Source of the DNA: a virus | Lineage: Duplodnaviria; Caudoviricetes | Length of the DNA stretch: 64,000 nucleotides | IMG/VR virus record: IMGVR_UViG_3300015606_001334 | Span: 96,001 to 160,000 of that record | Reading direction: 5' to 3' (one strand) | Part shown: piece by piece, positions 1 to 64,000 of the stretch | Layout of the letters: each line of letters opens with the position of its first letter | Position numbering within the stretch: position 1 is the first letter of the stretch | Program-made: the position numbers and the translations under genes | Notes under the pieces: generated by a model | Database searches by the model: none | Told to the model about the DNA's origin: nothing | What the model saw: the letters and a program-made list of their open reading frames with translations, nothing else

Positions 1-134
1 AAATCCGATCACAGAAGTTGAACCCAAAATTGACAGTGAGTTCAAAATATAGAGCGGAAAAGAAGGACTTAGCCTTGTCTCCCGTATCCTGATCGTAGTT
101 TAGTTGGAGAAAGACTGCAAAATAATCTTCTTTC

Positions 135-407
135 TTACCACTTTTGTTTCGGACACTCAGACCTAGCATACATTACCTTTAAATCCATTTGACAGCCACA
201 CTCTCCACAAGTTCTCATCAACTTTTTAAATTGAGGACAACCTTGGCAAATTTGAATGCGAACCTTTTTAAGTTCCGCAGGAACGAACTCTGCAGTCATT
301 AGAAGAGTTTCTTTGAGCGCTTCTTTTGCTGTGTACATTTTCGAAATGAAAAATGTTGTTTGATGACAGTATTTATAGGTGAATGGTAAAAGTGACCCCC
401 CCCCCAC
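135..407 (-). CDS. small Cys-rich zinc-finger-like protein (true start probably the internal MYTAKE)
   Basis: CQGC...CGECGC...CPKQKW pattern; TATAAATA late promoter near 370-377. Confidence 0.6.
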   Translation of the reverse strand: MGGGSLLPFTYKYCHQTTFFISKMYTAKEALKETLLMTAEFVPAELKKVRIQICQGCPQFKKLMRTCGECGCQMDLKVMYARSECPKQKW

Positions 408-430
408 AACTAAAGATATTCCGTATATCT

Positions 431-631
431 TTAAAGAATTGAATCTAAATCAATAATTCCTCGATGGTTGAGGTATTCTAGTGCGATCATGTACTCTTCG
501 TACTCTTTCTCTGTCATTTCACAAATGTACTTCTTTGAGTACCCAGAAAGAGTGAGTGCCTGATTCAGGTTTAGGAAATGAAATAACTTCTTGTAGAACT
601 TCTTTGATTCTTGCTCGTATTCGGCGCTCAT
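431..631 (-). CDS. hypothetical protein
   Basis: 66-aa ORF in - strand gene array. Confidence 0.55.
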   Translation of the reverse strand: MSAEYEQESKKFYKKLFHFLNLNQALTLSGYSKKYICEMTEKEYEEYMIALEYLNHRGIIDLDSIL

Positions 632-664
632 GAAAATACCCCAGAAAATCTGAGGTATTTATCC

Positions 665-1060
665 TTAGTAACCGCCTTCACTGTAAACTACAATGTCGTC
701 AGATTCGAAGTCAATTTCAGTGTTGCAAAGCATGGCTTCTATACCGCCATCCTCGTCAGAGGCATAACCACTGTATACCGTGAATCCTTCTTTCAGCAAC
801 TTTGCTTGCTTGCAACCATTTTCAATAGCTTCTTCGATTGTGTCGTATCCCCAGTTGTAGAGAATTTCTTTTTCATCGTACTTGTTCGCGCGATTATACA
901 TGACCTGAGCCATATCGACTGCGATACGATACATTGGGCTATCTTCAGGAACCCTAAACAAACTTACGAGGGTATCAACATCCAGTTTCTTGTCACCGCG
1001 AAGTGCAACGATGAACGAAGAGCTGGAACTGTTTGAAACAAAACCAGCTCTTACTTTCAT
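665..1060 (-). CDS. MKxRxGFVSNSSSSSF-leader protein
   Basis: N-terminus MKVRAGFVSNSSSSSF; overlaps the stop of its paralog. Confidence 0.8.
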   Translation of the reverse strand: MKVRAGFVSNSSSSSFIVALRGDKKLDVDTLVSLFRVPEDSPMYRIAVDMAQVMYNRANKYDEKEILYNWGYDTIEEAIENGCKQAKLLKEGFTVYSGYASDEDGGIEAMLCNTEIDFESDDIVVYSEGGY

Positions 1061-1545
1061 GATATTGCCTTGCTGAAACTTTCGTAGTTGCCGAATTCTT
1101 TGCGAGCTTTCTCGATGACGAATTCACGAGTTGAACCATGTTCCTTGAGGATGTAGGTCAAGATGTCGGAATCGCTGAGAGCTTCAAGAGCACAAATTGG
1201 GCAGAGTTCTTCAGGCAACTCGTCGTAGCCCATATCAGACATGGTGCTGCTAGAGAAGTAGCGAAGATCTAGCTCCATCAATTCTTGAATTTGGTCTGCT
1301 TCTTCAGCTTCAAGGAAGTCTTGATCGTCGCACTTTGGATCGTCCTTGATCTTAGCGAGGATTGACTTAGCTTTTGCTTCAGTCATTGGGGTGATGTGTT
1401 CACGACAGAATTCGTGACCGTTTTCGCATTGCGCGAAATCCATGTCGTCATAGGATGCGTCGTACCCTGATTCGACATTACCGCAAACCTCACAGATAAA
1501 TGAGGATGAGGATGAGTTACTTACAAAACCTTTTCTAATTTTCAT
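1057..1545 (-). CDS. MKxRxGFVSNSSSSSF-leader protein with Cys/His metal-binding motifs
   Basis: MKIRKGFVSNSSSSSF then CEVCG, CENGHEFC, CPIC. Confidence 0.8.
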   Translation of the reverse strand: MKIRKGFVSNSSSSSFICEVCGNVESGYDASYDDMDFAQCENGHEFCREHITPMTEAKAKSILAKIKDDPKCDDQDFLEAEEADQIQELMELDLRYFSSSTMSDMGYDELPEELCPICALEALSDSDILTYILKEHGSTREFVIEKARKEFGNYESFSKAIS

Positions 1546-1546
1546 T

Positions 1547-1801
1547 TTACTTCTCCAAACTTGATTGCCAAACTATTCCATAAACTTTTTGTTGTAAATC
1601 CAAAACGTCGGTGTAACTAACACTTTCACCCTCGATGCATGACGCCGCAAAGGATTGGACTGCATCATTTACTCCTTGTGCAGCCCTATCTTTTGCGCCG
1701 ATGATCTGTGCGAGATGGTTGATCAACTCAACATTTTGCTCTACGTTGTATTTAACGAATAGGGCTCGTAATTCACTACGGTAGAAACTGTTTTTGTCCA
1801 T
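1547..1801 (-). CDS. hypothetical protein
   Basis: 84-aa ORF, abuts neighbours. Confidence 0.6.
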   Translation of the reverse strand: MDKNSFYRSELRALFVKYNVEQNVELINHLAQIIGAKDRAAQGVNDAVQSFAASCIEGESVSYTDVLDLQQKVYGIVWQSSLEK

Positions 1802-2202
1802 CAGGCTTTCTTCTTTGGAACCAGCTTCAGAAGATCCGAACGACGAACAACAATTGTCTTTTCTGGAAGAGCGTCCAACTGGACCAACGCGGTTTCTTCA
1901 CGAACACCGCAGACCGTAGCCTTACAGAAGAAGCAGCCTTCAGCGTCGAGAAAGTCGATGTAATCACCCTTTTCAAGGTTTTTATCTTCAACATACTGTG
2001 GCTCAAGAGGGTTGCCGATCTGTTTAAAGAACCAAGAAAAATCTTGGGCCTCAGTCATCTTCTTAAGCATTTCCTGACCGGTCTTAGTTACCTGCTCAGC
2101 AACCTTAGGATCAAACATTTGGAAGGATGGAAATTTAAACATGTTAATCACCAAATTCGAATTTTTGACGGCATTCCACAAATCCCTTGAACCCATCGGC
2201 AA
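1801..2202 (-). CDS. hypothetical protein (true start probably MFKFP near 2142)
   Basis: ORF coupled to the upstream gene. Confidence 0.55.
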   Translation of the reverse strand: MPMGSRDLWNAVKNSNLVINMFKFPSFQMFDPKVAEQVTKTGQEMLKKMTEAQDFSWFFKQIGNPLEPQYVEDKNLEKGDYIDFLDAEGCFFCKATVCGVREETALVQLDALPEKTIVVRRSDLLKLVPKKKA

Positions 2203-2938
2203 CGGGATCTTGTGTCTTACCCTTATTGAAATGATACAACCACATCTTAGACTTGATTTCTGGAGGAAGAGTATTCAAGTCGGAATAGTGTGCGTGAACC
2301 CCAGACTTAAATGAAGTTTCGCAGTCTTGGAAGATGACATCAGCAGACTTGTAAAAGTCCATGATCTGGTTTGGCGCATGTTGAGTATCAGAAGTCCAGA
2401 AGATCCTGTTTACTGAGTCACCATTAGCAATAGTGAACATTAGACCGAAAGATGGAACAAACACGTAACCATTCATTATGTGAATGACTTGAACTAGCTC
2501 AAATGTAATATTTTCCCAAACGAAAGATCCATTTGGACGAATCTTCTTTACGTTGAAGAAAGTATTCAGGTCAGCTACTTCACCTTGAATTGATTCCATC
2601 CCTCCTGCAAGAGATTTATCCCAAAGATCTTTTGCAATCATAGACGAGATGAACAGATTTGGGCGTTCCTGGCCTGGAGTAAATTTCTTGATGAAGCCGA
2701 GTCCTTCCATACCACCAATATGATCAGCATGAGCATGACTGATGTACAAGTCGGTAATGTCGGTCATCTTGAATCCTGCATCACGAAGAGAGAAACGGAT
2801 ATCCGTTCCACAATCGAGAAGCAATTTTCGATCATTCCTTTCAATCAGGATGTTTGACTGATAGTTGTCAACTTCATCATAAAATGCTGATGCTGACCCT
2901 AAGAAGGTGATAGTAGTCTTACTCATAGTTAATTCCAA
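2144..2938 (-). CDS. metallo-beta-lactamase-fold hydrolase (RNase Z/BN-like)
   Basis: FLGS, LLLDCG, SHAHADH (HxHxDH), SDT, HAH, LYH motifs. Confidence 0.85.
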   Translation of the reverse strand: MELTMSKTTITFLGSASAFYDEVDNYQSNILIERNDRKLLLDCGTDIRFSLRDAGFKMTDITDLYISHAHADHIGGMEGLGFIKKFTPGQERPNLFISSMIAKDLWDKSLAGGMESIQGEVADLNTFFNVKKIRPNGSFVWENITFELVQVIHIMNGYVFVPSFGLMFTIANGDSVNRIFWTSDTQHAPNQIMDFYKSADVIFQDCETSFKSGVHAHYSDLNTLPPEIKSKMWLYHFNKGKTQDPVADGFKGFVECRQKFEFGD

Positions 2939-3068
2939 GAATGGCGGCCGCGAGAGTCGTTATCGTAACGGTAATAATCGTGCCGATGGTGGTGATGATG
3001 CCCATCGTCAATGATGATAGGCATACATCCAGAAAGGATCGCTAAAGCGAGAATAATAGGAATGATTC

Positions 3069-3713
3069 TCATAGTCCGATCATTTCTCGGCAAATAATGA
3101 CTCGCCAAATTCCTTTTAGGATTTCAGTGGACATTTCATCAGGATGCATTCCGTCGAGATGCGGATTTGCAGGATCCCAAAGCTTGAAGGTATTACGGAT
3201 CCAACGACCAACAGAGTGGTGGAATTGAATCATGTCGGATTCTTTTTGACACTTGAGAATCTGGACAATGTCTTCACCTCGAATGTTCTTTACCATGTAC
3301 TCAAGGATCTGCTCAGCTGTCCAATAGACGCCTTCTTCCGCGGGAATGTAGTTGATACCAACTTCCTTGGCTTCTTGTTCGGTTTCAACTTCAGTTTCGA
3401 TATGATTACGCGAAGAATTATGCGGGGCAATAGGGACAGTGGCACAAAGAATTTTCACTTCGCGGCCATCACCCACTGCAACAATTTCCTCAGTAATTTG
3501 AGGCTTCTGATATTTCTGAGCGAGTTGCGCAATTTCCCAGGCCGCTTGCCAAACTTCCCAAGCTGATTGTTTACCCGACATGACCGTGTATCGGCCATTT
3601 GGGTATTTGTGACGATCGTATTCGAGAGTTTCGGCAGGATGCCAATTCGCATGTTGATCGCGTTTTTGTTGAGAATACCAATCCTCAAATTCTAATCTTA
3701 TTTTGTCCATCAT
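3069..3713 (-). CDS. hypothetical protein
   Basis: 214-aa ORF; C-terminal HHSVGRWIRNTFKLW motif. Confidence 0.65.
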   Translation of the reverse strand: MMDKIRLEFEDWYSQQKRDQHANWHPAETLEYDRHKYPNGRYTVMSGKQSAWEVWQAAWEIAQLAQKYQKPQITEEIVAVGDGREVKILCATVPIAPHNSSRNHIETEVETEQEAKEVGINYIPAEEGVYWTAEQILEYMVKNIRGEDIVQILKCQKESDMIQFHHSVGRWIRNTFKLWDPANPHLDGMHPDEMSTEILKGIWRVIICREMIGL

Positions 3714-3857
3714 CTAAAGCTCTTATAGTTTTGATTAACGAAATCTCTTGCTTCTTTCCAAAGAGGGTAGTAAACAACTCTGCCTGAGCAGAAATCCATT
3801 TTTGTCCCCCATTGCTTTGGAAATTTGCAACCGTCCTTCTTTGTTTCTTTTATGAAC

Positions 3858-4235
3858 TCACAGTTCAGGCACGTCGGCCGCTTTATCCCCATAAGGTTTC
3901 CTTGAATACATTTCACACATCCCATGAGGATTTTCAAAGAACGTGATATGAGGAGAAAAGTCAGGAGATGCACAGCCCCAACCAACGACATTCGAAACTG
4001 CGGTCTTCACGAGAACTGCACGATTCCATGGATGACCGGTAATGGGTTTCTGATGGACACAATTGCAACAGCAACACCCATCACGATTGTGTTCCTTGTC
4101 AGCCCACCCCTTAAGGCAGTAATCCTGAGACTCTGCCTTAACGAGGGCCAGGGAAATCCGTTCTCTATCCTCAAAAGGATAATGATTCAGATTTCTGTCC
4201 ATCAGTCTGCTCCGTGATGGTCGATTGGTTGCCAC
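3858..4235 (-). CDS. Cys-rich hypothetical protein
   Basis: GCCCCNC motif; start probably MDRNLN. Confidence 0.55.
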   Translation of the reverse strand: MATNRPSRSRLMDRNLNHYPFEDRERISLALVKAESQDYCLKGWADKEHNRDGCCCCNCVHQKPITGHPWNRAVLVKTAVSNVVGWGCASPDFSPHITFFENPHGMCEMYSRKPYGDKAADVPEL

Positions 4236-4786
4236 GTTTTCTTTGCCATGGTTTTCTTAACCTGCTCGTATGAGACAGGATAGAAATCCCAGCAGTCAAC
4301 ACCAATGTCAAAGCTTCGAGAAGTAGGGTCGTCAGGAAGTGAGCCATGGCTATGACCATACAGATGAAACGCTCCATGATGAGACTTATTCCAAACACGC
4401 ATAGCGTAATGGCATAGAGTGATAGACTGCCGACCACCACGAGCATCAGTATCTGCAACATAGATTTCCTTAAACGGTGCTTTACTGAATGATTGGAAAC
4501 ACTTCATGACTCGCTCATTGTACATAGCTTTGTCATGATTTCCAGATACGAAATGCTTCTCACCATTCATGCTTTGAAGGATTTCGATAATGTTCTCAGG
4601 ATCGCTATAGAAAGCAAAATCCCCGATAAAATAGACTATGTCCTTCTTCGTGACAACCTCGTTATGACGTGTGATCAATTCTCTATCCATCTCGTACACG
4701 GTACCAAACGGTCGATTCGCGTATTTGAGGATGTTCTTATGACCAAAATGATGGTCTGAAGCAAAAAATGTTCTTCGATTGTCCAT
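4202..4786 (-). CDS. calcineurin-like metallophosphoesterase
   Basis: SDHHFGH, GDF, GNHD, HY, GHSH motifs. Confidence 0.9.
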   Translation of the reverse strand: MDNRRTFFASDHHFGHKNILKYANRPFGTVYEMDRELITRHNEVVTKKDIVYFIGDFAFYSDPENIIEILQSMNGEKHFVSGNHDKAMYNERVMKCFQSFSKAPFKEIYVADTDARGGRQSITLCHYAMRVWNKSHHGAFHLYGHSHGSLPDDPTSRSFDIGVDCWDFYPVSYEQVKKTMAKKTWQPIDHHGAD

Positions 4787-4815
4787 TTGTTTTTCTTTCT
4801 TCTGTTATTTGGTGA

Positions 4816-5313
4816 TTATATCATAGAATCGGAGTTGTGTAAACTCCAATTCAAATCCAGCGGCTCGAATTTAATTTTGGACGGCTTCAGACAAAAATCA
4901 GGAATTTCGATCAGCGAATGATCGAAATCCTTCGGAACGGAGTACGATAAAGTAATGTGGGGAATGTAGTCGTCAAAATCGTGTTGAGCACCCTCTTGTA
5001 TCAATAGCTCATGAACGTCAATTAGCGGATCTGCATCTAGCAACATTACTAAACACGCGCTATCGTCTTCATGTTGTCCAAGCAGTGTAAAACCTGAAGG
5101 ACAAAAGCTTTGCGCATTTGGCAGATGAATATCTTCACCAACTGGGCAAGGAAAATCTTTACGACTATAGACAACTGTAGTATGGATTTGCTCTTTTGGA
5201 ACCGGCATAGGGATCAAATCGTTTTGACCTTCTAGCCAAATCTGCAGTTTATGCAAACTTTCCTCATCATAAGAACAAGAGGCATAGATACCAGTTTGAC
5301 GACGTTCTTCCAT
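4816..5313 (-). CDS. 2H phosphodiesterase, T4 gp57B/Acb1-like anti-CBASS protein
   Basis: two HxT motifs (HTTVVYSR, YIPHITLSY), C-terminal EPLDLNW as in the 57B family. Confidence 0.75.
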   Translation of the reverse strand: MEERRQTGIYASCSYDEESLHKLQIWLEGQNDLIPMPVPKEQIHTTVVYSRKDFPCPVGEDIHLPNAQSFCPSGFTLLGQHEDDSACLVMLLDADPLIDVHELLIQEGAQHDFDDYIPHITLSYSVPKDFDHSLIEIPDFCLKPSKIKFEPLDLNWSLHNSDSMI

Positions 5314-5780
5314 TACTTTTGAAACTCCGCTAATTCAAAACGACCATCTTCGAACTCTTGAATCGGCCTGACCCAAATTCGGCCTTCCCAGACCTGTTCA
5401 TAGATTGCGACAGGCGTCTGGTCCTTTTCGATCTTGCCATATCCAATGACTTCGTAAATGCCACGAGTCTTAACATGACGAACGGTTTGGCCACGAGGAA
5501 ACTTCCGCTCAGAGTCCATCGCGGATTGTCTCTTCTTAATGGCAATGCGTTTTTCAGCGCCTGCGTCGCGACCAATCGCATAAGCTTCATGCTCATCCGT
5601 GCCTTCCTTAAACGGGTTGCAATAATCATCTTTGCCATCTAGCCCATGCCCGTAACCGGATTCATAGGCGTTGCAAATCGTGTACACCTTTGAGACCATT
5701 TCAGTACTCGCAGGCCTTAAACGCCTTCGAGATTGCTTCGTGCGCGGCATCAAGAGAAATGGCGGGATAATGGGTATCAT
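5313..5780 (-). CDS. hypothetical protein with C-terminal DUF1653-like domain
   Basis: RHVKTRGIYEVIG...AIYE...WVRPIQEF.DGRF. Confidence 0.65.
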   Translation of the reverse strand: MIPIIPPFLLMPRTKQSRRRLRPASTEMVSKVYTICNAYESGYGHGLDGKDDYCNPFKEGTDEHEAYAIGRDAGAEKRIAIKKRQSAMDSERKFPRGQTVRHVKTRGIYEVIGYGKIEKDQTPVAIYEQVWEGRIWVRPIQEFEDGRFELAEFQK

Positions 5781-6272
5781 CGGTGTAGGTTCCGATTTCT
5801 ACCATCGGCGTATCATTTTGTTGAGGCTTTGCCTTAACGTAACGAATGTTCCCGAGAGGAATAACAACGTTACCAATTTTTACTGGGAAGAACTTGAACT
5901 TGTCGCTACCAACTACTTGCATTTAAAACTCCTTATTGATTTTCAGGCCAAATTACCGCATCTGCTTTACCGGTCAAAACTAACCAAGCTGCGCGGATTC
6001 TCCAAGATATGGGCCCAGACAAAGGTCTCGCGGGAACCCATTTACCGTTGATTTGAGCTTGTGTGCTCACGGCTTGCTCGAGCAAGCTTCTTAGTGTATA
6101 AATCATTTCATATTCTTCACTTTAACATTTCCGCATTTTTCGCATTGGAGATGATACCGAGTAAATCGGTCGCAAACCTCATCCCAATCATCAGTGACTG
6201 TCACTGTAACGTCATTGATGATTTTCCATTTGTGCTCACACCCACCGAACAGCATCCGCCAGAATTTAAGAA

Positions 6273-6857
6273 TCATGAACAGAATGCTCTTTCTAGATTG
6301 TGGAACTTGATGTACCGAGTTTCGGGATCATCTGACATGTGATAAATCGTAACTTCAATGTTGTACACATCACCAAGCCGATTCTTACCATTACAGTAAG
6401 CACTCACGTATTCTCGATAAGTATTGCCAGATTTCGTATCTTCGATAGAAACGTAGACATGTTTCGGGTTTGAGATACCAATGAGCTTGTAACTTCTAAT
6501 CTCAGTGCTGTCAGTTACCGAGTGATTTCTGTTAGCGTTGATTTGCTTTCCCAGCTCGGACATCACGGTGTCCGTTGACATCACAAACATTGGAAAAGTA
6601 ATGATCGCCATTGAAATCAGTCCAACCTTATACCAACCATCGACATTAGACAGGAAGCGATTCAACGCTGTCAGTCGTTCATATTTTGGGTCAACCTTGT
6701 CAAGGCCACAGCGGATCGGCATAATAACAAGACAGTACAAACCTAAACCGATAATGACTAGCACAACCCAAGAAAGGCCCCAAGCCAACCCGTGCATGAC
6801 GAAGGCGAAGGCGAATGTCAAAATCGAATAAAGGACGGAGAAGAATGTTTCAATCAT
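6273..6857 (-). CDS. membrane protein
   Basis: three hydrophobic segments in the N-terminal half. Confidence 0.7.
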   Translation of the reverse strand: MIETFFSVLYSILTFAFAFVMHGLAWGLSWVVLVIIGLGLYCLVIMPIRCGLDKVDPKYERLTALNRFLSNVDGWYKVGLISMAIITFPMFVMSTDTVMSELGKQINANRNHSVTDSTEIRSYKLIGISNPKHVYVSIEDTKSGNTYREYVSAYCNGKNRLGDVYNIEVTIYHMSDDPETRYIKFHNLERAFCS

Positions 6858-7696
6858 ATTTCAGTATTCCAGCGAAGTTTCTTATGGAGAACCTCAAAGA
6901 AGTTCCAATTTTCGCCGTGCATAAGTACAGCAGATTGGTTCGCCTTCGAGAAGCTAAATAGCCGATCAATTCGACGGCAAGGCGGAGTGTAATCATCTCC
7001 ACCGCCATCGTCGATAGAATCAAATTCGCTGATCACTTGACCATCAGCTATGAGGTTGTACTTTACGCCGTCTCGCAAAGAAAGCTTGACGGAAACTTTT
7101 GAATTCTCGCTAACGACAACACTTCGAGAATTCAGCGACATTGCCGCAATAGGAGTGATTTGGAAAACGCCGGCATCAGGCTGGAGAATTGCGCCGCCAA
7201 CTGAAAGGGAATATGCAGTCGATCCAGTCGGTGATGAGATGATCAACCCGTTAGCATGGTGTGCACCACTGCTGATACCATCGACATAGAATTCGTATTT
7301 GATGGTATCCTTTGCCAGAACCGGAGAAATCACGAACTCATTGATCGCATTTCGACGGGTGGTCGACTCATGGATAATCGAGCGAGGTTCAAGCTTGAAC
7401 TTGCCATTCGCAATGGCAATGACTGTTTCTTCGACCTGCTCGGGTTGAAATTCAGCGAGGAAGCCGATCTTACCGATGTTGAAGCCAATTGCTGGCTCAG
7501 CGTACTCTTTAGAGAGTCGCATGGCATGCAGCATAGTCCCATCACCACCAACAGCAACAAACAATGCTGCATCTTCGGGGCTTGAAACTTCTTCCCATTG
7601 AACTGCACTTGCGACATTTCGGATTCGAGCGACGATACTTGAGACTCGTTGGGAATCAGCATCGTCGAGTTTCTTGATGATGTAGAACTTCATCAT
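6854..7696 (-). CDS. nadK: NAD(+) kinase
   Basis: GGDGTML, G.IGFL, AINE, SSPTGSTAYSLSVGG, ADG motifs. Confidence 0.92.
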   Translation of the reverse strand: MMKFYIIKKLDDADSQRVSSIVARIRNVASAVQWEEVSSPEDAALFVAVGGDGTMLHAMRLSKEYAEPAIGFNIGKIGFLAEFQPEQVEETVIAIANGKFKLEPRSIIHESTTRRNAINEFVISPVLAKDTIKYEFYVDGISSGAHHANGLIISSPTGSTAYSLSVGGAILQPDAGVFQITPIAAMSLNSRSVVVSENSKVSVKLSLRDGVKYNLIADGQVISEFDSIDDGGGDDYTPPCRRIDRLFSFSKANQSAVLMHGENWNFFEVLHKKLRWNTEI

Positions 7697-8436
7697 TACA
7701 CCTCGTACCGAGCAACTTCGACGTGTTCGATTTGACGGGCTTTGAGCAACTTCGGCTCAAGAATGCGGATTCGAGAAATCTTGAGGGCCTTCTTTTCGCC
7801 CTTCCATTCCCGCCAATCAGGACGTTCAGAAGCAAAGCGTAGGGCACGCTCCATCATGACATCAATGACTTCCTTCGGCGGAACTTCATCAAAGAAGATT
7901 GCTACACTCATGTAGGCTGGCCATTTGTTTGGTTTAGTCTTACTTTTTGCTTCAACGAGTTCGCTTTCCAACCGAACTTTAGTTCGCTCGCAAGCTTCCT
8001 TAGTCCAACCACCTGGCTTATCATCAGGCTCAAAATTGCCGGTTGAAAGCCGTTCATTTACCATATTTAATTGACCCGCGCTATAGGCCTTTACGCTTTC
8101 GTAATGGTCTTTTATTGCTTGTTCTTCAGTTGATGGATTGTCAAGATAATGCTTACCCATACCATTATTGTACCAGCCTGGAGTTGGCCAAATACTTGCA
8201 GGACGATGACAACCGTGGTCGTCTGATTCCGAGACGATGTGCTCTTCGATCCATTCGAGAGTATTGTTGAAGGTATCTTGAGCAAGTTCTTCGAGGGCGT
8301 TTTCAATCAGCTCATCGCCGACACCACAATCACCAACTTGTCCAGTAATGAACGCGCACATTGGGCGCTCAAAATTACCGGAATACTCGTTGGTATCGAT
8401 TGCAACGACAACACTCGTAACGTTTTCTGCGGCCAT
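7696..8436 (-). CDS. hypothetical phage protein
   Basis: 246-aa ORF with GAGGA RBS. Confidence 0.7.
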   Translation of the reverse strand: MAAENVTSVVVAIDTNEYSGNFERPMCAFITGQVGDCGVGDELIENALEELAQDTFNNTLEWIEEHIVSESDDHGCHRPASIWPTPGWYNNGMGKHYLDNPSTEEQAIKDHYESVKAYSAGQLNMVNERLSTGNFEPDDKPGGWTKEACERTKVRLESELVEAKSKTKPNKWPAYMSVAIFFDEVPPKEVIDVMMERALRFASERPDWREWKGEKKALKISRIRILEPKLLKARQIEHVEVARYEV

Positions 8437-8489
8437 CTTTAATTCCTCATCGGGTTAATATGTGAATTATATCACACTTTAGCAAAAAT

Positions 8490-8762
8490 TTAAACGTTTG
8501 GGTCGTTATGCCAAGACGTAAAAAGCTTGAGCTTCTTTTCCATTCGCTCAGCCATAAAATCGCCGTCTAGCTCGAAATTCTTCGAGACAAGCATACATGA
8601 AGCAATGACATCAGCCATTTCTTCTTCAAGCCGTCTTTTCATGGATCCTTTTCCGTCAGGATGTTGGTCAGTATCCATGAATGCTTGCTTCTTCGCCGCG
8701 ATCTGTATAAGTTCGCCGCATTCCTCAATGAGCTTTGTCAACCCATTAGCATGCATCGTCAT
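8490..8762 (-). CDS. MazG-like nucleotide pyrophosphohydrolase
   Basis: KLIEECGELIQ...LEEEMADV motif. Confidence 0.75.
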   Translation of the reverse strand: MTMHANGLTKLIEECGELIQIAAKKQAFMDTDQHPDGKGSMKRRLEEEMADVIASCMLVSKNFELDGDFMAERMEKKLKLFTSWHNDPNV

Positions 8763-9308
8763 TTCTTACAGTCCTTTATGTCGCCTTTGCCAGAAGCTAC
8801 AGCTTGGTAACAAGCTTTTTCGACTTCTTTCTTCTGCCAACTATCGAAAGCGCTACCACCTGCGATAGTCAAAAATAGAACGGAAAGACAAATTGATTCC
8901 CACTTGCTCATTACAGCTCACCTTTCTTAGCACGTTCTGCACCTTTATATTCTGCAGCCGTAACAGCCCCCGCCAACAGAGCTATTACAATGTAGAACTT
9001 GAGGCTGAGCAGTGTCGAAACCGACACCGGAAAAATCAAAGCCAATGCGATTCCGTTTAGTACACCGGCAAGAGTGAATCGAAAATTCATGCGGATAATC
9101 CTTTACTTTCTAAAAATGCATCCCAAAGATAACCATCTTCCATCGCCACAGTTAGGGTGTGTCCATTACAAATAACTCTTTCACCATGACAATTGTCCAT
9201 AATGAATTCGGCGTATTCTTCGGAATATTGAAGATCATCCAATTCTTGTTCAGCGACACACATGACAGCGAATCTCCAAAGAGAATAGTAAAATGAGGTT
9301 TAGGTTTG

Positions 9309-9343
9309 GCTGCTAATGGATGAACTCAATCATCCATTAGCAG
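9309..9343 (-). terminator. hairpin terminator after the 44-aa peptide gene
   Basis: ctgctaatggatga...tcatccattagcag inverted repeat. Confidence 0.55.
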
Positions 9344-9351
9344 ATGAAGTA

Positions 9352-9486
9352 TTACTTGGATTCTTTCTTTACAGTTACTTCAGCTTCGATTTTTTCTTTC
9401 AAAGATTCTGGAGTAGACTGTTCACCGGAACGGATAGAGAAAGAGTCGCTGCTGGTGTAGCTCTTAAAACCGAATTTGAACTTCAT
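9352..9486 (-). CDS. 44-aa peptide MKFKFGFKSYTSSDSFSIRSG... (not in ORF track); candidate radical SAM substrate
   Basis: AAGGAG RBS, TAAATA late promoter near 9531, N-terminus resembles the MKxRxGFVSNSSSSSF leader. Confidence 0.65.
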   Translation of the reverse strand: MKFKFGFKSYTSSDSFSIRSGEQSTPESLKEKIEAEVTVKKESK

Positions 9487-9536
9487 GTTGGTCTCCTTAA
9501 GGACGTTGATAACAATACTGCTTGCGCAAGTATTTA

Positions 9537-10703
9537 TTATTTTACGTGCTTAATGGGGATTTCTCGGTTTGCTCGAGTTGTACCAGGAACGTTGCCAATT
9601 ACCTCATCGTCATACAATGAGTACACAGGGCAAAGGTAGCATTCCTTCGCAATGTGACTATTGTCCTGACAAATCAGTTTATGACGGAAACGTTCTACTT
9701 CAGGGTGATGCCACACATCCTTGTCGAAGTCTTGGGCTTCCTTCAGGTCGATACCCTTCCAGTCAGGATGGTCTTCGGTGAAGGAACAGTGCCAATAGAT
9801 ACCTTCAACGTTGGCGTAACCAGAGAAGCGATTGCTTTCACAAGATTCGCTCATCATGGAATAGTGCTCGAAATCCGGATGACCCTTCATCGCGGCAAGG
9901 AAGATTGGTGCCGTACAGGAGTCGAAACCGATGTTGACGCCCTTTTCCATGGCGAGGTCGATCAGTTCACGATACTTCGTAACGTCCTTGAGGATGTTCA
10001 TCTTATTGCGCTTGCCCTTCGGCTTCAGGGTAAGGAACAGAACCGCCTTCAGACCTTTCAGACGAGGATCGGAAGCTGCGTCATTGATGACTTCCTTACA
10101 CTTCTCGAAGGTTTCTTCAGCGATCAATTGGTGGATCGTGACTTGAGTCATACCGCCCTTGATCAGCTTTTCGACTGCGTCATAGCAAACGTCCTTTGGT
10201 TGGTAGACGCTGACCGCAACGCCACCACAATGCTCGACGAGAGTCTTGACCCATTCGTCCGTTATGCCATGGCCATTAGTCGTCAGGTTAGGGATAACAC
10301 CCGGATTGTGATCGTTTTCACGACAATATTTGAACATGTCCACCAGATCCGGATTTGACCAGATGTCACCGATACCAAATGCGATCTGGGTAAGGGTCTT
10401 CGGCAGCTTGTTGAAGATGTCCTTGAACGTGTCGAGGGTCATGTTGCGGCCGACTTGAGTGTTGCTCTTATAGCACCACGAGCACGGAGTAGCAGGTTGA
10501 TCAGGACTTTTGGGAATACCTTGACAGACCTCGGAAACCTCCAGGTCGAACAGCTCGAGAAGACCGTACTTCGGATCATCATCAGTAGTCTTGCCCCAAC
10601 GAGCAAATTCACCGTTATTGGTATTGAACCAATAGTTGTAGTCTTCACTCATCACTCGCTTTTCGCCAGTATCTTTGTTGTAAATTACGAGAACTTTACT
10701 CAT
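9537..10703 (-). CDS. radical SAM enzyme with C-terminal SPASM/Twitch-like Cys cluster
   Basis: C-x13-CSWC (expanded CxxxCxxC), NLTTNG, VAVS, GFDSC, CES..., HCSF, CYLCP. Confidence 0.85.
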   Translation of the reverse strand: MSKVLVIYNKDTGEKRVMSEDYNYWFNTNNGEFARWGKTTDDDPKYGLLELFDLEVSEVCQGIPKSPDQPATPCSWCYKSNTQVGRNMTLDTFKDIFNKLPKTLTQIAFGIGDIWSNPDLVDMFKYCRENDHNPGVIPNLTTNGHGITDEWVKTLVEHCGGVAVSVYQPKDVCYDAVEKLIKGGMTQVTIHQLIAEETFEKCKEVINDAASDPRLKGLKAVLFLTLKPKGKRNKMNILKDVTKYRELIDLAMEKGVNIGFDSCTAPIFLAAMKGHPDFEHYSMMSESCESNRFSGYANVEGIYWHCSFTEDHPDWKGIDLKEAQDFDKDVWHHPEVERFRHKLICQDNSHIAKECYLCPVYSLYDDEVIGNVPGTTRANREIPIKHVK

Positions 10704-10800
10704 TTTTCAGCCTTGGTTAGAAGATGATGAATTATAAAATGCTTTCACGAAAAAGTAAATGAGGACCTATAAAAGATCCTCATTCTTTCAAGAAGGTTTA

Positions 10801-11535
10801 TTACTTCTTTTCTGTGACAGTAGCGGTAGTCTTGGCTTCTTCGATTACGGAAGAAATGACGTTAGCAAACATCAGTTCAGAAATCTTGTTGTAGATGCCT
10901 TGAGAGAACTTGAAGATGTTCTCGACCAGACCTACGACCAGCTCTTGTAGTACGACGGAACACATCGAGATCGGCCAGTAGACGATCCACGAAGTGATCA
11001 GGGACTTCTTCTTGCCAGCCTGGAAGTTAACCTTTTCGAGGATCTTTTCAGTCGTCAGAGAGTTTTGATCTTCAGCAAGCAGATGGCTGGTGTAAAGGTT
11101 GTTCTCAGCAAGATAGCGGCAAGAAGTATTGACAGCTTCACACAGTTCGCTGACATACTTTTCATGCGAAGCACGATTGCTAGCATCGCGATCTTCCCAT
11201 TTCGTCTTGATCTTACCAATCACTTGAACCAGATCGGTTGCGCACTTGCGAATGTAAGATGCCCATTTGAAGAAGGACCAAACCAAACCGGCTACCAGAT
11301 AGAAGCCAATGTACGGAATGTCATTGCTCAACGAGCTCAGGAAAGCGGTGTATTCAGCCCAGGAATGGTTATAGATGTAGATGCCAGACAAAGCAGCGAG
11401 AACGATCACTGCAACGGTCGTAGCTGCCGCTGGTTCTTCTTCATTCAGAAAGGCGGCAATACCAACGCAACCACCAAGAGTGATTGCAACCATCAGCCAA
11501 GAGATTTCGGCCAGCATCAGAAAAATTTCAGTCAT
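10801..11535 (-). CDS. membrane protein
   Basis: several TM segments; C-terminal WIVYWP. Confidence 0.7.
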   Translation of the reverse strand: MTEIFLMLAEISWLMVAITLGGCVGIAAFLNEEEPAAATTVAVIVLAALSGIYIYNHSWAEYTAFLSSLSNDIPYIGFYLVAGLVWSFFKWASYIRKCATDLVQVIGKIKTKWEDRDASNRASHEKYVSELCEAVNTSCRYLAENNLYTSHLLAEDQNSLTTEKILEKVNFQAGKKKSLITSWIVYWPISMCSVVLQELVVGLVENIFKFSQGIYNKISELMFANVISSVIEEAKTTATVTEKK

Positions 11536-11549
11536 TTACAGCTCCTTGG

Positions 11550-12425
11550 TTAAAGTTCGAGAATAGTTTCGCCGTTCTTTGCTTTTGCAGTAACAGCTTC
11601 AAAGGGGATCGGATCAGCGGCGTTGAAGATCACGTCAAGGTAGTTTGACGTCCGCTTGGCGGGAGGCATGTCCAGCTCAACAACACGACTGCGAGGGAAC
11701 TTAGTTCCTGCTGCAGGTCGATGCTTTTCAGGAATCGTCATGCGCTCGTCTTCGGTCATTTCGATCTGGAAGGTCTTACGCTGCACGTAAGTTCCACGCT
11801 TAAAGAAAGCGGGATAGTCATTCCAGTTGATACCCTTCTGAGACCAGAGAAGTTCCTGCTTTTCAGAACCCTTCAGACCCTGGAGGCTCTTATGAGAGAA
11901 GTACGCATGAGCTGCCATAGAGATGGAGTTCTTCGTTGCGTCAAGCTCTCGCCACAGGAAGGCTTCAGCAGCCAGCTCTTTGGTTGGGACTTGCCAGACC
12001 CGGCAGTCGAATACCGGAACTTGCATAGCCTTTTCAGGGACATTTTCAAGGATGAGCTTCATGAACTTAACAGAAGCCAGACCAGAAAGGACAGACGTAA
12101 GTTTCTGGATACGGCCGTCGAACATGTATTCTGCCGCACCATCTGCGGGAATAAACCACACGAGAGAAATCTCGTCGGATTGGGTATAACCGATCTTGGC
12201 ATGAGTTTCTTCAACCAGATATTTGGTCGTTTCGATCATGCAGGTAGAAAGTCGTTCATCGTATGGGCGCTTCAGACCACGGGTAAAGGTATGAAATGAG
12301 CGACCATCCAGACGGGCAAGAAGAGGGATACCCTTCATAGCACGAACCCCTGCGAATTGCATTTCGTAATCTTTCATACGATCCCCAAGGGCATCTTTTT
12401 CTTTTGACATCTTAATCTCCTTCAA
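11550..12425 (-). CDS. tRNA(His) guanylyltransferase Thg1-like 3'-5' polymerase
   Basis: RLDGRSFHTFT, YTQSDEISL, FDGRIQKL.S, FDCR, WRE.DA.KNS, GINWNDYP..FKRG. Confidence 0.92.
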   Translation of the reverse strand: MKEIKMSKEKDALGDRMKDYEMQFAGVRAMKGIPLLARLDGRSFHTFTRGLKRPYDERLSTCMIETTKYLVEETHAKIGYTQSDEISLVWFIPADGAAEYMFDGRIQKLTSVLSGLASVKFMKLILENVPEKAMQVPVFDCRVWQVPTKELAAEAFLWRELDATKNSISMAAHAYFSHKSLQGLKGSEKQELLWSQKGINWNDYPAFFKRGTYVQRKTFQIEMTEDERMTIPEKHRPAAGTKFPRSRVVELDMPPAKRTSNYLDVIFNAADPIPFEAVTAKAKNGETILEL

Positions 12426-12510
12426 AAAGTAAGGAGATTATAATACGAGTTTCAAGAAAATGAAACTGATTTTCACAAATTGATTACTTCTGCCTGATCT
12501 TGAAACAAAA

Positions 12511-12536
12511 AGAGGGTGCCCTAGGGCACCCTTCTT
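12511..12536 (-). terminator. Rho-independent terminator
   Basis: agagggtgccctagggcacccttct hairpin with T-run on - strand. Confidence 0.7.
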
Positions 12537-12549
12537 AGGAGCATGATGG

Positions 12550-12889
12550 TTACTTCGTCGGGGAGAAGTGAATAACTTCCTTACCACGCTCGTCTTGGAA
12601 CTTGCCGTTGATGAATTCGATGAACTTGAGGGACAGGTGTTGGCCCTTGAGGTTGAACATCTGACGAAGCCTTTTAAGGGTGAGATCCTTAGCCTGCTTG
12701 TCGACGTCCGTCCGAGCGTTCTTGCGCGGACCGTAATGGTCAACCACGTCCTTCTTCACCTTCTTTGCTTGGCCTTCTACCGTGACGTAGACGACCCCCG
12801 CTGTTGATAACAACCTCGCGAAACATATTTTCCAAGCCAGAAAGATCACGTTCCTGGCGACCAACGTCGGATTCAGATTTCGTGTTCAT
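12550..12889 (-). pseudogene. basic hypothetical protein interrupted by a one-base frameshift in a G5 run
   Basis: RBS+ATG at 12889 (MNTKSESDV...VINSG) joins the 12550 frame (GVVYVTVEG...) by a +1 shift at AGCGGGGGTC. Confidence 0.55.
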
Positions 12890-13101
12890 GACTATCTCCA
12901 TCGGGTTGAGGGTTGTTGCAACTTGTAGCATCCAACTAGTACAGCTACGATTACATAATAACACTTCCTAAGCCGTTGTAAACTGTCTCTGTGAAAATAT
13001 TTTTCATGGTAGGAATAAACCACTCCGGAATTGTGTGCTTAATCGGTGAACCTAATAAATAGCATAAGATTCATACCATCAGAAAGACCAAACCGACAAG
13101 G

Positions 13102-13638
13102 TTGTATATGAGCATCTTTTATAACGTCAAATTTTTTACGTCAGAGAACCTAAAGCACATAGCCTGCTTATTCGTTATCTTTGCTCTTACGTTTCTAGCC
13201 ATAGGTGGCTACATCCTTTTCTTTACTCATGGTGTAGATCTATCAACATTTTGGTTTACCGTAAAGAACGTTCCTATCATTTTTGGAACCTTAACTTATG
13301 TGGTACTAGGGATAAGCCTAAGTTACTTAACACATAAGAGTCTCGCAAAAATTATTTGCTTTACTGCAGTGGTCACAGACCAACAGAACTCAAGATTGAT
13401 AACCCACCTGTTGACGAACCTATTCCTACTAAATGTGATGGCGTCTACCATGATTGGTGGATATATCGTTCTCTACTTTGCTGGTTTTTCGGTAGTGACC
13501 GACCATGTTCTGAACCTTCTTCTTTCCTCACTGATTGCCCCCATAACTTTTACAATGCGAATCTTTGAGGGTTGCATTGACAAGTTAGTCCACTTAGAAA
13601 TCAGCGTGGAGAATAATTGCTTCCGCTTTGTGAAATAG
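13102..13638 (+). CDS. multi-pass membrane protein
   Basis: four hydrophobic helices; TAAATA late promoter near 13056 on + strand. Confidence 0.6.
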   Translation: MYMSIFYNVKFFTSENLKHIACLFVIFALTFLAIGGYILFFTHGVDLSTFWFTVKNVPIIFGTLTYVVLGISLSYLTHKSLAKIICFTAVVTDQQNSRLITHLLTNLFLLNVMASTMIGGYIVLYFAGFSVVTDHVLNLLLSSLIAPITFTMRIFEGCIDKLVHLEISVENNCFRFVK

Positions 13639-13640
13639 CC

Positions 13641-14216
13641 ATGAAATCATTTATCTCATCTGACAGAAACATTTACTATGAAGCACCAGATCGCCTTGGA
13701 CCAACAGACATCGAGGTACCAAAAAGGCCAGGTCCTGATTTCACCTTCATTAACGGTACATGGATTGACACACACGCTCATCTAAACCATAACTTCGGCG
13801 TTATGCCTAACACTGCGTCAAATCAAACTAATTTGAGCGATTTGGTAAACGTGATCAAACAGCTCCAGACAATCAATAATTCGGCAGCAAACTCTACAGA
13901 TCAGTCCGTAATCCCAAAGAAGGAAAGTCCAATCAGTAACTTCATGGGCGATAAGTTCACATGGAAAGATTTGATCACCATTCTCTATTTTGCTGGTGGT
14001 ATCGTTGGATTGTGGATGCACATGAATGAGCGCATCATCGTTCTTGAGCAGAAGGTCGTGTCAATCGAGAAGGGCAGTGTAGAGCTTCAAAACACTTTCA
14101 AAGAGTTCACCGTTAAGAATGAAAACCAGCTAAAGATTATCGATTCGAAGATTAGTGATCTTCAACAGATGGTCATTACTCGCATTTCTTCTTCACCAAG
14201 TAACGGAAAGCACTAA
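13641..14216 (+). CDS. protein with one TM helix and C-terminal coiled coil
   Basis: ATG at 13641; LITILYFAGGIVGLW followed by a heptad-rich region. Confidence 0.7.
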   Translation: MKSFISSDRNIYYEAPDRLGPTDIEVPKRPGPDFTFINGTWIDTHAHLNHNFGVMPNTASNQTNLSDLVNVIKQLQTINNSAANSTDQSVIPKKESPISNFMGDKFTWKDLITILYFAGGIVGLWMHMNERIIVLEQKVVSIEKGSVELQNTFKEFTVKNENQLKIIDSKISDLQQMVITRISSSPSNGKH

Positions 14217-14231
14217 CAATACGGCTTCGTG

Positions 14232-14657
14232 TTATTGGATTAGGATAGTTCTAATTCCGAAGCCGGTATTGATCTTAAAATACCCGTGGTAGTACCCAAT
14301 TGAGAACGGAATATTTGATACCTTAATCAAAACTTCGTTTTCGGATTCAGCAAACACTGGAGAAGCAGATCCGTCAAGAATTGCAGTCTTTACTTTCTCG
14401 TAGTAAGATGTCGCACCGAGATGTAGTTCCTCGTTGGCAAGCTTCTTAAAGAGCATTGAGTTTGCGGGAGGTAAGACGACAACTATCTTATTACCGCTCT
14501 TTTCCCAGAACTTTCGGTAAAACAAGAAAATTTTAATTACTTCGTCTCTTGCAAGTTGTGTTTCTACGACTGTATCGTTTACAACCATTTCCGGCTGTGC
14601 AGTTCCGGAAAAGCCTAGCAAGAATAGGCTTAATAGAAAGATGAAGATTTGTTTCAT
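14232..14657 (-). CDS. secreted small substrate-binding-protein-like protein
   Basis: signal peptide MKQIFIFLLSLFLLGFSGTA; EV..IFL...W, SE.EV...V...P.SIGY pattern. Confidence 0.55.
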   Translation of the reverse strand: MKQIFIFLLSLFLLGFSGTAQPEMVVNDTVVETQLARDEVIKIFLFYRKFWEKSGNKIVVVLPPANSMLFKKLANEELHLGATSYYEKVKTAILDGSASPVFAESENEVLIKVSNIPFSIGYYHGYFKINTGFGIRTILIQ

Positions 14658-14704
14658 ATCAGGTTTCCTCATGGTAATATTTATCCCAATGAGTGACCTG
14701 TGAG

Positions 14705-15007
14705 TCAAAAAGTGAAGAACTTCTTCTCTATTTTTAACTCATTTATCAGCTTGACTAGTATGTCACCATGACATTTCTTAGGTTTGCACCAACAACCTAG
14801 CACCTTTCCTTCTAGGCTAGGTAAGAGCTCAAGCAGATCTGGACGAGAACGAATATAGTCCTCGTACTTTTTGATAACCTCATCACGTGTACCGTCTACT
14901 CCAATCTTGAATGGATTAGCAAAGGGAGAACCAACCTTTCCGGGCATGGTTCTCCCTATGTAGACGTCGTAATTTGCTTTTGAGCAGTTAACAACTCGTG
15001 TTTGCAA
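14705..15007 (-). CDS. DUF4326 family protein
   Basis: YDVYIGR, SPFANPF, LEGKVLGCWCKPKKCHGD. Confidence 0.85.
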   Translation of the reverse strand: MQTRVVNCSKANYDVYIGRTMPGKVGSPFANPFKIGVDGTRDEVIKKYEDYIRSRPDLLELLPSLEGKVLGCWCKPKKCHGDILVKLINELKIEKKFFTF

Positions 15008-15165
15008 GGTCTTCCCAATAGCCAGATTCTTCTAGATACTTGCCCATCTCCTCAGCGCTACAAATACGATCCCATTGACCTTCTGAGTAGGCAAAGACAT
15101 CTGCGCCGTATCGATGGAGAGTTCCTTCTGCAGGGGTTATTGGGAATAGCCCAGGATCGAAGGTG

Positions 15166-15363
15166 TTAGAAAATGTTGAAAATATCGTCGACAAGGTCTG
15201 ATACTCCTGTTTCTTCGAAAATTGAGCCAGCAACATTAGCAACTACGGCTCCAGCACCAATAGCCAATACTGCAGCTAGAATAGAAGGACCAAACTTTGC
15301 GCGAATGATTTCTTCGGTGATCGAACCAGCAGCTAGCTCCGCTGCCAACTTACCAATGTTCAT
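15166..15363 (-). CDS. small hydrophobic protein
   Basis: RBS GAAGGAA, 65 aa. Confidence 0.55.
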   Translation of the reverse strand: MNIGKLAAELAAGSITEEIIRAKFGPSILAAVLAIGAGAVVANVAGSIFEETGVSDLVDDIFNIF

Positions 15364-15365
15364 TG

Positions 15366-15791
15366 TTATTCCTTCGCCAGCTGAGAAGCCAATTTGCCGT
15401 CGAGACCAGCACCAAACTTGTCTTTCAGCCCCTTCATGATGGCACCGATATTGGCTGCTCCAGCTGCCTTAAGAGCAGCAACTTCAGCACGAATTTCTTC
15501 AGTAGAAGCCATCTTCGGTAGGTAGCCTTCAAGGATAGACTTTTCGGTATTCGCGGTAGTCAGGGCTTCAGCGTTATTCGCCTTTTCCAGGAACGAAATG
15601 GTTTCATTCACACCCTTCAGGAATTTCTGAACTACTTGGATCGTTTCTTCTTCAGTTGTTTCACGACCCGCGTTCTTGCCCTTCATCGAAGCTTCAGAGA
15701 ACAAGGTAGTTAGCAGAGAAGCTTTCAACGCTTCCTTGTTCTTACGAGCTTCGAATTGATCTTTTTTGATTTGCTCTAGCGTAGACATCAT
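15366..15791 (-). CDS. GatB/YqeY domain protein
   Basis: LEQIKKD..EARK.KE, E..ILEGYLPK, IGAIMK.LK, DGKLASQL. Confidence 0.85.
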   Translation of the reverse strand: MMSTLEQIKKDQFEARKNKEALKASLLTTLFSEASMKGKNAGRETTEEETIQVVQKFLKGVNETISFLEKANNAEALTTANTEKSILEGYLPKMASTEEIRAEVAALKAAGAANIGAIMKGLKDKFGAGLDGKLASQLAKE

Positions 15792-15797
15792 TGTTCC

Positions 15798-16259
15798 TTA
15801 TGAGGTAAATTTGATTTTTTCTGAGGTGCCTTTTAGGAAGACATCAACTTCGAATTCGACACCATTTGAATCAAAGTATGTCACGGTGACTTCTTCAGGA
15901 CGGGCCTGATATTGATGATCAGTCGTGATATCGCCTTCCCAGAGGAAGTCTTCTTCGCACCGTTGAATTGCATCGTCGTCGAGACCAGCTGCGTGAAGAA
16001 CATCCTTCTTGCCACGACGGTCCATACAGAAATCGCAGCCTGCATTCCATTCCAGATCGAAGAATGCCTTCAAGTAGGTGAGAACTTCTTCAATAGACGG
16101 CTCATACTCCTCGCGTACACCGCCAACAGGAAAGTCAGCCTTCTTGACGGTTTCGCCATCTGCGTCACCATGCATGAACTTCACTTTTACGCGATACGTA
16201 TCTTTCGGATTCGTATTTTTCTTCGCGGCTTTTACAACAACTAGGTCAAATTCTGACAT
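15798..16259 (-). CDS. hypothetical protein
   Basis: 153-aa acidic ORF with RBS. Confidence 0.65.
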   Translation of the reverse strand: MSEFDLVVVKAAKKNTNPKDTYRVKVKFMHGDADGETVKKADFPVGGVREEYEPSIEEVLTYLKAFFDLEWNAGCDFCMDRRGKKDVLHAAGLDDDAIQRCEEDFLWEGDITTDHQYQARPEEVTVTYFDSNGVEFEVDVFLKGTSEKIKFTS

Positions 16260-16528
16260 TCTTTTCTCCGATAATACATGATTAAGCTAAGGTAAAAGGT
16301 GTTGGCGATAAGGACACAGATTCCTGCGTACCAACTGAAATTTTGACCGAGATGGCTATAGTAGAACATATTGAACACGCCCCAAAGAGAGAAGAAGGCG
16401 ATGGACAACATGCTAACTCCTCTCACCAGCTTGTGCTGATAGAGAACTCTTGCGTGGTTCAAAACAAAGACTGACCCGCCTGCCTCAAAGAAGGCGTTGG
16501 CCATATCCATCAGTTGGACGTTATCCAT
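16241..16528 (-). CDS. small membrane protein (PQ-loop/SemiSWEET-like)
   Basis: three TM helices, K.VRGVS motif. Confidence 0.55.
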   Translation of the reverse strand: MDNVQLMDMANAFFEAGGSVFVLNHARVLYQHKLVRGVSMLSIAFFSLWGVFNMFYYSHLGQNFSWYAGICVLIANTFYLSLIMYYRRKECQNLT

Positions 16529-16531
16529 GAA

Positions 16532-16984
16532 TTACCACTTTTGGACTGGAACGGTAGAGATCGAATTCTTCGGGCTACCATCGAGCAACTTGTCGCTGTA
16601 GACGAGATAGATCAGCACATTGCGCTTCTTGTCGAAGAACCGGACGACATGCATTGTCTTAAACAAGAGGGACATTTTGACTTCGAAAACCGATTCGCCA
16701 TCAGTCAAAGACTGAGGGAAAGAGATTGGACCGATCTGACGGCACGCGATCGAAGCTTCGGTCTTGTCGGAAGCTAGACCAATATCGGCCTTGACACCAC
16801 CTTTTACTGCGCGAGAAAGGTGGCAAGTAACTCCAGGAACTTTTGGATCGTCAAATGCTTCAATGACGATACGGTCATTTGAGCCAAGTAGATTGGTGCT
16901 GGTATTTGCTGCACCAATTTGTTCAGCGAACGCCGAAGCGGAGACAGTCAGAGCCAAAGCTGCGGCAAGAATCGATTTTTTCAT
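16532..16984 (-). CDS. creA: CreA family protein
   Basis: signal peptide; IVIEAFDDPKVPGVTCHLSRA..GG, SIACRQIGPI, YLVYSDKL.DGSPKNSISTVP. Confidence 0.9.
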   Translation of the reverse strand: MKKSILAAALALTVSASAFAEQIGAANTSTNLLGSNDRIVIEAFDDPKVPGVTCHLSRAVKGGVKADIGLASDKTEASIACRQIGPISFPQSLTDGESVFEVKMSLLFKTMHVVRFFDKKRNVLIYLVYSDKLLDGSPKNSISTVPVQKW

Positions 16985-17051
16985 GTGATTATCCTTAAAA
17001 CAAATTAAGGAGGAGGTTTCCCTCCTCCTTTGCTACCTTGATCTTGGCTGT

Positions 17052-17396
17052 TTAGACCTTGGCGGCCAGTTCCGGCTTGGCCATCAGCTTTTCCATCGTA
17101 ACGAAGGCGCCCTTCTCATTGCGGAACAGGGTGTCCTTGTCGGTGGCGCTGAGCAGATGAACGTTCATGTGCTTACCAGCCATGTTTTGGGTCTGACGGA
17201 CGAAGGTATGAAGCAGCCAGTGGAAGCGCTTTTCGTCGGTGCGACGCTTGTTCGGACGGACGGTCAGCTGTTCGACAGCTTCGACCTTGAACTTCTTGAT
17301 GTTCGGTACCACGACGAAAACTTCCTTGCCGTTGACCAGAACCTTGTTAACCATGTTTTGCATCAGAGCGACGGTGTTTTGAGTTTGAGCAGTCAT
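17052..17396 (-). CDS. hypothetical protein (early, highly biased codons)
   Basis: AGGAGA RBS, early promoter at 17472-17502, terminator at 17008-17031. Confidence 0.7.
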   Translation of the reverse strand: MTAQTQNTVALMQNMVNKVLVNGKEVFVVVPNIKKFKVEAVEQLTVRPNKRRTDEKRFHWLLHTFVRQTQNMAGKHMNVHLLSATDKDTLFRNEKGAFVTMEKLMAKPELAAKV

Positions 17397-17471
17397 TTTG
17401 AATCTCCTTAGTCATCGAATTGGTTGGTTAATTTCTAGTTGCCGCTGTTATTAACTGCTGCAACTTGAATT

Positions 17472-17502
17472 GAATTATATACTCGTAACCGAAGAAGTAA
17501 AC
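17472..17502 (-). promoter_or_regulatory. early promoter GTTTAC-N17-TATAAT (representative; similar copies near 10731, 23672, 24040, 24612, 36144, 37400, 41380, 44101, 44723, 52246, 53213, 60576)
   Basis: repeated + strand motif aattata-N17-gtaaac upstream of - strand genes; matches T4-type early promoter consensus. Confidence 0.8.
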
Positions 17503-17819
17503 TGTTTGGGTGAAAAAATTTTGATTATTTTTCTCACCACCTCCGAAGTACGGCCCCGCACTCTTGGCAGACTTCTTCTTTCCATTCTTCTCGTTTGTGG
17601 TAGTCGAAGTCATCCTTGATCTTAGTGACAGGGTGAGTGCAACACTTCTGGAATTCAGTGCTGAGCGTTCGTACCTTCTCTCGCATGGTCTGCATCAGAA
17701 CATTATGAAGCTCTTCAGCATGGTTCATCATCATTCTAGCTCTTTCAAGAGCTGCTTTAATTTCAATCGCTTTTTCGGATTGGTCCACTGGCAGTGTTAG
17801 TTCTAGTTGTTCAGCCATT

Positions 17820-18299
17820 TCAGGTAAATCTTTCCCACTTATGTAAATGATCAATATGGATAAGCTCGATAAAGTTGCCAGTGTCACGCCGTAGAATGAC
17901 TTCGTTTTGAACTGAATCGTCTATAAGAAAACAGTTCTTATCTGGATACATTACACGACAAAAATCCTGGAAAGCACGAGCCTTTCCCCAAACTGCAATA
18001 AAATCAGTCAGTTCCCAGTATGTTCCGGTCTTCCAAAAGATTTCATCCATTACTTCTTTCATCGTAGGGAAAGTTTCGATTTCTATCTCAAACATCCGTT
18101 CAAGCCAAGGCTTAAAGTTCGGTTGAGCGAAGATCTTCTTCTCTCTGTCATCCCACATGGCAGCCGAGAAGATATGAACCTTCTTGACACCAATATTCTG
18201 AAAATGGCTCTTGACAACCTCGAGATTCATTATGATCGGATTGGTAAAATCCGTAATGATGGTCTCTTCTAAGTCAAGGAACCAAATGTCCTCAGCCAT
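17820..18299 (-). CDS. HAD-like hypothetical protein
   Basis: FLDLEETI, IFS, GK, LIDD motifs. Confidence 0.55.
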   Translation of the reverse strand: MAEDIWFLDLEETIITDFTNPIIMNLEVVKSHFQNIGVKKVHIFSAAMWDDREKKIFAQPNFKPWLERMFEIEIETFPTMKEVMDEIFWKTGTYWELTDFIAVWGKARAFQDFCRVMYPDKNCFLIDDSVQNEVILRRDTGNFIELIHIDHLHKWERFT

Positions 18300-18443
18300 A
18301 CTATCTCCAAAACTTGTGATTTTGGATAGCCTTCTTAGCTACCTCTTCCATTATGGAAGTCTTTTTGGGCCCGCACTGGTGGTAGATGAAGGCACCTTCA
18401 CCAAATCGTTTGCCACAATCAGGGCAAAGCTTACCAAATCCAT

Positions 18444-18860
18444 TTACTGGGTCGTAGCAGTCGGACAGTTCAAATTGATGGTCGGAACCGTCACTCCCAT
18501 CGGCCCGAATATTTTGTTCATACATTCTTTGTTTTCTCTTTTAAATGCTTCGAAGTCGAATGATACTTCGAGATTGACTGTAGGATCAGTCAACAGTTCC
18601 ATTTTGCTGATACGTTTCTTGGTCCAATCCATCTTTTCGACAGTATCATAATGGACCCATGCGCCCTTGTTGAGCTTCAGCCGATACTTGATGAACCACT
18701 TCTGCTTACGACTTCCATAACGAAGTTTCTTCAGAAGCTTGACGATCTCTGATTGCTTGATGACCAAAGGCGACCAAGCATACAAGGAACAAACGTCCAT
18801 ATCCTCAAAATACACGCTCATTTTAACACCATCTTCCGCCGGTTGCCTCAACATAATCAA
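18444..18860 (-). CDS. hypothetical protein
   Basis: ORF in - strand array. Confidence 0.5.
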   Translation of the reverse strand: MIMLRQPAEDGVKMSVYFEDMDVCSLYAWSPLVIKQSEIVKLLKKLRYGSRKQKWFIKYRLKLNKGAWVHYDTVEKMDWTKKRISKMELLTDPTVNLEVSFDFEAFKRENKECMNKIFGPMGVTVPTINLNCPTATTQ

Positions 18861-19288
18861 CTACCTGATAAAACCCGGTAATGAGATTTCTCAATAGTGG
18901 ATTATTTGGGTAAATCCAAAATCCCAAAGCTTGGTTCGGATTCATTTTGCCCTTCGACATCTTCATAAGAAGAGCCACATCAGATTCTATCTGGAACGGT
19001 ATGTGTTGCCATTCCAGATATTCCTTAATCAAATTTTGTTCTTTGGTCATTCGATACAAATTACCACTTAATGGTATATTGATTGTAGCTGCGATTCTTA
19101 TCGTGAGAATTGTCAGATACTTGGAAACCATTTTCACGGAGAGTTTCTACCGTTAGGTTATTAAGATTGCTACCAAAAATGTGACGACGCCCTTGATTGG
19201 CTGAGTTCACAATATCTTGGTTGATTTTCTTGAGTTCGGCAGTTGCAGCAGCTTGAGCAGCGGTAATCATCATAATCTCCTTATTAAG

Positions 19289-20407
19289 TTAGGATACTGC
19301 GAAAACTTCTTCCATCTTTTGTTCAGAAGGGGTGGACAACTTCTTACCATCTGGCAGGATCACGTTGTGGAAGGTGGTAGGATAACGGTAGAACCACTTA
19401 CCATGCTTCGAAACTGAGCTAACCACAGAAGAGGTAGCGGTGAAGCGAGAGCCATCCTTGAACTCGAAGTGAAGGTCACATTCAACCTTACCTTGACCAA
19501 GACGTACGTTGTCGAGCTTGACGCCCTTCATGTTGTTCTTCTTGTATATCACATAAGCGATCTTGCCAGTATTCTTGTAGATGAAGCCGTCAATCAGCTG
19601 GTCAGCAGCATCCTGAGCCATCTTCTTGATGAAGTCCTTCCAATCCTTGGTCAGCTTCATGTCAGCATCGACCATACGGGAGAACAGGAAGGAAAGCATT
19701 GGGTGATCGGCAAAATGATCGTAAGCTTTCATGCGCTTGATACCAGGATTTGCTTCAAGGTACGAAACGATTTGGTCGGCCATCTTGGTAAGGAACTTGT
19801 GTTCGTTACCGAAGATTTCTTCACGCTTGTCCTTAGTCAGATCGGTCAGGATCTCGATAACCTTCTTGACGTCCTTATGGCCAACGTACTTCTTCATCCA
19901 AGCATCAGATTCTTCCTTCTTGGCATCAGCAGCTTCTTTCTTGCGAGCTGCTGCAGAAACCTTGTTGTCCTTCAGCCATTGCATGAGGCCAACGATAGGA
20001 GAGAAGTCTTCGTTGAACTTGACCATTTCAGAATAACCAGCAAACTCCTTTGCTGTAGGAGAAGCCTTGGAAAGTTTCTTTCCGTAGAACTTGAGTTCTT
20101 GAACACCATGGACGTAACCAATATCCCAGTAGACTTCATCAGGAGTCTTACCAGCTTGACCATGGAAATACTTCTTTGCGACGAGTTCTTCGAACGCCTT
20201 GTCAACGAAGACGTTCATTTCATACTTGATGTCTTCGAAAGCTGTGGAGATAACTTCACCGTTACGCAGAGCATTCTCGATCTTCGGGACAATTTCCTGA
20301 AGTTGCTTCATGCGACGGTAACCAAAGGATTCAGCAAGTTTGATCAACTTTTCAGTATCAAACTTAGGAGCTTCAGCACTTTCTTTCAGCAGGTCTTGAA
20401 CTTTCAT
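19289..20407 (-). CDS. putative internal head protein
   Basis: 372 aa; MKVQDLLKES leader resembling a T4 capsid-targeting sequence with an E cleavage site. Confidence 0.6.
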   Translation of the reverse strand: MKVQDLLKESAEAPKFDTEKLIKLAESFGYRRMKQLQEIVPKIENALRNGEVISTAFEDIKYEMNVFVDKAFEELVAKKYFHGQAGKTPDEVYWDIGYVHGVQELKFYGKKLSKASPTAKEFAGYSEMVKFNEDFSPIVGLMQWLKDNKVSAAARKKEAADAKKEESDAWMKKYVGHKDVKKVIEILTDLTKDKREEIFGNEHKFLTKMADQIVSYLEANPGIKRMKAYDHFADHPMLSFLFSRMVDADMKLTKDWKDFIKKMAQDAADQLIDGFIYKNTGKIAYVIYKKNNMKGVKLDNVRLGQGKVECDLHFEFKDGSRFTATSSVVSSVSKHGKWFYRYPTTFHNVILPDGKKLSTPSEQKMEEVFAVS

Positions 20408-20433
20408 CGAGTATCTCCTATCCGTTATGAGTA

Positions 20434-21099
20434 TTATAACTCAATTTTCTTTCCATTGACATAGATTTCTTTAACAAATTTCACCTTCTCAGCGGACTTA
20501 GGAGGTTTACGACGTTCGTCTTCTGGAATGATACCATCTTCTTTTAGTGACTTGAGCATCTCATCGGAGATATGACGAGCTCTCAAACCGTCACGTAGGA
20601 AGAAATGCACTGGGAATTTGGAAGATGCATGAAGACCCATTTCGCCTTCATTCATGAAGCTCAATAGCGCAAGCATTCGTGCTCGGCCTTCATGACCCAT
20701 AACGGTTGCATAACCACCTTCACCAATATCTGAAAGAGTGATGTCGATGAATGGAGCACCAATTGGATAACCTTCTGCGATAACCTTCTTAAAATCGGAT
20801 GCGGATTCTTCTCGCTGACCATTATGATTTGCAGCCAAGGTTAGGAACTCTTTTGGTGATAGGAAGCTGACGAAGCCTTTGTAATCGACGTTCTGGTTGT
20901 CTGGAACTGCTCCCATACCATGAGCATTGTCGAAATAAATGTTGCCAACTCGATATTTAGATTCGAAATTTGATGGCGAAGGTTCTTCTAGCTTGTGAAT
21001 ATCCTCGATACTTAAGTTCTTGCCTTCATAGTAAGAAATCAAGTTGCGAAAAGAATCAGAATCTTCTTTAAGGAATGCTTTGAATGTGAGCTTTTTCAT
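20434..21099 (-). CDS. late protein with ParB/Srx-like motif
   Basis: MKKLTFKAFLKE leader; VMGHEGRAR; ATAAATA promoter near 21130. Confidence 0.55.
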   Translation of the reverse strand: MKKLTFKAFLKEDSDSFRNLISYYEGKNLSIEDIHKLEEPSPSNFESKYRVGNIYFDNAHGMGAVPDNQNVDYKGFVSFLSPKEFLTLAANHNGQREESASDFKKVIAEGYPIGAPFIDITLSDIGEGGYATVMGHEGRARMLALLSFMNEGEMGLHASSKFPVHFFLRDGLRARHISDEMLKSLKEDGIIPEDERRKPPKSAEKVKFVKEIYVNGKKIEL

Positions 21100-21172
21100 G
21101 ATAAGTAGGTAACAAAATTTCCATTACCTATTTATCACAAAATAAAGGGATAGCAAAAACTATCCCCTCTTT

Positions 21173-21664
21173 TTAATTACCGTGTACTGGGCAATCTAAT
21201 GAAATGATCCGACGATCTGTGCCTCTCCAATCGGCATTGTCCATATTTGGGCAAGTACACTTTGGCACTCGATACCATTCATGAAAATTGCGATCTTGGG
21301 GGAAGTGCCAAGCTTTTTGCATCTCAAACTCGATACATTCGACTTCACGCGCATATTCTCGCAGCTTTTCACGATCATCTGTGGCACGCATCAAATCAAA
21401 GTACTTTAACTTTTCAGCATGAAGGAATTTAAGATGCCGAAGCTCAGAAACATCCAATCCCTGCTTAAGAATAAGGGAGGAGTTGAGATGATAAACATCC
21501 TTGCCATTATAGGTGACAAGAGTATCTTCACCTAGAAGCTCAAGGACTTTTTCACTGTCAGTTTTTTGGCGAGCAACTGCAGCATTTCGCTGCGCCGCCA
21601 TGATTGCCATGAAATGGTCCTCTGCAGTTGGCGGAGAATAAGAAGATCCTCTTTTATTTGACAT
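21173..21664 (-). CDS. hypothetical protein with zinc-binding motif
   Basis: CTCP.MDN...CPVH. Confidence 0.65.
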   Translation of the reverse strand: MSNKRGSSYSPPTAEDHFMAIMAAQRNAAVARQKTDSEKVLELLGEDTLVTYNGKDVYHLNSSLILKQGLDVSELRHLKFLHAEKLKYFDLMRATDDREKLREYAREVECIEFEMQKAWHFPQDRNFHEWYRVPKCTCPNMDNADWRGTDRRIISLDCPVHGN

Positions 21665-22127
21665 CGATTTTTCCTTGTTTAAGTAGTTGACGGACTTTCA
21701 TTAGACGCGAGCAAAACTCTCGCTCAGTTAGAACTGTTTCAGCCTCTTTGCTTCGTCCAATTGAATGAGAAAGCACTGCGTTCTGGGTAGCTAATAGAGC
21801 TTTACGAAATGAATCACTTTGTTCAGCCATAGTGAGGTAAGCGCGATCTAAAAAGTTTTGGTATTCTTCGCCTTTTCGATCCATGGCGATGCCTTGCCAC
21901 CAAAGTTTTTGCACTCGTTGCCAAGCGCCGTTCCGATTTATTCCTCGGAACTTTGCTTCCTTACCCACAAGCTTGCATACTTCAACTTGAATATGGATTT
22001 TGTCAAACTTCAATGATTGAAGTAAACCTTCCATAGAAGCCACGCGCACCCCATCAAGAGTGAAAGGGTGAGGGGCGAAATTCGAAAGCGCTGCTGCTGG
22101 GTATCCACATCCCGATTTGATGTCCAT
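21654..22127 (-). CDS. NADAR/YbiA-like phage protein
   Basis: LSNFAPHPF.LDG...SMEGLLQSLKF, F.KALLAT. Confidence 0.7.
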   Translation of the reverse strand: MDIKSGCGYPAAALSNFAPHPFTLDGVRVASMEGLLQSLKFDKIHIQVEVCKLVGKEAKFRGINRNGAWQRVQKLWWQGIAMDRKGEEYQNFLDRAYLTMAEQSDSFRKALLATQNAVLSHSIGRSKEAETVLTEREFCSRLMKVRQLLKQGKIDVK

Positions 22128-22405
22128 TTTACGGTCTCTTTATTTCGGTGATGCTTGAACTCATTTAAACCCCAAACATCAGTAATAGGAGGCGAACATT
22201 GCGGATGATTGTTTGCCAATTTGATAATGGCCGCGAAAACCTCTGGAGGAAATCCTAATCGATTTCCACGCTCATCAACAATTAGGGTCCTAAGATACTC
22301 TTCACCTTCAGCAGTTCCCCATGATAAGCGTAGACGGATCGCAATACGATCAAACCCGCCAGTTGAAATTATATCAAAAAGATTTTCGAGTTCAGATTTT
22401 TCCAT
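22010..22405 (-). CDS. hypothetical protein resembling a proteobacterial family
   Basis: WGT.E...YL..LIVDERG.R.GFPPEV motif. Confidence 0.55.
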   Translation of the reverse strand: MEKSELENLFDIISTGGFDRIAIRLRLSWGTAEGEEYLRTLIVDERGNRLGFPPEVFAAIIKLANNHPQCSPPITDVWGLNEFKHHRNKETVKWTSNRDVDTQQQRFRISPLTLSLLMGCAWLLWKVYFNH

Positions 22406-22468
22406 TATTTCTAAAGAGGGAGCCGTTTATTGACAGCTCCCTCACCTTTGAGTTGAGTTCAACTCTAT

Positions 22469-23578
22469 TTATTTCTTTGGAGCAGAAGGCCCTTCAGTAA
22501 ATGCAACGCCGACCTTCGGCCAGTAAAGCACTGAAGATCCTGCAGGAAGCTTGCGGTTCACAGAAGTCGACTGAATGAAGATGTCGAAGTTTCCATGGTT
22601 TCCAGGAGCAAGCTTCACGTCACCATAATGCGGCAGACCCAACATGTCACGAGCTGCAGAGCCACCGTAAATCATCTTGGTGCCCTTGTCACGAATGACA
22701 ATTTGCTTGTAGTCTTGAACTTTCTTTTCGAGCTTGGTTAGCTCATAGAATGCCGCACCCTTAAGCATGCCGTCAGCCCCAAGACGCTTTTCGCAGAAGT
22801 CTCGAACCTGGATACCGTCTTCTTGAGGAAGGACTGGCCACATGCTAATTTCAGAAGAGATGTCAGTCAAGACACTCTTGACTTCATTTGCAGATACCTT
22901 GGAAAGGTCGGCATAGAAGGTAGAAGTAGAACGAAGACCCTTGGAACGTGCGCCATAGAAGCTGTCCATTGCCGCATTGGTTGCTTGAGTTGCAACTTGA
23001 ACGCCGCGTTCAGTTTGATCCCATTCAAGGATGTTGCCTTCAGGAAGACCAAGGGAAACCAATTGGCGCTTGTAGCCACGCGGAACTCGGAATACGAAGG
23101 TCCAACGATCAGTTGCTTGCAATGCGCGGATTTCCTTGCCAAGAGCAGGACCCGACCATTTACGAGAAGCGTTGTCTTCGCCATCAGTGATCACCATGAT
23201 CAGGAAGGAAACGTCAGGATTGTCGACGTCTGGCACCTTCTTGAAGGCGTCAATCAGCTCGCCGACGGAGTCGAAAAGCGGAGTGCTGTTGCCATTGGCA
23301 TTGTATTGGTCTTCAGGGATCGGTTGGATCGCAAGAATATTGGAGTGGATTGACTCAAACACGTTCTGCGTGTCAGATGAGTAGGTGTTAACCCGATCAT
23401 TCGACAGTCCACGGAAACCACACTTCATCACGCTAACAATCGTATCTTGATTGTGCGCAATTGCTGCTTCACGGATGGATTGGATGTTTGAATTGAAGTC
23501 GCGAGCTGCTGCTCTTGCAATGCTTCTCATGGAAGCGGAATGGTCGCGACTGAAGCCGATGTAATTCTTGATAGTCAT
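22469..23578 (-). CDS. von Willebrand factor A domain protein
   Basis: MIDAS-like DHSASM, STPLFDSVG, VITDGEDNAS. Confidence 0.85.
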   Translation of the reverse strand: MTIKNYIGFSRDHSASMRSIARAAARDFNSNIQSIREAAIAHNQDTIVSVMKCGFRGLSNDRVNTYSSDTQNVFESIHSNILAIQPIPEDQYNANGNSTPLFDSVGELIDAFKKVPDVDNPDVSFLIMVITDGEDNASRKWSGPALGKEIRALQATDRWTFVFRVPRGYKRQLVSLGLPEGNILEWDQTERGVQVATQATNAAMDSFYGARSKGLRSTSTFYADLSKVSANEVKSVLTDISSEISMWPVLPQEDGIQVRDFCEKRLGADGMLKGAAFYELTKLEKKVQDYKQIVIRDKGTKMIYGGSAARDMLGLPHYGDVKLAPGNHGNFDIFIQSTSVNRKLPAGSSVLYWPKVGVAFTEGPSAPKK

Positions 23579-23707
23579 AAAAACTCTCCTAAACGGTAAA
23601 CAAAACGAAAAATAAAAACAAACTTACAGATGTATTTATCTTTTCCTGATGAGAATTTTCCTCATATTAAAATTATATCATCGAATTACGACTTCGTAAA
23701 CAAGAAT

Positions 23708-23891
23708 TTACTTCTTGTTTTTAAAGTCCGTTGCATACCATCCAGTACCTTTCAGCGCAAATCCAGCTGAAGACACCTGCTTTTCAAGATCCTTTGAAGC
23801 GCAGTCTGGACAAACTTTGTCCTCTTCTTTTCGTACTAGCTTCTCAAATACTTTGATAAATGAAGTGGTACTTCTTTTGTTTCCTTGGCAT
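23708..23891 (-). pseudogene. deletion scar: 5' stub of a GIY-YIG homing endonuclease fused out of frame to the 3' part of an FmdB-like zinc-ribbon gene
   Basis: MPRKQKKYHFIY identical to the 52363..53055 N-terminus, then stop; other frame CPDC.SKDLEKQVSSAGFALKGTGWYATDF has no start. Confidence 0.7.
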
Positions 23892-23951
23892 TCATTTTAC
23901 TCCAAACTCCTTTAGATTTATTTATAGAATGAGGAACAAAATGTTACCGGG

Positions 23952-24023
23952 TGGGTAATGTGGGGATCGAACCCACGACCCGCGGATTTAGAATCCGCTG
24001 CTCTACCATTGAGCTAATTACCC
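23952..24023 (-). tRNA. amber suppressor tRNA (anticodon CUA), Lys-like body
   Basis: cloverleaf GGGTAAT..GCGGA TTCTAAA TCCGC..GTTCGATC; no encoded CCA. Confidence 0.85.
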
Positions 24024-24281
24024 GTAACAAGTTAAGAGAATTATATTCCAATCCTCTCAACTTGTAAACTACTTTTTGAAACTAATCTCCACCACCGCCA
24101 TCAGAGCAAGATGGCGAATCACAAGAAGGAGATGAATCCACCGGTGTAAAACTTGAAACACTTTCGAAAATGTCGGAAGGAGTAGAACTACCGAAACGAG
24201 AGCGATCGCGAGCTTCTGCTACTGCACGATCACGTTTTTGTTTTTCTTCTTCCCTTCGTTTTTGCCACATCCATAGAGACA

Positions 24282-24581
24282 TTATTTTACTCCATAAAAA
24301 CGGTCCACGAAATCCATAGGCAATGGATATTCCCAATACCCATAGTAGTCACATTTGACAAACCCTGCAGTAAGGCCTTCACAGATCCCAGACGAGAATG
24401 TCAGCTCATCGCCCCGCAAGTAACGCTCGAAAGCCACACGCACATTGGCATCATCATGAGTGTTGTACACATGATCAATTGCTTCTTGTGTTAGTTCGAG
24501 GTATTGAGTTGCTTCTTCGTTGAAGAAGTATTCGGCGACATTGTATAGCCGAGCAGCGGGCGAATCAATTTTCATTTTCAA
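24282..24581 (-). CDS. hypothetical protein
   Basis: 99-aa ORF after an early promoter. Confidence 0.6.
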   Translation of the reverse strand: MKMKIDSPAARLYNVAEYFFNEEATQYLELTQEAIDHVYNTHDDANVRVAFERYLRGDELTFSSGICEGLTAGFVKCDYYGYWEYPLPMDFVDRFYGVK

Positions 24582-24641
24582 CTTTTGTGATACTCGAATA
24601 GAGATAGTTGAAATTATAAACTGATTTTGCCTGCGTGTAAA

Positions 24642-24860
24642 CTACTTTTTGTTTTTCTCTTGGCTGTCTTTGAAAGACATCTTCTTATGCGCAAGACCGA
24701 GCTTAAACTGAACGGTCTTGTTTACATACGCCCAGAACTTACCGTCCTCTTTCTCGAACTTCTTTGACGCTTCAGATTTAACCTTGTCCCAGATTTTTTC
24801 GACATCTTCGACTGATTTATCTGCACGTTCGGCGAATGACTTAATTACGGCGTTTGGCAT
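24642..24860 (-). CDS. small basic hypothetical protein
   Basis: 72-aa ORF. Confidence 0.65.
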   Translation of the reverse strand: MPNAVIKSFAERADKSVEDVEKIWDKVKSEASKKFEKEDGKFWAYVNKTVQFKLGLAHKKMSFKDSQEKNKK

Positions 24861-24879
24861 GGCTTTATTCCAAAAATTC

Positions 24880-25269
24880 TTAGTTGATGCTCTTCAAGAT
24901 TTCAGAGTATGGCTGGGTAACGTCAATCTTAGTTAGCGACTGAAGATCGGCTTCTGGGAAGTCTGCTAGTTGTTCAATCTTTAGAGCTATATTGTTTGCT
25001 TCTTGAACTGCTTGGTGAGCATGAGAGAAATCATAGAACAAGCGAGTTGCAGAGCAATCGTAGAACCAGCTCCAGTAACCTGCTTCATCGTCAAATAGAG
25101 TGTAACGGGTATAGGTTAGGCGGTCTTCAGAAAGGTCGTAATAAGCGCCCCTAAAAGAAGCGTGCTCGGCGCGCTGCTTGAAGAACTGTTCGCTGATGTC
25201 AAGAAATTCTGCTGGTGTGAATTCAACATCGACGCTTGGTCTTACTTGGGTAATTTTTTGAACGAACAT
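24880..25269 (-). CDS. hypothetical late protein
   Basis: AGGAG RBS, TATAAATA near 25306-25313. Confidence 0.65.
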   Translation of the reverse strand: MFVQKITQVRPSVDVEFTPAEFLDISEQFFKQRAEHASFRGAYYDLSEDRLTYTRYTLFDDEAGYWSWFYDCSATRLFYDFSHAHQAVQEANNIALKIEQLADFPEADLQSLTKIDVTQPYSEILKSIN

Positions 25270-25331
25270 TTTTGATACTCCTTAATGGGAATGCTTTAGT
25301 TTTCTTATTTATACAAGATCTACCAAATCGT

Positions 25332-25994
25332 TCACTGCTGATCGATACTTTGGAGGACCTCATCGTATGAGGTTTCAGAGGTCGCCTTATCGAGAACAAC
25401 CTTGCCACCTCTACCAAAACAAACAATGCGTGTGCTCAACTCCAAAGCTTCATGTATATCATGTGTGATATAAACGACGGTACGATCAGCACAGAACGTC
25501 TTAAGATCTTTACGGATTTGGTGACCGGTGATAGCATCAACTGAGCAAAGAGGCTCATCCATTAAGATCAGTTTTGCGTCTGACGAAAGAGCTCTCGCAA
25601 TTGAAGCTCTTTGCTTCGTGCCGATTGATACTTCTTTTGGGAGCATGTCAAGATACTGGGAGATCTTCATCATCTCTGCGTATTTCTCGACATTAGACTT
25701 ATTCGTAGAACCAAGCTCAATGTTCTTACGAAGGGTCATCCAAGGCAGAATGAAAAAGTCTTGGTATGCAACACCTATCTTCTTTGATGGTCTCGTGACA
25801 ATCTCTCCGTTGATCTTGACAGATCCTTTCGTTGGCTTTACATTCCCAAGTATCGTGTTGAGAAGGACGGTCTTACCGCAACCTGACTTGCCTAAGAAAC
25901 AGACAAATTCTCCCTCATTTATGTTAAGAGAAAAATTCCTATAGATCGTCTTTGTATCAAAGGCGATATTGATGTTTTCAATTTCGATTTGCAT
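25332..25994 (-). CDS. ABC transporter ATP-binding protein (NitT/TauT type)
   Basis: Walker A GKSGCGKT, Q-loop, VSIGTKQR signature, LMDEP, ITHD. Confidence 0.92.
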   Translation of the reverse strand: MQIEIENINIAFDTKTIYRNFSLNINEGEFVCFLGKSGCGKTVLLNTILGNVKPTKGSVKINGEIVTRPSKKIGVAYQDFFILPWMTLRKNIELGSTNKSNVEKYAEMMKISQYLDMLPKEVSIGTKQRASIARALSSDAKLILMDEPLCSVDAITGHQIRKDLKTFCADRTVVYITHDIHEALELSTRIVCFGRGGKVVLDKATSETSYDEVLQSIDQQ

Positions 25995-25995
25995 G

Positions 25996-26721
25996 TTACG
26001 TCCAGCTCAGAATCTTTTTGCGGGTAAATGAAGTTAGGGTTGCAATCGATAGACCTAAAAATCCAATTACCAAAAGCAGGTAGTAGGTTTTGTCGAAATC
26101 AAGATAGTGCGAACTATCAATTAGTCGATAGCCTAATCCACTAGCAGAACCCAGAAGCTCAGCAAGAATGAGCGTCTTAAAGGCTGAGTTAATGCTGATA
26201 TCGATTCCAGAAATGATAGAAGGCATAGATCCTGGCAGGATAACCTTAGCAAATGCAGAAGGCCAAGTCAATTCAAAATTTCGAATTAGAGGCCGGTACT
26301 TATCAATTGTTTGTTCTACACTGTCAATTGTTACGACTAAAGTTGGAACAGCAGAAACAAGGAACACAATGAAAATTGCCGCTGCTTCTGTAATGCCGAA
26401 GATCATTGTAATCAAAGGAGTTAGCGCCGTGATAGGCATCGCTCTTAAACAATTGATAGATCCGATAAGAAGGCCCTTAATCTTTTTGTTTAGCCCGATT
26501 AGAGTACCAAGAGCTATTGAAAATGGTATTGAGATAGAAAGACCGATTGCAAGCCTCGAAAGGCTTGCAATCACGTCCATCTCAATCTCGTTTGACGTAG
26601 TCCATGTTTTAACAAATGATGCAGCAATTTGCTCAATTGTTGGGAAGTAATGAACATTCAGTATAGTGGCAGTTACCTGCCAGCATACTATCAAAAAGAT
26701 TGGGAAGACGATCTTAATCAT
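25996..26721 (-). CDS. ABC transporter permease (NitT/TauT type)
   Basis: SLSRL..G, P..AL.PL, KVILPGSMPSI.SG, AELLG..SGLGY. Confidence 0.9.
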   Translation of the reverse strand: MIKIVFPIFLIVCWQVTATILNVHYFPTIEQIAASFVKTWTTSNEIEMDVIASLSRLAIGLSISIPFSIALGTLIGLNKKIKGLLIGSINCLRAMPITALTPLITMIFGITEAAAIFIVFLVSAVPTLVVTIDSVEQTIDKYRPLIRNFELTWPSAFAKVILPGSMPSIISGIDISINSAFKTLILAELLGSASGLGYRLIDSSHYLDFDKTYYLLLVIGFLGLSIATLTSFTRKKILSWT

Positions 26722-27680
26722 TTAGGTGCAGTGAATTTATAGCTTTGGTTGAATTCAGCTGGGACGGTAAAGGTAAGAGGAACCTTATCGATGCTGCGCA
26801 AGAATCGTAGAAGCCCAACGATATGCTCATTTGCCAAAAGCGGAGTTGCTGTATAAGCAATCGAAGTCTTTGGCGGAGTCAATGCCCTGTATCCTGCTGC
26901 TGTTGCGTCGGCTTGGGCCTGCTCAACTTCTTTGATACGCTTTGGATTGTTAACTGCATTCATCATGTCCTGATAGCATGCACGTAGCTTGGTTTCCTTG
27001 TGTTGAGGGAACTTGCTAGTGGTGTACACTGGACGAGTTACCTGCTTGTAGTCTTCAATCAAAACGGCTTTGCCTGAGTCAGTATATTGTTGAGAGAATG
27101 GGTAGGTTGCGTTAAACGCATCAATCAAACCCTGCTCAAAAGCGATTGGTTGGGCATCAGTTTGAAAGTTCACTACCTTAACATCTGCATTGGCACCAGT
27201 GGTAGAAAGACCACGCTTTTCAAATGCATCAGAAATGATCTGTTCGCTATGCTGTCCCTTAAGGATCGCAACTTTCTTACCCTTCAGCGACTGGTAGGTG
27301 TTTAGTCCTGGACGAGAGATAAGAGCAGAACCGCCTGAAGTAACGTTGGCAAACACCCGAATGTCAACACCCTTGCCAGCTGCAACAAGAGCAGAACCCA
27401 AAGTACCAGTTGCGAGGTCAAATCCTTGGCGATCTAATGCTTGAATCATTCCAGAAGACGGATCGAAACCGGCCGAATTTTTTTGGGTATACTGAACGTC
27501 TAGACCTTGCTTTTTGCAGAAGGTTGGAAGAAGACCGAGCAAAGTGTATGGATCAGTATTGCTGCCGATAATCTTTACGACATTGTCATCTTTATTCTGA
27601 GTTGCAGCATTTGCTGAAACAGAATAGCTTGACGCGGCCAAAATTGAGGATAGGACGATGCTTACGATTTTTTTATTCAT
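26718..27680 (-). CDS. ABC transporter substrate-binding protein (SsuA/TauA/NMT1-like)
   Basis: signal peptide; LKGKKVA, AFEQGLIDA motifs. Confidence 0.85.
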   Translation of the reverse strand: MNKKIVSIVLSSILAASSYSVSANAATQNKDDNVVKIIGSNTDPYTLLGLLPTFCKKQGLDVQYTQKNSAGFDPSSGMIQALDRQGFDLATGTLGSALVAAGKGVDIRVFANVTSGGSALISRPGLNTYQSLKGKKVAILKGQHSEQIISDAFEKRGLSTTGANADVKVVNFQTDAQPIAFEQGLIDAFNATYPFSQQYTDSGKAVLIEDYKQVTRPVYTTSKFPQHKETKLRACYQDMMNAVNNPKRIKEVEQAQADATAAGYRALTPPKTSIAYTATPLLANEHIVGLLRFLRSIDKVPLTFTVPAEFNQSYKFTAPK

Positions 27681-27718
27681 TATGATTTACCTTTTCTATG
27701 AAAATTTCATATTCACTT

Positions 27719-28290
27719 CTAAAACCCTGATGTCTTATCGCTTTTGACACAGATGCGATTTTCGACATCAGGCATAAAGTCTCGCTTTGTTGCTTTCACA
27801 CCATTTATTTCTACGTAGCTTCGAATTTGATCATTGTTTCCAATGTCTCTTTTGAAGTCATCAACGGTTTGTTCCATTAGCAGAAACGGAATAACTTTGT
27901 AAGTCATGATGCTTGCGAGATTATTGTGCTCGACTTCCAAAGAAACCGGGCCAGTTCGTAAATTGCAATCAATAGGAATAAACCTATTTTTGAATGCTAA
28001 AAACTGAAGACCGAAAAATCCTCGATATTCCTTGAAACCAAGGAATGAAAAGAACACATCAATCAGAACTAACAGCTTTTGGAGACCATTCTTGATCGTA
28101 GATTTCAATTAACATTAGATCTTTAGAGTTATTTATCATGATCAGGTATGGCACTTGATCGGTGGCTAAATACTCTTGAATGATGTAATTGCTATTATAA
28201 TACAAATGCTTGACATCTTTAAACTTTTGTTGTGAATACCGGTCCTTTTAATTGAGAAGGAGTAATGCGATTTTCAAGTTTCCGGACCAT
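27719..28290 (-). pseudogene. degraded ATP-grasp paralog
   Basis: fragments in different frames (YSQQKFKDVKH..IIQEY; GLQFL..IDCNLRTGP..KTSG) match 28274..29311. Confidence 0.7.
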
Positions 28291-29311
28291 CCAAGAATTT
28301 TTCGACATACACTTCATAGTCGTCGCGAATGGCTCCTGAAGTTTTCTTTTCAACAACCCTAACGCGGTTTGGGTTTTTATAGAAGACTTTTTTGGTCAAG
28401 GTCTCACCATTCAGTTCTGCGTAACTTCGATATCGTTCAAGTGGCTTATTGCTGATGCACTCTTGAAGTGTCTTGTCTCCAACCATGAATGGAACTAGTT
28501 TATAGACTCTTGTATCCATAAGTCCATGAAGCTCAAGTTGACATGAAATTGGACCAGTTCTGGTGTTAAAGTCCATGATGTAGAACTTATCACCTTCAAC
28601 TAGGAACTGGACATTGAATATCGACTTGAGCTTATCGTAACCAATAAACTTTATAAAAGCACGAAGCTTGTCGATTTGTTCCTTGTAATGAGGAATCAGA
28701 TGGGCTTGTGACTCTATATACGCAGAGAAGAATTTTCCATGATGATCTGGAAGATATTCATATTCTACAATATCGCAATTGAATAGCTCTTCACCATTGC
28801 TCACTGTTGAGAACATGATGACTTTTGAGGTTTCATGGTACTCTTGAATTACGAAGCCGGGATGACCAAAGAGGTGTTTCACATCCTTAAACTTTTGCTT
28901 GCTGTAACAATCACTACGCGCAGAATATGATCCGCTTGAAATGCGTGGCTTGACAATCACGTTATCTTCGTCTGAGAAATTGTCAACCCTGAAAGTATCA
29001 AGTCCAAACTCTCTTGCCTTTTGTGCTAGAACATCTTTATCAGCCATATTTGGCAGATCTTTACCTGACTTTTCTAAGATCATGCCAAACAGCTTATCAT
29101 TCATGTGCAGAACAAGATCATAATCCTCGTATTTGAATTGAGGAGCCTGAATGATTTTAGTGTTTGGGTAATTGAGCCATTCAACAGGAGCTTCAGGATT
29201 CTCGCTGAAAATCACGTAAGTGTGCTCATAGCCTAGGCCGTTTTTAATGAAGGCTTCTGCTCGTTTAAAGCTTCCAGTTTGATTAGCTCCGATATATGCG
29301 ACTTTTTTCAT
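28274..29311 (-). CDS. ATP-grasp fold protein
   Basis: ADK, VIVKPRISSGS, VIQEY, FNVQFL, FYIMDFNTRTG. Confidence 0.8.
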   Translation of the reverse strand: MKKVAYIGANQTGSFKRAEAFIKNGLGYEHTYVIFSENPEAPVEWLNYPNTKIIQAPQFKYEDYDLVLHMNDKLFGMILEKSGKDLPNMADKDVLAQKAREFGLDTFRVDNFSDEDNVIVKPRISSGSYSARSDCYSKQKFKDVKHLFGHPGFVIQEYHETSKVIMFSTVSNGEELFNCDIVEYEYLPDHHGKFFSAYIESQAHLIPHYKEQIDKLRAFIKFIGYDKLKSIFNVQFLVEGDKFYIMDFNTRTGPISCQLELHGLMDTRVYKLVPFMVGDKTLQECISNKPLERYRSYAELNGETLTKKVFYKNPNRVRVVEKKTSGAIRDDYEVYVEKFLDGPET

Positions 29312-30290
29312 TTAGTAGTACCGAAAAATTAGGACGTTGTTGTAATTCTGACCAAATTGATTTTGCAAAATTCCAATTTGTGTTAGGACCAAGATGTATT
29401 CCGTCTCTTGAGATGTTGTACGGATATTTATACTCAAAGTTTTGTGCGTCAAAGCTAAAACAAATCTCAGGTGTCAGTCTAGCTTTAGTATGCGGCTTGC
29501 TTTCATCTTGAACAAACGGAGCAACGATATAATGCTCAAGCAATTCTGGGGGAAAGTAATTCTTGAACAGCGAATATTGCGGAATCGTAATTCCTGGAAC
29601 TATCTCATTGATTCGAGACGAACACCATGTAGAGAGAACAAATGGAATACCTTTGGTATCAAGAAATGATTTGAAGAACAGTAAATTGCGAATAGCCTCC
29701 TCGAACCGTTGCAGCTGTGTTATCACGTTCTGATAGTTATGAAACAGGGATTGCTCTGTAAAATTCTTAAACTGCGCATTAGCTGGAGCAAAGTCTAGCC
29801 AACCAAGATCTGTCTTATTGACATACACCAACTCGTTTCTATTTATTGGTGGGATCAAGAAAAATACGAAATCAGGTCTGAATTTCTTATGCTCAATTGT
29901 GATGTAAGTAAACCGTATGCAAGCATCAATACTCGACCCAGCTTTACCGATGTTGAACATCTTTACACCATCGCCAATTTCATTCGAGATAAATGAGTTC
30001 AAATGATGTGACCAAGTATGCTCAACAGGAAGACCAATTCCTTCGGTGACTGAACATCCAGTGTAAAGAATCTTGAAATTTTCTGAGTTGTCAAATTCAG
30101 CAGATCTAAAACCAAATGAATTGAATTGGTATCCAAATTCTATGTCGGAATATGTTCGTATTCCTCTATCTTTTGACACCTCTTTGTATCGATCCGGGTT
30201 ATCAAGCTTATTCCAAATTGAGAATTTCCCAGCTCGCTCTGCAAGATCTGGGCGACAGTAATCTGTCCAAAGAGAATCAAGAGGAATCAT
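29283..30290 (-). CDS. SGNH/GDSL-like hydrolase-fold protein
   Basis: FNSFGFRS, GCSVTEGIG, NIGKAGSS, RDGIHLG. Confidence 0.7.
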   Translation of the reverse strand: MIPLDSLWTDYCRPDLAERAGKFSIWNKLDNPDRYKEVSKDRGIRTYSDIEFGYQFNSFGFRSAEFDNSENFKILYTGCSVTEGIGLPVEHTWSHHLNSFISNEIGDGVKMFNIGKAGSSIDACIRFTYITIEHKKFRPDFVFFLIPPINRNELVYVNKTDLGWLDFAPANAQFKNFTEQSLFHNYQNVITQLQRFEEAIRNLLFFKSFLDTKGIPFVLSTWCSSRINEIVPGITIPQYSLFKNYFPPELLEHYIVAPFVQDESKPHTKARLTPEICFSFDAQNFEYKYPYNISRDGIHLGPNTNWNFAKSIWSELQQRPNFSVLLNEKSRIYRS

Positions 30291-30552
30291 TATTCGGTTA
30301 TCCTTTCGATGTACGTGTCATAGTCACGTCTAAATGTTCCAGAGGTTTTTGCAATGCTAATGCACATCCTATTGCCAAAGTTTGGGGTAAACTCTTTGTT
30401 TGTCGCAATCTTGCCATCCGCTTCCACATAACCGTGATATCGCTCGTACTTCGCCGGAATTTCAAGGTGTTCTTGACATTCCTTGTTACCAAGGAAAAAT
30501 GGAATAGCCTTATACATTCTGGTAAAAAGGCAATTTTGATCTGCGATTCCAT
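30290..30552 (-). pseudogene. C-terminal remnant of a third ATP-grasp paralog
   Basis: TRMYKAIPFFLG..ERY.GYVEADG..KTSGTFRRDYDTYIE aligns with TRVYKLVPFMVG..ERYRSYAELNG..KTSGAIRDDYEVYVE. Confidence 0.65.
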
Positions 30553-32210
30553 TATAAACTAACGATAGGTATGATTTTCTTTTCAACCATGATGGGGAAA
30601 TTGTCCCAGAATTCTTGGTGATGCACCTGAATTTGTTCAGGTGAAATAGCCAAGAGTTTCTGTTTGTACTCATTTACGAGAGTCAAACATTTAGCCTGAA
30701 TGTCATGGTTCATTGGGGTGTGGGTAAATGAACGATCACGATATGTGCGAACGTAATCTTCTAGCCTTATCCCAAAGTTGTGGTACATTGGGAAATAGAA
30801 AGGGTGTGCTTGATGGAATAGTGGATTGACGCCATGGTAAAGGCCTCTCACTAGTACTTCAAACTCGGCGCGTGTACCCCAAGGACTTGTCCAATTTGGC
30901 GCTGCAGAGAAGTTTGCTGCTTGCTCTTGATCAAGAACGTATTCAGCGAATGGGTAATTTCTACTAGCAGTCAAAGAACCTTTGTCTTCGCGATAAACTG
31001 CCAAAGGAGAAATCGAAACTCGGTCAATGAGATACTGACCTTCAGGAGTTCGCATCATCCAGTCAATTGACTCGGTAAATTCTTCCTTTGTTTCGGTTGG
31101 TAGACCTGCGATCATCGATACTTTGATAATTGCTTGATCTTTGAATACTGAACGAACCAATTTCAGCGATTTGACAATCTTTTCTCTGTCAGTCACTTTA
31201 CCTATAAGTGGGCCAACTGAAGTTTTCATTGACTCAATACCGAAATAAATCCCTCGACATCCAGAATCAATAAGCTTTTGCGCATTCTCTTCAGTTTTGA
31301 TGACGTCCAAACGAGCATAACTTACCCATTCAATAGGGATGCCAGTCTCTCTTTTGATTTGGATTAGCCAATCGACTTTGTTTGGGTCGTCATTGACCAT
31401 GTCATCAAGAAACATGTACATTGACGTGCCAAACTTTTCATAGTTGTACACGAGTTCCTTGCGAAGGCTGTCAAAGCTTCTTGAGAACTCTCTTACCTTT
31501 TTACCAAGAACTCGACCGTGTCCACAAAATTCGCAATTGAAGATGCATCCATGTGCTAATTCGACTGAAAGAGATTCGCCTTGATTGATACAGTCAATTA
31601 CTGGGGCAGGAGCACTTGCGTTCTCTGAGAAGTCTGCTACAGGAAGAAGTCCACCATCAATCAGTTTGAACCCATTCAGCTCTTTGTATGGCGGGACTTG
31701 ACCATTGAGCAGCATATTGATTGCTACTTCTCCTTGCTCTTGCACAAGGTAGTCAATAAATGGGCGAAACTTGTCAAATCTCCATCTTGCGATATCCATA
31801 GGTCGCTCAAAACGGAGTTCAGTTATATGAGCACCACCAAACACCACCATGATGTCAGGTGAAATTGATTTAGCAGTCTCAATAATGAATTGAATGCGAT
31901 CAGCTTCAGATTCAGAGAATGGTGCCAGTGAATCCTCAGGCTTGCTCTTAATCTTAACTGGAGAAATGAAAGTTGTAGACACACCAATCATCTTGGTGGT
32001 TTGATCAACGTGCTTATAGATTAGCTCGCGTAACTCATCAATAGTGAAAGAACTAAAATGATGAACTTGAAGAACTGTGTGACCTTTGCGGCGTAGGAAA
32101 TGGCCAAGTCGTAGAACTGCTGAGCTTTTAATGAAATTTCGATGTGCTTGTGGATTTGCAAGATAATGCGAACCAGAACACTCACCGAAAAGGACGACTT
32201 TGACTGCCAT
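30552..32210 (-). CDS. B12-binding domain radical SAM enzyme
   Basis: N-terminal cobalamin-binding-like domain (GVSTTF, VFGGAH, QGE), GCIFNCEFC, FLDD, FGIES, IAGLPTET. Confidence 0.88.
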   Translation of the reverse strand: MAVKVVLFGECSGSHYLANPQAHRNFIKSSAVLRLGHFLRRKGHTVLQVHHFSSFTIDELRELIYKHVDQTTKMIGVSTTFISPVKIKSKPEDSLAPFSESEADRIQFIIETAKSISPDIMVVFGGAHITELRFERPMDIARWRFDKFRPFIDYLVQEQGEVAINMLLNGQVPPYKELNGFKLIDGGLLPVADFSENASAPAPVIDCINQGESLSVELAHGCIFNCEFCGHGRVLGKKVREFSRSFDSLRKELVYNYEKFGTSMYMFLDDMVNDDPNKVDWLIQIKRETGIPIEWVSYARLDVIKTEENAQKLIDSGCRGIYFGIESMKTSVGPLIGKVTDREKIVKSLKLVRSVFKDQAIIKVSMIAGLPTETKEEFTESIDWMMRTPEGQYLIDRVSISPLAVYREDKGSLTASRNYPFAEYVLDQEQAANFSAAPNWTSPWGTRAEFEVLVRGLYHGVNPLFHQAHPFYFPMYHNFGIRLEDYVRTYRDRSFTHTPMNHDIQAKCLTLVNEYKQKLLAISPEQIQVHHQEFWDNFPIMVEKKIIPIVSL

Positions 32211-32236
32211 GATGTTCCTTGTTGTTTTTATTCTTT

Positions 32237-32312
32237 TGGCCCGCCAGGAGGGAATCGAACCCCCAACCTACTGCTTAGAAGGCAGTTGCTCTATCCGTTG
32301 AGCTACTGGCAG
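32237..32312 (-). tRNA. tRNA-Arg(TCT)
   Basis: cloverleaf, ACTGC CTTCTAA GCAGT, CCA. Confidence 0.92.
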
Positions 32313-32320
32313 AAAAAGTT

Positions 32321-32581
32321 CTAACAAAAAGTGGTTATTGGGTTTCAGAATAGTCGTAACTATCCCTAAGACAGTTTATCCAACTGACAAGCATCTGATT
32401 ATTCTTTCAGCAAATATCCGATTTTCTCTTACCGGCAAAATGTTAGGATTCTTCCCAACGCATATCAAGTTTAATTCAAGGAGGATTTTAGTCCTTGTTC
32501 CCTATGTTGCTACAAAACTTGCAAATCTATCAACTCCAAAGGACGGGTATCATATTTAGGTAACCAATTCCCAACGGTTAG
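32321..32581 (-). ncRNA. GGTTATC-module RNA, long form (paralog of 48505..48764)
   Basis: CTAACCG..AATTGGTTAC / CCAAT..TTTTTGTTAG closing helix; shared internal motifs. Confidence 0.65.
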
Positions 32582-32670
32582 AACATTAACTTTTAACCTA
32601 ATCACTAGTGACATTTCTACAATAGCAGAATAATTTCTGCATATAAAAACTAATAGGTACTAATAGGTTT

Positions 32671-32744
32671 TGGAGCGGGATAGGAGAATCGAACTCCTTT
32701 AGCCAGCTTGGAAGGCTGGAACTCAACCAATGAGCCAATCCCGC
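32671..32744 (-). tRNA. tRNA-Gly(TCC)
   Basis: CCAGC CTTCCAA GCTGG, U73, CCA. Confidence 0.9.
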
Positions 32745-32748
32745 AAAT

Positions 32749-32873
32749 GATAAACGAAAGTAGTAATCGAAAGATAGCGCCTTTCAGCGAACTATTTGAT
32801 GGGCTTGAACCATCTAACACGTGGATTATTAGTCCTCTTGTATTAACCGATAATCAATTACTTGCGGTTTATC
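32749..32873 (-). ncRNA. GGTTATC-module permuted tRNA mimic (AAT anticodon-like loop, T arm)
   Basis: GATAAACCG..AATTGATTATC; GGA CTAATAA TCC; GATGG TTCAAGC CCATC. Confidence 0.7.
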
Positions 32874-32875
32874 TT

Positions 32876-32951
32876 TGGTGGGTGTACGTGGATTTGAACC
32901 ACGGACCATCGCCTTATCAAGACGGTGCTCTACCAACTGAGCTATACACCC
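32876..32951 (-). tRNA. tRNA-Ile(GAT)
   Basis: loop TTGATAA, CCA. Confidence 0.92.
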
Positions 32952-32960
32952 ATTAAGCAT

Positions 32961-33082
32961 CAACAAAATTTGCAGACCGAGAGAAGTAATTTCGGCATCC
33001 GTGAGGATTTAGGCTACTACAACCTTACCGTTTTTGTTTTCACCAAATTGAAGTAGATAGATAACAGTCCACAGGTCGGTTG
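32961..33082 (-). ncRNA. divergent GGTTATC-module RNA
   Basis: CAACCG..GGACTGTTATC / CGGTCT..TTTTGTTG. Confidence 0.5.
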
Positions 33083-33087
33083 GTACT

Positions 33088-33163
33088 TGGTGGAGCTAGT
33101 CGGACTCGAACCGACCACCTACAGCTTGCAAAGCTGCCGCTCTCCCAGATGAGCTATAGCCCC
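33088..33163 (-). tRNA. tRNA-Ala(TGC)
   Basis: G3.U70, loop TTTGCAA, CCA. Confidence 0.93.
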
Positions 33164-33229
33164 AAGTAAAATACTGCATATAGACTATATATTGTTTCCT
33201 GCAGTATTTTTGTATTCTATCAAGAAAAA

Positions 33230-33523
33230 TTATTGTTGTAAACTGTTTTGCGCAACTTTATTTTCAGAGTTTTTACCAATATGGAATCCATCACAATGCA
33301 CACACTTGTAATTGCTGAAATAGACTCCACGCTTCTTCGCCATAGCTTGAGCTGCTTTGGTTGCAGAAGCTTTTGAGCTGTAAGAAATCTTTGGTTTGCC
33401 GTCTGCATTTTCGTGCGACCGCTTACTGAACAAACCAATCAAATGACCCTTTCGAAGGTTACGAATAAACCTTGAAAGAGGCAACTGATCTTTCAGTGCT
33501 AGATAAATGTTTCGGAGTTTCAC
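33230..33523 (-). CDS. basic hypothetical protein
   Basis: YKCVHCDGFHIG motif. Confidence 0.65.
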   Translation of the reverse strand: MKLRNIYLALKDQLPLSRFIRNLRKGHLIGLFSKRSHENADGKPKISYSSKASATKAAQAMAKKRGVYFSNYKCVHCDGFHIGKNSENKVAQNSLQQ

Positions 33524-33764
33524 TTGAGTATTTCGCGTAATTGATTTTGACGATCTGCTTTGTCGAGAAGGTCAGTTAGATCCAAGTCGGCTGGAGGAAC
33601 CCTGTCAGAGAGCTTATTGCGGTACAACAGCTCATTGACCTTCTCCTCCACCCTATAATATCGAGTCAAAATCCAATCAGCGATCGATTGAAAGTTCATG
33701 ATATGCAGCCTTGCGAGTAACATGGTTTTCTCCTTAAGTGCATTATATCATAAATCCCGAAAAA

Positions 33765-34301
33765 TTACATGACTGGATCAACAGCCTTAACTTCTGGTTC
33801 AACTTTTGCTTGGGATACAGCTTGAGCGCCCTTAGTTCTGAGAAGAGAAACAAGAGAGCTTAGATCACGAGCAATACGGTCCAACTCAATTTGAAGCTTT
33901 TGCTTGTCTTCTGCGTTGATTAGCTCAGCCCAAAAGTTGATGCGTTCTTCTTGATCATGGGACTGTTTAACAATCTTTTCGATTGCAGTAGCATGGTCAA
34001 AGTCAGAAGTAACTAGAATCGAAAAGACAACGTCTCTTAGATTTTGCTGAAGAGTATTCGAAGAAATTTGCTTGTTGATGACGCGCTCGATCTTTTCAAG
34101 AGCTGCGCAGAACTTAGCAACATGTTCGCTAGACCAAAGTTCACCAACAGTTTCTGCTGGAGTTTTGCCGTTAGCGTAGGTGGTACGAAGGTTACGAATC
34201 ATTTCAGCCGCAGATTCGAATAGAAGATCAGAAGCTTGTGGGCTTGAGGACTCTAGAACCTGTTGGAATGAAAGAACCTGTTTGATGTCATTGATTTTCA
34301 T
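33765..34301 (-). CDS. putative late/internal protein
   Basis: MKINDIKQVLSFQQVLESS leader; TAAATA upstream. Confidence 0.6.
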   Translation of the reverse strand: MKINDIKQVLSFQQVLESSSPQASDLLFESAAEMIRNLRTTYANGKTPAETVGELWSSEHVAKFCAALEKIERVINKQISSNTLQQNLRDVVFSILVTSDFDHATAIEKIVKQSHDQEERINFWAELINAEDKQKLQIELDRIARDLSSLVSLLRTKGAQAVSQAKVEPEVKAVDPVM

Positions 34302-34359
34302 AATAGAAATAGGGAGTAGTTGTCTACTCCCTATTTATTACTTCTTGATCTGAAAGCGA

Positions 34360-34770
34360 TTAAGCGAAGGACTTACGGGCCAGATCAACCGAGAAGGTCT
34401 TGAATTCGCCGGTGGCAGTTTCACGAACAATGATCGGCAAACGAGCATTTGCGCTACGGGCGCCGACGATCGTATATGCGCGACCTTGATGGGTCAGCTT
34501 ACGGCCAAGGTCTTCACGAGAAAGACCAAAGGAGAAGTAGTTTCGCATGAAGTTGGAAACCCACTTTGGATCGACGTCAGAACCGGCAGCCGAAGTATCT
34601 TCATTGAGGACCATCGACGTCATTTTGGCAGAGAACTCATTTTCAGAGTAGGTAATCTTGCCAACGCCGATCTTGATGCCGAACTTCTTTTCGACTTCAG
34701 CCAATGCCGCGGTCATTTCAGCACGGATCTGGTTGAGGTTGGAAGGATTGAAAGCGGCGATCTTGGTCAT
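34360..34770 (-). CDS. hypothetical early protein
   Basis: GAGGAG RBS, early promoter at 34805-34834. Confidence 0.7.
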   Translation of the reverse strand: MTKIAAFNPSNLNQIRAEMTAALAEVEKKFGIKIGVGKITYSENEFSAKMTSMVLNEDTSAAGSDVDPKWVSNFMRNYFSFGLSREDLGRKLTHQGRAYTIVGARSANARLPIIVRETATGEFKTFSVDLARKSFA

Positions 34771-35216
34771 CTTTGAAACTCCTCATCAGTTAATCGATAA
34801 GTTGTATTCTACACTCAAACCCGAAAAAGTAAACAACTTTTTATTCGTCGCTGTCTCTAAAGCGGAAGCCACAAGCCTCTAGATCTAGATCGGCAGGGAA
34901 GGTGTAATAATCTGGACCACCGTCATTTGCCCAATATGATTCTGGATCTTCTTCAATTAGATCTTCTGCCTTCTTGGTATCACGATACCAGTCAATACAG
35001 GAGGAACCATCACCCAAATCTCGAATTATGCTGCAGATTACTTGTTGTTCCGACATTTTGCTTCCTTTAGAAGTTCGTCTAAAATCTCTTGGTCGATTGC
35101 GTCAGAAAGGCGTCTAGCCGCAAGATCATAGCTTTTGTCCATGATTTGCTGCATAGGCGCCTTTTCTTTTATGAGTCCGTCTAGTTCTTGTTGTAATTGT
35201 GCGACGGACGTCATGA

Positions 35217-35501
35217 TTAGCGGCTTGCTACTGCGAGACGCTTGGAGTCGTAAGTGACTTCGCCGACACAACCAACTTTACGCATTGCTGCTGCCATCTT
35301 TTGACGGATGTCGTATTCTTGACCGCCCCAAACTGGGCCATACGTAGCAACGATTTCAGCGCCATCAGAATAGATGTTTGCAGAAATCAGTTTGATACCA
35401 GAACGCTTGGCAAAATCGAGAACAACTTCTTTAGCCTTGGCGCCACGAGTTTTGGATAGGTTGATTTTGGACGTAACAACGCCCTGAGTCTTTTGTTGCA
35501 T
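35217..35501 (-). CDS. hypothetical protein
   Basis: 94-aa ORF. Confidence 0.6.
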   Translation of the reverse strand: MQQKTQGVVTSKINLSKTRGAKAKEVVLDFAKRSGIKLISANIYSDGAEIVATYGPVWGGQEYDIRQKMAAAMRKVGCVGEVTYDSKRLAVASR

Positions 35502-36156
35502 TTCAGGATTCCTTATCTAAGGAGTGGTTAAAAAACTTTTGATTGTACGGGGCCTTGCGCTCACAATGAACGCTTGTGATGATAGACAGAATTGCCAGTA
35601 GAACTGCAGCAAATCCGCTAATTGTATCTGACTGGTACAGTCCCGAAATTAGGGACATTGTAAGGCAATCAAAAAGATTTAGACGACGGCCGAAAAGAAA
35701 ATTCATTGATTAGATGGAGGGATTTCTCCCTCCACATCCTTACTCTTCGGACTTCTTCGGCTTACGGGCATTGCGCCAGTAGTTGGAAGAGGAGGCGCTC
35801 CACCAAGAATGCTTCTTGGTCTTGTTTTGGCGAGCACCAACGTTGAACGGCTGGGCTGCTGGGTTGGAAGGATGATTTTGGTACTGAAGCTTCTGAGACA
35901 TTTAGTCTTCTCCTTGTTGAAATTTATTGAATCTTGTTAGTCGCCGCCGAAATCGCCAAAAGAATCAGCCAAACCGGCAGCACCTTCGCCAGATGCGAAT
36001 CGAAAAATTAGCCCGATTACCGCGCCAATAATCGATCCGATAATGCAATGCTGGTCAAAAGCAAATTCGCCTACCAAACCGCCAATCGAACCGAAAATCA
36101 GAACTAAAACAAAAGTAATCATCACTTTCTCCAAAAGATGAGAAATTATAAACTAC

Positions 36157-36453
36157 TCATTTCTTATTGTAAACTGGTTTTTCAATCAGGGCATTAAAAT
36201 ATTCATTGATGAAATTACTAATAACTGCTTGCAACGCCCTCATAGAACGAGCAAAAGTTAAACTGACTGCGATAATTTGGTATGGGGTCTCAATGTACTT
36301 ATCTACTAGTTGTCTAATTTGGTCATGAGAAAACTCATCGAGCATCTGAAGAGTATCAACAGAATATCCATGATCAATCAGTAGAGAGGAAATGTATAAG
36401 GGACCAGCTGAAAGACTAAATGTCTCTGCGCTGATTACAACTACTTCTGCCAT
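36157..36453 (-). pseudogene. N-terminal fragment of a B12-binding radical SAM paralog
   Basis: GPLYISSLL..HGYSV..L....FS.DQIRQLVDKYI....IIAVSLTF resembles the N-terminus of 30552..32210; truncated. Confidence 0.6.
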
Positions 36454-36458
36454 TATTC

Positions 36459-37124
36459 TTAAAATTTAATCTTTCTGCCTTCACCCCATCCATCAGGAAG
36501 ACATTCTATCTTTTTTATTTTCTTGGAAATTTTCAATTCTAGATTGTGAATCCATCTTAATCCAAATTGAGAATTATTTTCTCCGGCATTTTTAGACTTT
36601 TGCATTTTCTGTTTGGTCTCTTCACTATGAGTCTTTCCTAAGAATGCGGTATTTCCTTTTCCGCCGAATGGCTTTTCACCATTTTCAGAACGAAGTTTCC
36701 AAGCTTCTGATAAACTATTACTCACTTTCGACTTGTACGTCGGGTCTGAAGACATTTTATCTGAATGCGCTTTTACCCATTGCCAGCATCTCTTGTCTAT
36801 CTCTTCGCGAGACGAATTTACGTGATACCATCCACCTTCTCCTCCTTGACGAAGATTCATGCAGAGCTTGTCGCTAATCAATTCAATAGTAACAAGCTCT
36901 TTCTCTCTCGCTACTAAATCTTCTCTTGAAAAGTAGTGCTCAAGAATTTCCATTTCATGGTTTTCTTTACCATATTTGTTTATCGATTTCCACAAATATG
37001 TTCCACTTCCAAAATAACCGTCATTTAGGTTATCTGTTGAATGCATTCCAATGTAAAACTTACCATTAAGCTTATTGATGATTCGATAAATATAATGGTA
37101 CTTTCTTCTTGACGCTCTTGTCAT
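36459..37124 (-). CDS. GIY-YIG (Seg-like) homing endonuclease
   Basis: YIYRIIN..NGKFYIGMHST..DGYFGSG; NUMOD3-like GKTHSEETKQKM. Confidence 0.9.
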   Translation of the reverse strand: MTRASRRKYHYIYRIINKLNGKFYIGMHSTDNLNDGYFGSGTYLWKSINKYGKENHEMEILEHYFSREDLVAREKELVTIELISDKLCMNLRQGGEGGWYHVNSSREEIDKRCWQWVKAHSDKMSSDPTYKSKVSNSLSEAWKLRSENGEKPFGGKGNTAFLGKTHSEETKQKMQKSKNAGENNSQFGLRWIHNLELKISKKIKKIECLPDGWGEGRKIKF

Positions 37125-37185
37125 TTCAAAATACTCTTAAACTAATAGGAGTATTTATATGAGGAAATGGCACTTTTATTCCGGG

Positions 37186-37259
37186 TCGGAGTAGAGAGAT
37201 TCGAACTCCCGACATCCTGCTCCCAAAGCAGGCGGTCTACCAGGCTGACCTATACTCCG
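37186..37259 (-). tRNA. tRNA-Pro(TGG)
   Basis: CCTGC TTTGGGA GCAGG; 3' end CCCGG instead of CCA. Confidence 0.9.
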
Positions 37260-37447
37260 AAATGAGGGTCCTAACTTATACCACGTCATCTAAATCCCTA
37301 CCCTCGGAAGGAAGTAGCACTTTGGCGCTGTATAAGCCATCAATCACTGGGTAACGAACTTCAGGTCCAGCTGCATTGATGTTGTAAAACTATTTATTGA
37401 ATTATATCAACTTACCAGAAAAAGTAAACTGATGTTGTGAAATTCTT

Positions 37448-37693
37448 TTAGGAATTTGCCCAAGCTCTGAGGTCATCGACTGTCTTGACACCAGACACTC
37501 GCTTTATTTCTTTGCCTGATTCAAGCATTACAAGGGTAGGAACGCCACGAATCTTGTACTCGGCGGAAAGGTCGCCCATTTCATCGACGTCAATTTCTTC
37601 TACAGGAACAGTCAGTTGAGCCTGTTCTAGATTCTTTGCCAGCATCTTACAAGGTTGGCACCACGTTGCGGAGAACTTTAGGATCTTTTTCAT
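37448..37693 (-). CDS. thioredoxin
   Basis: FSATWCQPCK, IRGVPTL. Confidence 0.92.
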   Translation of the reverse strand: MKKILKFSATWCQPCKMLAKNLEQAQLTVPVEEIDVDEMGDLSAEYKIRGVPTLVMLESGKEIKRVSGVKTVDDLRAWANS

Positions 37694-37895
37694 TTTTTAC
37701 CTTTCAAGGATTTTTCGTAGTCTTTGATTGCTTTAGCTACGTCTTTTTCGATTTTCGCCCAATGGAACTCCCATACTTCCTTACCGTCGACCTTGCTTAT
37801 GGTAAAGTGGTTGTTCTTAGCGACGATGCTCTTCTTTGATGCCATAATGTTCTCCGAAATGTTGATTGACGGAAATATTTATGGAAAGAAAACTG

Positions 37896-38270
37896 CTATT
37901 TCGCGACTTTCTTCTTTACACCAAAGATTTTTTCATACGACAGAAGAGCCTCTTGCTTGTACTTCAGTTCGCGCTTTTCTGCGTTCTCTTGACTAGTCTG
38001 GATGGTCTTAGCCGTTTCGACTGTCGACGATAGAAAGTTAGAGATTGCAATGACGCGCTCTTTAGCTTCCCTTCGTTTCTTTAGTAGTTGTCGAAGACTC
38101 TTTGTAACCTTTGACAACTCTGCTGCGTTGAGCTCAAGAAGCTCAATCATGTGATAATGATCATTGATCTGCTTATCGAAAGAACTCATTTGAGAATTCA
38201 AATCAGATTTTTGGGTTTTTATTTTATCGATCAGGTCGAGAGCGGAAGACAGCTCTTTAAGTTCGTTCAT
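37896..38270 (-). CDS. coiled-coil hypothetical protein
   Basis: 124-aa ORF. Confidence 0.65.
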   Translation of the reverse strand: MNELKELSSALDLIDKIKTQKSDLNSQMSSFDKQINDHYHMIELLELNAAELSKVTKSLRQLLKKRREAKERVIAISNFLSSTVETAKTIQTSQENAEKRELKYKQEALLSYEKIFGVKKKVAK

Positions 38271-38304
38271 ACGAAATCAAATTAAATTGTAGATGGCAAC
38301 ATCC

Positions 38305-38577
38305 TTAGATGTCAAATCCTTCTTGTTCACATTCATCTTTGCTGTCAAATGATAAGACAGTAGAGAATGCGGTTCTCCAAATTTTCAACTTGAATCCATT
38401 TCCTGCTGAATTCAAAATTTGGTAAAGGACCTTTGTGCCTTGTTTGTGGAGTGCTTTTTCGTTATTTGCTGATGTCATTTCAACATCATACGGCAACAGA
38501 AGCGTTTTCTGGCTAGAAGACACCATCAAATTATTGTTAGACTGAGGAGTAACAGTGATGAACTCGATTAGCTTCAT
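38305..38577 (-). CDS. hypothetical late protein
   Basis: MKLIEFI leader; coupled to the upstream gene. Confidence 0.55.
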   Translation of the reverse strand: MKLIEFITVTPQSNNNLMVSSSQKTLLLPYDVEMTSANNEKALHKQGTKVLYQILNSAGNGFKLKIWRTAFSTVLSFDSKDECEQEGFDI

Positions 38578-38813
38578 TTGACGTATTTGGCAATTTCTTC
38601 TTGGATTGCAGCCATCTTCTTCGCGATAACTTCTTGCTTATTGCTAAGCTCACGAACCTTCTTCATGAATTCGGATTGAAGCGATTGCATTTCTTTGTAG
38701 ATCTCGTTAGAATCTTTTAGGAGCTTCTGATATTCCTGATCTAGGACAGAGACTACTCTACCTTTTTCTTGGATTGATACGGTTGCTTCTTCTAGGTGTC
38801 TAATGAGTTTCAT
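38574..38813 (-). CDS. putative internal protein (coiled coil)
   Basis: MKLIRHLEEA leader; TATAAATA near 38841-38848. Confidence 0.6.
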   Translation of the reverse strand: MKLIRHLEEATVSIQEKGRVVSVLDQEYQKLLKDSNEIYKEMQSLQSEFMKKVRELSNKQEVIAKKMAAIQEEIAKYVK

Positions 38814-38854
38814 GATGGGTTCTTTCAATTGCTATGGGAATATTTATAGCCAAC

Positions 38855-39418
38855 TTCAGTCGTTCATCAATCCGTCAAACAACTCTTGAGAGTATTTGTG
38901 TAGCTCGTCATAAAGCTCTGGAATGTCAAAGGTGTCGCTTAAAACACTATTCTTAGTGTTCACCAACTTGGGCGAACCGCCTCATTCTCGTCTTCAAGGA
39001 CGTAGAAGTTGGTTTTCGAAGTGTAAGCATTCAGAATCGGGAAATTGACGACATGCGAACGTCTACCACGATCTGTGTGAGGATAAAGCTTACTACCGTT
39101 TTTGAATACTAGTGCAGTCCCTAGCGGCCATTGGATCCCCTTCATTAGCTCCTCGAGGAATGGGAACTTCTCTATGTTTGGAATGAGACTGAATGAAAAC
39201 GGCTGGAACTCATAAGCTTTTTCGACTTGCTTATTTTCGTCAGGAACAATTGGGATACCTTCCTCAACTCGAGTTCTGAAGTAACGATCTACAGCTTCTT
39301 GTAGTTGAGGAGTAGGATGCTCTGACAGCTCAAGAACATGGTCAGCAAATGCTTGAATGTCTGAGTCTGGAATATCAGGAAAAGCCTTGATGTCTAGATG
39401 AAATACTTTTTCGGTCAT
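38855..39418 (-). pseudogene. cupin/2OG-Fe(II) oxygenase-like gene with internal TGA or deletion
   Basis: LYPHTD..R..VVNFP motif; frame stays open about 34 codons past the TGA at 38960. Confidence 0.5.
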
Positions 39419-40233
39419 TTTTTACATGCTGAAATGAGATAGTTCTTTGAACGTTCTGGGTAGGCAGTACTAAACATTGCCATGAAGAATCCATAAGAGA
39501 ACCTTCTAGTCAAGTCGCTCAATGGCTTTTCTTGTTCTGACGGATTATCAAGATCTAGCATTACAGAACGGGTGATAGCACCAAAATGATCTAGTAGGGC
39601 GAAGTTTGTTACTTCTAAAGCGTCTTTCAGTTCTTCAAAAGAGAACTCGTAAATGTGACCGTGCTTAGTGTATTGGCCACCAACTGCCTTTGAGATGAAT
39701 TCTTCTCCAAGATGCTTCTTGGGATTTGGTGCGCTTAGTACAAGGCGGCCATGATCAAACAGAAGTTTATTGCATGAATCAAGCATTCTGATTGCATCTT
39801 CTTTTCCAACATGCTCTAAAACCTGTTGGGCTGAAATGACGTCGAATTGCTCCGTTATCACATCGTGAATCGCGGCGTCATCATTGATGTCTAAGTGTAT
39901 GAGTCTAATTTCGTCGCCGTAAATACTTCTGGCATCATCTAAAGATGATTGACGAACGTCTATGCCGACATACTCGATTTCTTTAGCTTCAAAGAACTTG
40001 AAATTGTTCTTCAGAAATCCAAATAGGGTGGCATTGCTGCACCCTATGTCTAGAATTTTAATTTTTGGTTTGGAATTTGAAAAAGCCACTGCTTCAATAA
40101 TCTGACACACGAACATGTAACGAAGAACGTTACCCCAAATTCGTGGTGAATTGAAATCAAGGTGCGAATCTCTAATCAATTTGAAAAGATCTTCTGCTCC
40201 GTCAATATGTGCTCTACTGTAATCTTCTTTCAT
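39415..40233 (-). CDS. class I SAM-dependent methyltransferase
   Basis: ILDIGC, YVGID, FDVI...VLEHV, G.LVLSAPN, HIYEFS..EL. Confidence 0.88.
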   Translation of the reverse strand: MKEDYSRAHIDGAEDLFKLIRDSHLDFNSPRIWGNVLRYMFVCQIIEAVAFSNSKPKIKILDIGCSNATLFGFLKNNFKFFEAKEIEYVGIDVRQSSLDDARSIYGDEIRLIHLDINDDAAIHDVITEQFDVISAQQVLEHVGKEDAIRMLDSCNKLLFDHGRLVLSAPNPKKHLGEEFISKAVGGQYTKHGHIYEFSFEELKDALEVTNFALLDHFGAITRSVMLDLDNPSEQEKPLSDLTRRFSYGFFMAMFSTAYPERSKNYLISACKK

Positions 40234-40278
40234 ACAAGCTCAATTCTCTTTAAAGGAGTATTTATCCTTTTGCGATTT

Positions 40279-40481
40279 CATACTTTAGCGTTCTGATGCT
40301 CGCTTTCCTGACTCAAGGATAATGTCCAATCGTCCGCCGTACTAGCGAGATTTCTCCTTGCTTAAGGGAGCAACGGTTTTAAGAGGTTAAGCGGACCTCT
40401 TCTTTGTGCCGTTCTTTTAGATTTGCCTTCAATTGTAATAACATCCGAAGATGCCTGGCTACATCAGAACGCTTAAGTATG
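40279..40481 (-). ncRNA. unknown structured RNA (~200 nt)
   Basis: long terminal stem AGCGTTCTGATG/CATCAGAACGCT; loop GTCCGC complementary to downstream GCGGAC (possible pseudoknot). Confidence 0.6.
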
Positions 40482-40504
40482 AATAGTCAATCATTACAAT
40501 TGAC

Positions 40505-40649
40505 TGGTGGAGCCGACGGGTCTCGAACCACGTACGTCGCAAGGACACCGGTTTTACCTTAGATAACCATTTTCTGTCGGCTTATTTCTAAGCAAAAGTT
40601 TGAAAACGACTTTTTTGACCGGCGCGTCTACCAATTTCGCCACGACTCC
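40505..40649 (-). ncRNA. Leu-type tRNA scaffold with GGTTATC module in the anticodon arm
   Basis: Leu-type D arm and variable arm, T arm, CCA; CCGGT[~65 nt]ACCGG. Confidence 0.75.
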
Positions 40650-40652
40650 ATT

Positions 40653-40770
40653 CGGTGGGGAGGAGTGGGTTTGAACCACTGACCTTCAGCGGAATACTGA
40701 TCACCTCAAGGCGGCCGCCAGATGAATGTTCTTCCAAACGCTGATGCTCTACCAACTGAGCTACCTCCCC
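40653..40770 (-). ncRNA. tRNA scaffold with anticodon loop replaced by a ~50-nt extension
   Basis: canonical acceptor, D and T arms; TCAGC[...]GCTGA. Confidence 0.7.
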
Positions 40771-40980
40771 AAATTCTCGCACAAGACCATATTTCGTCTA
40801 GAGCGGCTACACCCCAGCTTTATTTTTGGTTACCTGCCAGGTATACGAGAAAGTAAACAATCTTAGCTTGCCTGCAAATCCTGAGAAGGAATTTATCGGT
40901 TTTACCAGCAGTCTATCGCTATTCACGGGTTGTCTCGTTTACTGTTTTAAGTAGCTATTACACTACCCCGTTAGATTGTT

Positions 40981-41057
40981 TGGTGGGAATCCTGGGACTC
41001 GAACCCAGAACCTTCTGCTTAAGAGGCAGATACTCTAACCAATTGAGTTAGATTCCC
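40981..41057 (-). tRNA. tRNA-Lys(CTT)
   Basis: TCTGC CTCTTAA GCAGA, CCA. Confidence 0.92.
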
Positions 41058-41064
41058 GAATTAC

Positions 41065-41346
41065 TTAGGCGTAAACACGTGTGATGTAATTCAAAATGTT
41101 CACCATACCTTCGTAGGACATTTTACCTTCAACGTGTTGTTCAAAAATTTGACGGCGTTTTACGCCTTGTTCGTCAAGGGAACGGATAAGTTGAACTTCT
41201 TCAAACGTCAACTTCCGGTTCTTGTTTGCCTTCGGCTTTTCAGCCTTATCTTTTGCTTTTTCGCCTTGGTTACGGCCAGTTGCCATACCACGAAAACCGC
41301 GAGAAGCAGTAGAAGCCAAACCCATACCAATGAAGAACATAGACAT
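41065..41346 (-). CDS. small basic DNA-binding-like protein
   Basis: RKLTFEEVQLIR helix motif; RBS and early promoter. Confidence 0.65.
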   Translation of the reverse strand: MSMFFIGMGLASTASRGFRGMATGRNQGEKAKDKAEKPKANKNRKLTFEEVQLIRSLDEQGVKRRQIFEQHVEGKMSYEGMVNILNYITRVYA

Positions 41347-41430
41347 TTTTAACTCCTTGTTATGATTTACTACAAGGAGAATTATATTTCAATTTTCAAT
41401 TTTTGTAAACTGAAATTGAAAATTTGTTTT

Positions 41431-41558
41431 TGGTTGAGGCGGAAGGAATCGAACCTTCTCTAGTCGGATATGAGTCGAGATAACCATCCACGAGCGGCGT
41501 ATCTCTACGCAAAAGTTGCAGGCGATGTTTTCCTGTGCTGCCAGTACACTACGCCTCA
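41431..41558 (-). ncRNA. tRNA(CAT) scaffold with GGTTATC module inserted in the 5' strand of the anticodon stem
   Basis: TGAGGCG/CGCCTCA-ACCA; ...GGATGGTTATC TCGA CTCATAT. Confidence 0.75.
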
Positions 41559-42097
41559 ATTGAACTACAATTATCAAAATGCCATCTCATCATGACATTT
41601 CTTGCACCCTCTTTACCGCAATGAGGACACTTGATCTTTTCCCTGATTTTACCAAGGTTTTTCTTACCACCGGATGAACAATTAGGATGCTGACTAATTT
41701 TCTTTTTCGTTTCCATTGGCATTTCAAATTTTCCATTCGGACCATTTTTAATGCCGCCAATACGAGAAAAATAATCTTCACCGTACTTCTTTTTCATTGT
41801 TTCTTTTCGTTTATGTCCATCTTCATTCCATCCACCTAACGTTTCAGGAATTAGATTTGCCCAGAGTTCTGACTTAACTATGTTATTGTCATCACTAAAC
41901 TGACGGGCAATTCTTGCACATTCTTCGCGATCCTCGTAGGATCCAATAACTTCAGTAGAAACATCGTTACCAAATTCGTTAAGATGCTTACACCAGTTTT
42001 TACCTGATCCACGGTATTTCATTGGATCATGGGTAGTCTTTCCGAAATACTTAAGACCTGTTTTATTATGGGTCTTAACGTAAAGAAAGATCATCAA
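41549..42097 (-). CDS. GIY-YIG-like homing endonuclease
   Basis: LYVKTH..TGLKYFGKT..Y.GSG; C-terminal CPHCGK.G..RWHFDNC. Confidence 0.82.
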   Translation of the reverse strand: MMIFLYVKTHNKTGLKYFGKTTHDPMKYRGSGKNWCKHLNEFGNDVSTEVIGSYEDREECARIARQFSDDNNIVKSELWANLIPETLGGWNEDGHKRKETMKKKYGEDYFSRIGGIKNGPNGKFEMPMETKKKISQHPNCSSGGKKNLGKIREKIKCPHCGKEGARNVMMRWHFDNCSSIEA

Positions 42098-42411
42098 TTA
42101 ATTCCCATCTTCTTTACTAGCAAAACGTCTTGTAGATGCTCAAGCGATTCGAATGCATCCATCAATGTCAAAGCCTTTTCAACTGTGTTGTTACGACGAC
42201 GCATTTTGCGAAGTTCACTAATAGTATCTTCTTCGTCCTCGTCAATAAATGCTTTTTCGAAATGCTCAAAAATTCTATCTACACATGCAGCTTCAGATCC
42301 GAATACTTCCATGTTTTCGAATATGTCGTCATCGGCAAATTGACCATTGTTAAGGTCTAGCACGATGATCCAAACATCGCCAGCTGATTCAAAAAGAGTT
42401 TGAAGTCTCAT
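42094..42411 (-). CDS. putative internal protein
   Basis: MRLQTLFESA leader; TAAATA upstream. Confidence 0.6.
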   Translation of the reverse strand: MRLQTLFESAGDVWIIVLDLNNGQFADDDIFENMEVFGSEAACVDRIFEHFEKAFIDEDEEDTISELRKMRRRNNTVEKALTLMDAFESLEHLQDVLLVKKMGIN

Positions 42412-42443
42412 TTTACACCTCTTAAAGAGGTTATTTATTACTT

Positions 42444-42623
42444 TGGTACCCCAAGTAGGATTCGAACCTACGACCTATCGGTTAAATACCGATTGCTCTA
42501 CGTTTTTGGGCTGGCTTTATTACCTACTTTGACGTCATTTTCGGAAACCAAAGACAGCTTAAACGAAAGACTTTGACGAGTTAGCTAATCTCGCCGTTTC
42601 CTTTGCCACTGAGCTATTAGGGT
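42444..42623 (-). ncRNA. Lys(TTT)-like tRNA with ~105-nt insertion in the D loop
   Basis: GCTCAGTGG[insert]TAGAGC; ATCGG TATTTAA CCGAT; T arm; CCA. Confidence 0.7.
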
Positions 42624-42751
42624 TGGTGCCCCGACCCGGGATCGAACCGGGATGACCGAAGTCGACAGATTTTCTTAAGCGGGCTCAGTCACTAAGTTTC
42701 AGAACCCGCTTCGTGAAAGTCTGTTGCGTCTACCAATTTCGCCATCGGGGC
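42624..42751 (-). ncRNA. tRNA-Leu(TAA) with ~43-nt hairpin inserted in the anticodon
   Basis: ACAGA CTT[TCACG..TTAAG]AAAA TCTGT; Leu body, CCA. Confidence 0.75.
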
Positions 42752-43024
42752 ATTAAAAAGCTAAGCTAAGAGTGATAGTGATTTCAATCTTCTTGTGTTC
42801 ACGTGCATCGTCAGGCTTATTCAACTCTTTGTGTTCAATAGCTTTATCAATAACTTCAGAAAGATCCTTACGGTTCTGACCTGATTTTGACTTATCTACC
42901 TTTTCTAGGTTGCCATAAATTTTCATGATTTCCTCTACTACTACTGCTTTTAAAGTAGTATTTATCGGACATAGACAAAAATCAAGAAAAAATAGGTGAA
43001 AAAGTCATTTGTTATCAATTACTT

Positions 43025-43133
43025 ATTGTTACTAAAGGCATATGTCGAAAGTAACAATTGACTTAAGACATGTATCTAAAGGCATATGCCTTTAGTAACA
43101 ATTTGACCATAAGGCATATGCCTTATGGTCAAA
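43025..43133. repeat. three tandem palindromes with core AAGGCATATGCCTT
   Basis: perfect 32-bp TTTGACCATAAGGCATATGCCTTATGGTCAAA, 20-bp CTAAAGGCATATGCCTTTAG, and an imperfect first copy. Confidence 0.85.
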
Positions 43134-43167
43134 ACTGTTGAGGAAGCGTTGCACTTCCTCTGCTGGA

Positions 43168-44064
43168 TTACTTGATCGATACCGGTGCCAGAGCTCGGGA
43201 GAGACTAGCTTCACCGCGACCATAAACTTCAGGGCGATAATTTGCAACCGTGTCGGTACGAGCAGTGGTCAACAGTTGATTGGTGATTTGCTTTGCACTT
43301 GCACCAACGAACTTACTTCCGAGGATCGCAGCATAACCATCGATGATCGGGGCTGCGAAGGAAGTTCCAGCAAGGTTAGTCGTCGTGCTAACAACGCCAA
43401 CCGAAAGAAACTTGTTTTGAACATTTACGTCAGAACCTGCGACGTTGGAGTAGCTGGTCATCGAAGCCTTGCTAGCAGTCGTTCCGTTCTTGTTGAGAGC
43501 GCCTGCAAAGATGGTCGTTTGACCACTGATCAGTGCAGATGCGAGGAAATCCTTGGTGCCGTTCTTGGTCGTTTGACCAACTGCAACGCTATCGTTACCT
43601 GCAGCCTTGACAACAATGGCAGTACCATTTTGGGCTGCTGCGATGATCGACTTTTCAGTTGCGTTGGTGATGATGTACTTTTGGTCGATCGTAGTGGGTG
43701 CGAACAGACCGTAACTTGCGTTGACGATGTTCAGCTTACCAGGTTCCAGATTGATCGCAGAACCATTCATATAACCAGTGGTGCTGATCTTCGCTTCAGG
43801 GGCAACCAAACTTGCTTCTTGAGAAACCCAGAAACCGTGACCCTTGACTTCGATGCTGTTGGTAAGACGACCAACGATCAGAGAGCGGTTGGAGAAATCA
43901 TCGACAACCAAAATGTTGGTACCTTGGCCCTTGTAACCCTGCGACCATGCAGACTTGACATCAGCATGTTCCCAGTTGGACCAGTAAGTGGGTTCGACAG
44001 CTTGAACAGAGAGGGAAGTAACTGCCAGAGCGATCATCGTGAGGGACTTATTCAGGGAGGTCAT
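43168..44064 (-). CDS. secreted subtilisin-like serine protease (S8)
   Basis: signal peptide; catalytic D (VVDD), H (GHG), oxyanion AAGND, S (GTSFAAP). Confidence 0.88.
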   Translation of the reverse strand: MTSLNKSLTMIALAVTSLSVQAVEPTYWSNWEHADVKSAWSQGYKGQGTNILVVDDFSNRSLIVGRLTNSIEVKGHGFWVSQEASLVAPEAKISTTGYMNGSAINLEPGKLNIVNASYGLFAPTTIDQKYIITNATEKSIIAAAQNGTAIVVKAAGNDSVAVGQTTKNGTKDFLASALISGQTTIFAGALNKNGTTASKASMTSYSNVAGSDVNVQNKFLSVGVVSTTTNLAGTSFAAPIIDGYAAILGSKFVGASAKQITNQLLTTARTDTVANYRPEVYGRGEASLSRALAPVSIK

Positions 44065-44136
44065 GGCTTTTCCTTTCGTTTGAATGACTACCACAATTGA
44101 AATTATATCAAAATTTCGGGAAATGTAAACAAATTT

Positions 44137-44700
44137 TCAAAAAGAATATTTGAATTGAACGCTGATAGTTTTGTAATTTACAGGGCGCTCATTCAAGTTG
44201 TACTTGAGAGTTTCAGAAGGTTGAAGCTCAGTTGCAGCCAACCGACAGTTGACTTCTTGAACTCCACCAATCTCGCCATAATCAGCAATACAGGACTTTT
44301 CCCGCAAGCGACCTCCAAATGTATAAAAACCATTCATGGAAATCGTAGCTTGCTTGTTGAAACTATGGATATAAACTGCGCCGAGCTTGAAGCTCGGATC
44401 AATTGTGTACTTAGGCGCCTTTTCACCCGTCGAAAATCCCCAAAGAATACCGAACTCCTTAGAGACTTGAGTCACATAGTCGACCTTAACATCTGTCCAC
44501 TTGGACGTATACCACTTATCAAATTTAATTTGGGAGCCAGTAGCAGATTCATAACCTGTAAAACTGGAAAGGCTGTGTGCCTTTGAGGAGAGAGGGGATC
44601 CTTGCTGGATCCCAATCAGGTAAGTATCATCGAAAAAGTCGAAGGCATTCGCATTAAACGATACCACCAAAAGCATTCCAATAATTGACTTACGCATCAT
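44137..44700 (-). CDS. secreted/outer-membrane beta-strand protein
   Basis: signal peptide; C-terminal aromatic YSF. Confidence 0.65.
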   Translation of the reverse strand: MMRKSIIGMLLVVSFNANAFDFFDDTYLIGIQQGSPLSSKAHSLSSFTGYESATGSQIKFDKWYTSKWTDVKVDYVTQVSKEFGILWGFSTGEKAPKYTIDPSFKLGAVYIHSFNKQATISMNGFYTFGGRLREKSCIADYGEIGGVQEVNCRLAATELQPSETLKYNLNERPVNYKTISVQFKYSF

Positions 44701-44758
44701 GATAATTCTCCGTCTATGATTGAATTATATCACAAACCGAAAGAATGTAAACAAAATT

Positions 44759-44834
44759 TGGAGCGGGCAGCGAGTCTCGAACTCGCGACCTTCTGCTTGG
44801 CAAGCAGATGTTCTACCAACTGAACTATGCCCGC
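44759..44834 (-). tRNA. tRNA-Gly(GCC)
   Basis: TCTGC TTGCCAA GCAGA, CCA. Confidence 0.92.
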
Positions 44835-45011
44835 GTATAAGCTGTTGTTTTACTGCCTAGGAGGTCAAATCTCCCATGGATATGTACTCGTTCGGTCATG
44901 ACTCCGACTATCCTACATAACTCTAACCTTTCAATCAATAGTTTCCTAGGACAATTGATAACTCTGGCTAGCAAGGTGTTCCCACTGAAGGGTCACTATA
45001 CAACAACTTAA

Positions 45012-45152
45012 GGTCTCCCTGGATGGACTCGAACCATCGGCCCCCATAATTCCGCAGCTTAAGATGAGTTGCTACCCATCTCCGAAAATTCCATTTCGAT
45101 TTGGTCCTTTACCATGAGCGGTGGAGAGCTCTACCAACTGAGCTACAGGAAG
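45012..45152 (-). ncRNA. tRNA scaffold with ~70-nt structured anticodon replacement
   Basis: canonical D arm AGCTCAGTTGGTAGAGC and T arm GATGG TTCGAGT CCATC. Confidence 0.65.
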
Positions 45153-45154
45153 AT

Positions 45155-45514
45155 TTACATTTGCGAAGAAACCCACCTTCGGACTTCTTCAATCTTGAAC
45201 GGCTTAACGAAGTATCGATCGGCCTGTCTTTCTACTAAAGCTAGAATATTTTGCTCTTCTGGATCTTTTCCAGACATGAGAGCTATCTTAACGTCATCAA
45301 AATCCTTAAAGGACTTTATTGCGGCGAGTGTTTGATAGCCATTCATTTTGGGCATCATCAGATCAAGCAGGATCACCTTTGGTTTTACTTGGCATAAGAT
45401 TTCTAATGCTTCCAATCCATCTTTAGCCTGGATCACCTCATACTGCTTCTCAAGTATTGCTTGTAGTAATCTGCGAACATGCGGATTATCGTCTATGATT
45501 AGGACCGTTCCCAT
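45155..45514 (-). CDS. single-domain response regulator (receiver)
   Basis: LIIDD, LLDLMMPKMNG, MSG, VKPF; start MGTVL at 45514 (the longer ORF overlaps a tRNA). Confidence 0.88.
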   Translation of the reverse strand: MGTVLIIDDNPHVRRLLQAILEKQYEVIQAKDGLEALEILCQVKPKVILLDLMMPKMNGYQTLAAIKSFKDFDDVKIALMSGKDPEEQNILALVERQADRYFVKPFKIEEVRRWVSSQM

Positions 45515-45531
45515 AATATTTCCTATTGGCT

Positions 45532-45616
45532 TGGTGCCCAGGGTGGGACTCGAACCCACACGCCTTTCGGCACTGGCTTCTAAGACCAGCGCGTCTACCA
45601 ATTCCGCCACCTGGGC
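45532..45616 (-). tRNA. tRNA-Leu(TAG)
   Basis: loop CTTAGAA, long variable arm. Confidence 0.92.
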
Positions 45617-45716
45617 ATTTGATGGTATCAACTAACTTTTCGATCGCATTGTCCGTCTCTCCTATGCTCGAATACCTAAAGTACGGACTTTCTATCATGA
45701 CATCGTTTCAACCATC

Positions 45717-45792
45717 TGGTGGGACTTGACGGGTTCGAACCGCCGACCCTCTCCTTGTAAGGGAGACGCTCTACCAACTGAGCTAAAGTCCC
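45717..45792 (-). tRNA. tRNA-Val(TAC)
   Basis: loop CTTACAA. Confidence 0.93.
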
Positions 45793-45912
45793 AAGATTTA
45801 GAACTTTTCCAAGCGTTACCAAGGATTCTCTTCGAGGATTCTCCACATACCCGTTAATAGATATGCTTCAAATTGTTCTACCCCTAGTTGGGAATCTACC
45901 CAACACGGATAC

Positions 45913-45985
45913 TGGAGCGGGCGACGAGATTCGAACTCGCCTGTTCCGGCTTGGAAGGCCAGACGTTCTCCAGTTGACCGCCCGC
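45913..45985 (-). tRNA. tRNA-Gly(TCC), atypical D arm
   Basis: loop CTTCCAA, U73. Confidence 0.75.
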
Positions 45986-45989
45986 ATAA

Positions 45990-46096
45990 GACTAACAAAA
46001 GTAGAAATTGACTAAAGTTGCATCCAGCATTCAAGAGGAGAATCGAACTCCTAACTCCATTTTCGCAGAATAGATAACCAATTTCAAGCGGTTAGC
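45990..46096 (-). ncRNA. GGTTATC-module permuted tRNA mimic (GCG loop, T arm)
   Basis: CTAACCG..GAAATTGGTTATC; ATT CTGCGAA AAT; AGGAG TTCGATT CTCCT. Confidence 0.7.
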
Positions 46097-46098
46097 TT

Positions 46099-46174
46099 TG
46101 GCTCTGTAGGGTGGGCTCGAACCACCGACCGACGGATTAACAGTCCGTTGCTCTACCAACTGAGCTACTACAGA
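46099..46174 (-). tRNA. tRNA-Asn(GTT)
   Basis: ACGGA CTGTTAA TCCGT. Confidence 0.92.
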
Positions 46175-46211
46175 ATAGAAAGGAACTTTGTTAAGAGTTC
46201 CTTTTTGTTAA

Positions 46212-46481
46212 TTAAGCGCTTTCAGAGCCGCTCTTAACGAATGCATCTAGCGACTTTTGAGCTGCTTCGCTAAATGGGGTGACTTCGATTACTTGAGACC
46301 AAGTAACTGCACCAAGATCAACAGATTCACCAACTGCAACGGTGACTTCGTCGAATGGATAAGAAGTCTTATCAGCTTCGTCGACTACTGGACCGTCGCC
46401 GTTTGCGACGTTGTAAACCTTACCAGACTTTTTGAATTGAACCTTGACTGGATTTTGTGCTTCGTTTTTGAAAACAGACAT
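46212..46481 (-). CDS. hypothetical late protein
   Basis: AGGAGA RBS, TATAAATA upstream, terminator downstream. Confidence 0.65.
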   Translation of the reverse strand: MSVFKNEAQNPVKVQFKKSGKVYNVANGDGPVVDEADKTSYPFDEVTVAVGESVDLGAVTWSQVIEVTPFSEAAQKSLDAFVKSGSESA

Positions 46482-46554
46482 TTTATTTCTCCTATAAGAA
46501 AACAACATGTTGTGGGTAACCAACAATGCTATTTATATTTTTCGGAGATTCATT

Positions 46555-46630
46555 TGGTGCCCCAGGACTAGAATTGAACTGTCGACCCCTTCCTTACAAG
46601 GGAAGTGCTCTACCACTGAGCTACAAGGGC
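46555..46630 (-). tRNA. tRNA-Thr(TGT)
   Basis: CTTCC CTTGTAA GGAAG. Confidence 0.88.
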
Positions 46631-46706
46631 ATTTGCGATTTAAACCTTGAAGGCCTCCATTTCTGGACGTTACTACAAACCTTAAGATGACGCATGAGTT
46701 ATTTAT

Positions 46707-46791
46707 TGGTGCCCATCGCCGGACTCGAACCGGCACTCCTTTCGGAAGTAGATTTTGAGTCTACCGCGTCTACCAATTCCGCCAGACGGGC
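46707..46791 (-). tRNA. tRNA-Leu(CAA)
   Basis: GTAGA CTCAAAA TCTAC. Confidence 0.92.
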
Positions 46792-46923
46792 AAGGCGTTT
46801 ACTTAACCGTATGATCCAAGATGCCATCCTTCAAAGGTGGCCTATGTCAGTCACGATTTCTACGGTCTTCTCTGACTCAGCTGTCATACTCACTGCAGAA
46901 TTTTGTATGACAAACAAGTAAAC

Positions 46924-46998
46924 TGGTGCCCAAGGTTGGAATCGAACCTACGACCTCTTTCGTACCAAGAAAGCGTTCTACCACTGAACTACGAGGGC
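46924..46998 (-). tRNA. tRNA-Thr(GGT)
   Basis: CTTTC TTGGTAC GAAAG. Confidence 0.9.
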
Positions 46999-47008
46999 AT
47001 AAAATGTT

Positions 47009-47095
47009 TGGTGCTCTAGGAGGGACTCGAACCCTCACGTCCTTTCGGACACAACGACCTCAACGTTGCGCGTCTACCAATTCCGCCACCAGAGC
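47009..47095 (-). tRNA. tRNA-Leu(GAG)
   Basis: CAACG TTGAGGT CGTTG. Confidence 0.92.
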
Positions 47096-47099
47096 ATTT

Positions 47100-47202
47100 T
47101 GGCCCATCGCGAAGGATTTGAACCTTCATTTAACCTGGACGGAATCGAACCGTCTCGTTGGGATTCGCGCGAATAGTACCCAGGGAACCAACCCACGATG
47201 GA
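47100..47202 (-). ncRNA. tRNA-like RNA with two T arms
   Basis: GACGG TTCGATT CCGTC and GAAGG TTCAAAT CCTTC inside a CCATCG/CGATGG acceptor ending GCCA. Confidence 0.55.
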
Positions 47203-47515
47203 TGGTGGAAACTGGCGAGGGGCTCATTCCCCACAACCTTCCAATCACGAAGTCTTATTAAGCTACAACACTCCACTTAATGGACTGGCCGGTCCAAGAA
47301 GCTTCATCATGTTGGGAGGACTTGTTTCCTCCACCTCGGCGTCTTCTGAGCTATAATAATTTATTAGAGCTACCACCTTGGAGCGCTCTCGAATGCATGG
47401 TATCCAGCCCCTACATTCTACACTCTTCTGCTTTAGACTCCGTGACCTACTCAGTACCAATGGCTGGCCCATTGTACTTTTATCCCGAAGAACGGATATA
47501 ATCAGTCACAGTTTC

Positions 47516-47595
47516 CGGCGCTGAAGGTAGGATTCGAACCTACAACCCCCACACAATGAGGCAGGAGCTCTTACCAAACGAGACTTACATCAGCA
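47516..47595 (-). tRNA. atypical or pseudo tRNA (CAT-containing 8-nt loop)
   Basis: good T arm and acceptor; irregular D and anticodon arms. Confidence 0.45.
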
Positions 47596-47715
47596 AAATC
47601 GAAAGGTATCAGTTACCAGGCTGATCTTTATTCATTAGTTCAGCATCTCTCGCATCCACTTTTTCAGGGGAGAGCAACCTTCCTAACTATTCGCCTAAAT
47701 TTCTTAGGACCTTTC

Positions 47716-47800
47716 TGGTGCCCTGGGAGGGACTCGAACCCACACGCCTTGCGGCGCCAGAACCTAAATCTGGTGCGTCTACCAATTTCGCCACCAGGGC
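47716..47800 (-). tRNA. tRNA-Leu(TAG)
   Basis: CCAGA TTTAGGT TCTGG. Confidence 0.92.
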
Positions 47801-47876
47801 AATTCATTATGGCTAACTTCGGATCCTTGGCCTTCGGCGTTCTAGTAGTTAGCAACGTACCCGTCATAATGAAATT

Positions 47877-47962
47877 TGGAGCGCAGGGTGTGATTCGAAC
47901 ACACGTGGGATTTCTCCGAGAGGTTTGCAATCTCCCGCCTTCGACCGCTTGGCTACCTGCGC
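47877..47962 (-). tRNA. tRNA-Cys(GCA) with long variable arm
   Basis: loop TTGCAAA, U73, variable arm CGGAGAAATCCC. Confidence 0.8.
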
Positions 47963-48243
47963 AAAGTGTACGTGGTGACTAGCCTTAAGTATCATGCCTG
48001 ATACAATTGGTGCCGTACGAACCATTCGTAATTTTTACATCTTCGATCAGATGGCTACCATCAGCGGTTTGCCTTTCTGCCAGTCGAATAACCCAGAGAT
48101 TGGTCAAATGGGCTTCTTTTGATTATCGATTCACGAAGAGAAAAACGGCTTTCATACGATGCAAGCAGCACGCCTAGCGACTCAGTCCTAGGAGAGGTCC
48201 CTTAACCTGGAAATCTAGGAGATTCACTTAGTCAAAATGAATC

Positions 48244-48321
48244 TGGCCTCGCGAGAGGGATTCGAACCCCCGACCCGCTGCTTAGAAGGCAGCTGCTCTA
48301 GTCCAACTGAGCTACCGCGAG
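48244..48321 (-). tRNA. tRNA-Arg(TCT)
   Basis: GCTGC CTTCTAA GCAGC. Confidence 0.92.
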
Positions 48322-48504
48322 AAAAACAATTCTTAGCCCTGGAATTACTTATGAGAATCCGCATAGTTCCAGTTTAACGGCCCTCACTAAGAATTGGGCG
48401 CATATGGAGATCATTGAAATCGTCTATCACCGTGCTTAGTTTCGTACTGAAGCGTACGTCTTTAGACTTATCGGCACCGTCACCCTTCCGGCTCATATGC
48501 GTAG

Positions 48505-48764
48505 TCATTGACAAAATTTAGATATCGGATATTCAGAGAAAAGCGAACTTAACTCCTAGTTAGATGGGTCAGTCACCTAACAACCGCCTACTTATTCTTA
48601 GTAGGAAATATCGACGTTATTCTATGTCGACAATAATCAAATTGTAATCGAGGAGGAGCAAGCTCCTTGTTCCCTCTGTTGTCCGTCAATTTGAAAAAAT
48701 AGACAACATCTCAATTAAGGACGATCATTAGCTATTAAGATAACCAATATCTCGCGGTCAATGA
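48505..48764 (-). ncRNA. GGTTATC-module RNA, long form
   Basis: TCATTGACCG..GATATTGGTTATC / CCGATATC..TTTTGTCAATGA. Confidence 0.7.
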
Positions 48765-48765
48765 T

Positions 48766-48841
48766 TGGTGGAACTGAAGGGAATCGAACCCTCAACATCT
48801 AGCTTGCAAAGCTAGCGCTCTCCCAATTGAGCTACAGCCCC
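48766..48841 (-). tRNA. tRNA-Ala(TGC)
   Basis: G3.U70, loop TTTGCAA. Confidence 0.92.
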
Positions 48842-49014
48842 AAAGTAAATGATATTTAATGTTCCAGCTTTTGGCATACTCTCTTAGGCTTCAGACCCAG
48901 GGATGTCAGCCCTTTTGCGCCTGCCAGGTTTCTTGCATGAACTTTTGACAGATTTTCTCATGCTCAAGGAATCCACCCAAACCAGCGTGTAACTTAGAGG
49001 GCTTCCATATCATT

Positions 49015-49100
49015 TGGTGCACCAGGTAGGATTCGAACCTACTCACCCAGAGGGAACAGATTTACAGTCTGCCGTAACTCTCCAACTTTACCGCTAGTGC
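49015..49100 (-). tRNA. tRNA-Tyr(GTA)
   Basis: GCAGA CTGTAAA TCTGT, long variable arm. Confidence 0.9.
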
Positions 49101-49104
49101 AATA

Positions 49105-49225
49105 CAATCAAACAAAGATAAAAATCGAATTGCTGCGCCCAATTTCTTGCAGCTCATAAATCCGAAGACCTATGATGGAGTCGAACCATTCATCTGATAG
49201 ATAATCGATTTTCGACGGTTTGATT
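49105..49225 (-). ncRNA. YrlA/Y-RNA-like permuted tRNA mimic with GGTTATC-type module
   Basis: closing helix, then T arm (ATGG TTCGACT CCAT), acceptor closed by UUCG, D-like arm. Confidence 0.75.
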
Positions 49226-49310
49226 GGTGGTCTATCTAGGTAACGATCCTAGCCAACCCGAAGGTATCAGTTTTACAGACTGCGCGGCGTCCTTAGCCGA
49301 ATACTAGACC
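49225..49310 (-). tRNA. tRNA-Tyr(GTA), atypical
   Basis: loop CTGTAAA; non-canonical T loop ATCGTTA. Confidence 0.65.
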
Positions 49311-49488
49311 TTGAAACTTAAAAATGCTCTTTTGTTACTTGATACTCAGGAGAAGGATATTCTTCCTTCTTAGCTTTCAAAAGCTCATTTGCTTCTGCTA
49401 CAGTGAGACACTTACGAGTAAAAACCGTAGTGTATCCCTTCATAACCACAATGTGCCAAAACTTCATGCTTACTTCTCCCTTAATAAT

Positions 49489-49562
49489 TGGTTGCGGGCA
49501 GGGGAATCGAACCACCTTCCCAACTGGCTTATGAGACCAGCGTCAGACCTTCTGAACCCGCA
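49489..49562 (-). tRNA. tRNA(CAT) Met/Ile2, atypical D arm
   Basis: CTGGT CTCATAA GCCAG, CCA. Confidence 0.7.
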
Positions 49563-49568
49563 ATTGAG

Positions 49569-49645
49569 AGATAAACAAAGGAGTGGAAATTGGGGATTGG
49601 ATCAAAGTGGAAGTTTGAGATAACCAATTTCCTTTCGGTTTATCT
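49569..49645 (-). ncRNA. minimal GGTTATC-module RNA presenting a Gly(TCC) anticodon stem-loop
   Basis: GGAAATTGGTTATC TCAAA CTTCCAC TTTGA..CCAATTTCC. Confidence 0.7.
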
Positions 49646-49735
49646 GGCGGAGGCGGTGAGATTCGAACTCACGGACCTTTTTAGGGATCGGTAGTTTTCA
49701 AGACTACTGCGTTAAACCAGCTCTGCCACGCCTCC
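49645..49735 (-). tRNA. tRNA-Ser(TGA)
   Basis: GTAGT CTTGAAA ACTAC, long variable arm, G73. Confidence 0.92.
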
Positions 49736-50068
49736 ATTTTTACGATTCCTCGACTTGTAAGTACTCAACTGTGAATCACAATTGCTACAGACAAATCTTA
49801 GATTTTCTAATCTATTGTCGTTGTTAACACCGTTGATGTGGCCAAGAATTAATGGCATAGGTTTCCCTTGCCATTCAGGACCAATTCCACAGCATGCGCA
49901 ACGATATTCGATTAACTTTCCATCTAATATTCGACTCTTTACATGATGTCTAGCGAGAGTCGAATTTTCAGAAAAAACTTCTTCATCCGTCTTTCTTATC
50001 GACCGATGATACTCTGTTAATCCTGGTTTCTTTCCTTTATTCCAAGGGACACTTCCTTTTGATGCCAT
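49712..50068 (-). CDS. HNH endonuclease
   Basis: CACCG, HINGVNNDNRLENLRFVCSNC; stop lies inside tRNA-Ser. Confidence 0.85.
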   Translation of the reverse strand: MASKGSVPWNKGKKPGLTEYHRSIRKTDEEVFSENSTLARHHVKSRILDGKLIEYRCACCGIGPEWQGKPMPLILGHINGVNNDNRLENLRFVCSNCDSQLSTYKSRNRKNGGVAELV

Positions 50069-50128
50069 AATCTGCTAAAAGTTATTTCAACAGATGTATT
50101 TATTGCACCAGTTTGTGAAACAATAGGG

Positions 50129-50192
50129 AATCAAACAAAAAGCGATGATCGACGCTTTTCCAATAAGATAACCAATCATCAACGGTTTGATT
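50129..50192 (-). ncRNA. minimal GGTTATC-module RNA (TGG loop)
   Basis: AATCAAACCG..GATTGGTTATC..GTCGATC..TTTTTGTTTGATT. Confidence 0.65.
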
Positions 50193-50283
50193 TGGCTCCG
50201 GCCTCAGGGATCGAACCTGATTGAAACCTTATGAGGGCCTCCTGGTTAACAGCCAGTTGCTCTACCAATTGAGCTACGCCGGA
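50193..50283 (-). tRNA. tRNA-Asn(GTT) whose variable arm is a second anticodon-like hairpin (CAT)
   Basis: CTGG CTGTTAA CCAG then GAGGCC CTCATAA GGTTTC. Confidence 0.75.
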
Positions 50284-50289
50284 ATTGTA

Positions 50290-50401
50290 AACTAACAAAA
50301 ATAGATATCGAGTAATGCGGCACCCAGCTTCCAAATCGGGAATCGAACCCAATCCTTCGTTTTTTCCATAAAAAGAGATAACCGATATCAAGCGGTTAGT
50401 T
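50290..50401 (-). ncRNA. GGTTATC-module permuted tRNA mimic (ATG loop, T arm)
   Basis: CTAACCG..GATATCGGTTATC; TTT TTATGGA AAA; GGG TTCGATT CCC. Confidence 0.7.
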
Positions 50402-50476
50402 GGTTGCGGGAGTTGGACTTGCACCAACCTTGGCCAGCTTATGAGACTGGTGATGAACTTTCTCCTCTATCCCGCA
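50401..50476 (-). tRNA. tRNA(CAT), atypical
   Basis: CCAGT CTCATAA GCTGG; T loop TGCAAGT; CCA. Confidence 0.65.
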
Positions 50477-50483
50477 ATCAAAA

Positions 50484-50599
50484 GATAAACAAAACTAGTA
50501 ATCGATGAACCTCTTTCGAGGGTGAAGGGCTTGAACCTTCTAACTTGTGGATGATTAGTCCTCTCGTATTATCCGATAACCAATTACTCACGGTTTATC
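50484..50599 (-). ncRNA. GGTTATC-module permuted tRNA mimic (AAT loop), paralog of 32749..32873
   Basis: GGA CTAATCA TCC; GAAGG TTCAAGC CCTTC. Confidence 0.7.
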
Positions 50600-50981
50600 A
50601 ATTACTTCTTCCTTTTCCTCCTTTAGCTGACATATTCCTATGCCATTCTTTGAACTCTTCAGGAGAAAGAGAATTCTTCATTTTTGTTATGTATGAAATT
50701 CGTTTATTCTGACGATAATCATCTCTCAAATTATCTGAGTATGTTCCCCAATACAAATGATTTGGATTTGAGCATTTACCATTTCCACAGCCATGACAAC
50801 AAATAACTTTCTTACCTGTCGGTATTGTGGTTTTAAGATGGTGTGCTAATAACCCTCTAAATTCTACAGAGCTATATCCACCAATTTCAATACAAGGCTC
50901 GTCAAGTTTAAGGTGCTTCTGTCTATCTTCTACAGGAAGCTCAATATACTCAAGAATTTCTACGAAACTGGTAGGAGACAT
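50598..50981 (-). CDS. HNH (His-Cys box-like) homing endonuclease; start uncertain
   Basis: CCHGCGNGKCSNPNHLYWGTYSDNL.D. Confidence 0.75.
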   Translation of the reverse strand: MSPTSFVEILEYIELPVEDRQKHLKLDEPCIEIGGYSSVEFRGLLAHHLKTTIPTGKKVICCHGCGNGKCSNPNHLYWGTYSDNLRDDYRQNKRISYITKMKNSLSPEEFKEWHRNMSAKGGKGRSN

Positions 50982-51043
50982 GGGACTCGAACCCACAACC
51001 TCGACATTAAAAGTGTCTTGCTCTACCATTGAGCTAATCTCCC
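50969..51043 (-). tRNA. tRNA-Lys(TTT)
   Basis: loop CTTTTAA, CCA. Confidence 0.9.
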
Positions 51044-51055
51044 ATTAAATGAATC

Positions 51056-51130
51056 TGGTGGTCGATGCTGGATTTGAACCAGCGACCTATCGCTTATCAA
51101 GCGAGTGCTCTACCACTGAGCTAATCGACC
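51056..51130 (-). tRNA. tRNA-Ile(GAT)
   Basis: loop TTGATAA, CCA. Confidence 0.9.
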
Positions 51131-51169
51131 AGCAGGAATGACTGCAATCATTCCTTTACTACTATGTAC

Positions 51170-51298
51170 CGGTGCAGTCTGAAGGAATCGAACCTCCGTC
51201 TTCGCCTTGTAATGGATAACCATTTTCAAGCGGTTCATTTTCATGAACAAATTCAGAAAACGATGTTTATCGCTGTTCTACCACTGAACTAAGACTGC
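51170..51298 (-). ncRNA. tRNA-Val(TAC) scaffold with GGTTATC module inserted near position 29/30
   Basis: removing the insert restores a CGCC/GGCG stem and ATTACAA loop. Confidence 0.75.
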
Positions 51299-51354
51299 AA
51301 AAATGAATCTGGCCTAAATACCATTAGGTTGGTACAACTTTACCGCAGATTCAA

Positions 51355-51483
51355 GGTGGAGAGTAGAGGATTCGAACCTCTGACCACGTGCTTAACAGGC
51401 AGATAACCAATTTCGGCCGGTTTGAGCAAACAAACAAAGAGTGAAATCGACATTTACGTGCTCTACCACTGAGCTAACTCCCC
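51355..51483 (-). ncRNA. tRNA(GTT) scaffold with GGTTATC module inserted near position 29/30; G3.U70 acceptor
   Basis: removing the insert restores CGTGC CTGTTAA GCACG. Confidence 0.78.
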
Positions 51484-51564
51484 AACAAAATCAGCAAGAT
51501 GACACCACTTGGTATACGTGGCTAATTAAGCATTATGTCCCCACAAATGCTCATCTTCGCTGAA

Positions 51565-51639
51565 GGTCCGCCGCGAGGGATTTGCACCCACTACCTGAGG
51601 TTTATGAGACCTCTGCTCCTCTACTCAAGCTGCCGGCGG
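51565..51639 (-). tRNA. tRNA(CAT), atypical
   Basis: GAGGT CTCATAA ACCTC; T loop TGCAAAT. Confidence 0.55.
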
Positions 51640-51921
51640 ATCGATGAGCTTCATAATCAAACCTACCAACTTTACGGGAAGGAGGGTTGAATGTCTTCCA
51701 GTTGCCTCGCGGCAAGTTGGTTCTTCCAGACTTCTGAAGCTCATTGATAACGATATCAGAGACTTGATCGTTAGTTAAGAGATTTTCACTGAAGCTTGTC
51801 TTTCGACTGCTACGAGCTCCGAGTACTCTTATCTGATTTGGCTTTTCCGAATTGTTAAAGAATCAACTACTTACTGAAGAATTTGAATTGTATCTCATTC
51901 ATCAGCTTTTGTAAACTGCTA

Positions 51922-52103
51922 AATTTGTTTTGTTCTGACTGCTGGACTCGAACCAGCACTACGTTCCTGGCCGCAGCCAGTGCATTACCAGTTATGCTAC
52001 TCGGGGCGGACCCCAAGGTTGGATTCGAACCAACATTTGAACAACCGCAGAATCAAAGATGCGGCGCGTCTACCAATTTCGCCAAGTCAGAACAAAACAA
52101 ATT
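51922..52103 (-). ncRNA. fused double-tRNA RNA
   Basis: two D arms, two T arms, internal closed acceptor CTTGGGG TCCG CCCCGAG, long terminal stem. Confidence 0.7.
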
Positions 52104-52113
52104 GTTAAAGAAC

Positions 52114-52217
52114 AACAACTTAGGTGAGGCGTCTAGGATTCGAACCTAGGAAGTAAACCCTCATTCGTGGATGGCGAACCTGACCCGCCATTATAACCAC
52201 GCCTCAACTAAGTTGTT
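52114..52217 (-). ncRNA. tRNA-like RNA in an extended stem
   Basis: GAGGCGT/ACGCCTC stem, T arm CTAGG TTCGAAT CCTAG, no canonical anticodon arm. Confidence 0.5.
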
Positions 52218-52313
52218 TAAAGATCGTTTGCTGCAAGTGAAGTTGAATTATATCTTCAACTTCAGGTTTTGTAAACTGTTTCTTCAACAAATTTTCAAAA
52301 CCTTTACTACATT

Positions 52314-52399
52314 TGGCGGAGACGGTGGGAATCGAACCCACTGAACCTTTCGGTCCTACACCTTAGCAGGGTGCTGCATTACCGGCCTGCCCCGTCTCC
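52314..52399 (-). tRNA. tRNA-Ser(GCT)
   Basis: GCACC CTGCTAA GGTGT, G73, CCA. Confidence 0.9.
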
Positions 52400-53055
52400 A
52401 ATTTTCTTCCTGCTTTCCAACCTTGATTTTCCCAAGATTGAAGTTCATCTTTCTTTATCTTCTTCGCTTCGGAACCATTGTTTATCCAACAAGTACCAAA
52501 TTGAGAATTCTTTTCACCTCTTACTGCTTCCTTCATCGAAGAACTAATTTTTATCTTAGTTTCCTCTTTATGGGTTTTTCCTGTCCAATCTCCAGAAGGA
52601 ACCTTCCCATACTTTTTCATCTTACCTTCTATGCCACGACGATGCCGCTCTTTTGCGGCCTCTGATCCTTTACTAAATATCTCAGCTCTTTTACTTCCAC
52701 CAGCTGAAGACCTAGCGATTTGAATCCTGTTTCGCTCTACATCATCTGAATTGATATGATCCCAACCACCTTCTCCACCAAACTTCAAGTTCATGCAGAG
52801 CGGGTGTTTCAACATCTCCTCGTTTACTACTTCAGCTTCTCTCTTCTTGAGTTCTTCTCTTGAAGGTAGAAACTCTAAAATCTCAAACTTGTGGTTTTCC
52901 AACCCATATTTCCGGATCGAATAACCTAACCTCTTTCCACTTCCTACATAACCATCTTCCAAGTTATCCGTTGAGTGCATCCCAACGTAGAACTTTTCAT
53001 TCAGAAGATTTGTGGTCCTATAAATGAAGTGGTACTTCTTTTGTTTCCTTGGCAT
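52363..53055 (-). CDS. GIY-YIG (Seg-like) homing endonuclease
   Basis: FIYRTTN..NEKFYVGMHST..DGYVGSG; NUMOD3-like GKTHKEETK; paralog of 36459..37124. Confidence 0.9.
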   Translation of the reverse strand: MPRKQKKYHFIYRTTNLLNEKFYVGMHSTDNLEDGYVGSGKRLGYSIRKYGLENHKFEILEFLPSREELKKREAEVVNEEMLKHPLCMNLKFGGEGGWDHINSDDVERNRIQIARSSAGGSKRAEIFSKGSEAAKERHRRGIEGKMKKYGKVPSGDWTGKTHKEETKIKISSSMKEAVRGEKNSQFGTCWINNGSEAKKIKKDELQSWENQGWKAGRKLETGQAGNAAPC

Positions 53056-53115
53056 TCATTTTGCTCCAAACTCCTATAAGTTTATTTATAGAAGGAGGAA
53101 CAAAATGTTACCGGG

Positions 53116-53198
53116 CGGAGAGTAAGGGACTCGAACCCTTAAGACGTTTCCGTCGCTACCTTTCCAGGGTAGTGCCATACCAATTAGGCGAACTCTCC
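53116..53198 (-). tRNA. tRNA-Ser(GGA)
   Basis: CTACC CTGGAAA GGTAG; ends CCCGG instead of CCA. Confidence 0.9.
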
Positions 53199-53747
53199 AA
53201 CAAAGTAAGATGAATTATAAACTAAACTTCTTACTTCGTAAACTACTTTTTAAATCTTTCCAAACCGTGATTTGAAATCTCCCAAACAACGATCTGCCCA
53301 ACGAGTGGCTGCATCAGCATTGGTGCAATTGTCAGCTCTTGCAACATTGATCCACGCTTGTAGCCAAACATGTTCTTCTTTTGAAAGAACCGGAATCTGA
53401 ACTTGTGGTTCATTCTTTTCCAATCGGATACCTTCTGTCATCTTGAACTTCCCTTAAAGAAAGAGAAATTTTATATCAATGCTGCACTTTTGTAAACTAT
53501 AAAACAATTTTGGGAATCTTTTTACGGATTCCCAAATCTAAACTATTCAAACGAAACGTGCGTTGTAACTTAGACTGGGAATTCTCCACCTCTATATCCA
53601 TATGATTTGGACACGAGCAGAGACTTGGCATTATTTGCCAAGGTTGTGCTAATGTTTAAAATCGAAGATATAGAAGACATGATTCCTCAGGGTTAAAAGT
53701 TAAGTTGCTATAATTCTATATATAGTTTCGGTCAGAATTTTTGTTTT

Positions 53748-54314
53748 TCAATACACTTCATGTTTTTTGGAGTCGATATCGAACTCACCGGCAATCGCCT
53801 TGATAGAAGGCTTGTCAACCTTGCTCTTATGGTCGACATACATCTTTACCTTACCGTATTCACCAGTGATGTCAAGATACCAGTCGTGGAACATATCAGA
53901 AAGTTCAATGATGTCCTCAGAAGCCTTCTTCAACCCATCAATAAATTGCTGCTCACTATGAGGCTGGATTTTGGTAGCTCTATAAGTTTTGATCGCGGTA
54001 GGAAGCGTGTTGCCACCACCAATTGCAAAAGCGTCTGATATTGAAAACTGAATTTCGAAGCTTAGTACTTCATCGCCTGAATTTTGACCTGCATTGATTT
54101 GTACTTCAAGCATGATGTCAAGGACTTTGTTTGAAAACACTACGCCTAGGTATGTTTCATCGTCAGGCTCGGCCATGAAGTCAACGATCTTGTAGCCCTT
54201 CTTGTCAAGATCATTTTCAAAGTCGACGATTGCTTCACCGATCTCGTCTCTGAATTTCTCAAGATATTCGAAATCGATCTGTTGTTTGTTCTCTGTTAAT
54301 TGTGTTAGTTTCAT
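53748..54314 (-). CDS. putative internal head protein, paralog 1
   Basis: MKLTQLTE leader; FHDWYLDITGEYGKVK..AIAGEF. Confidence 0.7.
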   Translation of the reverse strand: MKLTQLTENKQQIDFEYLEKFRDEIGEAIVDFENDLDKKGYKIVDFMAEPDDETYLGVVFSNKVLDIMLEVQINAGQNSGDEVLSFEIQFSISDAFAIGGGNTLPTAIKTYRATKIQPHSEQQFIDGLKKASEDIIELSDMFHDWYLDITGEYGKVKMYVDHKSKVDKPSIKAIAGEFDIDSKKHEVY

Positions 54315-54895
54315 TAGAATACTCTCTTTTCAGTTTCTTTTGAGCTGGAATCTGAAGGATCTCGATCCGCGCAGAAATCTCCAGCTATTGCGACGAAACG
54401 ATTCTCTCCGCCTCGTGAATAACCTTCTACCGTGCTTCCTTGTACTTTTAGAAGCTTCACCTTACCATATTCACCAGACATATCGAAGTACCATTCAACG
54501 AAGTCTTCTACGGTCTGTTGGAATCTACGAGATGTATTTGCTATTTCCTTTTCAGCGTTGGAGTCGTGCATAAACAAGTGGAAATTTACCAATAACCGGT
54601 CATCATCTCGATAGTTAGATCCTTTGATCATCAGTTTATCAATAACTTTGGTGTTCACCATAACCATGACATACGGATCGTCTTTACCAGAAACTGCAGC
54701 GAGAATTTCGGTTTCAAGCAGTCTATTTGAAAAGATGAATGAGGTTTGGTTTCCTTTATCTTCAGAACGAACAAAGCTAAACCCTTTTGTCAGAGCAGTG
54801 ATACCATCAGAAAACACACTGAACTTTTCGGTTGATAGCTTATCTTTGAACTCTGAGAAATCAGGAGAACCCTCTTTTAGAAATTCTAGTCTCAT
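54314..54895 (-). CDS. putative internal head protein, paralog 2
   Basis: MRLEFLKE leader; FVEWYFDMSGEYGKVK..AIAGDF. Confidence 0.7.
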   Translation of the reverse strand: MRLEFLKEGSPDFSEFKDKLSTEKFSVFSDGITALTKGFSFVRSEDKGNQTSFIFSNRLLETEILAAVSGKDDPYVMVMVNTKVIDKLMIKGSNYRDDDRLLVNFHLFMHDSNAEKEIANTSRRFQQTVEDFVEWYFDMSGEYGKVKLLKVQGSTVEGYSRGGENRFVAIAGDFCADRDPSDSSSKETEKRVF

Positions 54896-55491
54896 GCTGT
54901 TCTCGCTACAGTGCTATCGCCGTTGACAAAGAACTGACCGAGATACGGTGTCCACTTCCAAAGATTGTTGCTATGACCAGCCTCAAGGTCTTCAGTGATC
55001 TTGATTAGCTTCACTTTTTTTCCTGCGTCGCCAGCAATATCGAAATACCATTCTTCAAAATCCTGAGCAATCTTAAGAATCCTGTCAACGTAATCAAACA
55101 TTCTTTCCTCGCGAACCATATCAAAGTCGCGTGAGAAAGTATTTGCTAAAGCGTACTTGTGAGTGTCATGCTCTTGCATCTTCTCATGACCGAACACAAT
55201 AGTGTGATTGACCATGGATGCAATTTCTACAGTAGGATAGTACGGATATTGCTCATTGTCGTTGAACGCTGTATCCTTTCCGAAGGAAAAATCGAAATCC
55301 ACTAAACCGTTTGACACATGAAAGAACATATCTTCAGCTGAAACGTCATTCAACGTGATCTTTGTGTATTTTTTGAACTTCTCTAGAAGCTTCTTGATCG
55401 CACTGACATGCTTTGGGTCTAAGTTATCAGTGAACTCAGAAACGTCAATATCTGCTAGAGTTTCTTCTTTTAGGAATGATTGTAGTTTCAT
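54892..55491 (-). CDS. putative internal head protein, paralog 3
   Basis: MKLQSFLKEE leader; FEEWYFDIAGDAGKKVK. Confidence 0.7.
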   Translation of the reverse strand: MKLQSFLKEETLADIDVSEFTDNLDPKHVSAIKKLLEKFKKYTKITLNDVSAEDMFFHVSNGLVDFDFSFGKDTAFNDNEQYPYYPTVEIASMVNHTIVFGHEKMQEHDTHKYALANTFSRDFDMVREERMFDYVDRILKIAQDFEEWYFDIAGDAGKKVKLIKITEDLEAGHSNNLWKWTPYLGQFFVNGDSTVARTA

Positions 55492-55492
55492 T

Positions 55493-56143
55493 TTAGTGAT
55501 GATGTAAATTTTTGAAGATCAACGCACCATACATGGCTTCGTCGTGGAATTTATAATCGCTCTCGTCGAGATCTCTGTCATCGTCATAGCTAGTATCTCT
55601 ACTCATCCATTTGTTACGTGCTCTACGCCAGAGGTAAGCATCAGTGTCACCGTCAACATCACCGTCATCCCAACTAACAGGTTTACGGTCACCAATTCGT
55701 TTGTATTTAAACAGCTCGGTGTCGTTGAATTGAGCGAATACTTTTTCACCTTCTTCTTTTGTCAGCTCAAACTTTGAGCCTCTGAAAGTAATTATGAACA
55801 TTCCTGGCTTGGTTGACTTTCTCACCACGATTTCTGGATTATTTGGCGGGATGTAAGCTTCTTCCCAATTACCGTCAAATCCAGCGACGAACAGCTCAAC
55901 CTTTTCTTTTTCGGCAAAATCGAGTATTTCAGAAGCATCAGCGAGACGTTTACCGAATTCGTCGAAAAGAGACGACTTTCCGTTCATGAACTCCCCTTTA
56001 TGGGCCTCCATTGTGCCATCACTGTAATCATAATCGATATCGTCTTCAATTTCTTTTCCAGCCTTGATCAGGAGGGAAAGAAGAGCATGTTCCTGCTGGA
56101 CAGAAGCATCTTCATTAATCGATAAAAGGGAAGAGATTTTCAT
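55493..56143 (-). CDS. putative internal head protein
   Basis: MKISSLLSINE leader; TAAATA promoter inside a hairpin at 56161-56195. Confidence 0.65.
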   Translation of the reverse strand: MKISSLLSINEDASVQQEHALLSLLIKAGKEIEDDIDYDYSDGTMEAHKGEFMNGKSSLFDEFGKRLADASEILDFAEKEKVELFVAGFDGNWEEAYIPPNNPEIVVRKSTKPGMFIITFRGSKFELTKEEGEKVFAQFNDTELFKYKRIGDRKPVSWDDGDVDGDTDAYLWRRARNKWMSRDTSYDDDRDLDESDYKFHDEAMYGALIFKNLHHH

Positions 56144-56199
56144 AATTCCAAACAAAAGGAAAGGGTACTAATAGTGTTTATTTATTAGTACCCTTGAGA

Positions 56200-56532
56200 T
56201 TAGTCGTAGTAATACCACCACAGACCACAGATTTCGCGACGGCCGGTCATTTGAAGATTTTCTTCTTCGCCATTCTTCATGGCTTTGATGAGCTCTTGAC
56301 GATTCTTTGCACGAAGCATCCAGCGGCAATACCACTTCTTATGCTTGCCGCCAATCCAGTTCGGCGGAGTTTCACCATGATACCAAGCATTCTTTCTTGC
56401 GAGAATCTGCTCATCGGTAAGACCGTGATACTTTACATGACGGATGCGCTCTTGGAACCATTCCCAATCGATTTCATCCTCAATGTACTTACGCTTGTCC
56501 CAAGCGTTTTTGCGACGAATTGTACGAGACAT
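56200..56532 (-). CDS. basic hypothetical protein
   Basis: GGAGG RBS; MSRTIRRK. Confidence 0.65.
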   Translation of the reverse strand: MSRTIRRKNAWDKRKYIEDEIDWEWFQERIRHVKYHGLTDEQILARKNAWYHGETPPNWIGGKHKKWYCRWMLRAKNRQELIKAMKNGEEENLQMTGRREICGLWWYYYD

Positions 56533-57052
56533 TTGACACCTCCATTAAGTAGTTAAACTTAATAGGTGTCAAACTCCATGTAAAATTTGATCTTCATTTC
56601 ATTCAATCCCAAAATGTTGTTTCAATACTTTTGCCATCCATTCACCATAGAATGAATCGGCTTCTTCCATTACTCGACAACCTTCCGCGAGTAAGAGCTC
56701 AGCGAAAAGCTTTTTGTCGAACACCTGAATCGTGGCATCCCACTGACGTTCATGTGGAACTTCGACTGTTGCTTTACGAATGAGCTTGTCAATTACCTTA
56801 CTCACTTGCCCATTCTCCTTTATGACGAAGAGCATCCTCAATGGAGGTATATCCACCCACTTCAGAGCGACCAATCTTCACGGTACAGACCGAGTCGTCA
56901 TACTCACCGTTGATGTACAGCTCCTTCTCAATGAGGGTTGCCTTACCGACCTTGAGCTTGCGAGCAACTTTGATCTTTACCTTAGCCATCGAAATTCTCC
57001 TCAATCAACTTGAAGAGAATTCTATATCAAATTTCGATCAATGTAAACTGAT

Positions 57053-57691
57053 TTATTCAGAGATGTACGATCTGAAGTTCTTAAGCATGCTTTGAATCTC
57101 GGTCTTAGCACTGTTACCAGCCCACGCAAAGGCAAACTTGAACCAATCCTTTGAGAACTTCGGCATTTCATTTCCAAAAACTGATTGGTAAATTTGATAG
57201 TGAGCGGTGTCTCCACTCAGAACTTTAGTGAATGGGATCTCATTGAACTCAAGCATTCGAATGATCGAAGCATCGATTTCACGGGCTTCTTCTTCATTCT
57301 GATTGCGACCAGTCGGGTCGTATGGATGATTACGCTCAATGAAGAAATTGTGGTTCTCGTAAGTACCCCACAGTTCGAAAATCAGATCTTCGAAAGTATT
57401 TGGCAGATAATCAGGCGTCTTGTAATGGATACCCAAGAGGATTGGAGAGTCCGAAACTACCCATTCAACTTGATCCTTAAGACGATCTAGACGACGGTTC
57501 TGGTTAGCAAGAACAAACAATTGATCAGAAAGAGCGCTGAAATTCTTTTCCCAAGTCTTATCCTTGGCGAACTCAGTTACTTCCTCGACATCCTTCTGAT
57601 TCTTCTTCATGAGACCAAAAAGGTCTGCACGAAGAGTAGATTTGCCAGCCCCAGGGCCAGCGAATAGGTTAATGACTTTCAACTTTGCCAT
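57053..57691 (-). CDS. P-loop AAA/NadR-like kinase
   Basis: INLFAGPGAGKST, E.VTEFAKD, VSDSPILL, GRNQNEEEA. Confidence 0.8.
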   Translation of the reverse strand: MAKLKVINLFAGPGAGKSTLRADLFGLMKKNQKDVEEVTEFAKDKTWEKNFSALSDQLFVLANQNRRLDRLKDQVEWVVSDSPILLGIHYKTPDYLPNTFEDLIFELWGTYENHNFFIERNHPYDPTGRNQNEEEAREIDASIIRMLEFNEIPFTKVLSGDTAHYQIYQSVFGNEMPKFSKDWFKFAFAWAGNSAKTEIQSMLKNFRSYISE

Positions 57692-57987
57692 TCTGTTACC
57701 TCAACATTTACTGACATTGACACTGATGCAGGTAGCATCTTATAAGCTCGAAACTCTTTCTTTTGGAAGTATGGACGAATTGAATCCATACGCTGAGCAA
57801 TTTCTGCCTTCCATTCCTCTTCACTGTCAAAGACGATCAGATTAGGATAATGGGTGGTACAGGATGCACCGCTTCCAGGTCGCTCATATGGATCATCATA
57901 CGTGACTGAATCAATCTCTACGATCACATACACAGGTTTTGTAGGAAGATCCTTGATAGATTTTGGGTATTTCGAAGAAATCGACAT
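57679..57987 (-). CDS. hypothetical protein
   Basis: 102-aa ORF. Confidence 0.6.
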   Translation of the reverse strand: MSISSKYPKSIKDLPTKPVYVIVEIDSVTYDDPYERPGSGASCTTHYPNLIVFDSEEEWKAEIAQRMDSIRPYFQKKEFRAYKMLPASVSMSVNVEVTEWQS

Positions 57988-58017
57988 AGCAAATAGGAGC
58001 CCGAAGGCTCCTTCAAA

Positions 58018-58326
58018 TTAGCCGTTAAGAGCTATACCAGAAGAGGCAATCTTGATGCCTGAGATTTGGGATAGATAACCATCTTGCACTTCCTTATCAG
58101 GAGTAGCAAGACACATGATTTGAGAAACGCTGACTTCAATTTCTCCAGATCGCTGAGAATGGATCCAAGGAATTAGACCTAGACCGAATCCGCCCTGTGG
58201 GGTAGGCATGACTTGAAGAACCAATGGGGATTCAATGGTAAAAACACCAGAATCCTCATCAATTTCATTCACTTTACAAAGTACTTCTTCGCCTGATACC
58301 ATTTTTAGAGTTTTTATTTCAGACAT
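58018..58326 (-). CDS. Sm-like/T4-phage conserved protein
   Basis: KTLKMVSGEEVLC..P..L.PW..Y....SGI pattern. Confidence 0.65.
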   Translation of the reverse strand: MSEIKTLKMVSGEEVLCKVNEIDEDSGVFTIESPLVLQVMPTPQGGFGLGLIPWIHSQRSGEIEVSVSQIMCLATPDKEVQDGYLSQISGIKIASSGIALNG

Positions 58327-58335
58327 TGTGTTTCC

Positions 58336-58686
58336 TTATTCTCGTTTTTGTGTGGATAAAAAATTGCGAATATGAGTGAAAGTTCTCGATATTGCGCGGT
58401 GCTTCATTGACATTTGGTCACTCGTGAGATGCTCATGTTGCGGAGCCCAAATCAGGTAGAAGTCCAAGAAGCTCATCATAGCATCATGGAGCTCTTGATA
58501 CTCGTAGTACTGGCGGCGAACTTTAACGTCGAGATGCTCATCTTCAGTGAGGATGGTTTGAGTAATCTTCTCGGAAATCGGATGAAGATCGTCTGTCCTA
58601 CCATCCAATGCATCAAGAATCTTTACAACCAATCCTGAGTAAACTTTGAAGGGAGCGTACTCATCAATACGAAAGTCTTCCATCAT
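58336..58686 (-). CDS. hypothetical protein
   Basis: 116-aa ORF, AGGAGA RBS. Confidence 0.6.
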   Translation of the reverse strand: MMEDFRIDEYAPFKVYSGLVVKILDALDGRTDDLHPISEKITQTILTEDEHLDVKVRRQYYEYQELHDAMMSFLDFYLIWAPQHEHLTSDQMSMKHRAISRTFTHIRNFLSTQKRE

Positions 58687-58693
58687 TGTCTCC

Positions 58694-59176
58694 TTAGTAC
58701 ATGCGGCGAGGATTGTTCAGGTAGCGACGTTGTTCGTTCGAAAGAATTTCATCGATTGCCATGGTTTCAGGACTTTGGTACTTGCTCATGATTGCGCTCT
58801 TGTAAACACAATCATCTTCAGGTCCATCACAATTCCTTACGACTTCAAACCAAACATCGTGAGGGAATTGAGCCTTCGTCAAGATTGTAAACTGAAGGCG
58901 ACCGTTTGTGAACGTCGTCGCGTAATACTTTGGAGGTTGTCCCATAAGGAAACACTTAGTATTTCCATCAGTGAGAGCAACACATTGCTTCTTGTATTCT
59001 TGGCCTTCACCGTAGTACGGTGCCGATTGAATAACGTTTGCGAGGATAACCTCATCGGCGGCTACGGCAGGCTTAGAAAAATAGAGTGCTGCAATCAGGA
59101 CAACTGCCCAAAATACAACACTCTTGAAAGTTTCGATATGGAAATCCAGCTTAGAATTGCTCATCATCATCTCCAA
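58694..59176 (-). CDS. exported hypothetical protein
   Basis: hydrophobic N-terminal segment ending AVA-A. Confidence 0.6.
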   Translation of the reverse strand: MEMMMSNSKLDFHIETFKSVVFWAVVLIAALYFSKPAVAADEVILANVIQSAPYYGEGQEYKKQCVALTDGNTKCFLMGQPPKYYATTFTNGRLQFTILTKAQFPHDVWFEVVRNCDGPEDDCVYKSAIMSKYQSPETMAIDEILSNEQRRYLNNPRRMY

Positions 59177-59228
59177 AGGCTACTTAACTTAAGATGAATT
59201 ATATACTGAATTCCGAAAAAAGAAACTG

Positions 59229-59552
59229 TTAGTAAGTGGCTTCGATCGCCTCTCTGATTTGCTCAAACTCTGGCTTGGTAACCTTACGCTTGATTTCTAA
59301 ACAGTTAGCAGCGAAGGTTGCGGACATCATGCGAATCGTCTTTGGATTCAAACCATTCATGACTCGAACTCGAACTGAATTTGGGTTCTCGTTAACGAGA
59401 CTGTTGATTGCAACAAAGACTTTTAGTTCTCCAGAACGCTTAGAAGGGGAAGGGTAGAACGAATCACTGAAGATTGACATCGCTGCTGGCTTAAGAGCTG
59501 CGACGAACCATTCATTCTGTTGTTCTAAACGTGGTGGGGCTTTTTTGCGCAT
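59229..59552 (-). CDS. hypothetical protein
   Basis: 107-aa ORF. Confidence 0.6.
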   Translation of the reverse strand: MRKKAPPRLEQQNEWFVAALKPAAMSIFSDSFYPSPSKRSGELKVFVAINSLVNENPNSVRVRVMNGLNPKTIRMMSATFAANCLEIKRKVTKPEFEQIREAIEATY

Positions 59553-59563
59553 AAGACCTCTTG

Positions 59564-60007
59564 TTATTTTCTGTTGATGGTTGGGGCAATTGCTTGGAAA
59601 ACATCGAGAAATCTTTCGCTTGAAAGACCATTCTTAAACATGAACGGAAGATCGATGTCAAAAATTATGTCGTCAAGAGTAAGGCCTCTTGCTGCCAATG
59701 GCATCGCTTCAAACGTTGAGAATCGAACTGACTTTTGGCCAGTAATCGAATCAAACCTTAGAAGATTTTGATTGTGGACATCAATCTTTATTCCATAGTC
59801 ACGAGGAGCTTTATCGAAGAAGTCTTGAAACACCTTACGAACGTAGTTCGTCATGCCTGAGTTGTAGCTCACGAACATGATTTGAGCTGGACCGTTGATG
59901 TTCATCAAACGATTCAGAGTTTCTTTGACAGCTTCGGTGGTCTTACCGTTCTGACGCTGGCAGAGCTCGGCAATATGCGAGAAACTTTGGAAGTCTAGAT
60001 ACTTCAT
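59564..60007 (-). CDS. small P-loop protein (terminase/helicase-like ATPase motifs)
   Basis: RQNGKTT and ARGLTLDDIIFD; start MKYLDF. Confidence 0.55.
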   Translation of the reverse strand: MKYLDFQSFSHIAELCQRQNGKTTEAVKETLNRLMNINGPAQIMFVSYNSGMTNYVRKVFQDFFDKAPRDYGIKIDVHNQNLLRFDSITGQKSVRFSTFEAMPLAARGLTLDDIIFDIDLPFMFKNGLSSERFLDVFQAIAPTINRK

Positions 60008-60029
60008 TTTATTGTTCTTATTATGGAAG

Positions 60030-60402
60030 TGAGGGTGGGGAAATGTTTCTGTTGCCAAGTACAACTTCCCCAAAAACTCCGACAGCTTTACCTATTTAAA
60101 GGATCAAGCAGCCACGCGGTAACTTTCGTCGTTTGCGTTTAACTTTTTTCTTCCACTAACGCAGGTTGCTCTCGAGTCGTTCCAATCTTGTTACTCATGC
60201 CATGTCGAGACCTGTCGACCCCATTAAAAAGAAACCTAGTATGACGATCACGTTCTCTTACTCTTTCGTCATCCTGCCTTGCCTTCTCATAGGTAAGATC
60301 GAAGAACGATCCATCTTACCTCGGGCGACCTCCTTGCGAGAGGACTTGGTTTCTTTTTGGTGGAGTCGAGGGGAATCGAACCCCTTTCCACAACACTTTC
60401 CC
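60030..60402 (-). ncRNA. ssrA: circularly permuted two-piece tmRNA; tag ANDESYRVAA*
   Basis: acceptor piece ..GGGGTTCGATTCCCCTCGACTCCACCA (ends 60358) lies upstream of the coding piece starting GGGGTCG (60222); G3.U70; tag ORF 60104..60136. Confidence 0.88.
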
Positions 60403-60592
60403 AATCAAAGTCTCAGGTATTTCTACCCATACGACTATAAAAACTCTCGGTCATTCTTTCGATCGTCTTCCCATTTATCCCAGTTGTAATGAAAGATGGA
60501 ATAAATCCAACCACCAACACAACCAATGATTGTTACAACAACGAGAAGTTTTTCTACTTGATCAACCATGAAAAGAATTATATCACTATTTA

Positions 60593-60988
60593 TTAGCGTT
60601 GTAAACTGTTTTGTATCTTTTTTATCTTATCAGCCAAAGTTTCTGGAGTAAATGGCTTTACGATGTAAGAGCTTGCGCCCGCTTGAGCGGCAGCAATGAT
60701 GTTTTCTTTCTTTGCCTCAGCCGTAACCATCATCACTGGAATGTGAGCGGTCTTTGGATTCGCCTTTAGAGCTCGAAGCATATCCAAACCGTCCATGTTC
60801 GGCATGTTCCAGTCTGACACGATCAAAGTGATAGACTCAGCCATGTTTTCTGCAACAGAGTATCCTTTTCTTCCATCGTCAGCTTCGACAATGTTAGTGA
60901 ATCCTGCTTCCTTAAGGCACGCGATCAAGATTCTTCGCATAGTAGCGAAGTCATCCACGACTAATACTGGTTTGCTCGGGTCAATCAT
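60593..60988 (-). CDS. cheY: chemotaxis response regulator CheY
   Basis: LVVDDFATMRRI, VSDWNMPNMDGL, MVTAEAKKENIIAAAQAGASSYIVKPFT. Confidence 0.92.
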   Translation of the reverse strand: MIDPSKPVLVVDDFATMRRILIACLKEAGFTNIVEADDGRKGYSVAENMAESITLIVSDWNMPNMDGLDMLRALKANPKTAHIPVMMVTAEAKKENIIAAAQAGASSYIVKPFTPETLADKIKKIQNSLQR

Positions 60989-61251
60989 TTTGGAGTGTAG
61001 CGAAGGTAAATTCCTAAAAGAGTATTTACACAGTCTTGACAGAAATCACCCTCAATTTTGGTACCATCTCCGAAAATTGATCCGTAACCGCCTTCCATTC
61101 GAATGTGCAACATCTCATTAGCTTCAGATCTTTCTAGAGGATCTTCGGCAGCTGGATGAAACGCGGCACCGCATTTGTCACAAACAAATTCATCAATAAC
61201 TTCTGCAGGCTTTAGGATCTTTTTAGTCTTTTCCATGATACGTCTGTTCAA
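60985..61251 (-). CDS. zinc-ribbon hypothetical protein
   Basis: CDKCG...GGYGSIFGDG...DFCQDC. Confidence 0.7.
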   Translation of the reverse strand: MNRRIMEKTKKILKPAEVIDEFVCDKCGAAFHPAAEDPLERSEANEMLHIRMEGGYGSIFGDGTKIEGDFCQDCVNTLLGIYLRYTPK

Positions 61252-61921
61252 ATAGTTCTTTTAGCCAATTGAAATCATTTACTTTTTTGATTTCTTCTGG
61301 ATTTCCTCGATTAGCCAGGCCAAACAAAGCTCCTAGTTTAGCTCCTTCAAGCACCTTATCAGCATGGAAGGAATTTGGGTTCGCGACGTTCTGCCAGGTT
61401 TTAAGTCGAGTTTCGGTTTCAGTGTCGACTTGTTTGTCAATTACTTTGCTGGCAAGTTTAGCGCATTCTCTAAAGGCGCCTCGCCAGGATCTAAACTCAT
61501 CTGAATTGAAGTTAGTAAATGACACTACGTCATCGATGTACTTTACGTCCTTCGTTAGGGAAGTCGTAAAGTCTATTGAATTCGTTTTTAGATTTCTGAA
61601 AAATTTCTTTGAGAATAGTTTGACCCCACCGTATCCGTATTCGAGACCATTTACTGGATTGCGGCTTTTCCAAATATGAACGTAGTCCTGATCCCATGAC
61701 GCAGGTTTAAACGAGAAGTCAAATGATGGAAAAACTTCAGTGTCGCCGTCAACTACATAAAATAAGCTAGTGTCAGCAATTTTTGAGGCCTCATTATGGG
61801 CATTTGCGATACCCTCTACGCCGTGAACCCGCTTAGCGTATTGGAATTTTGAACGAAGTAGCTCAAAATTAGCATCCGCGTTTGGTTCGTCGTATGAAAT
61901 GAAAATGATGTCTAACGCCAT
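61223..61921 (-). CDS. glycosyltransferase-like (GT-A) phage protein
   Basis: DIIFISYDEPNA, YVVDGD (DxD), NPVNGLEYGYGGVKLF, WRGAFREC.KL. Confidence 0.7.
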   Translation of the reverse strand: MALDIIFISYDEPNADANFELLRSKFQYAKRVHGVEGIANAHNEASKIADTSLFYVVDGDTEVFPSFDFSFKPASWDQDYVHIWKSRNPVNGLEYGYGGVKLFSKKFFRNLKTNSIDFTTSLTKDVKYIDDVVSFTNFNSDEFRSWRGAFRECAKLASKVIDKQVDTETETRLKTWQNVANPNSFHADKVLEGAKLGALFGLANRGNPEEIKKVNDFNWLKELFEQTYHGKD

Positions 61922-62205
61922 AACTTATTCTTCTCTTGGTATATCAGGTGGAGCTTCTTGTATCAAGGATTGGTATTTATCAGCATGATATTTACACACT
62001 GAAAGCTGCTCTCGAGTAGTACTCAAATCAGCAATCATTCGTTCTACTGTTCTTGCTGACTTTGCAAGGGCATCAGCAGAATCCGCGATCTGTGCCTTGA
62101 GATGATAATTCTCCGAAAGGACATATGCTAACCCTAGCGCTTGCACAATCATTATTACATTAGCGGGTTTCAAGATTATCTCTTATAGATTTTGGTTGGG
62201 CCGTA

Positions 62206-63156
62206 TCAATTATTTACATCTTTTGCGAGGCGCACTTGCGCGGTTTCATTACACAACGTCACCATCATACCTGAGACTTCGAACTTATCATCACGTTTGG
62301 GTCCATTGATCCGCTTTTGGACTTCCTCGATAGCATTGCGAGTCAAGTACTTTCCAAACTTCACGGAGAAATGATGGTAAAGAAAGTTCCGTTGACGATA
62401 GTCGCTTAGCTTTCTTAGGTTCACCCGATCAATTCCGGTTTCACCCGATCCGCATGATTGATTGTCTATATGGTAGAGGTCCTCAATGAGAGCCGAACAC
62501 TCCGACATATTTTGCATGGCTCGCTCAAGTGATGCATAGAACTTCCAGCTTGTGAAATGTTCCTTGAGCAATGGAATCACTTTGTTCCGAATAAAGCCCC
62601 GTGACAGTTCGGTACTATCGTTGGTAGAATCGTGCCCGTATAGTATACTGAGCGCCTCCACTTGCTGCAGGATTTCTTCTTTAGATAGATGGATAAGAGG
62701 ACGAATAAGACGGGAGTTTTTCGGATTCGAAGAAATCCCAGACAGACCTTTGACAGAACTTCCACGACATAGGCGGAAGAAAAACGTTTCGATTGAATCA
62801 TCAAGATGATGACCAGTCAGGAGAGTCTCGTTGAGCAAAAGATTGCTGTACAAAGCATCGTATCTACCCGCTCTTTCGGCAGCTTCGATTCCCTGTGACT
62901 TAACCATTCTTTCGTCAACCGTTGCCGTTAACACGGTGATTTCAAGCCCGTAGTATTTCGCCCACTCAACACAAAAATCCCGAATCTTTTCAGCGCCATT
63001 CGACGCCTTGGAATCAGGATGCATGACATGGACTAATCGAAAGTCGTATCCACCTTGCTTAAGTAGGAAAGCAAGAAGGGCAGAATCTGCCCCTCCGGAA
63101 AATGCTACGACGTAACGAAGACCAATGTGTTTTGGTAGGTTAATCATCTTTGTCAA
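62206..63156 (-). CDS. tilS: tRNA(Ile)-lysidine synthetase
   Basis: PP-loop AFSGGADS, E..R..RY, TGHHLDDSIET, RG, IRPL, D.TN, R..IRNKVIP. Confidence 0.9.
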   Translation of the reverse strand: MTKMINLPKHIGLRYVVAFSGGADSALLAFLLKQGGYDFRLVHVMHPDSKASNGAEKIRDFCVEWAKYYGLEITVLTATVDERMVKSQGIEAAERAGRYDALYSNLLLNETLLTGHHLDDSIETFFFRLCRGSSVKGLSGISSNPKNSRLIRPLIHLSKEEILQQVEALSILYGHDSTNDSTELSRGFIRNKVIPLLKEHFTSWKFYASLERAMQNMSECSALIEDLYHIDNQSCGSGETGIDRVNLRKLSDYRQRNFLYHHFSVKFGKYLTRNAIEEVQKRINGPKRDDKFEVSGMMVTLCNETAQVRLAKDVNN

Positions 63157-63421
63157 TCTTGAGCAACGCGTATCTGATTAAATTAATCGCAACTAAATTG
63201 ATGATTGTATACTCAAGTTTTGCCGAAGGAAACAGAAGATTTATTCCGAAGATCGCCAAAATTCCAACAAGTGCAAAATTGAAAATTCCGACAAGAGCAC
63301 TAACTATTGCAAGAACTCTTGTGCTGGTCGACTCTCGATCAATCTCAAGAGTCGTGAATCCTGCGATGTTAAACCTTGATGGAACTTGGACGTAGAAATT
63401 TTCGGAGATAAATTTTCTCAT
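63140..63421 (-). CDS. membrane protein
   Basis: two TM helices. Confidence 0.55.
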   Translation of the reverse strand: MRKFISENFYVQVPSRFNIAGFTTLEIDRESTSTRVLAIVSALVGIFNFALVGILAIFGINLLFPSAKLEYTIINLVAINLIRYALLKIDKDD

Positions 63422-63798
63422 TGTGTAATTGTGATTTTGAACGTGCGATTTTCTTGTTTGGCGTTGATCACTCGATCAAGCGGGAACTTGTAGACGCGAA
63501 CCTTCCAATGAGCACGATGAATAACTTCTGTCTTGAACTTGTCGCCGTTCGTACCATTTTTCTTCGTGTGCTTCTTGGTAAGAGGAACGATTTGCGTTTT
63601 CTTACGGAACTTTTGAGTTGTGTAAAGGTAGATGAAGCCATCCTTCACCCGCCCGCTGTAGCTCTTTTCGCGGGTCCCACCAAACGTGATGTGACCATAA
63701 TTTGCCATGCGGTAATCAATATCACCGCGCCGAGAAACTTCGAAAGAAGAGTAAAGAAAGTTATTCGGACGAGGAACAACAGTAATCATGCGAGGCAT
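63418..63798 (-). CDS. basic hypothetical protein
   Basis: AGGAGA RBS; 126 aa. Confidence 0.6.
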   Translation of the reverse strand: MPRMITVVPRPNNFLYSSFEVSRRGDIDYRMANYGHITFGGTREKSYSGRVKDGFIYLYTTQKFRKKTQIVPLTKKHTKKNGTNGDKFKTEVIHRAHWKVRVYKFPLDRVINAKQENRTFKITITQ

Positions 63799-64000
63799 CG
63801 TAATTCTCCTTAGGCAGCCATGAAGGTAAAACCAGTGTTACGGTTCAGGTGGCGAACTTCCTTGTCGTTCAAGAACGTTTCGAAAGCCATAACATCCGGC
63901 ACGATGCAGGTCTTCTCGCCAACAACTTTACCATCGCGCAAAACCAAATACGTGAATTCCATGGTCATCTCCTTATCTATCAACGTGAGATGAATTATAA

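What the first reader, a model, noticed from the sequence alone, without database searches (positions are those of the whole stretch)
51170..51483. tRNAs interrupted at the same non-canonical site (anticodon stem near 29/30) by a ~55-nt structured insert
Seen: deleting the insert restores a perfect GTT anticodon arm (CGTGC CTGTTAA GCACG) in 51355..51483 and a Val(TAC) arm in 51170..51298. The CAT tRNA at 41431 is interrupted on the same stem strand. The inserts are far too short for group I/II introns. The GTT copy has a G3.U70 pair, the Ala identity element, which conflicts with its Asn anticodon. Inference: either a new protein-spliced tRNA intron class in a phage, or unspliced tRNA chimeras.
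Basis: partly seen in the sequence, partly recalled or inferred. Interest (0 to 1): 0.82.

Follow-up and report, generated by a model that had tools for sequence, protein, structure and literature searches.

The report
Phage tRNAs carrying a Ro60-type handle
Two tRNA genes of a 360-kb jumbo phage are split by a 55-base hairpin that is probably not an intron but the docking handle of the phage's Y-RNA-like small RNAs, presumably for its Ro60-like protein; this makes them tRNA/Y-RNA hybrids that still display an anticodon arm, a layout I did not find described.

Summary
Rfam's tRNA model spans 51357-51483 and 51173-51298 (minus strand). Each gene carries a 55-nt insert in the 5' strand of the anticodon stem, and deleting it in silico gives ARAGORN-callable tRNA-Asn(GTT) and tRNA-Val(TAC).

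The insert is one recurring module: AAAACAU, 7-9 bp covarying helix, internal loop with UUU/CCG, capped helix, GGUUAUC.
- The module occurs 12 times in this tRNA array: 4 inside tRNA bodies and 8 as the closing stem of stand-alone RNAs in Y RNA/YrlA order, four of which have a T-loop.
- The phage encodes a full Ro60/Rsr protein (TROVE plus Ro60-vWA).
- A model trained only on 15 foreign copies finds exactly the four tRNA-embedded sites in the window.
- Such hybrids occur in 17 phage records. Ro60 is present in 14 of the 17, including all five records that are at least 97% complete.
- I found no splicing endonuclease, RtcB, bulge-helix-bulge motif or ribozyme.

Best reading (0.62): these are stable tRNA/Y-RNA hybrids bound by phage Ro60, and are not spliced. 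The split anticodon stem covaries and is kept in most copies, which remains unexplained. Splicing is not excluded, because no RNA data could be obtained.

Earlier notes of this scan describe similar hybrids on other DNA (e1-3669910, e1-3140236, e1-5353751).

The parts
51357..51483 (-). tRNA-shaped hybrid 'E': acceptor GGGGAGT/ACTCTCC (G3.U70, A73), D and T arms, anticodon arm with loop CTGTTAA (GTT) split by the handle; 3' end encodes CC but not CCA
   Evidence: Rfam tRNA 49.5 bits; ARAGORN tRNA-Asn after deletion; parse
51402..51457 (-). Handle inside hybrid E: AAAUGU, b' CGATTTC, ACUCUUU, a' GTTTG, loop, a CAAAC, CG GCC, b GAAATTG, GTTATC
   Evidence: Model R1 45.4 bits, E 1.3e-7; stems
51173..51298 (-). 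tRNA-shaped hybrid 'D': acceptor GCAGTCT/AGACTGC, loop ATTACAA (TAC), anticodon stem split at 29/30; 3' end encodes CC
   Evidence: Rfam tRNA 46.9 bits; ARAGORN tRNA-Val after deletion
51215..51270 (-). Handle inside hybrid D (b' CGTTTTC / b GAAAATG; a' GTTCAT, GAAA loop, a ATGAAC)
   Evidence: Model R1 53.8 bits, E 1.9e-9
41431..41558 (-). Third stem-inserted hybrid (CAT loop CTCATAT, 31x39 mismatch, CCA encoded); handle at 41479-41532
   Evidence: Model R1 54.4 bits; parse
40505..40649 (-). Class II (Leu-type) body in which the handle (40562-40616) sits in the anticodon loop of an intact 5-bp stem CCGGT/ACCGG; no usable anticodon; CCA encoded
   Evidence: Model R1 49.3 bits; sequence
45991..50599 (-). 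Seven stand-alone RNAs closed by the same handle in Y RNA order: 50599-50484, 50401-50290, 50192-50129, 49645-49569, 49226-49105, 48764-48505, 46096-45991. Four have a T-loop in the cargo. 49226-49105 has the full YrlA layout: T arm, capped acceptor-like stem, D arm
   Evidence: Structural scan finds 8 hits on the minus strand of the window, 0 elsewhere in the 359,550-bp genome and 0 in 20 shuffles
32961..33082 (-). Eighth stand-alone copy of the handle in Y RNA order

Best explanation
The two genes encode stable tRNA/Y-RNA hybrids, not intron-containing tRNAs. Each is a complete tRNA frame: 7-bp acceptor stem, D arm, T arm, and CC or CCA at the 3' end. From the 5' strand of its anticodon stem, after nt 27-29, projects a 55-nt hairpin. 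That hairpin is the docking handle shared by all the Y-RNA-like small RNAs of this phage. Its layout is a covarying 7-9 bp helix, an internal loop whose conserved ...C-CG / UUU-G... resembles the bulged Ro60-binding helix of Y RNAs, a second capped helix, and an invariant GGUUAUC.

Inferred mechanism: the transcripts are cut out of the tRNA array by the ordinary tRNA end-processing enzymes and completed by a CCA-adding enzyme. The phage's own Ro60/Rsr ring protein binds the handle. The tRNA body, including its displayed anticodon arm, is the effector end that brings Ro60 to (or competes for) proteins that recognise tRNAs, such as modification enzymes, synthetases, anticodon nucleases or repair enzymes.

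Shown here: the anatomy, the family, the covariation and the co-occurrence with Ro60. Inferred: Ro60 binding, absence of splicing, and the biological role.
For: (1) Same module, two topologies. There are 4 tRNA-embedded copies and 8 copies closing stand-alone RNAs in Y RNA order. All lie on one strand of one 18-kb stretch, with none elsewhere in the genome and none in 20 shuffles. Four stand-alone copies carry a T-loop, and 49226-49105 has the YrlA layout.
(2) The phage encodes a full Ro60: TROVE 138.6 bits plus Ro60-vWA 191.2 bits. It is 39-44% identical to annotated phage Ro-like proteins.
(3) The family is conserved. Model R1 found 33 sites in 17 of 19 records.
(4) Co-occurrence. TROVE is present in 13 of 16 foreign records with hybrids, and the 3 without it are 14-45% complete fragments. 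It is present in all 5 records that are at least 97% complete, counting the window's own genome, and absent from the 2 chance-hit control records. The base rate is 377 of 50,697 phage records.
(5) Structure is under selection. Helix b is paired in 129 of 133 cells across 14 distinct sequences. RNAalifold finds 20 of 29 pairs with compensatory changes.
(6) Relatives have loop-replaced versions with no anticodon at all (the window copy at 40505-40649; G003 109625-109740; L147, L018, L140). These can only work as hybrids.
(7) The hybrids are redundant as decoders. Intact Asn-GTT (two genes) and Val-TAC genes lie in the same array.
(8) The bodies do not match the anticodons. E has the Ala identity set G3.U70/A73 with GUU. 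One body lineage (acceptor GCCGATG) carries CTT, CTT, GTT, TAT and ATC.
(9) No splicing machinery or motif was found.
Against: No experiment or RNA-seq data was available, so neither Ro60 binding nor the absence of splicing is shown. Rfam's YrlA and Y_RNA models do not detect the handle: the best YrlA score in the genome is 29 bits against a cut-off of 69. The published YrlA motif GNCGAAN0-1G is not conserved here. The link to Ro60 therefore rests on co-occurrence, topology and a resemblance of the C-CG/UUU bulge. rsr lies about 80-100 kb from the array in this genome, not next to it. The hybrids may all come from related jumbo phages, so the co-occurrence counts are not independent events. 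Most stem-inserted copies keep a well-paired split anticodon stem (25/27 split pairs plus 45/48 hairpin-side pairs), U33 in 15/15 and a purine at position 37 in 11/15. That is what an intron-containing functional tRNA would also show. The phage also has two Rnl2-type RNA ligases.
Confidence: 0.62

Rival explanations
1. A new kind of tRNA intron. The handle is cut out at the A-rich 5' linker and the UAU 3' linker. The two halves stay in register through the split anticodon stem as a nicked duplex, and a phage Rnl2-type ligase seals the nick to give working tRNA-Asn and tRNA-Val. Ro60 might guide or chaperone the reaction.
For: Deletion restores ARAGORN-callable tRNAs. The split stem is kept and covaries in 15 curated hybrids, and U33 is present in 15/15. 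CCA is encoded in most relatives. Two Rnl2-family ligases, one next to a CCA-adding-type nucleotidyltransferase, are present. A nick in duplex RNA is the known preferred substrate of T4 Rnl2 (from my own knowledge, not tested here).
Against: There is no candidate endonuclease: PF01974 is absent. RtcB is absent. The junction has no bulge-helix-bulge geometry: it is a three-way junction with a 5-6-nt and a 3-nt linker. No ribozyme or intron family matches. The same handle closes 8 stand-alone RNAs, where there is nothing to splice. Loop-replaced hybrids have no anticodon. The anticodons are redundant with intact genes. The bodies and anticodons are mismatched: G3.U70 with GUU, and one acceptor lineage with five different anticodons. 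Several relatives have C33, 8-9-nt loops or a pyrimidine at 37.
Confidence: 0.1
2. The handle is a real, selected extra arm, but its partner is not Ro60. It docks some other phage or host protein or RNA, and the co-occurrence with Ro60 only reflects shared ancestry of these jumbo phages.
For: Rfam Y RNA/YrlA models do not recognise the handle. rsr is far from the array in this genome. The records with hybrids may form one clade, and 3 of 16 foreign records with hybrids show no TROVE.
Against: The 3 TROVE-negative records are 14-45% complete fragments. TROVE sits in the same 24-50-kb fragment as the hybrid in several records, including a GC-rich contig of only 50 kb (G009). The stand-alone copies have the YrlA layout. 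The C-CG/UUU-G bulged helix resembles the Ro60 site described in PMC4201824.
Confidence: 0.18
3. These are dead tRNA genes disrupted by a mobile hairpin repeat (MITE- or REP-like insertion), with no function.
For: The module is repeated 12 times in one region. Homing endonuclease genes are scattered through the array. D and E lack an encoded terminal A.
Against: Acceptor stems are perfect 7/7 and D and T arms are intact in nearly all copies. Compensatory changes occur in every helix. The insertion geometry is the same across different tRNA bodies and 17 records. There are no copies outside the tRNA array or on the other strand.
Confidence: 0.04

Closest known systems
YrlA (Y RNA-like A; Rfam RF02553; Chen et al. 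2014, PMC4201824; Wang et al. 2018, 10.1101/312249)
   Same: It has a Ro60-associated small RNA made of a protein-binding stem plus a tRNA-like domain with D and T arms. It is found in bacteria and phages that encode Ro60. Eight stand-alone RNAs in this array have the same order of parts.
   Different: YrlA ends in the Ro60 stem, has a closed acceptor stem, no free CCA and no anticodon loop. D and E are the circular permutation of that layout: open acceptor ends with CC(A), the handle capped by a loop, and a complete anticodon arm retained beside it. The Rfam model does not reach its cut-off, and the handle sequence (CCG...GGUUAUC) differs from GNCGAAN0-1G.
Metazoan and Deinococcus Y RNAs (Ro60-binding bulged helix GGUCCGA/UUGAC; Stein et al. 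2005 and Green et al. 1998 as cited in PMC4201824 and PMC12135203)
   Same: There is a helix with a bulged C followed by G.U next to a U-rich opposite strand (here ..C-CG / UUU-G..), flanked by covarying stems. Vertebrate Y RNAs also carry GUUAUC-like sequence after the upper stem (from memory).
   Different: There is no detectable Rfam Y_RNA match, and binding is untested. In those Y RNAs the module sits at the RNA termini. In D and E it is internal and capped.
Thermus phage phiLo Ro60 with Yrl1/Yrl2 (PMC12135203), and the Ro60-like gp130 of phage Bas63 next to its tRNA genes (PMC11482910)
   Same: These are phage-encoded Ro60 proteins with phage-encoded partner RNAs. The Bas63 authors suspected that some annotated tRNAs are Y RNAs.
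   Different: Those RNAs are ordinary stem-bulge-stem Y RNAs beside the Ro60 gene. No tRNA frame with an embedded handle and a preserved anticodon arm was described.
'Enigmatic introns' in Lak megaphage tRNAs (Devoto et al. 2019, PMC6784885)
   Same: These are over-long phage tRNA genes that become callable tRNAs when an internal piece is removed, with an unknown removal mechanism.
   Different: They were predicted at intron positions by eukaryotic tRNAscan settings, and one encodes a tRNA-like sequence. No link to Ro60 or a repeated handle was reported. I did not compare the sequences.
Archaeal bulge-helix-bulge tRNA introns at non-canonical positions
   Same: These are short protein-spliced inserts that can lie in the anticodon stem (for example near 29/30).
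   Different: They need two 3-nt bulges separated by a 4-bp helix, plus an EndA-type endonuclease and RtcB. None of these is present here.

Membership tests
tRNA (Rfam RF00005) | Score above the gathering cut-off over the full model | tested here: met
   49.5 and 46.9 bits against a cut-off of 29, model positions 1-71
tRNA (Rfam RF00005) | Contiguous anticodon arm in the gene, as in bacterial and phage tRNAs | tested here: not met
   A 55-nt insert lies in the 5' strand of the stem. ARAGORN does not call the genes until it is deleted
YrlA (RF02553) | Rfam covariance model reaches its gathering score (69 bits) | tested here: not met
   The best score in the whole genome is 29.1 bits, on other tRNA-like sites, and nothing lies on D or E
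YrlA (RF02553) | Ro60/Rsr gene in the same genome, normally within 4 kb on the same strand | tested here: inconclusive
   A full Ro60 is present on the same strand, but about 80-100 kb away in this genome. It is closer in some relatives (about 10 kb from the array in G003; on the same 24-50-kb fragment in G012, G016 and G009)
YrlA (RF02553) | RNA ends form the Ro60 stem; acceptor-like stem closed; no anticodon loop | tested here: not met
   D and E have open 7-bp acceptor stems and keep an anticodon loop. The eight stand-alone copies do meet this feature
YrlA (RF02553) | GNCGAAN0-1G motif near the 5' strand of the stem | tested here: not met
   The handle consensus is (A/G)ACCG-N3-N5-UG-GUUAUC. 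Only the E copy happens to contain GCCGAAA
Y RNA in the broad sense (Ro60 partner RNA) | Bound by Ro60 through a conserved bulged helix | not testable with these tools
   Only indirect evidence is available: co-occurrence with TROVE in 14 of 17 records and a C-CG/UUU-G bulged helix seen by inspection
Bulge-helix-bulge (archaeal/eukaryal) tRNA intron | Two 3-nt bulges on opposite strands separated by a 4-bp helix at the splice sites | tested here: not met
   The junction is a three-way junction: a 5-6-nt A-rich linker, a 9-bp helix, and a UAU linker
Bulge-helix-bulge (archaeal/eukaryal) tRNA intron | Splicing endonuclease (PF01974) and RtcB-type ligase available | tested here: not met
   Neither is found in the phage genome. 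The host is unknown
Group I / group II self-splicing intron | Catalytic core recognisable; length of about 200 nt or more; in tRNAs, located in the anticodon loop | tested here: not met
   There is no Rfam intron or ribozyme match at the gathering score or at E up to 1. The insert is 55 nt and lies in the stem

The most novel reading that the evidence does not exclude
The handle is a removable element. It is excised from the anticodon stem, and the nicked duplex left behind is sealed by one of the phage's Rnl2-type ligases, possibly with Ro60 holding the RNA. That would be a protein-dependent tRNA intron class in a bacterial virus, and would also release a free Y-RNA-like hairpin.
Probability: 0.1. 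Interest if true: 0.9.

Novelty: new variant of a known kind. Interest (0 to 1): 0.62.

Why it matters
Ro60 and its Y RNAs are conserved from bacteria to humans, yet what the tRNA-like end of bacterial Y RNAs does is still open. These RNAs are real tRNA frames with open CC(A) ends and, in most copies, a canonical anticodon arm, joined to the handle shared by the phage's Y-RNA-like RNAs. They recur in at least 17 large phage records, nearly always together with Ro60.

If Ro60 binds them, this would tie Ro60 directly to tRNA-recognising processes such as charging, modification, anticodon cleavage and repair during infection. It would also give defined constructs for binding, aminoacylation and nuclease-decoy assays.

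There is a practical point as well. Such genes will be missed by tRNA finders, or mis-annotated as intron-containing tRNAs, in phage genomes.

Tried and rejected
- Rfam YrlA model on Mycobacterium phage Catera's Ro60 neighbourhood, meant to give a reference alignment of the Ro60 site: no hit at the gathering threshold.
- Rfam YrlA model on the phage's own genome: only sub-threshold tRNA-like hits.
- First DNA pattern, CCGNNNGANAWTGGTTATC, in IMG/VR: mostly single chance matches, not informative. It was replaced by the permuted-topology pattern.
- Relatives sought through a neighbouring protein (window 55493-56155): none found. A radical-SAM protein against the phage records also gave no match.
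- The two close Ro60 relatives (L121, L122) are fragments without the tRNA array.
No cellular copy of this handle subtype was seen, but the scan was truncated.
- A GAUAA/UUAUC helix seen in copy D is not conserved in the other copies and was dropped as a structural element.
- MAFFT/RNAalifold could not align the variable anticodon region, so the split stem was scored with an anchored parse and a swapped-partner control instead.
- The review PMC10870794 is not held.

Full report
**Setting.** The window is bases 96,001-160,000 of a 359,550-bp IMG/VR virus record rated complete. All the features discussed lie on the minus strand, inside an array of about 30 tRNA genes. The array also holds a permuted tmRNA, an amber-suppressor tRNA and several homing-endonuclease ORFs.

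**Observation.**
- Rfam's tRNA model matches 51357-51483 (49.5 bits) and 51173-51298 (46.9 bits) over its whole length, but the matches are 127 and 126 nt long.
- ARAGORN does not call either gene.
- Reading the sequence, each gene has a perfect 7-bp acceptor stem, normal D and T arms, and a 55-nt insert in the 5' strand of the anticodon stem.
- Removing the insert in silico gives 72- and 71-nt sequences that ARAGORN calls tRNA-Asn(GTT) and tRNA-Val(TAC).
- The site is 29/30 in the Val gene. It is 28/29 or 29/30 in the Asn gene, where a repeated T makes it ambiguous. It is 27/28 in a third gene with a CAT loop at 41431-41558.
- G3.U70 with A73 in the GTT gene is real.

**What the insert is.** The two inserts share one architecture:
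- an A-rich linker ending in CAU;
- a helix 'b', 7 bp and extendable to 9 bp;
- an internal loop with N4-UUU on one side and CG-N3 on the other;
- a second helix 'a' whose closing G-C is followed by the CG, giving ..C-CG opposite UUU-G..;
- a capping loop, often GNRA;
- an invariant GGUUAUC.

The same two strands occur elsewhere in the array in the opposite order (a, CCG, b, GUUAUC, cargo, b', UUU, a'), where they close stand-alone RNAs. A structural scan finds eight such copies on the minus strand of the window. It finds none on the other strand, none elsewhere in the genome and none in 20 shuffled genomes. Four of the eight have a T-loop in the cargo. The copy at 49226-49105 has the full order handle, T arm, capped acceptor-like stem, D arm, handle, which is the published layout of the bacterial Y RNA YrlA (PMC4201824; 10.1101/312249). 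The 'insert' in the two tRNAs is thus a circularly permuted copy of the handle of this phage's Y-RNA-like RNAs. This lead came from earlier notes on the same window, and I then tested it.

**Ro60.** The phage encodes a 535-aa protein with a TROVE domain (138.6 bits) and a Ro60-type vWA domain (191.2 bits). It is 39-44% identical to proteins annotated as Ro-like in Gordonia, Mycobacterium and Sinorhizobium phages. The gene lies 80-100 kb from the array.

**Family in other phages.**
- A pattern specific to the permuted topology found 20 IMG/VR loci. Eighteen of them are tRNA frames carrying the handle.
- A covariance model built only from 15 foreign copies finds exactly four sites in the window, at E from 1e-7 to 1e-9. 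These are the two inserts of the finding, the CAT gene, and a Leu-type body at 40505-40649.
- The same model finds 33 sites in 17 of 19 records searched.
- TROVE is present in 13 of the 16 foreign records with hybrids. The three records without it are 14-45% complete fragments.
- All five records that are at least 97% complete, including the window's own genome, have both the hybrid and TROVE. Two chance-hit control records have neither.
- For comparison, 377 of 50,697 phage records hold a Ro60 relative.

These counts are not phylogenetically independent, although one record is a GC-rich 50-kb contig quite unlike the others.

**Structure under selection.**
- Helix b is paired in 129 of 133 cells over 19 copies with 14 distinct sequences. 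Pairing b with the b' of other copies gives 5.4 of 7.
- RNAalifold on 15 full-length hybrids recovers the acceptor, D, T, b and a helices. Twenty of its 29 pairs show compensatory double changes.

**Two types of hybrid.**
- In the stem-inserted type the handle leaves the anticodon stem after nt 27-29, and the last C of GGUUAUC usually resumes the stem. D, E, the CAT gene and most relatives are of this type.
- Across 15 curated copies of this type, the split part of the stem is paired 25/27 and the hairpin part 45/48. U33 is present in 15/15 and a purine at 37 in 11/15. The swapped-partner control gives 61% pairing.
- In the loop-replaced type a full 5-bp anticodon stem carries the handle in place of the loop, and there is no anticodon. 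Examples are 40505-40649 in the window, G003 109625-109740, L147, L018 and L140.
- Over 25 distinct copies, an automatic parse gives 12 canonical arms, 9 odd ones (C33, pyrimidine 37, 8-9-nt loops) and 4 with no 7-nt-loop parse.

**Intron or hybrid?** Evidence against an intron:
- The genome has no tRNA-splicing endonuclease and no RtcB.
- No intron or ribozyme family matches, even at E up to 1.
- The junction is a three-way junction with a 5-6-nt and a 3-nt linker, not a bulge-helix-bulge.
- The same handle closes eight RNAs that have nothing to splice.
- Loop-replaced relatives can only function unspliced.
- The anticodons of D, E and the CAT gene duplicate intact genes in the same array.
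- Bodies and anticodons do not match. E carries the alanine identity pair with an Asn anticodon, and differs from the phage's own tRNA-Asn genes, which have G73.
- One body lineage with the acceptor GCCGATG carries CTT, CTT, GTT, TAT and ATC.

Evidence that leaves an intron possible:
- The preserved, covarying anticodon arm.
- The encoded CCA in most relatives.
- Two Rnl2-type RNA ligases, one beside a CCA-adding-type nucleotidyltransferase just upstream of the window. A nick in the anticodon stem would be a plausible substrate for such a ligase; this is my inference.
- No RNA data could be obtained.

**Verdict.** The most likely reading (0.62) is that these are stable tRNA/Y-RNA hybrids: tRNA frames with open ends that carry a Ro60-type handle as an extra arm on the anticodon stem. 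The anatomy, family, covariation and co-occurrence are shown. Ro60 binding, non-splicing and function are inferred. Why most copies keep an anticodon arm is unexplained. A role as tethered bait or mimic for anticodon-recognising proteins is a reasonable guess but is untested.

**Comparison with the literature.** Phage Ro60 with Y-like RNAs is known (PMC4201824, PMC12135203, PMC7824862). The authors of PMC11482910 suspected that some phage 'tRNAs' are Y RNAs. YrlA is explicitly described as lacking a free CCA end and an anticodon loop (10.1101/312249). I found no paper describing a tRNA frame with an embedded handle and a retained anticodon arm, but the library is incomplete. Earlier notes of this scan report similar hybrids on other DNA. 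I therefore rate this as a new variant of a known kind.

Noticed in passing
window 60013-60450 (-): Phage-encoded two-piece (permuted) tmRNA, tag peptide ANDESYRVAA. Rfam tmRNA_permuted scores 94.6 bits and alpha_tmRNA 55 bits. This may hint at an alphaproteobacterial host.
   Followed up: no
window 23950-24023 (-): tRNA with anticodon CTA, which ARAGORN labels 'Pyl'; that is, an amber-suppressor-type tRNA. The relative G003 has two of them.
   Followed up: no
window 40656-40770, 42627-42751, 45014-45152 (-): Three more over-long tRNA frames (Rfam tRNA 59.4, 43.6 and 38.3 bits) with 43-70-nt structured inserts inside the anticodon loop. The handle model R1 does not match them, so their cargo is different and unexplained. 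The 42627 copy could be read as Leu CTT|..|AAAA, with the insert at 34/35.
   Followed up: partly
window 50193-50283 (-): A 91-nt tRNA-Asn(GTT) with a long extra arm whose loop reads CTCATAA, the same as the CAT anticodon loops nearby.
   Followed up: no
window 52363-53055, 50598-51029, 49712-50068 (-): ORFs with weak GIY-YIG/NUMOD3, His-Me and HNH homing-endonuclease matches, interspersed among the tRNA and Y-like genes.
   Followed up: no
G000:C1:93590-95714 (L133:3-2127), just upstream of the window: An Rnl2-family RNA ligase (89 bits) lies next to a PolyA_pol-head/CCA-adding-type nucleotidyltransferase (85.6 bits). A second Rnl2-type ligase with an OB domain lies at G000 86,520-87,716.
   Followed up: partly
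window 41431-41558; L139, L151/L153, G004:C1:211664-211719: Of the six hybrids with a CAT anticodon, the four with a CTCATAx loop have a mismatch at stem pair 31-39 (AxC, AxA, AxA, UxC), giving an effective 9-nt loop. The other two (L143, L150; loop ATCATCC) have a fully paired stem.
   Followed up: partly
G004:C1:211862-211916 (L306): A class II body with a long variable arm and loop ATGTAAA (Tyr GTA) carries the same handle at 29/30. The handle therefore sits at the same place in quite different tRNA bodies.
   Followed up: partly
L138, L142, L149 (T arm region): Several hybrids of the GCCGATG lineage appear to have one extra nucleotide pair around the T stem (a 6-bp T stem, or an extra nt before the acceptor 3' strand).
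   Followed up: no

What the first reader, a model, noticed from the sequence alone, without database searches (positions are those of the whole stretch)
51922..52103. Covalently fused double tRNA with swapped acceptor strands
Seen on - strand: terminal stem TTCTGACT, Leu-type D arm, hairpin CCGCA..TGCGG, T arm, internal acceptor-like hairpin CTTGGGG TCCG CCCCGAG, second D arm, hairpin CTGG..CCAG, second T arm, then AGTCAGAA. There is no CCA end and no canonical 7-nt anticodon loop. Inference: a bivalent tRNA-elbow mimic, or a precursor of permuted tRNAs.
Basis: seen in the sequence. Interest (0 to 1): 0.78.

Follow-up and report, generated by a model that had tools for sequence, protein, structure and literature searches.

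The report
Two-bodied tRNA look-alike in jumbo phage
A 360-kb phage encodes a 182-base RNA that folds into two complete tRNA bodies locked together, with no anticodon and no free end, so it probably imitates tRNA shape and does not decode; it has not been shown to be expressed and is not kept in the nearest diverged relative.

Summary
On the minus strand, 51922-52103 folds (z = -5.05) into a perfect 19-bp terminal stem closing seven hairpins: a Leu-type D arm, a 5-bp hairpin with a 10-nt loop, a T arm, a 7-bp acceptor-like hairpin, a second D arm, a 5-bp tetraloop hairpin and a second T arm.

The acceptor strands pair only in the swapped register (7/7 and 7/7, against 4/7 and 2/7). Both bodies keep the canonical elbow nucleotides. 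Both caps are UNCG tetraloops, which argues against a decayed tRNA pair.

An equivalent description is a circularly permuted tRNA body nested in the variable region of a Leu-derived tRNA body. The central T arm-hairpin-D arm module belongs to a recurrent phage class with YrlA (Y RNA-like) topology.

The double form is unique in this genome. I found it elsewhere only in one near-identical metagenome contig. A roughly 70-85% identical relative keeps the slot and a long closing duplex but carries different cargo.

Best reading: a non-decoding, two-elbow tRNA mimic. Function and expression are untested.

Earlier notes of this scan report other two-headed tRNA-like RNAs in other jumbo phages, built differently.

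The parts
52085..52103 (-). 5' strand of the 19-bp terminal stem. Its inner 7 nt act as the 5' acceptor strand of the outer body.
   Evidence: I3, 100% complementary; probability 0.94
52066..52082 (-). D arm 1, preceded by U8 G9 at 52083-52084: 3-bp stem and 11-nt loop, class II (Leu) type
   Evidence: 19-23 nt identical to the D arms of the phage's Leu tRNAs and Leu-like chimeras
52045..52064 (-). Hairpin in the anticodon-arm position of the outer body: 5 bp and a 10-nt loop, no canonical anticodon loop. Seen from the inner body it is the 'V' hairpin.
   Evidence: probability 0.93
52035..52044 (-). Linker V1 (10 nt) from the outer body to T arm 1. Its last U can serve as U48 to A15 of D arm 2.
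   Evidence: sequence reading. One of the two L152 substitutions lies here, in an unpaired position.
52018..52034 (-). T arm 1: 5 bp and a canonical 7-nt T loop
52000..52017 (-). Acceptor-like hairpin: 7 bp with a UNCG-type loop UCCG (discriminator U, then CC, then G)
   Evidence: probability 0.99. The same stem sequence occurs in single-module RNAs of other phage contigs, with compensatory changes in L151.
51982..51997 (-). D arm 2, preceded by U8 A9 at 51998-51999: 4-bp stem and 8-nt loop
   Evidence: The second L152 substitution lies in its loop.
51967..51980 (-). Hairpin in the anticodon-arm position of the inner body: 5 bp capped by a C(UGCG)G tetraloop. The stem resembles the anticodon stem of the phage's tRNA-Leu(UAG).
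   Evidence: probability 0.97
51958..51966 (-). Linker V2 (9 nt) from the inner body to T arm 2. Its last U can serve as U48 to A15 of D arm 1.
   Evidence: sequence reading; comparison with Leu variable arms
51941..51957 (-). T arm 2: 5 bp, with the same T-loop sequence as the phage's Leu tRNAs
51922..51940 (-). 3' strand of the terminal stem, with no unpaired discriminator and no CCA
52247..52275 (-). Promoter-like site (11 of 12 consensus matches) that would drive the neighbouring unit and this element. In L152 the element follows this promoter region and its leader with no unit in between.
51887..51915 (-). Next promoter-like site, starting 7 nt after the element. The flank here is conserved in L163.

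Best explanation
The element is a gene for a non-decoding structured RNA made of two complete tRNA-shaped bodies.

- The outer body is Leu-derived: the terminal stem stacked on T arm 2, with D arm 1 and the 10-nt-loop hairpin.
- The inner body is circularly permuted: the acceptor-like hairpin stacked on T arm 1, with D arm 2 and the tetraloop hairpin.
- The two bodies are joined by the 10-nt and 9-nt linkers at their variable-loop positions.

Shown here: the secondary structure, the canonical elbow nucleotides in both bodies, the absence of any anticodon loop or free CCA end, and the stable UNCG caps.

Inferred: it is transcribed from the promoter-like site at 52275 within the tRNA/ncRNA array. 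It is released by a cut in or next to the 19-bp duplex. It then acts by shape, presenting two tRNA elbows and sealed acceptor helices to factors that recognise the tRNA body. Candidates are a phage or host Ro60-type particle, RNase P or the CCA enzyme, tRNA-modifying enzymes, and tRNA-targeting defence nucleases. In that role it would be a decoy or a two-site tether.
For: - Fold and statistics.
- Swapped versus unswapped pairing, 7/7 and 7/7 against 4/7 and 2/7.
- Both bodies match Rfam tRNA model positions 8-63.
- Both caps are UNCG tetraloops, one with a C-G closing pair, which is not what a decaying 7-nt anticodon loop gives.
- No parental tRNA with these acceptor strands exists in the 360-kb genome.
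- The T arm-hairpin-D arm order is proven by crystallography to fold like tRNA in YrlA (bioRxiv 10.1101/312249).
- That module recurs in phage contigs: 22 of 117 pattern hits form perfect 7-9-bp hairpins, with covarying T and D stems.
- The element is intact in a second phage. L152 has 2 substitutions, both unpaired, although its array is otherwise rearranged.
- The closing duplex of the slot is kept as a perfect 19/21-bp helix in L163 although 8 of 19 aligned positions differ.
- L163's cargo is also an anticodon-less tRNA-like body with a 4-nt cap in the anticodon position.
- The neighbouring unit 52114-52217 also looks like a tRNA-like body without an anticodon arm, closed by a long stem.
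Against:
- The double form is not conserved in the only diverged relative, L163. The one other copy, L152, is too similar to show selection: 290 nt at 99.3% identity, with the 3' flank identical.
- No binding partner is identified.
- The array is a recombination-prone mosaic with homing endonuclease ORFs, so a neutral chimera is possible.
- The three-dimensional feasibility of two linked L-shapes is argued from connectivity only.
Confidence: 0.5

Rival explanations
1. Two-piece tRNA-like RNA. RNase P cuts the precursor at the 5' side of the first C of the 3' arm of the 7-bp hairpin. The loop G is trimmed and an A is added to the encoded U-C-C. The result is two RNA strands held together by the two helices, with one genuine CCA acceptor end that might be charged or bound by CCA-reading factors.
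For: - M. smegmatis YrlA, the one YrlA with a 7-bp acceptor-like stem, is cut exactly so by RNase P in vitro and in vivo and gains CA (PMC4201824).
- The loop here reads U-C-C-G.
- Many related phage modules encode NCCA in that loop.
- The phage's own tmRNA is of the permuted, two-piece type.
- The phage encodes a PF01743 nucleotidyltransferase.
Against: - The closest relatives of the module, which share the same stem, have loops UACG, UAUCG and CAUAG without CC.
- UCCG is a stable tetraloop cap.
- The acceptor identity (C1:G72, U73, G5:U68) matches no synthetase rule that I know (own knowledge).
- There is no anticodon.
Confidence: 0.2
2. Neutral chimera. The element is a recent recombination or insertion product between a Leu-type tRNA-derived scaffold and a permuted tRNA-like module, in a fast-evolving cassette array. 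It is tolerated but has no function of its own.
For: - The double form was seen only in two near-identical phages.
- L163 has different cargo in the same slot.
- Units come and go between relatives: unit 52114-52217 is absent from L152 and the endonuclease ORF has moved.
- D arm 1, the tetraloop-hairpin stem and T arm 2 look Leu-derived, while the central module resembles modules of other phages.
Against: - Every helix is perfect.
- All tertiary-contact nucleotides are kept in both bodies.
- Both anticodon loops were replaced, one by a stable tetraloop, not left to decay.
- There is no recognisable parental pair in the genome.
- The 19-bp duplex is kept.
Confidence: 0.22
3. The element is a Y RNA of the phage's own Ro60. 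The terminal stem or flank would bind Ro60, and the two tRNA-like bodies would be effector-binding domains.
For: - The phage encodes a bona fide Ro60: TROVE at 4.6e-40 and the Ro60 vWA domain at 1.6e-56.
- No Y RNA lies next to that gene.
- The element is the best RF02553 match in the genome, at 29.1 bits.
Against: - 29.1 bits is far below the gathering score of 69, and ordinary tandem tRNA pairs score 23-28 bits. Chen et al. warn about exactly this artefact.
- The element lies about 100 kb from rsr, whereas Chen et al. reported only candidates within 4 kb.
- There is no GNCGAAN0-1G motif outside an ordinary Leu D arm.
- The repeated GGUUAUC-helix units in the array, flagged in other first-reader notes, are competing Y-RNA candidates.
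- Complete phages G001 and G006 carry single permuted modules without any TROVE gene.
Confidence: 0.08

Closest known systems
YrlA, the tRNA-like Y RNA of bacteria and mycobacteriophages (Rfam RF02553; Chen et al. 2014, PMC4201824; Wang et al. 2018, bioRxiv 10.1101/312249)
   Same: The central T arm - closed acceptor-like hairpin - UA - D arm order is the same. There is no free CCA and no anticodon. Conserved elbow nucleotides are kept. A 'V' hairpin sits 5' of the T arm. A 7-bp hairpin like that of the RNase P-cleaved M. smegmatis YrlA is present.
   Different: A second complete tRNA body (D arm 1, T arm 2, terminal acceptor-like stem) wraps the module. The anticodon-stem equivalent is a local tetraloop hairpin, not the stem leading to a Ro60 site. 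There is no GNCGAA motif, the element is not near rsr, and the Rfam score is far below threshold.
Single permuted tRNA-like modules in phage tRNA arrays
   Same: The T-hairpin-D core is the same. Four contig groups share an identical acceptor-like stem sequence, and all are closed by a long A/U-rich duplex.
   Different: Those have one body, with their ends at the anticodon side. Ours has two bodies joined at the variable-loop positions.
'Enigmatic' tRNA introns of Lak megaphages, one of which may itself encode a tRNA (Devoto et al. 2019, PMC6784885)
   Same: A tRNA-like unit lies inside a phage tRNA gene.
   Different: There the host tRNA has an anticodon and the insert is read as an intron. 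Here neither body can decode and no excision restores a tRNA.
Circularly permuted tRNA genes of Cyanidioschyzon and two-piece (permuted) tmRNA
   Same: The 3' acceptor strand is encoded upstream of the 5' acceptor strand and joined by a loop. The phage's own tmRNA (60013-60450) is of this type.
   Different: Those mature into a decoding tRNA or a tagging tmRNA. Here there is no anticodon and no tag frame, and the permuted body is embedded in another body.
Two-headed or nested tRNA-like phage RNAs noted earlier in this scan (e1-5392792, e1-5392780, e1-5402508, e1-133249)
   Same: All are jumbo-phage RNAs with two tRNA elbows that cannot decode, and none is catalogued.
   Different: As described, those carry the second body in place of the anticodon loop, and one family keeps valine identity bases. 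In ours the equivalent pairing is about 12 kcal/mol worse than the two-hairpin fold, and no sequence likeness was found.

Membership tests
Canonical tRNA (Rfam RF00005) | 7-bp acceptor stem formed by the 5' and 3' ends of one cloverleaf | tested here: not met
   Within each half only 4/7 and 2/7 pairs form. Pairing is 7/7 only across the halves.
Canonical tRNA (Rfam RF00005) | 5-bp anticodon stem with a 7-nt loop (U33, purine 37) | tested here: not met
   The loops are 10 nt and 4 nt.
Canonical tRNA (Rfam RF00005) | D and T arms with conserved elbow nucleotides | tested here: met
   Both bodies align to model positions 8-63. U8, A14, G18 G19, A21, G53:C61 and the T loop were read in the sequence.
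Canonical tRNA (Rfam RF00005) | Score at or above the gathering threshold (29 bits) | tested here: not met
   26.5 and 22.9 bits
YrlA Y RNA (RF02553) | T arm, closed acceptor-like stem-loop and D arm in that order | tested here: met
YrlA Y RNA (RF02553) | GNCGAAN0-1G Ro60-binding motif near the 5' end (PMC4201824) | tested here: not met
   Only GGCGAA inside D arm 1, followed by A and U, not G. The same D arm occurs in ordinary Leu tRNAs.
YrlA Y RNA (RF02553) | Encoded within about 4 kb of rsr (Ro60) on the same strand | tested here: not met
   rsr is at genome 47685-49292 and the element at genome 147922-148103, on the same strand but about 100 kb away.
YrlA Y RNA (RF02553) | Rfam gathering score (69 bits) | tested here: not met
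   29.1 bits; tandem tRNAs reach 23-28 bits
Circularly permuted tRNA gene | Processing yields a tRNA with a normal anticodon arm | tested here: not met
   Neither body has an anticodon loop.
Circularly permuted tRNA gene | Bulge-helix-bulge motif at the leader/trailer junction | not tested
   The terminal helix is a continuous 19-bp duplex without bulges. No BHB search was run.
Two-headed phage tRNA-like RNAs of earlier scan notes | Second body replaces the anticodon loop of the first | tested here: not met
   Enclosing pairings score -59.2 and -58.6 kcal/mol against -71.7 for two local hairpins, with probability 0.0.
Two-headed phage tRNA-like RNAs of earlier scan notes | Sequence homology to those families | tested here: inconclusive
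   No shared short words outside this genome. Psa21 itself gave only weak hits.

The most novel reading that the evidence does not exclude
A natural RNA built as two complete L-shaped tRNA cores joined at their variable regions works as a bivalent adaptor. It would bring together two tRNA-body-binding factors, or titrate a tRNA-targeting host defence. After RNase P cleavage of the 7-bp hairpin it might also carry a real CCA end. That would be a design principle for tRNA mimicry not described in Rfam or the literature searched.
Probability: 0.2. Interest if true: 0.8.

Novelty: new variant of a known kind. Interest (0 to 1): 0.55.

Why it matters
tRNA mimics such as tmRNA, YrlA and viral tRNA-like structures each copy one tRNA. 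An RNA with two full elbows and sealed acceptor ends would be a new architecture for engaging tRNA-recognising machinery.

It sits in a jumbo-phage array full of other anticodon-less tRNA chimeras. The same phage also encodes Ro60, a CCA-adding-type enzyme, a two-piece tmRNA and a suppressor tRNA.

If the element is functional, it points to a layer of phage-host conflict or RNA quality control that works through tRNA shape and not through decoding. It also offers a natural scaffold for structural study of linked tRNA folds.

Tried and rejected
- **Isolates and bacteria.** blastn of the element against the GenBank phage collection gave no match. The acceptor-hairpin pattern gave nothing in bacterial genomes.
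- **Covariance model R1**. In the genome it found only the element itself plus Leu tRNAs. In about 1.2 Mb of fetched phage loci it gave many moderate hits that were ordinary tandem tRNAs.
- **Custom scan for swapped-acceptor doubles.** It found only ours and L152.
- **Leu D arm plus T-hairpin-D pattern.** Only normal tRNA pairs were found.
- **Slot-flank pattern.** It recovered only the L163 contig.
- **Neighbour protein 53748-54314.** It has no relatives in IMG/VR.
- **Ro60 relatives L161 and L162.** These contigs are too short to reach the array.
- **Alternative enclosing helices.** Both the 'nested in the anticodon loop' pairing and a YrlA-like closing stem were rejected on energy.
- **Y RNA next to rsr.** None was found.
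- **RtcB and RNase III genes.** Neither was found in the phage.
- **DUF7873 lead from earlier notes.** Pfam scans of the ORFs tested, including the ORFs nearest the element and the ORF upstream of the L155 module, returned no such family.
- **Psa21 genome.** No comparable element was found.
- **Bias in the family alignment.** The acceptor-hairpin covariation is biased, because I selected those sequences for hairpin stability. Only the T and D stem covariation and the 22/117 frequency carry weight.

Full report
**Context**

The window is bases 96001-160000 of a 359,550-bp IMG/VR virus record rated complete. It has about 43% G+C. Small genes and about 30 tRNA calls lie on the minus strand, together with a permuted tmRNA. 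The finding lies in the second tRNA array, between a promoter-like site at 52275-52247 and the next at 51915-51887.

**The observation**

A perfect 19-bp terminal stem closes an eight-way junction. The junction holds, in order:
- a class II (Leu-type) D arm;
- a 5-bp hairpin with a 10-nt loop;
- a T arm;
- a 7-bp hairpin capped by UCCG;
- a second D arm;
- a 5-bp hairpin capped by UGCG;
- a second T arm.

The fold is 5 standard deviations better than shuffles. The long helices have probabilities of 0.93-0.99. In the canonical register each half's own acceptor strands pair at only 4/7 and 2/7 positions, against 7/7 and 7/7 across the halves. Rfam recognises each body as tRNA positions 8-63 but not the acceptor stems. 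ARAGORN's two calls are forced.

**Anatomy**

Helical continuity decides which arms belong together.
- T arm 1 runs straight into the 7-bp hairpin, and that hairpin is linked by U-A to D arm 2.
- T arm 2 runs straight into the terminal stem, and that stem is linked by U-G to D arm 1.

So one body is terminal stem + T2 + D1 + the 10-nt-loop hairpin. The other is the 7-bp hairpin + T1 + D2 + the tetraloop hairpin. The two are joined by a 10-nt and a 9-nt linker at the place of the variable loop.

'Swapped acceptor strands' and 'a permuted tRNA body nested in the variable region of another' are therefore the same topology. Each body has U8, A14, A15 with a linker U where U48 would be, G18 G19, A21, G53:C61 and a consensus T loop (read). 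This three-dimensional argument is inference.

Two alternative pairings would enclose the inner body: one nests it in the anticodon loop, the other is a YrlA-like closing stem. Both cost 12-13 kcal/mol and have zero probability.

**Origin**

D arm 1 is identical over 19-23 nt to the D arms of the phage's Leu tRNAs and of a Leu-bodied chimera at 40505-40650. T arm 2 has the Leu-type T loop. The tetraloop hairpin's stem differs by one base from the anticodon stem of tRNA-Leu(UAG).

The central T1-hairpin-D2 module has the acceptor-like stem sequence CUUGGGG/CCCCGAG. That stem also occurs in single-module RNAs of unrelated-looking phage contigs (L150/L154/L155, L153/L156, L054/L157), with two compensatory changes in L151. 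No tRNA in the genome carries either acceptor sequence. The element therefore looks like a Leu-derived scaffold combined with a permuted tRNA-like module, not a fresh fusion of two resident tRNA genes.

**The module class**

A degenerate T arm-(16-22 nt)-D arm pattern hit at least 117 viral contigs. In 22 of them the spacer is a perfect 7-9-bp hairpin. T and D stems covary across them; the hairpin covariation there is biased by my selection.

Most are single bodies closed by a long stem, which is YrlA topology. Many encode NCCA in the hairpin loop and share ACAGCAA...CUUGUU flanks. Two complete phages carrying them have no TROVE gene.

YrlA is known to fold like tRNA. The one YrlA with a 7-bp hairpin is cut by RNase P and gains CA.

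**Conservation of the double form**

The element is unique in the genome. The only other copy is L152, a 1.5-kb metagenome contig. It has two substitutions, both in unpaired positions, in an array that otherwise differs: the neighbouring unit is absent and the endonuclease ORF has moved. The flank is equally identical, so this shows presence, not selection.

L163 comes from a relative with about 70-85% nucleotide identity and clear synteny. It keeps the slot boundaries and a perfect 21-bp closing duplex, although 8 of the 19 aligned stem positions differ. Its cargo is different: a roughly 95-nt hairpin plus one anticodon-less tRNA-like body with a 4-nt cap.

So the conserved theme is a long duplex enclosing a non-decoding tRNA shape. 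The double body is lineage-specific. Other stem-closed units occur in the array.

**Phage toolkit**

The phage encodes a true Ro60, with no Y RNA beside it. It also encodes a PF01743 nucleotidyltransferase and a two-piece tmRNA. No RtcB or RNase III gene was found.

**Verdict**

The structure is real and clearly non-random. It cannot decode. The stable caps and intact elbows favour a selected shape mimic (0.5) over a neutral chimera (0.22). Cleavage into a two-piece CCA-ended RNA is a live alternative (0.2). A Ro60 Y-RNA role is weakly supported (0.08).

I found no Rfam family and no paper describing this topology. The nearest published hint is the Lak phage tRNA intron that may itself encode a tRNA. 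Earlier notes of this scan report other two-headed tRNA-like RNAs in jumbo phages with a different insertion point. I did not verify those.

Noticed in passing
window 51173-51298, 51357-51483, 40505-40650, 42605-42752, 41410-41575 (- strand): These are tRNA bodies interrupted by inserts of about 45-66 nt in the anticodon arm. Several inserts, and several orphan T-arm units (near 50540, 50352, 46052, 32814), share a hairpin motif AACCG...GGTTATC. The inserts are too short for group I introns. Other first-reader notes read the motif as a Y-RNA-like handle.
   Followed up: partly
window 52114-52217 (- strand): A tRNA-like unit with an acceptor stem and a T arm, closed by a 19-bp (95% complementary) leader/trailer stem and with no recognisable anticodon arm. 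It is absent from the near-identical contig L152. The TCTTTAA box occurs on both sides of it in our phage, which suggests cassette gain or loss.
   Followed up: partly
L163:14549-14749 (syntenic slot in a relative of about 70-85% nucleotide identity): The flanks are the same and the closing stem is a perfect 21 bp. The cargo is a roughly 95-nt irregular hairpin plus one anticodon-less tRNA-like body whose anticodon-position hairpin has a UUUU cap.
   Followed up: partly
window 60013-60450 (- strand): A permuted (two-piece) tmRNA with tag ANDESYRVAA, a G3:U70 pair and an intervening segment of about 125 nt. It also passes the alphaproteobacterial tmRNA model, which hints at an alphaproteobacterial host.
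   Followed up: partly
window 23950-24023 (- strand): A tRNA with anticodon CTA (amber suppressor type), called tRNA-Pyl by ARAGORN and scoring 74.8 bits in Rfam.
   Followed up: no
genome 47685-49292 and 94187-94558 (outside the window): The phage encodes a Ro60 orthologue (TROVE plus the Ro60 vWA domain, 535 aa) and a CCA-adding/poly(A) polymerase family enzyme (open frame of 382 aa). No RtcB or RNase III gene was found.
   Followed up: partly
window 40277-40483 and 51640-51748 (- strand): Further ORF-free units closed by 22-bp and 17-bp stems. The first folds with z = -4.45. Neither is tRNA-like.
   Followed up: partly
window 52363-53055, 49712-50068, 50598-51029 (- strand); L152:381-1067: Weak, sub-threshold GIY-YIG, HNH and His-Me endonuclease signatures occur in ORFs inside the tRNA array. 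L152 has a 228-aa ORF with no Pfam match at a different position in its array.
   Followed up: partly
L086, L101, L079, L031, L039, L092, L100, L108, L114 (other phage contigs): Single permuted tRNA-like modules share conserved flanks ACAGCAA...CUUGUU and often an encoded NCCA in the acceptor-hairpin loop. The complete phages G001 (364 kb) and G006 (219 kb) carry them without any TROVE gene.
   Followed up: partly
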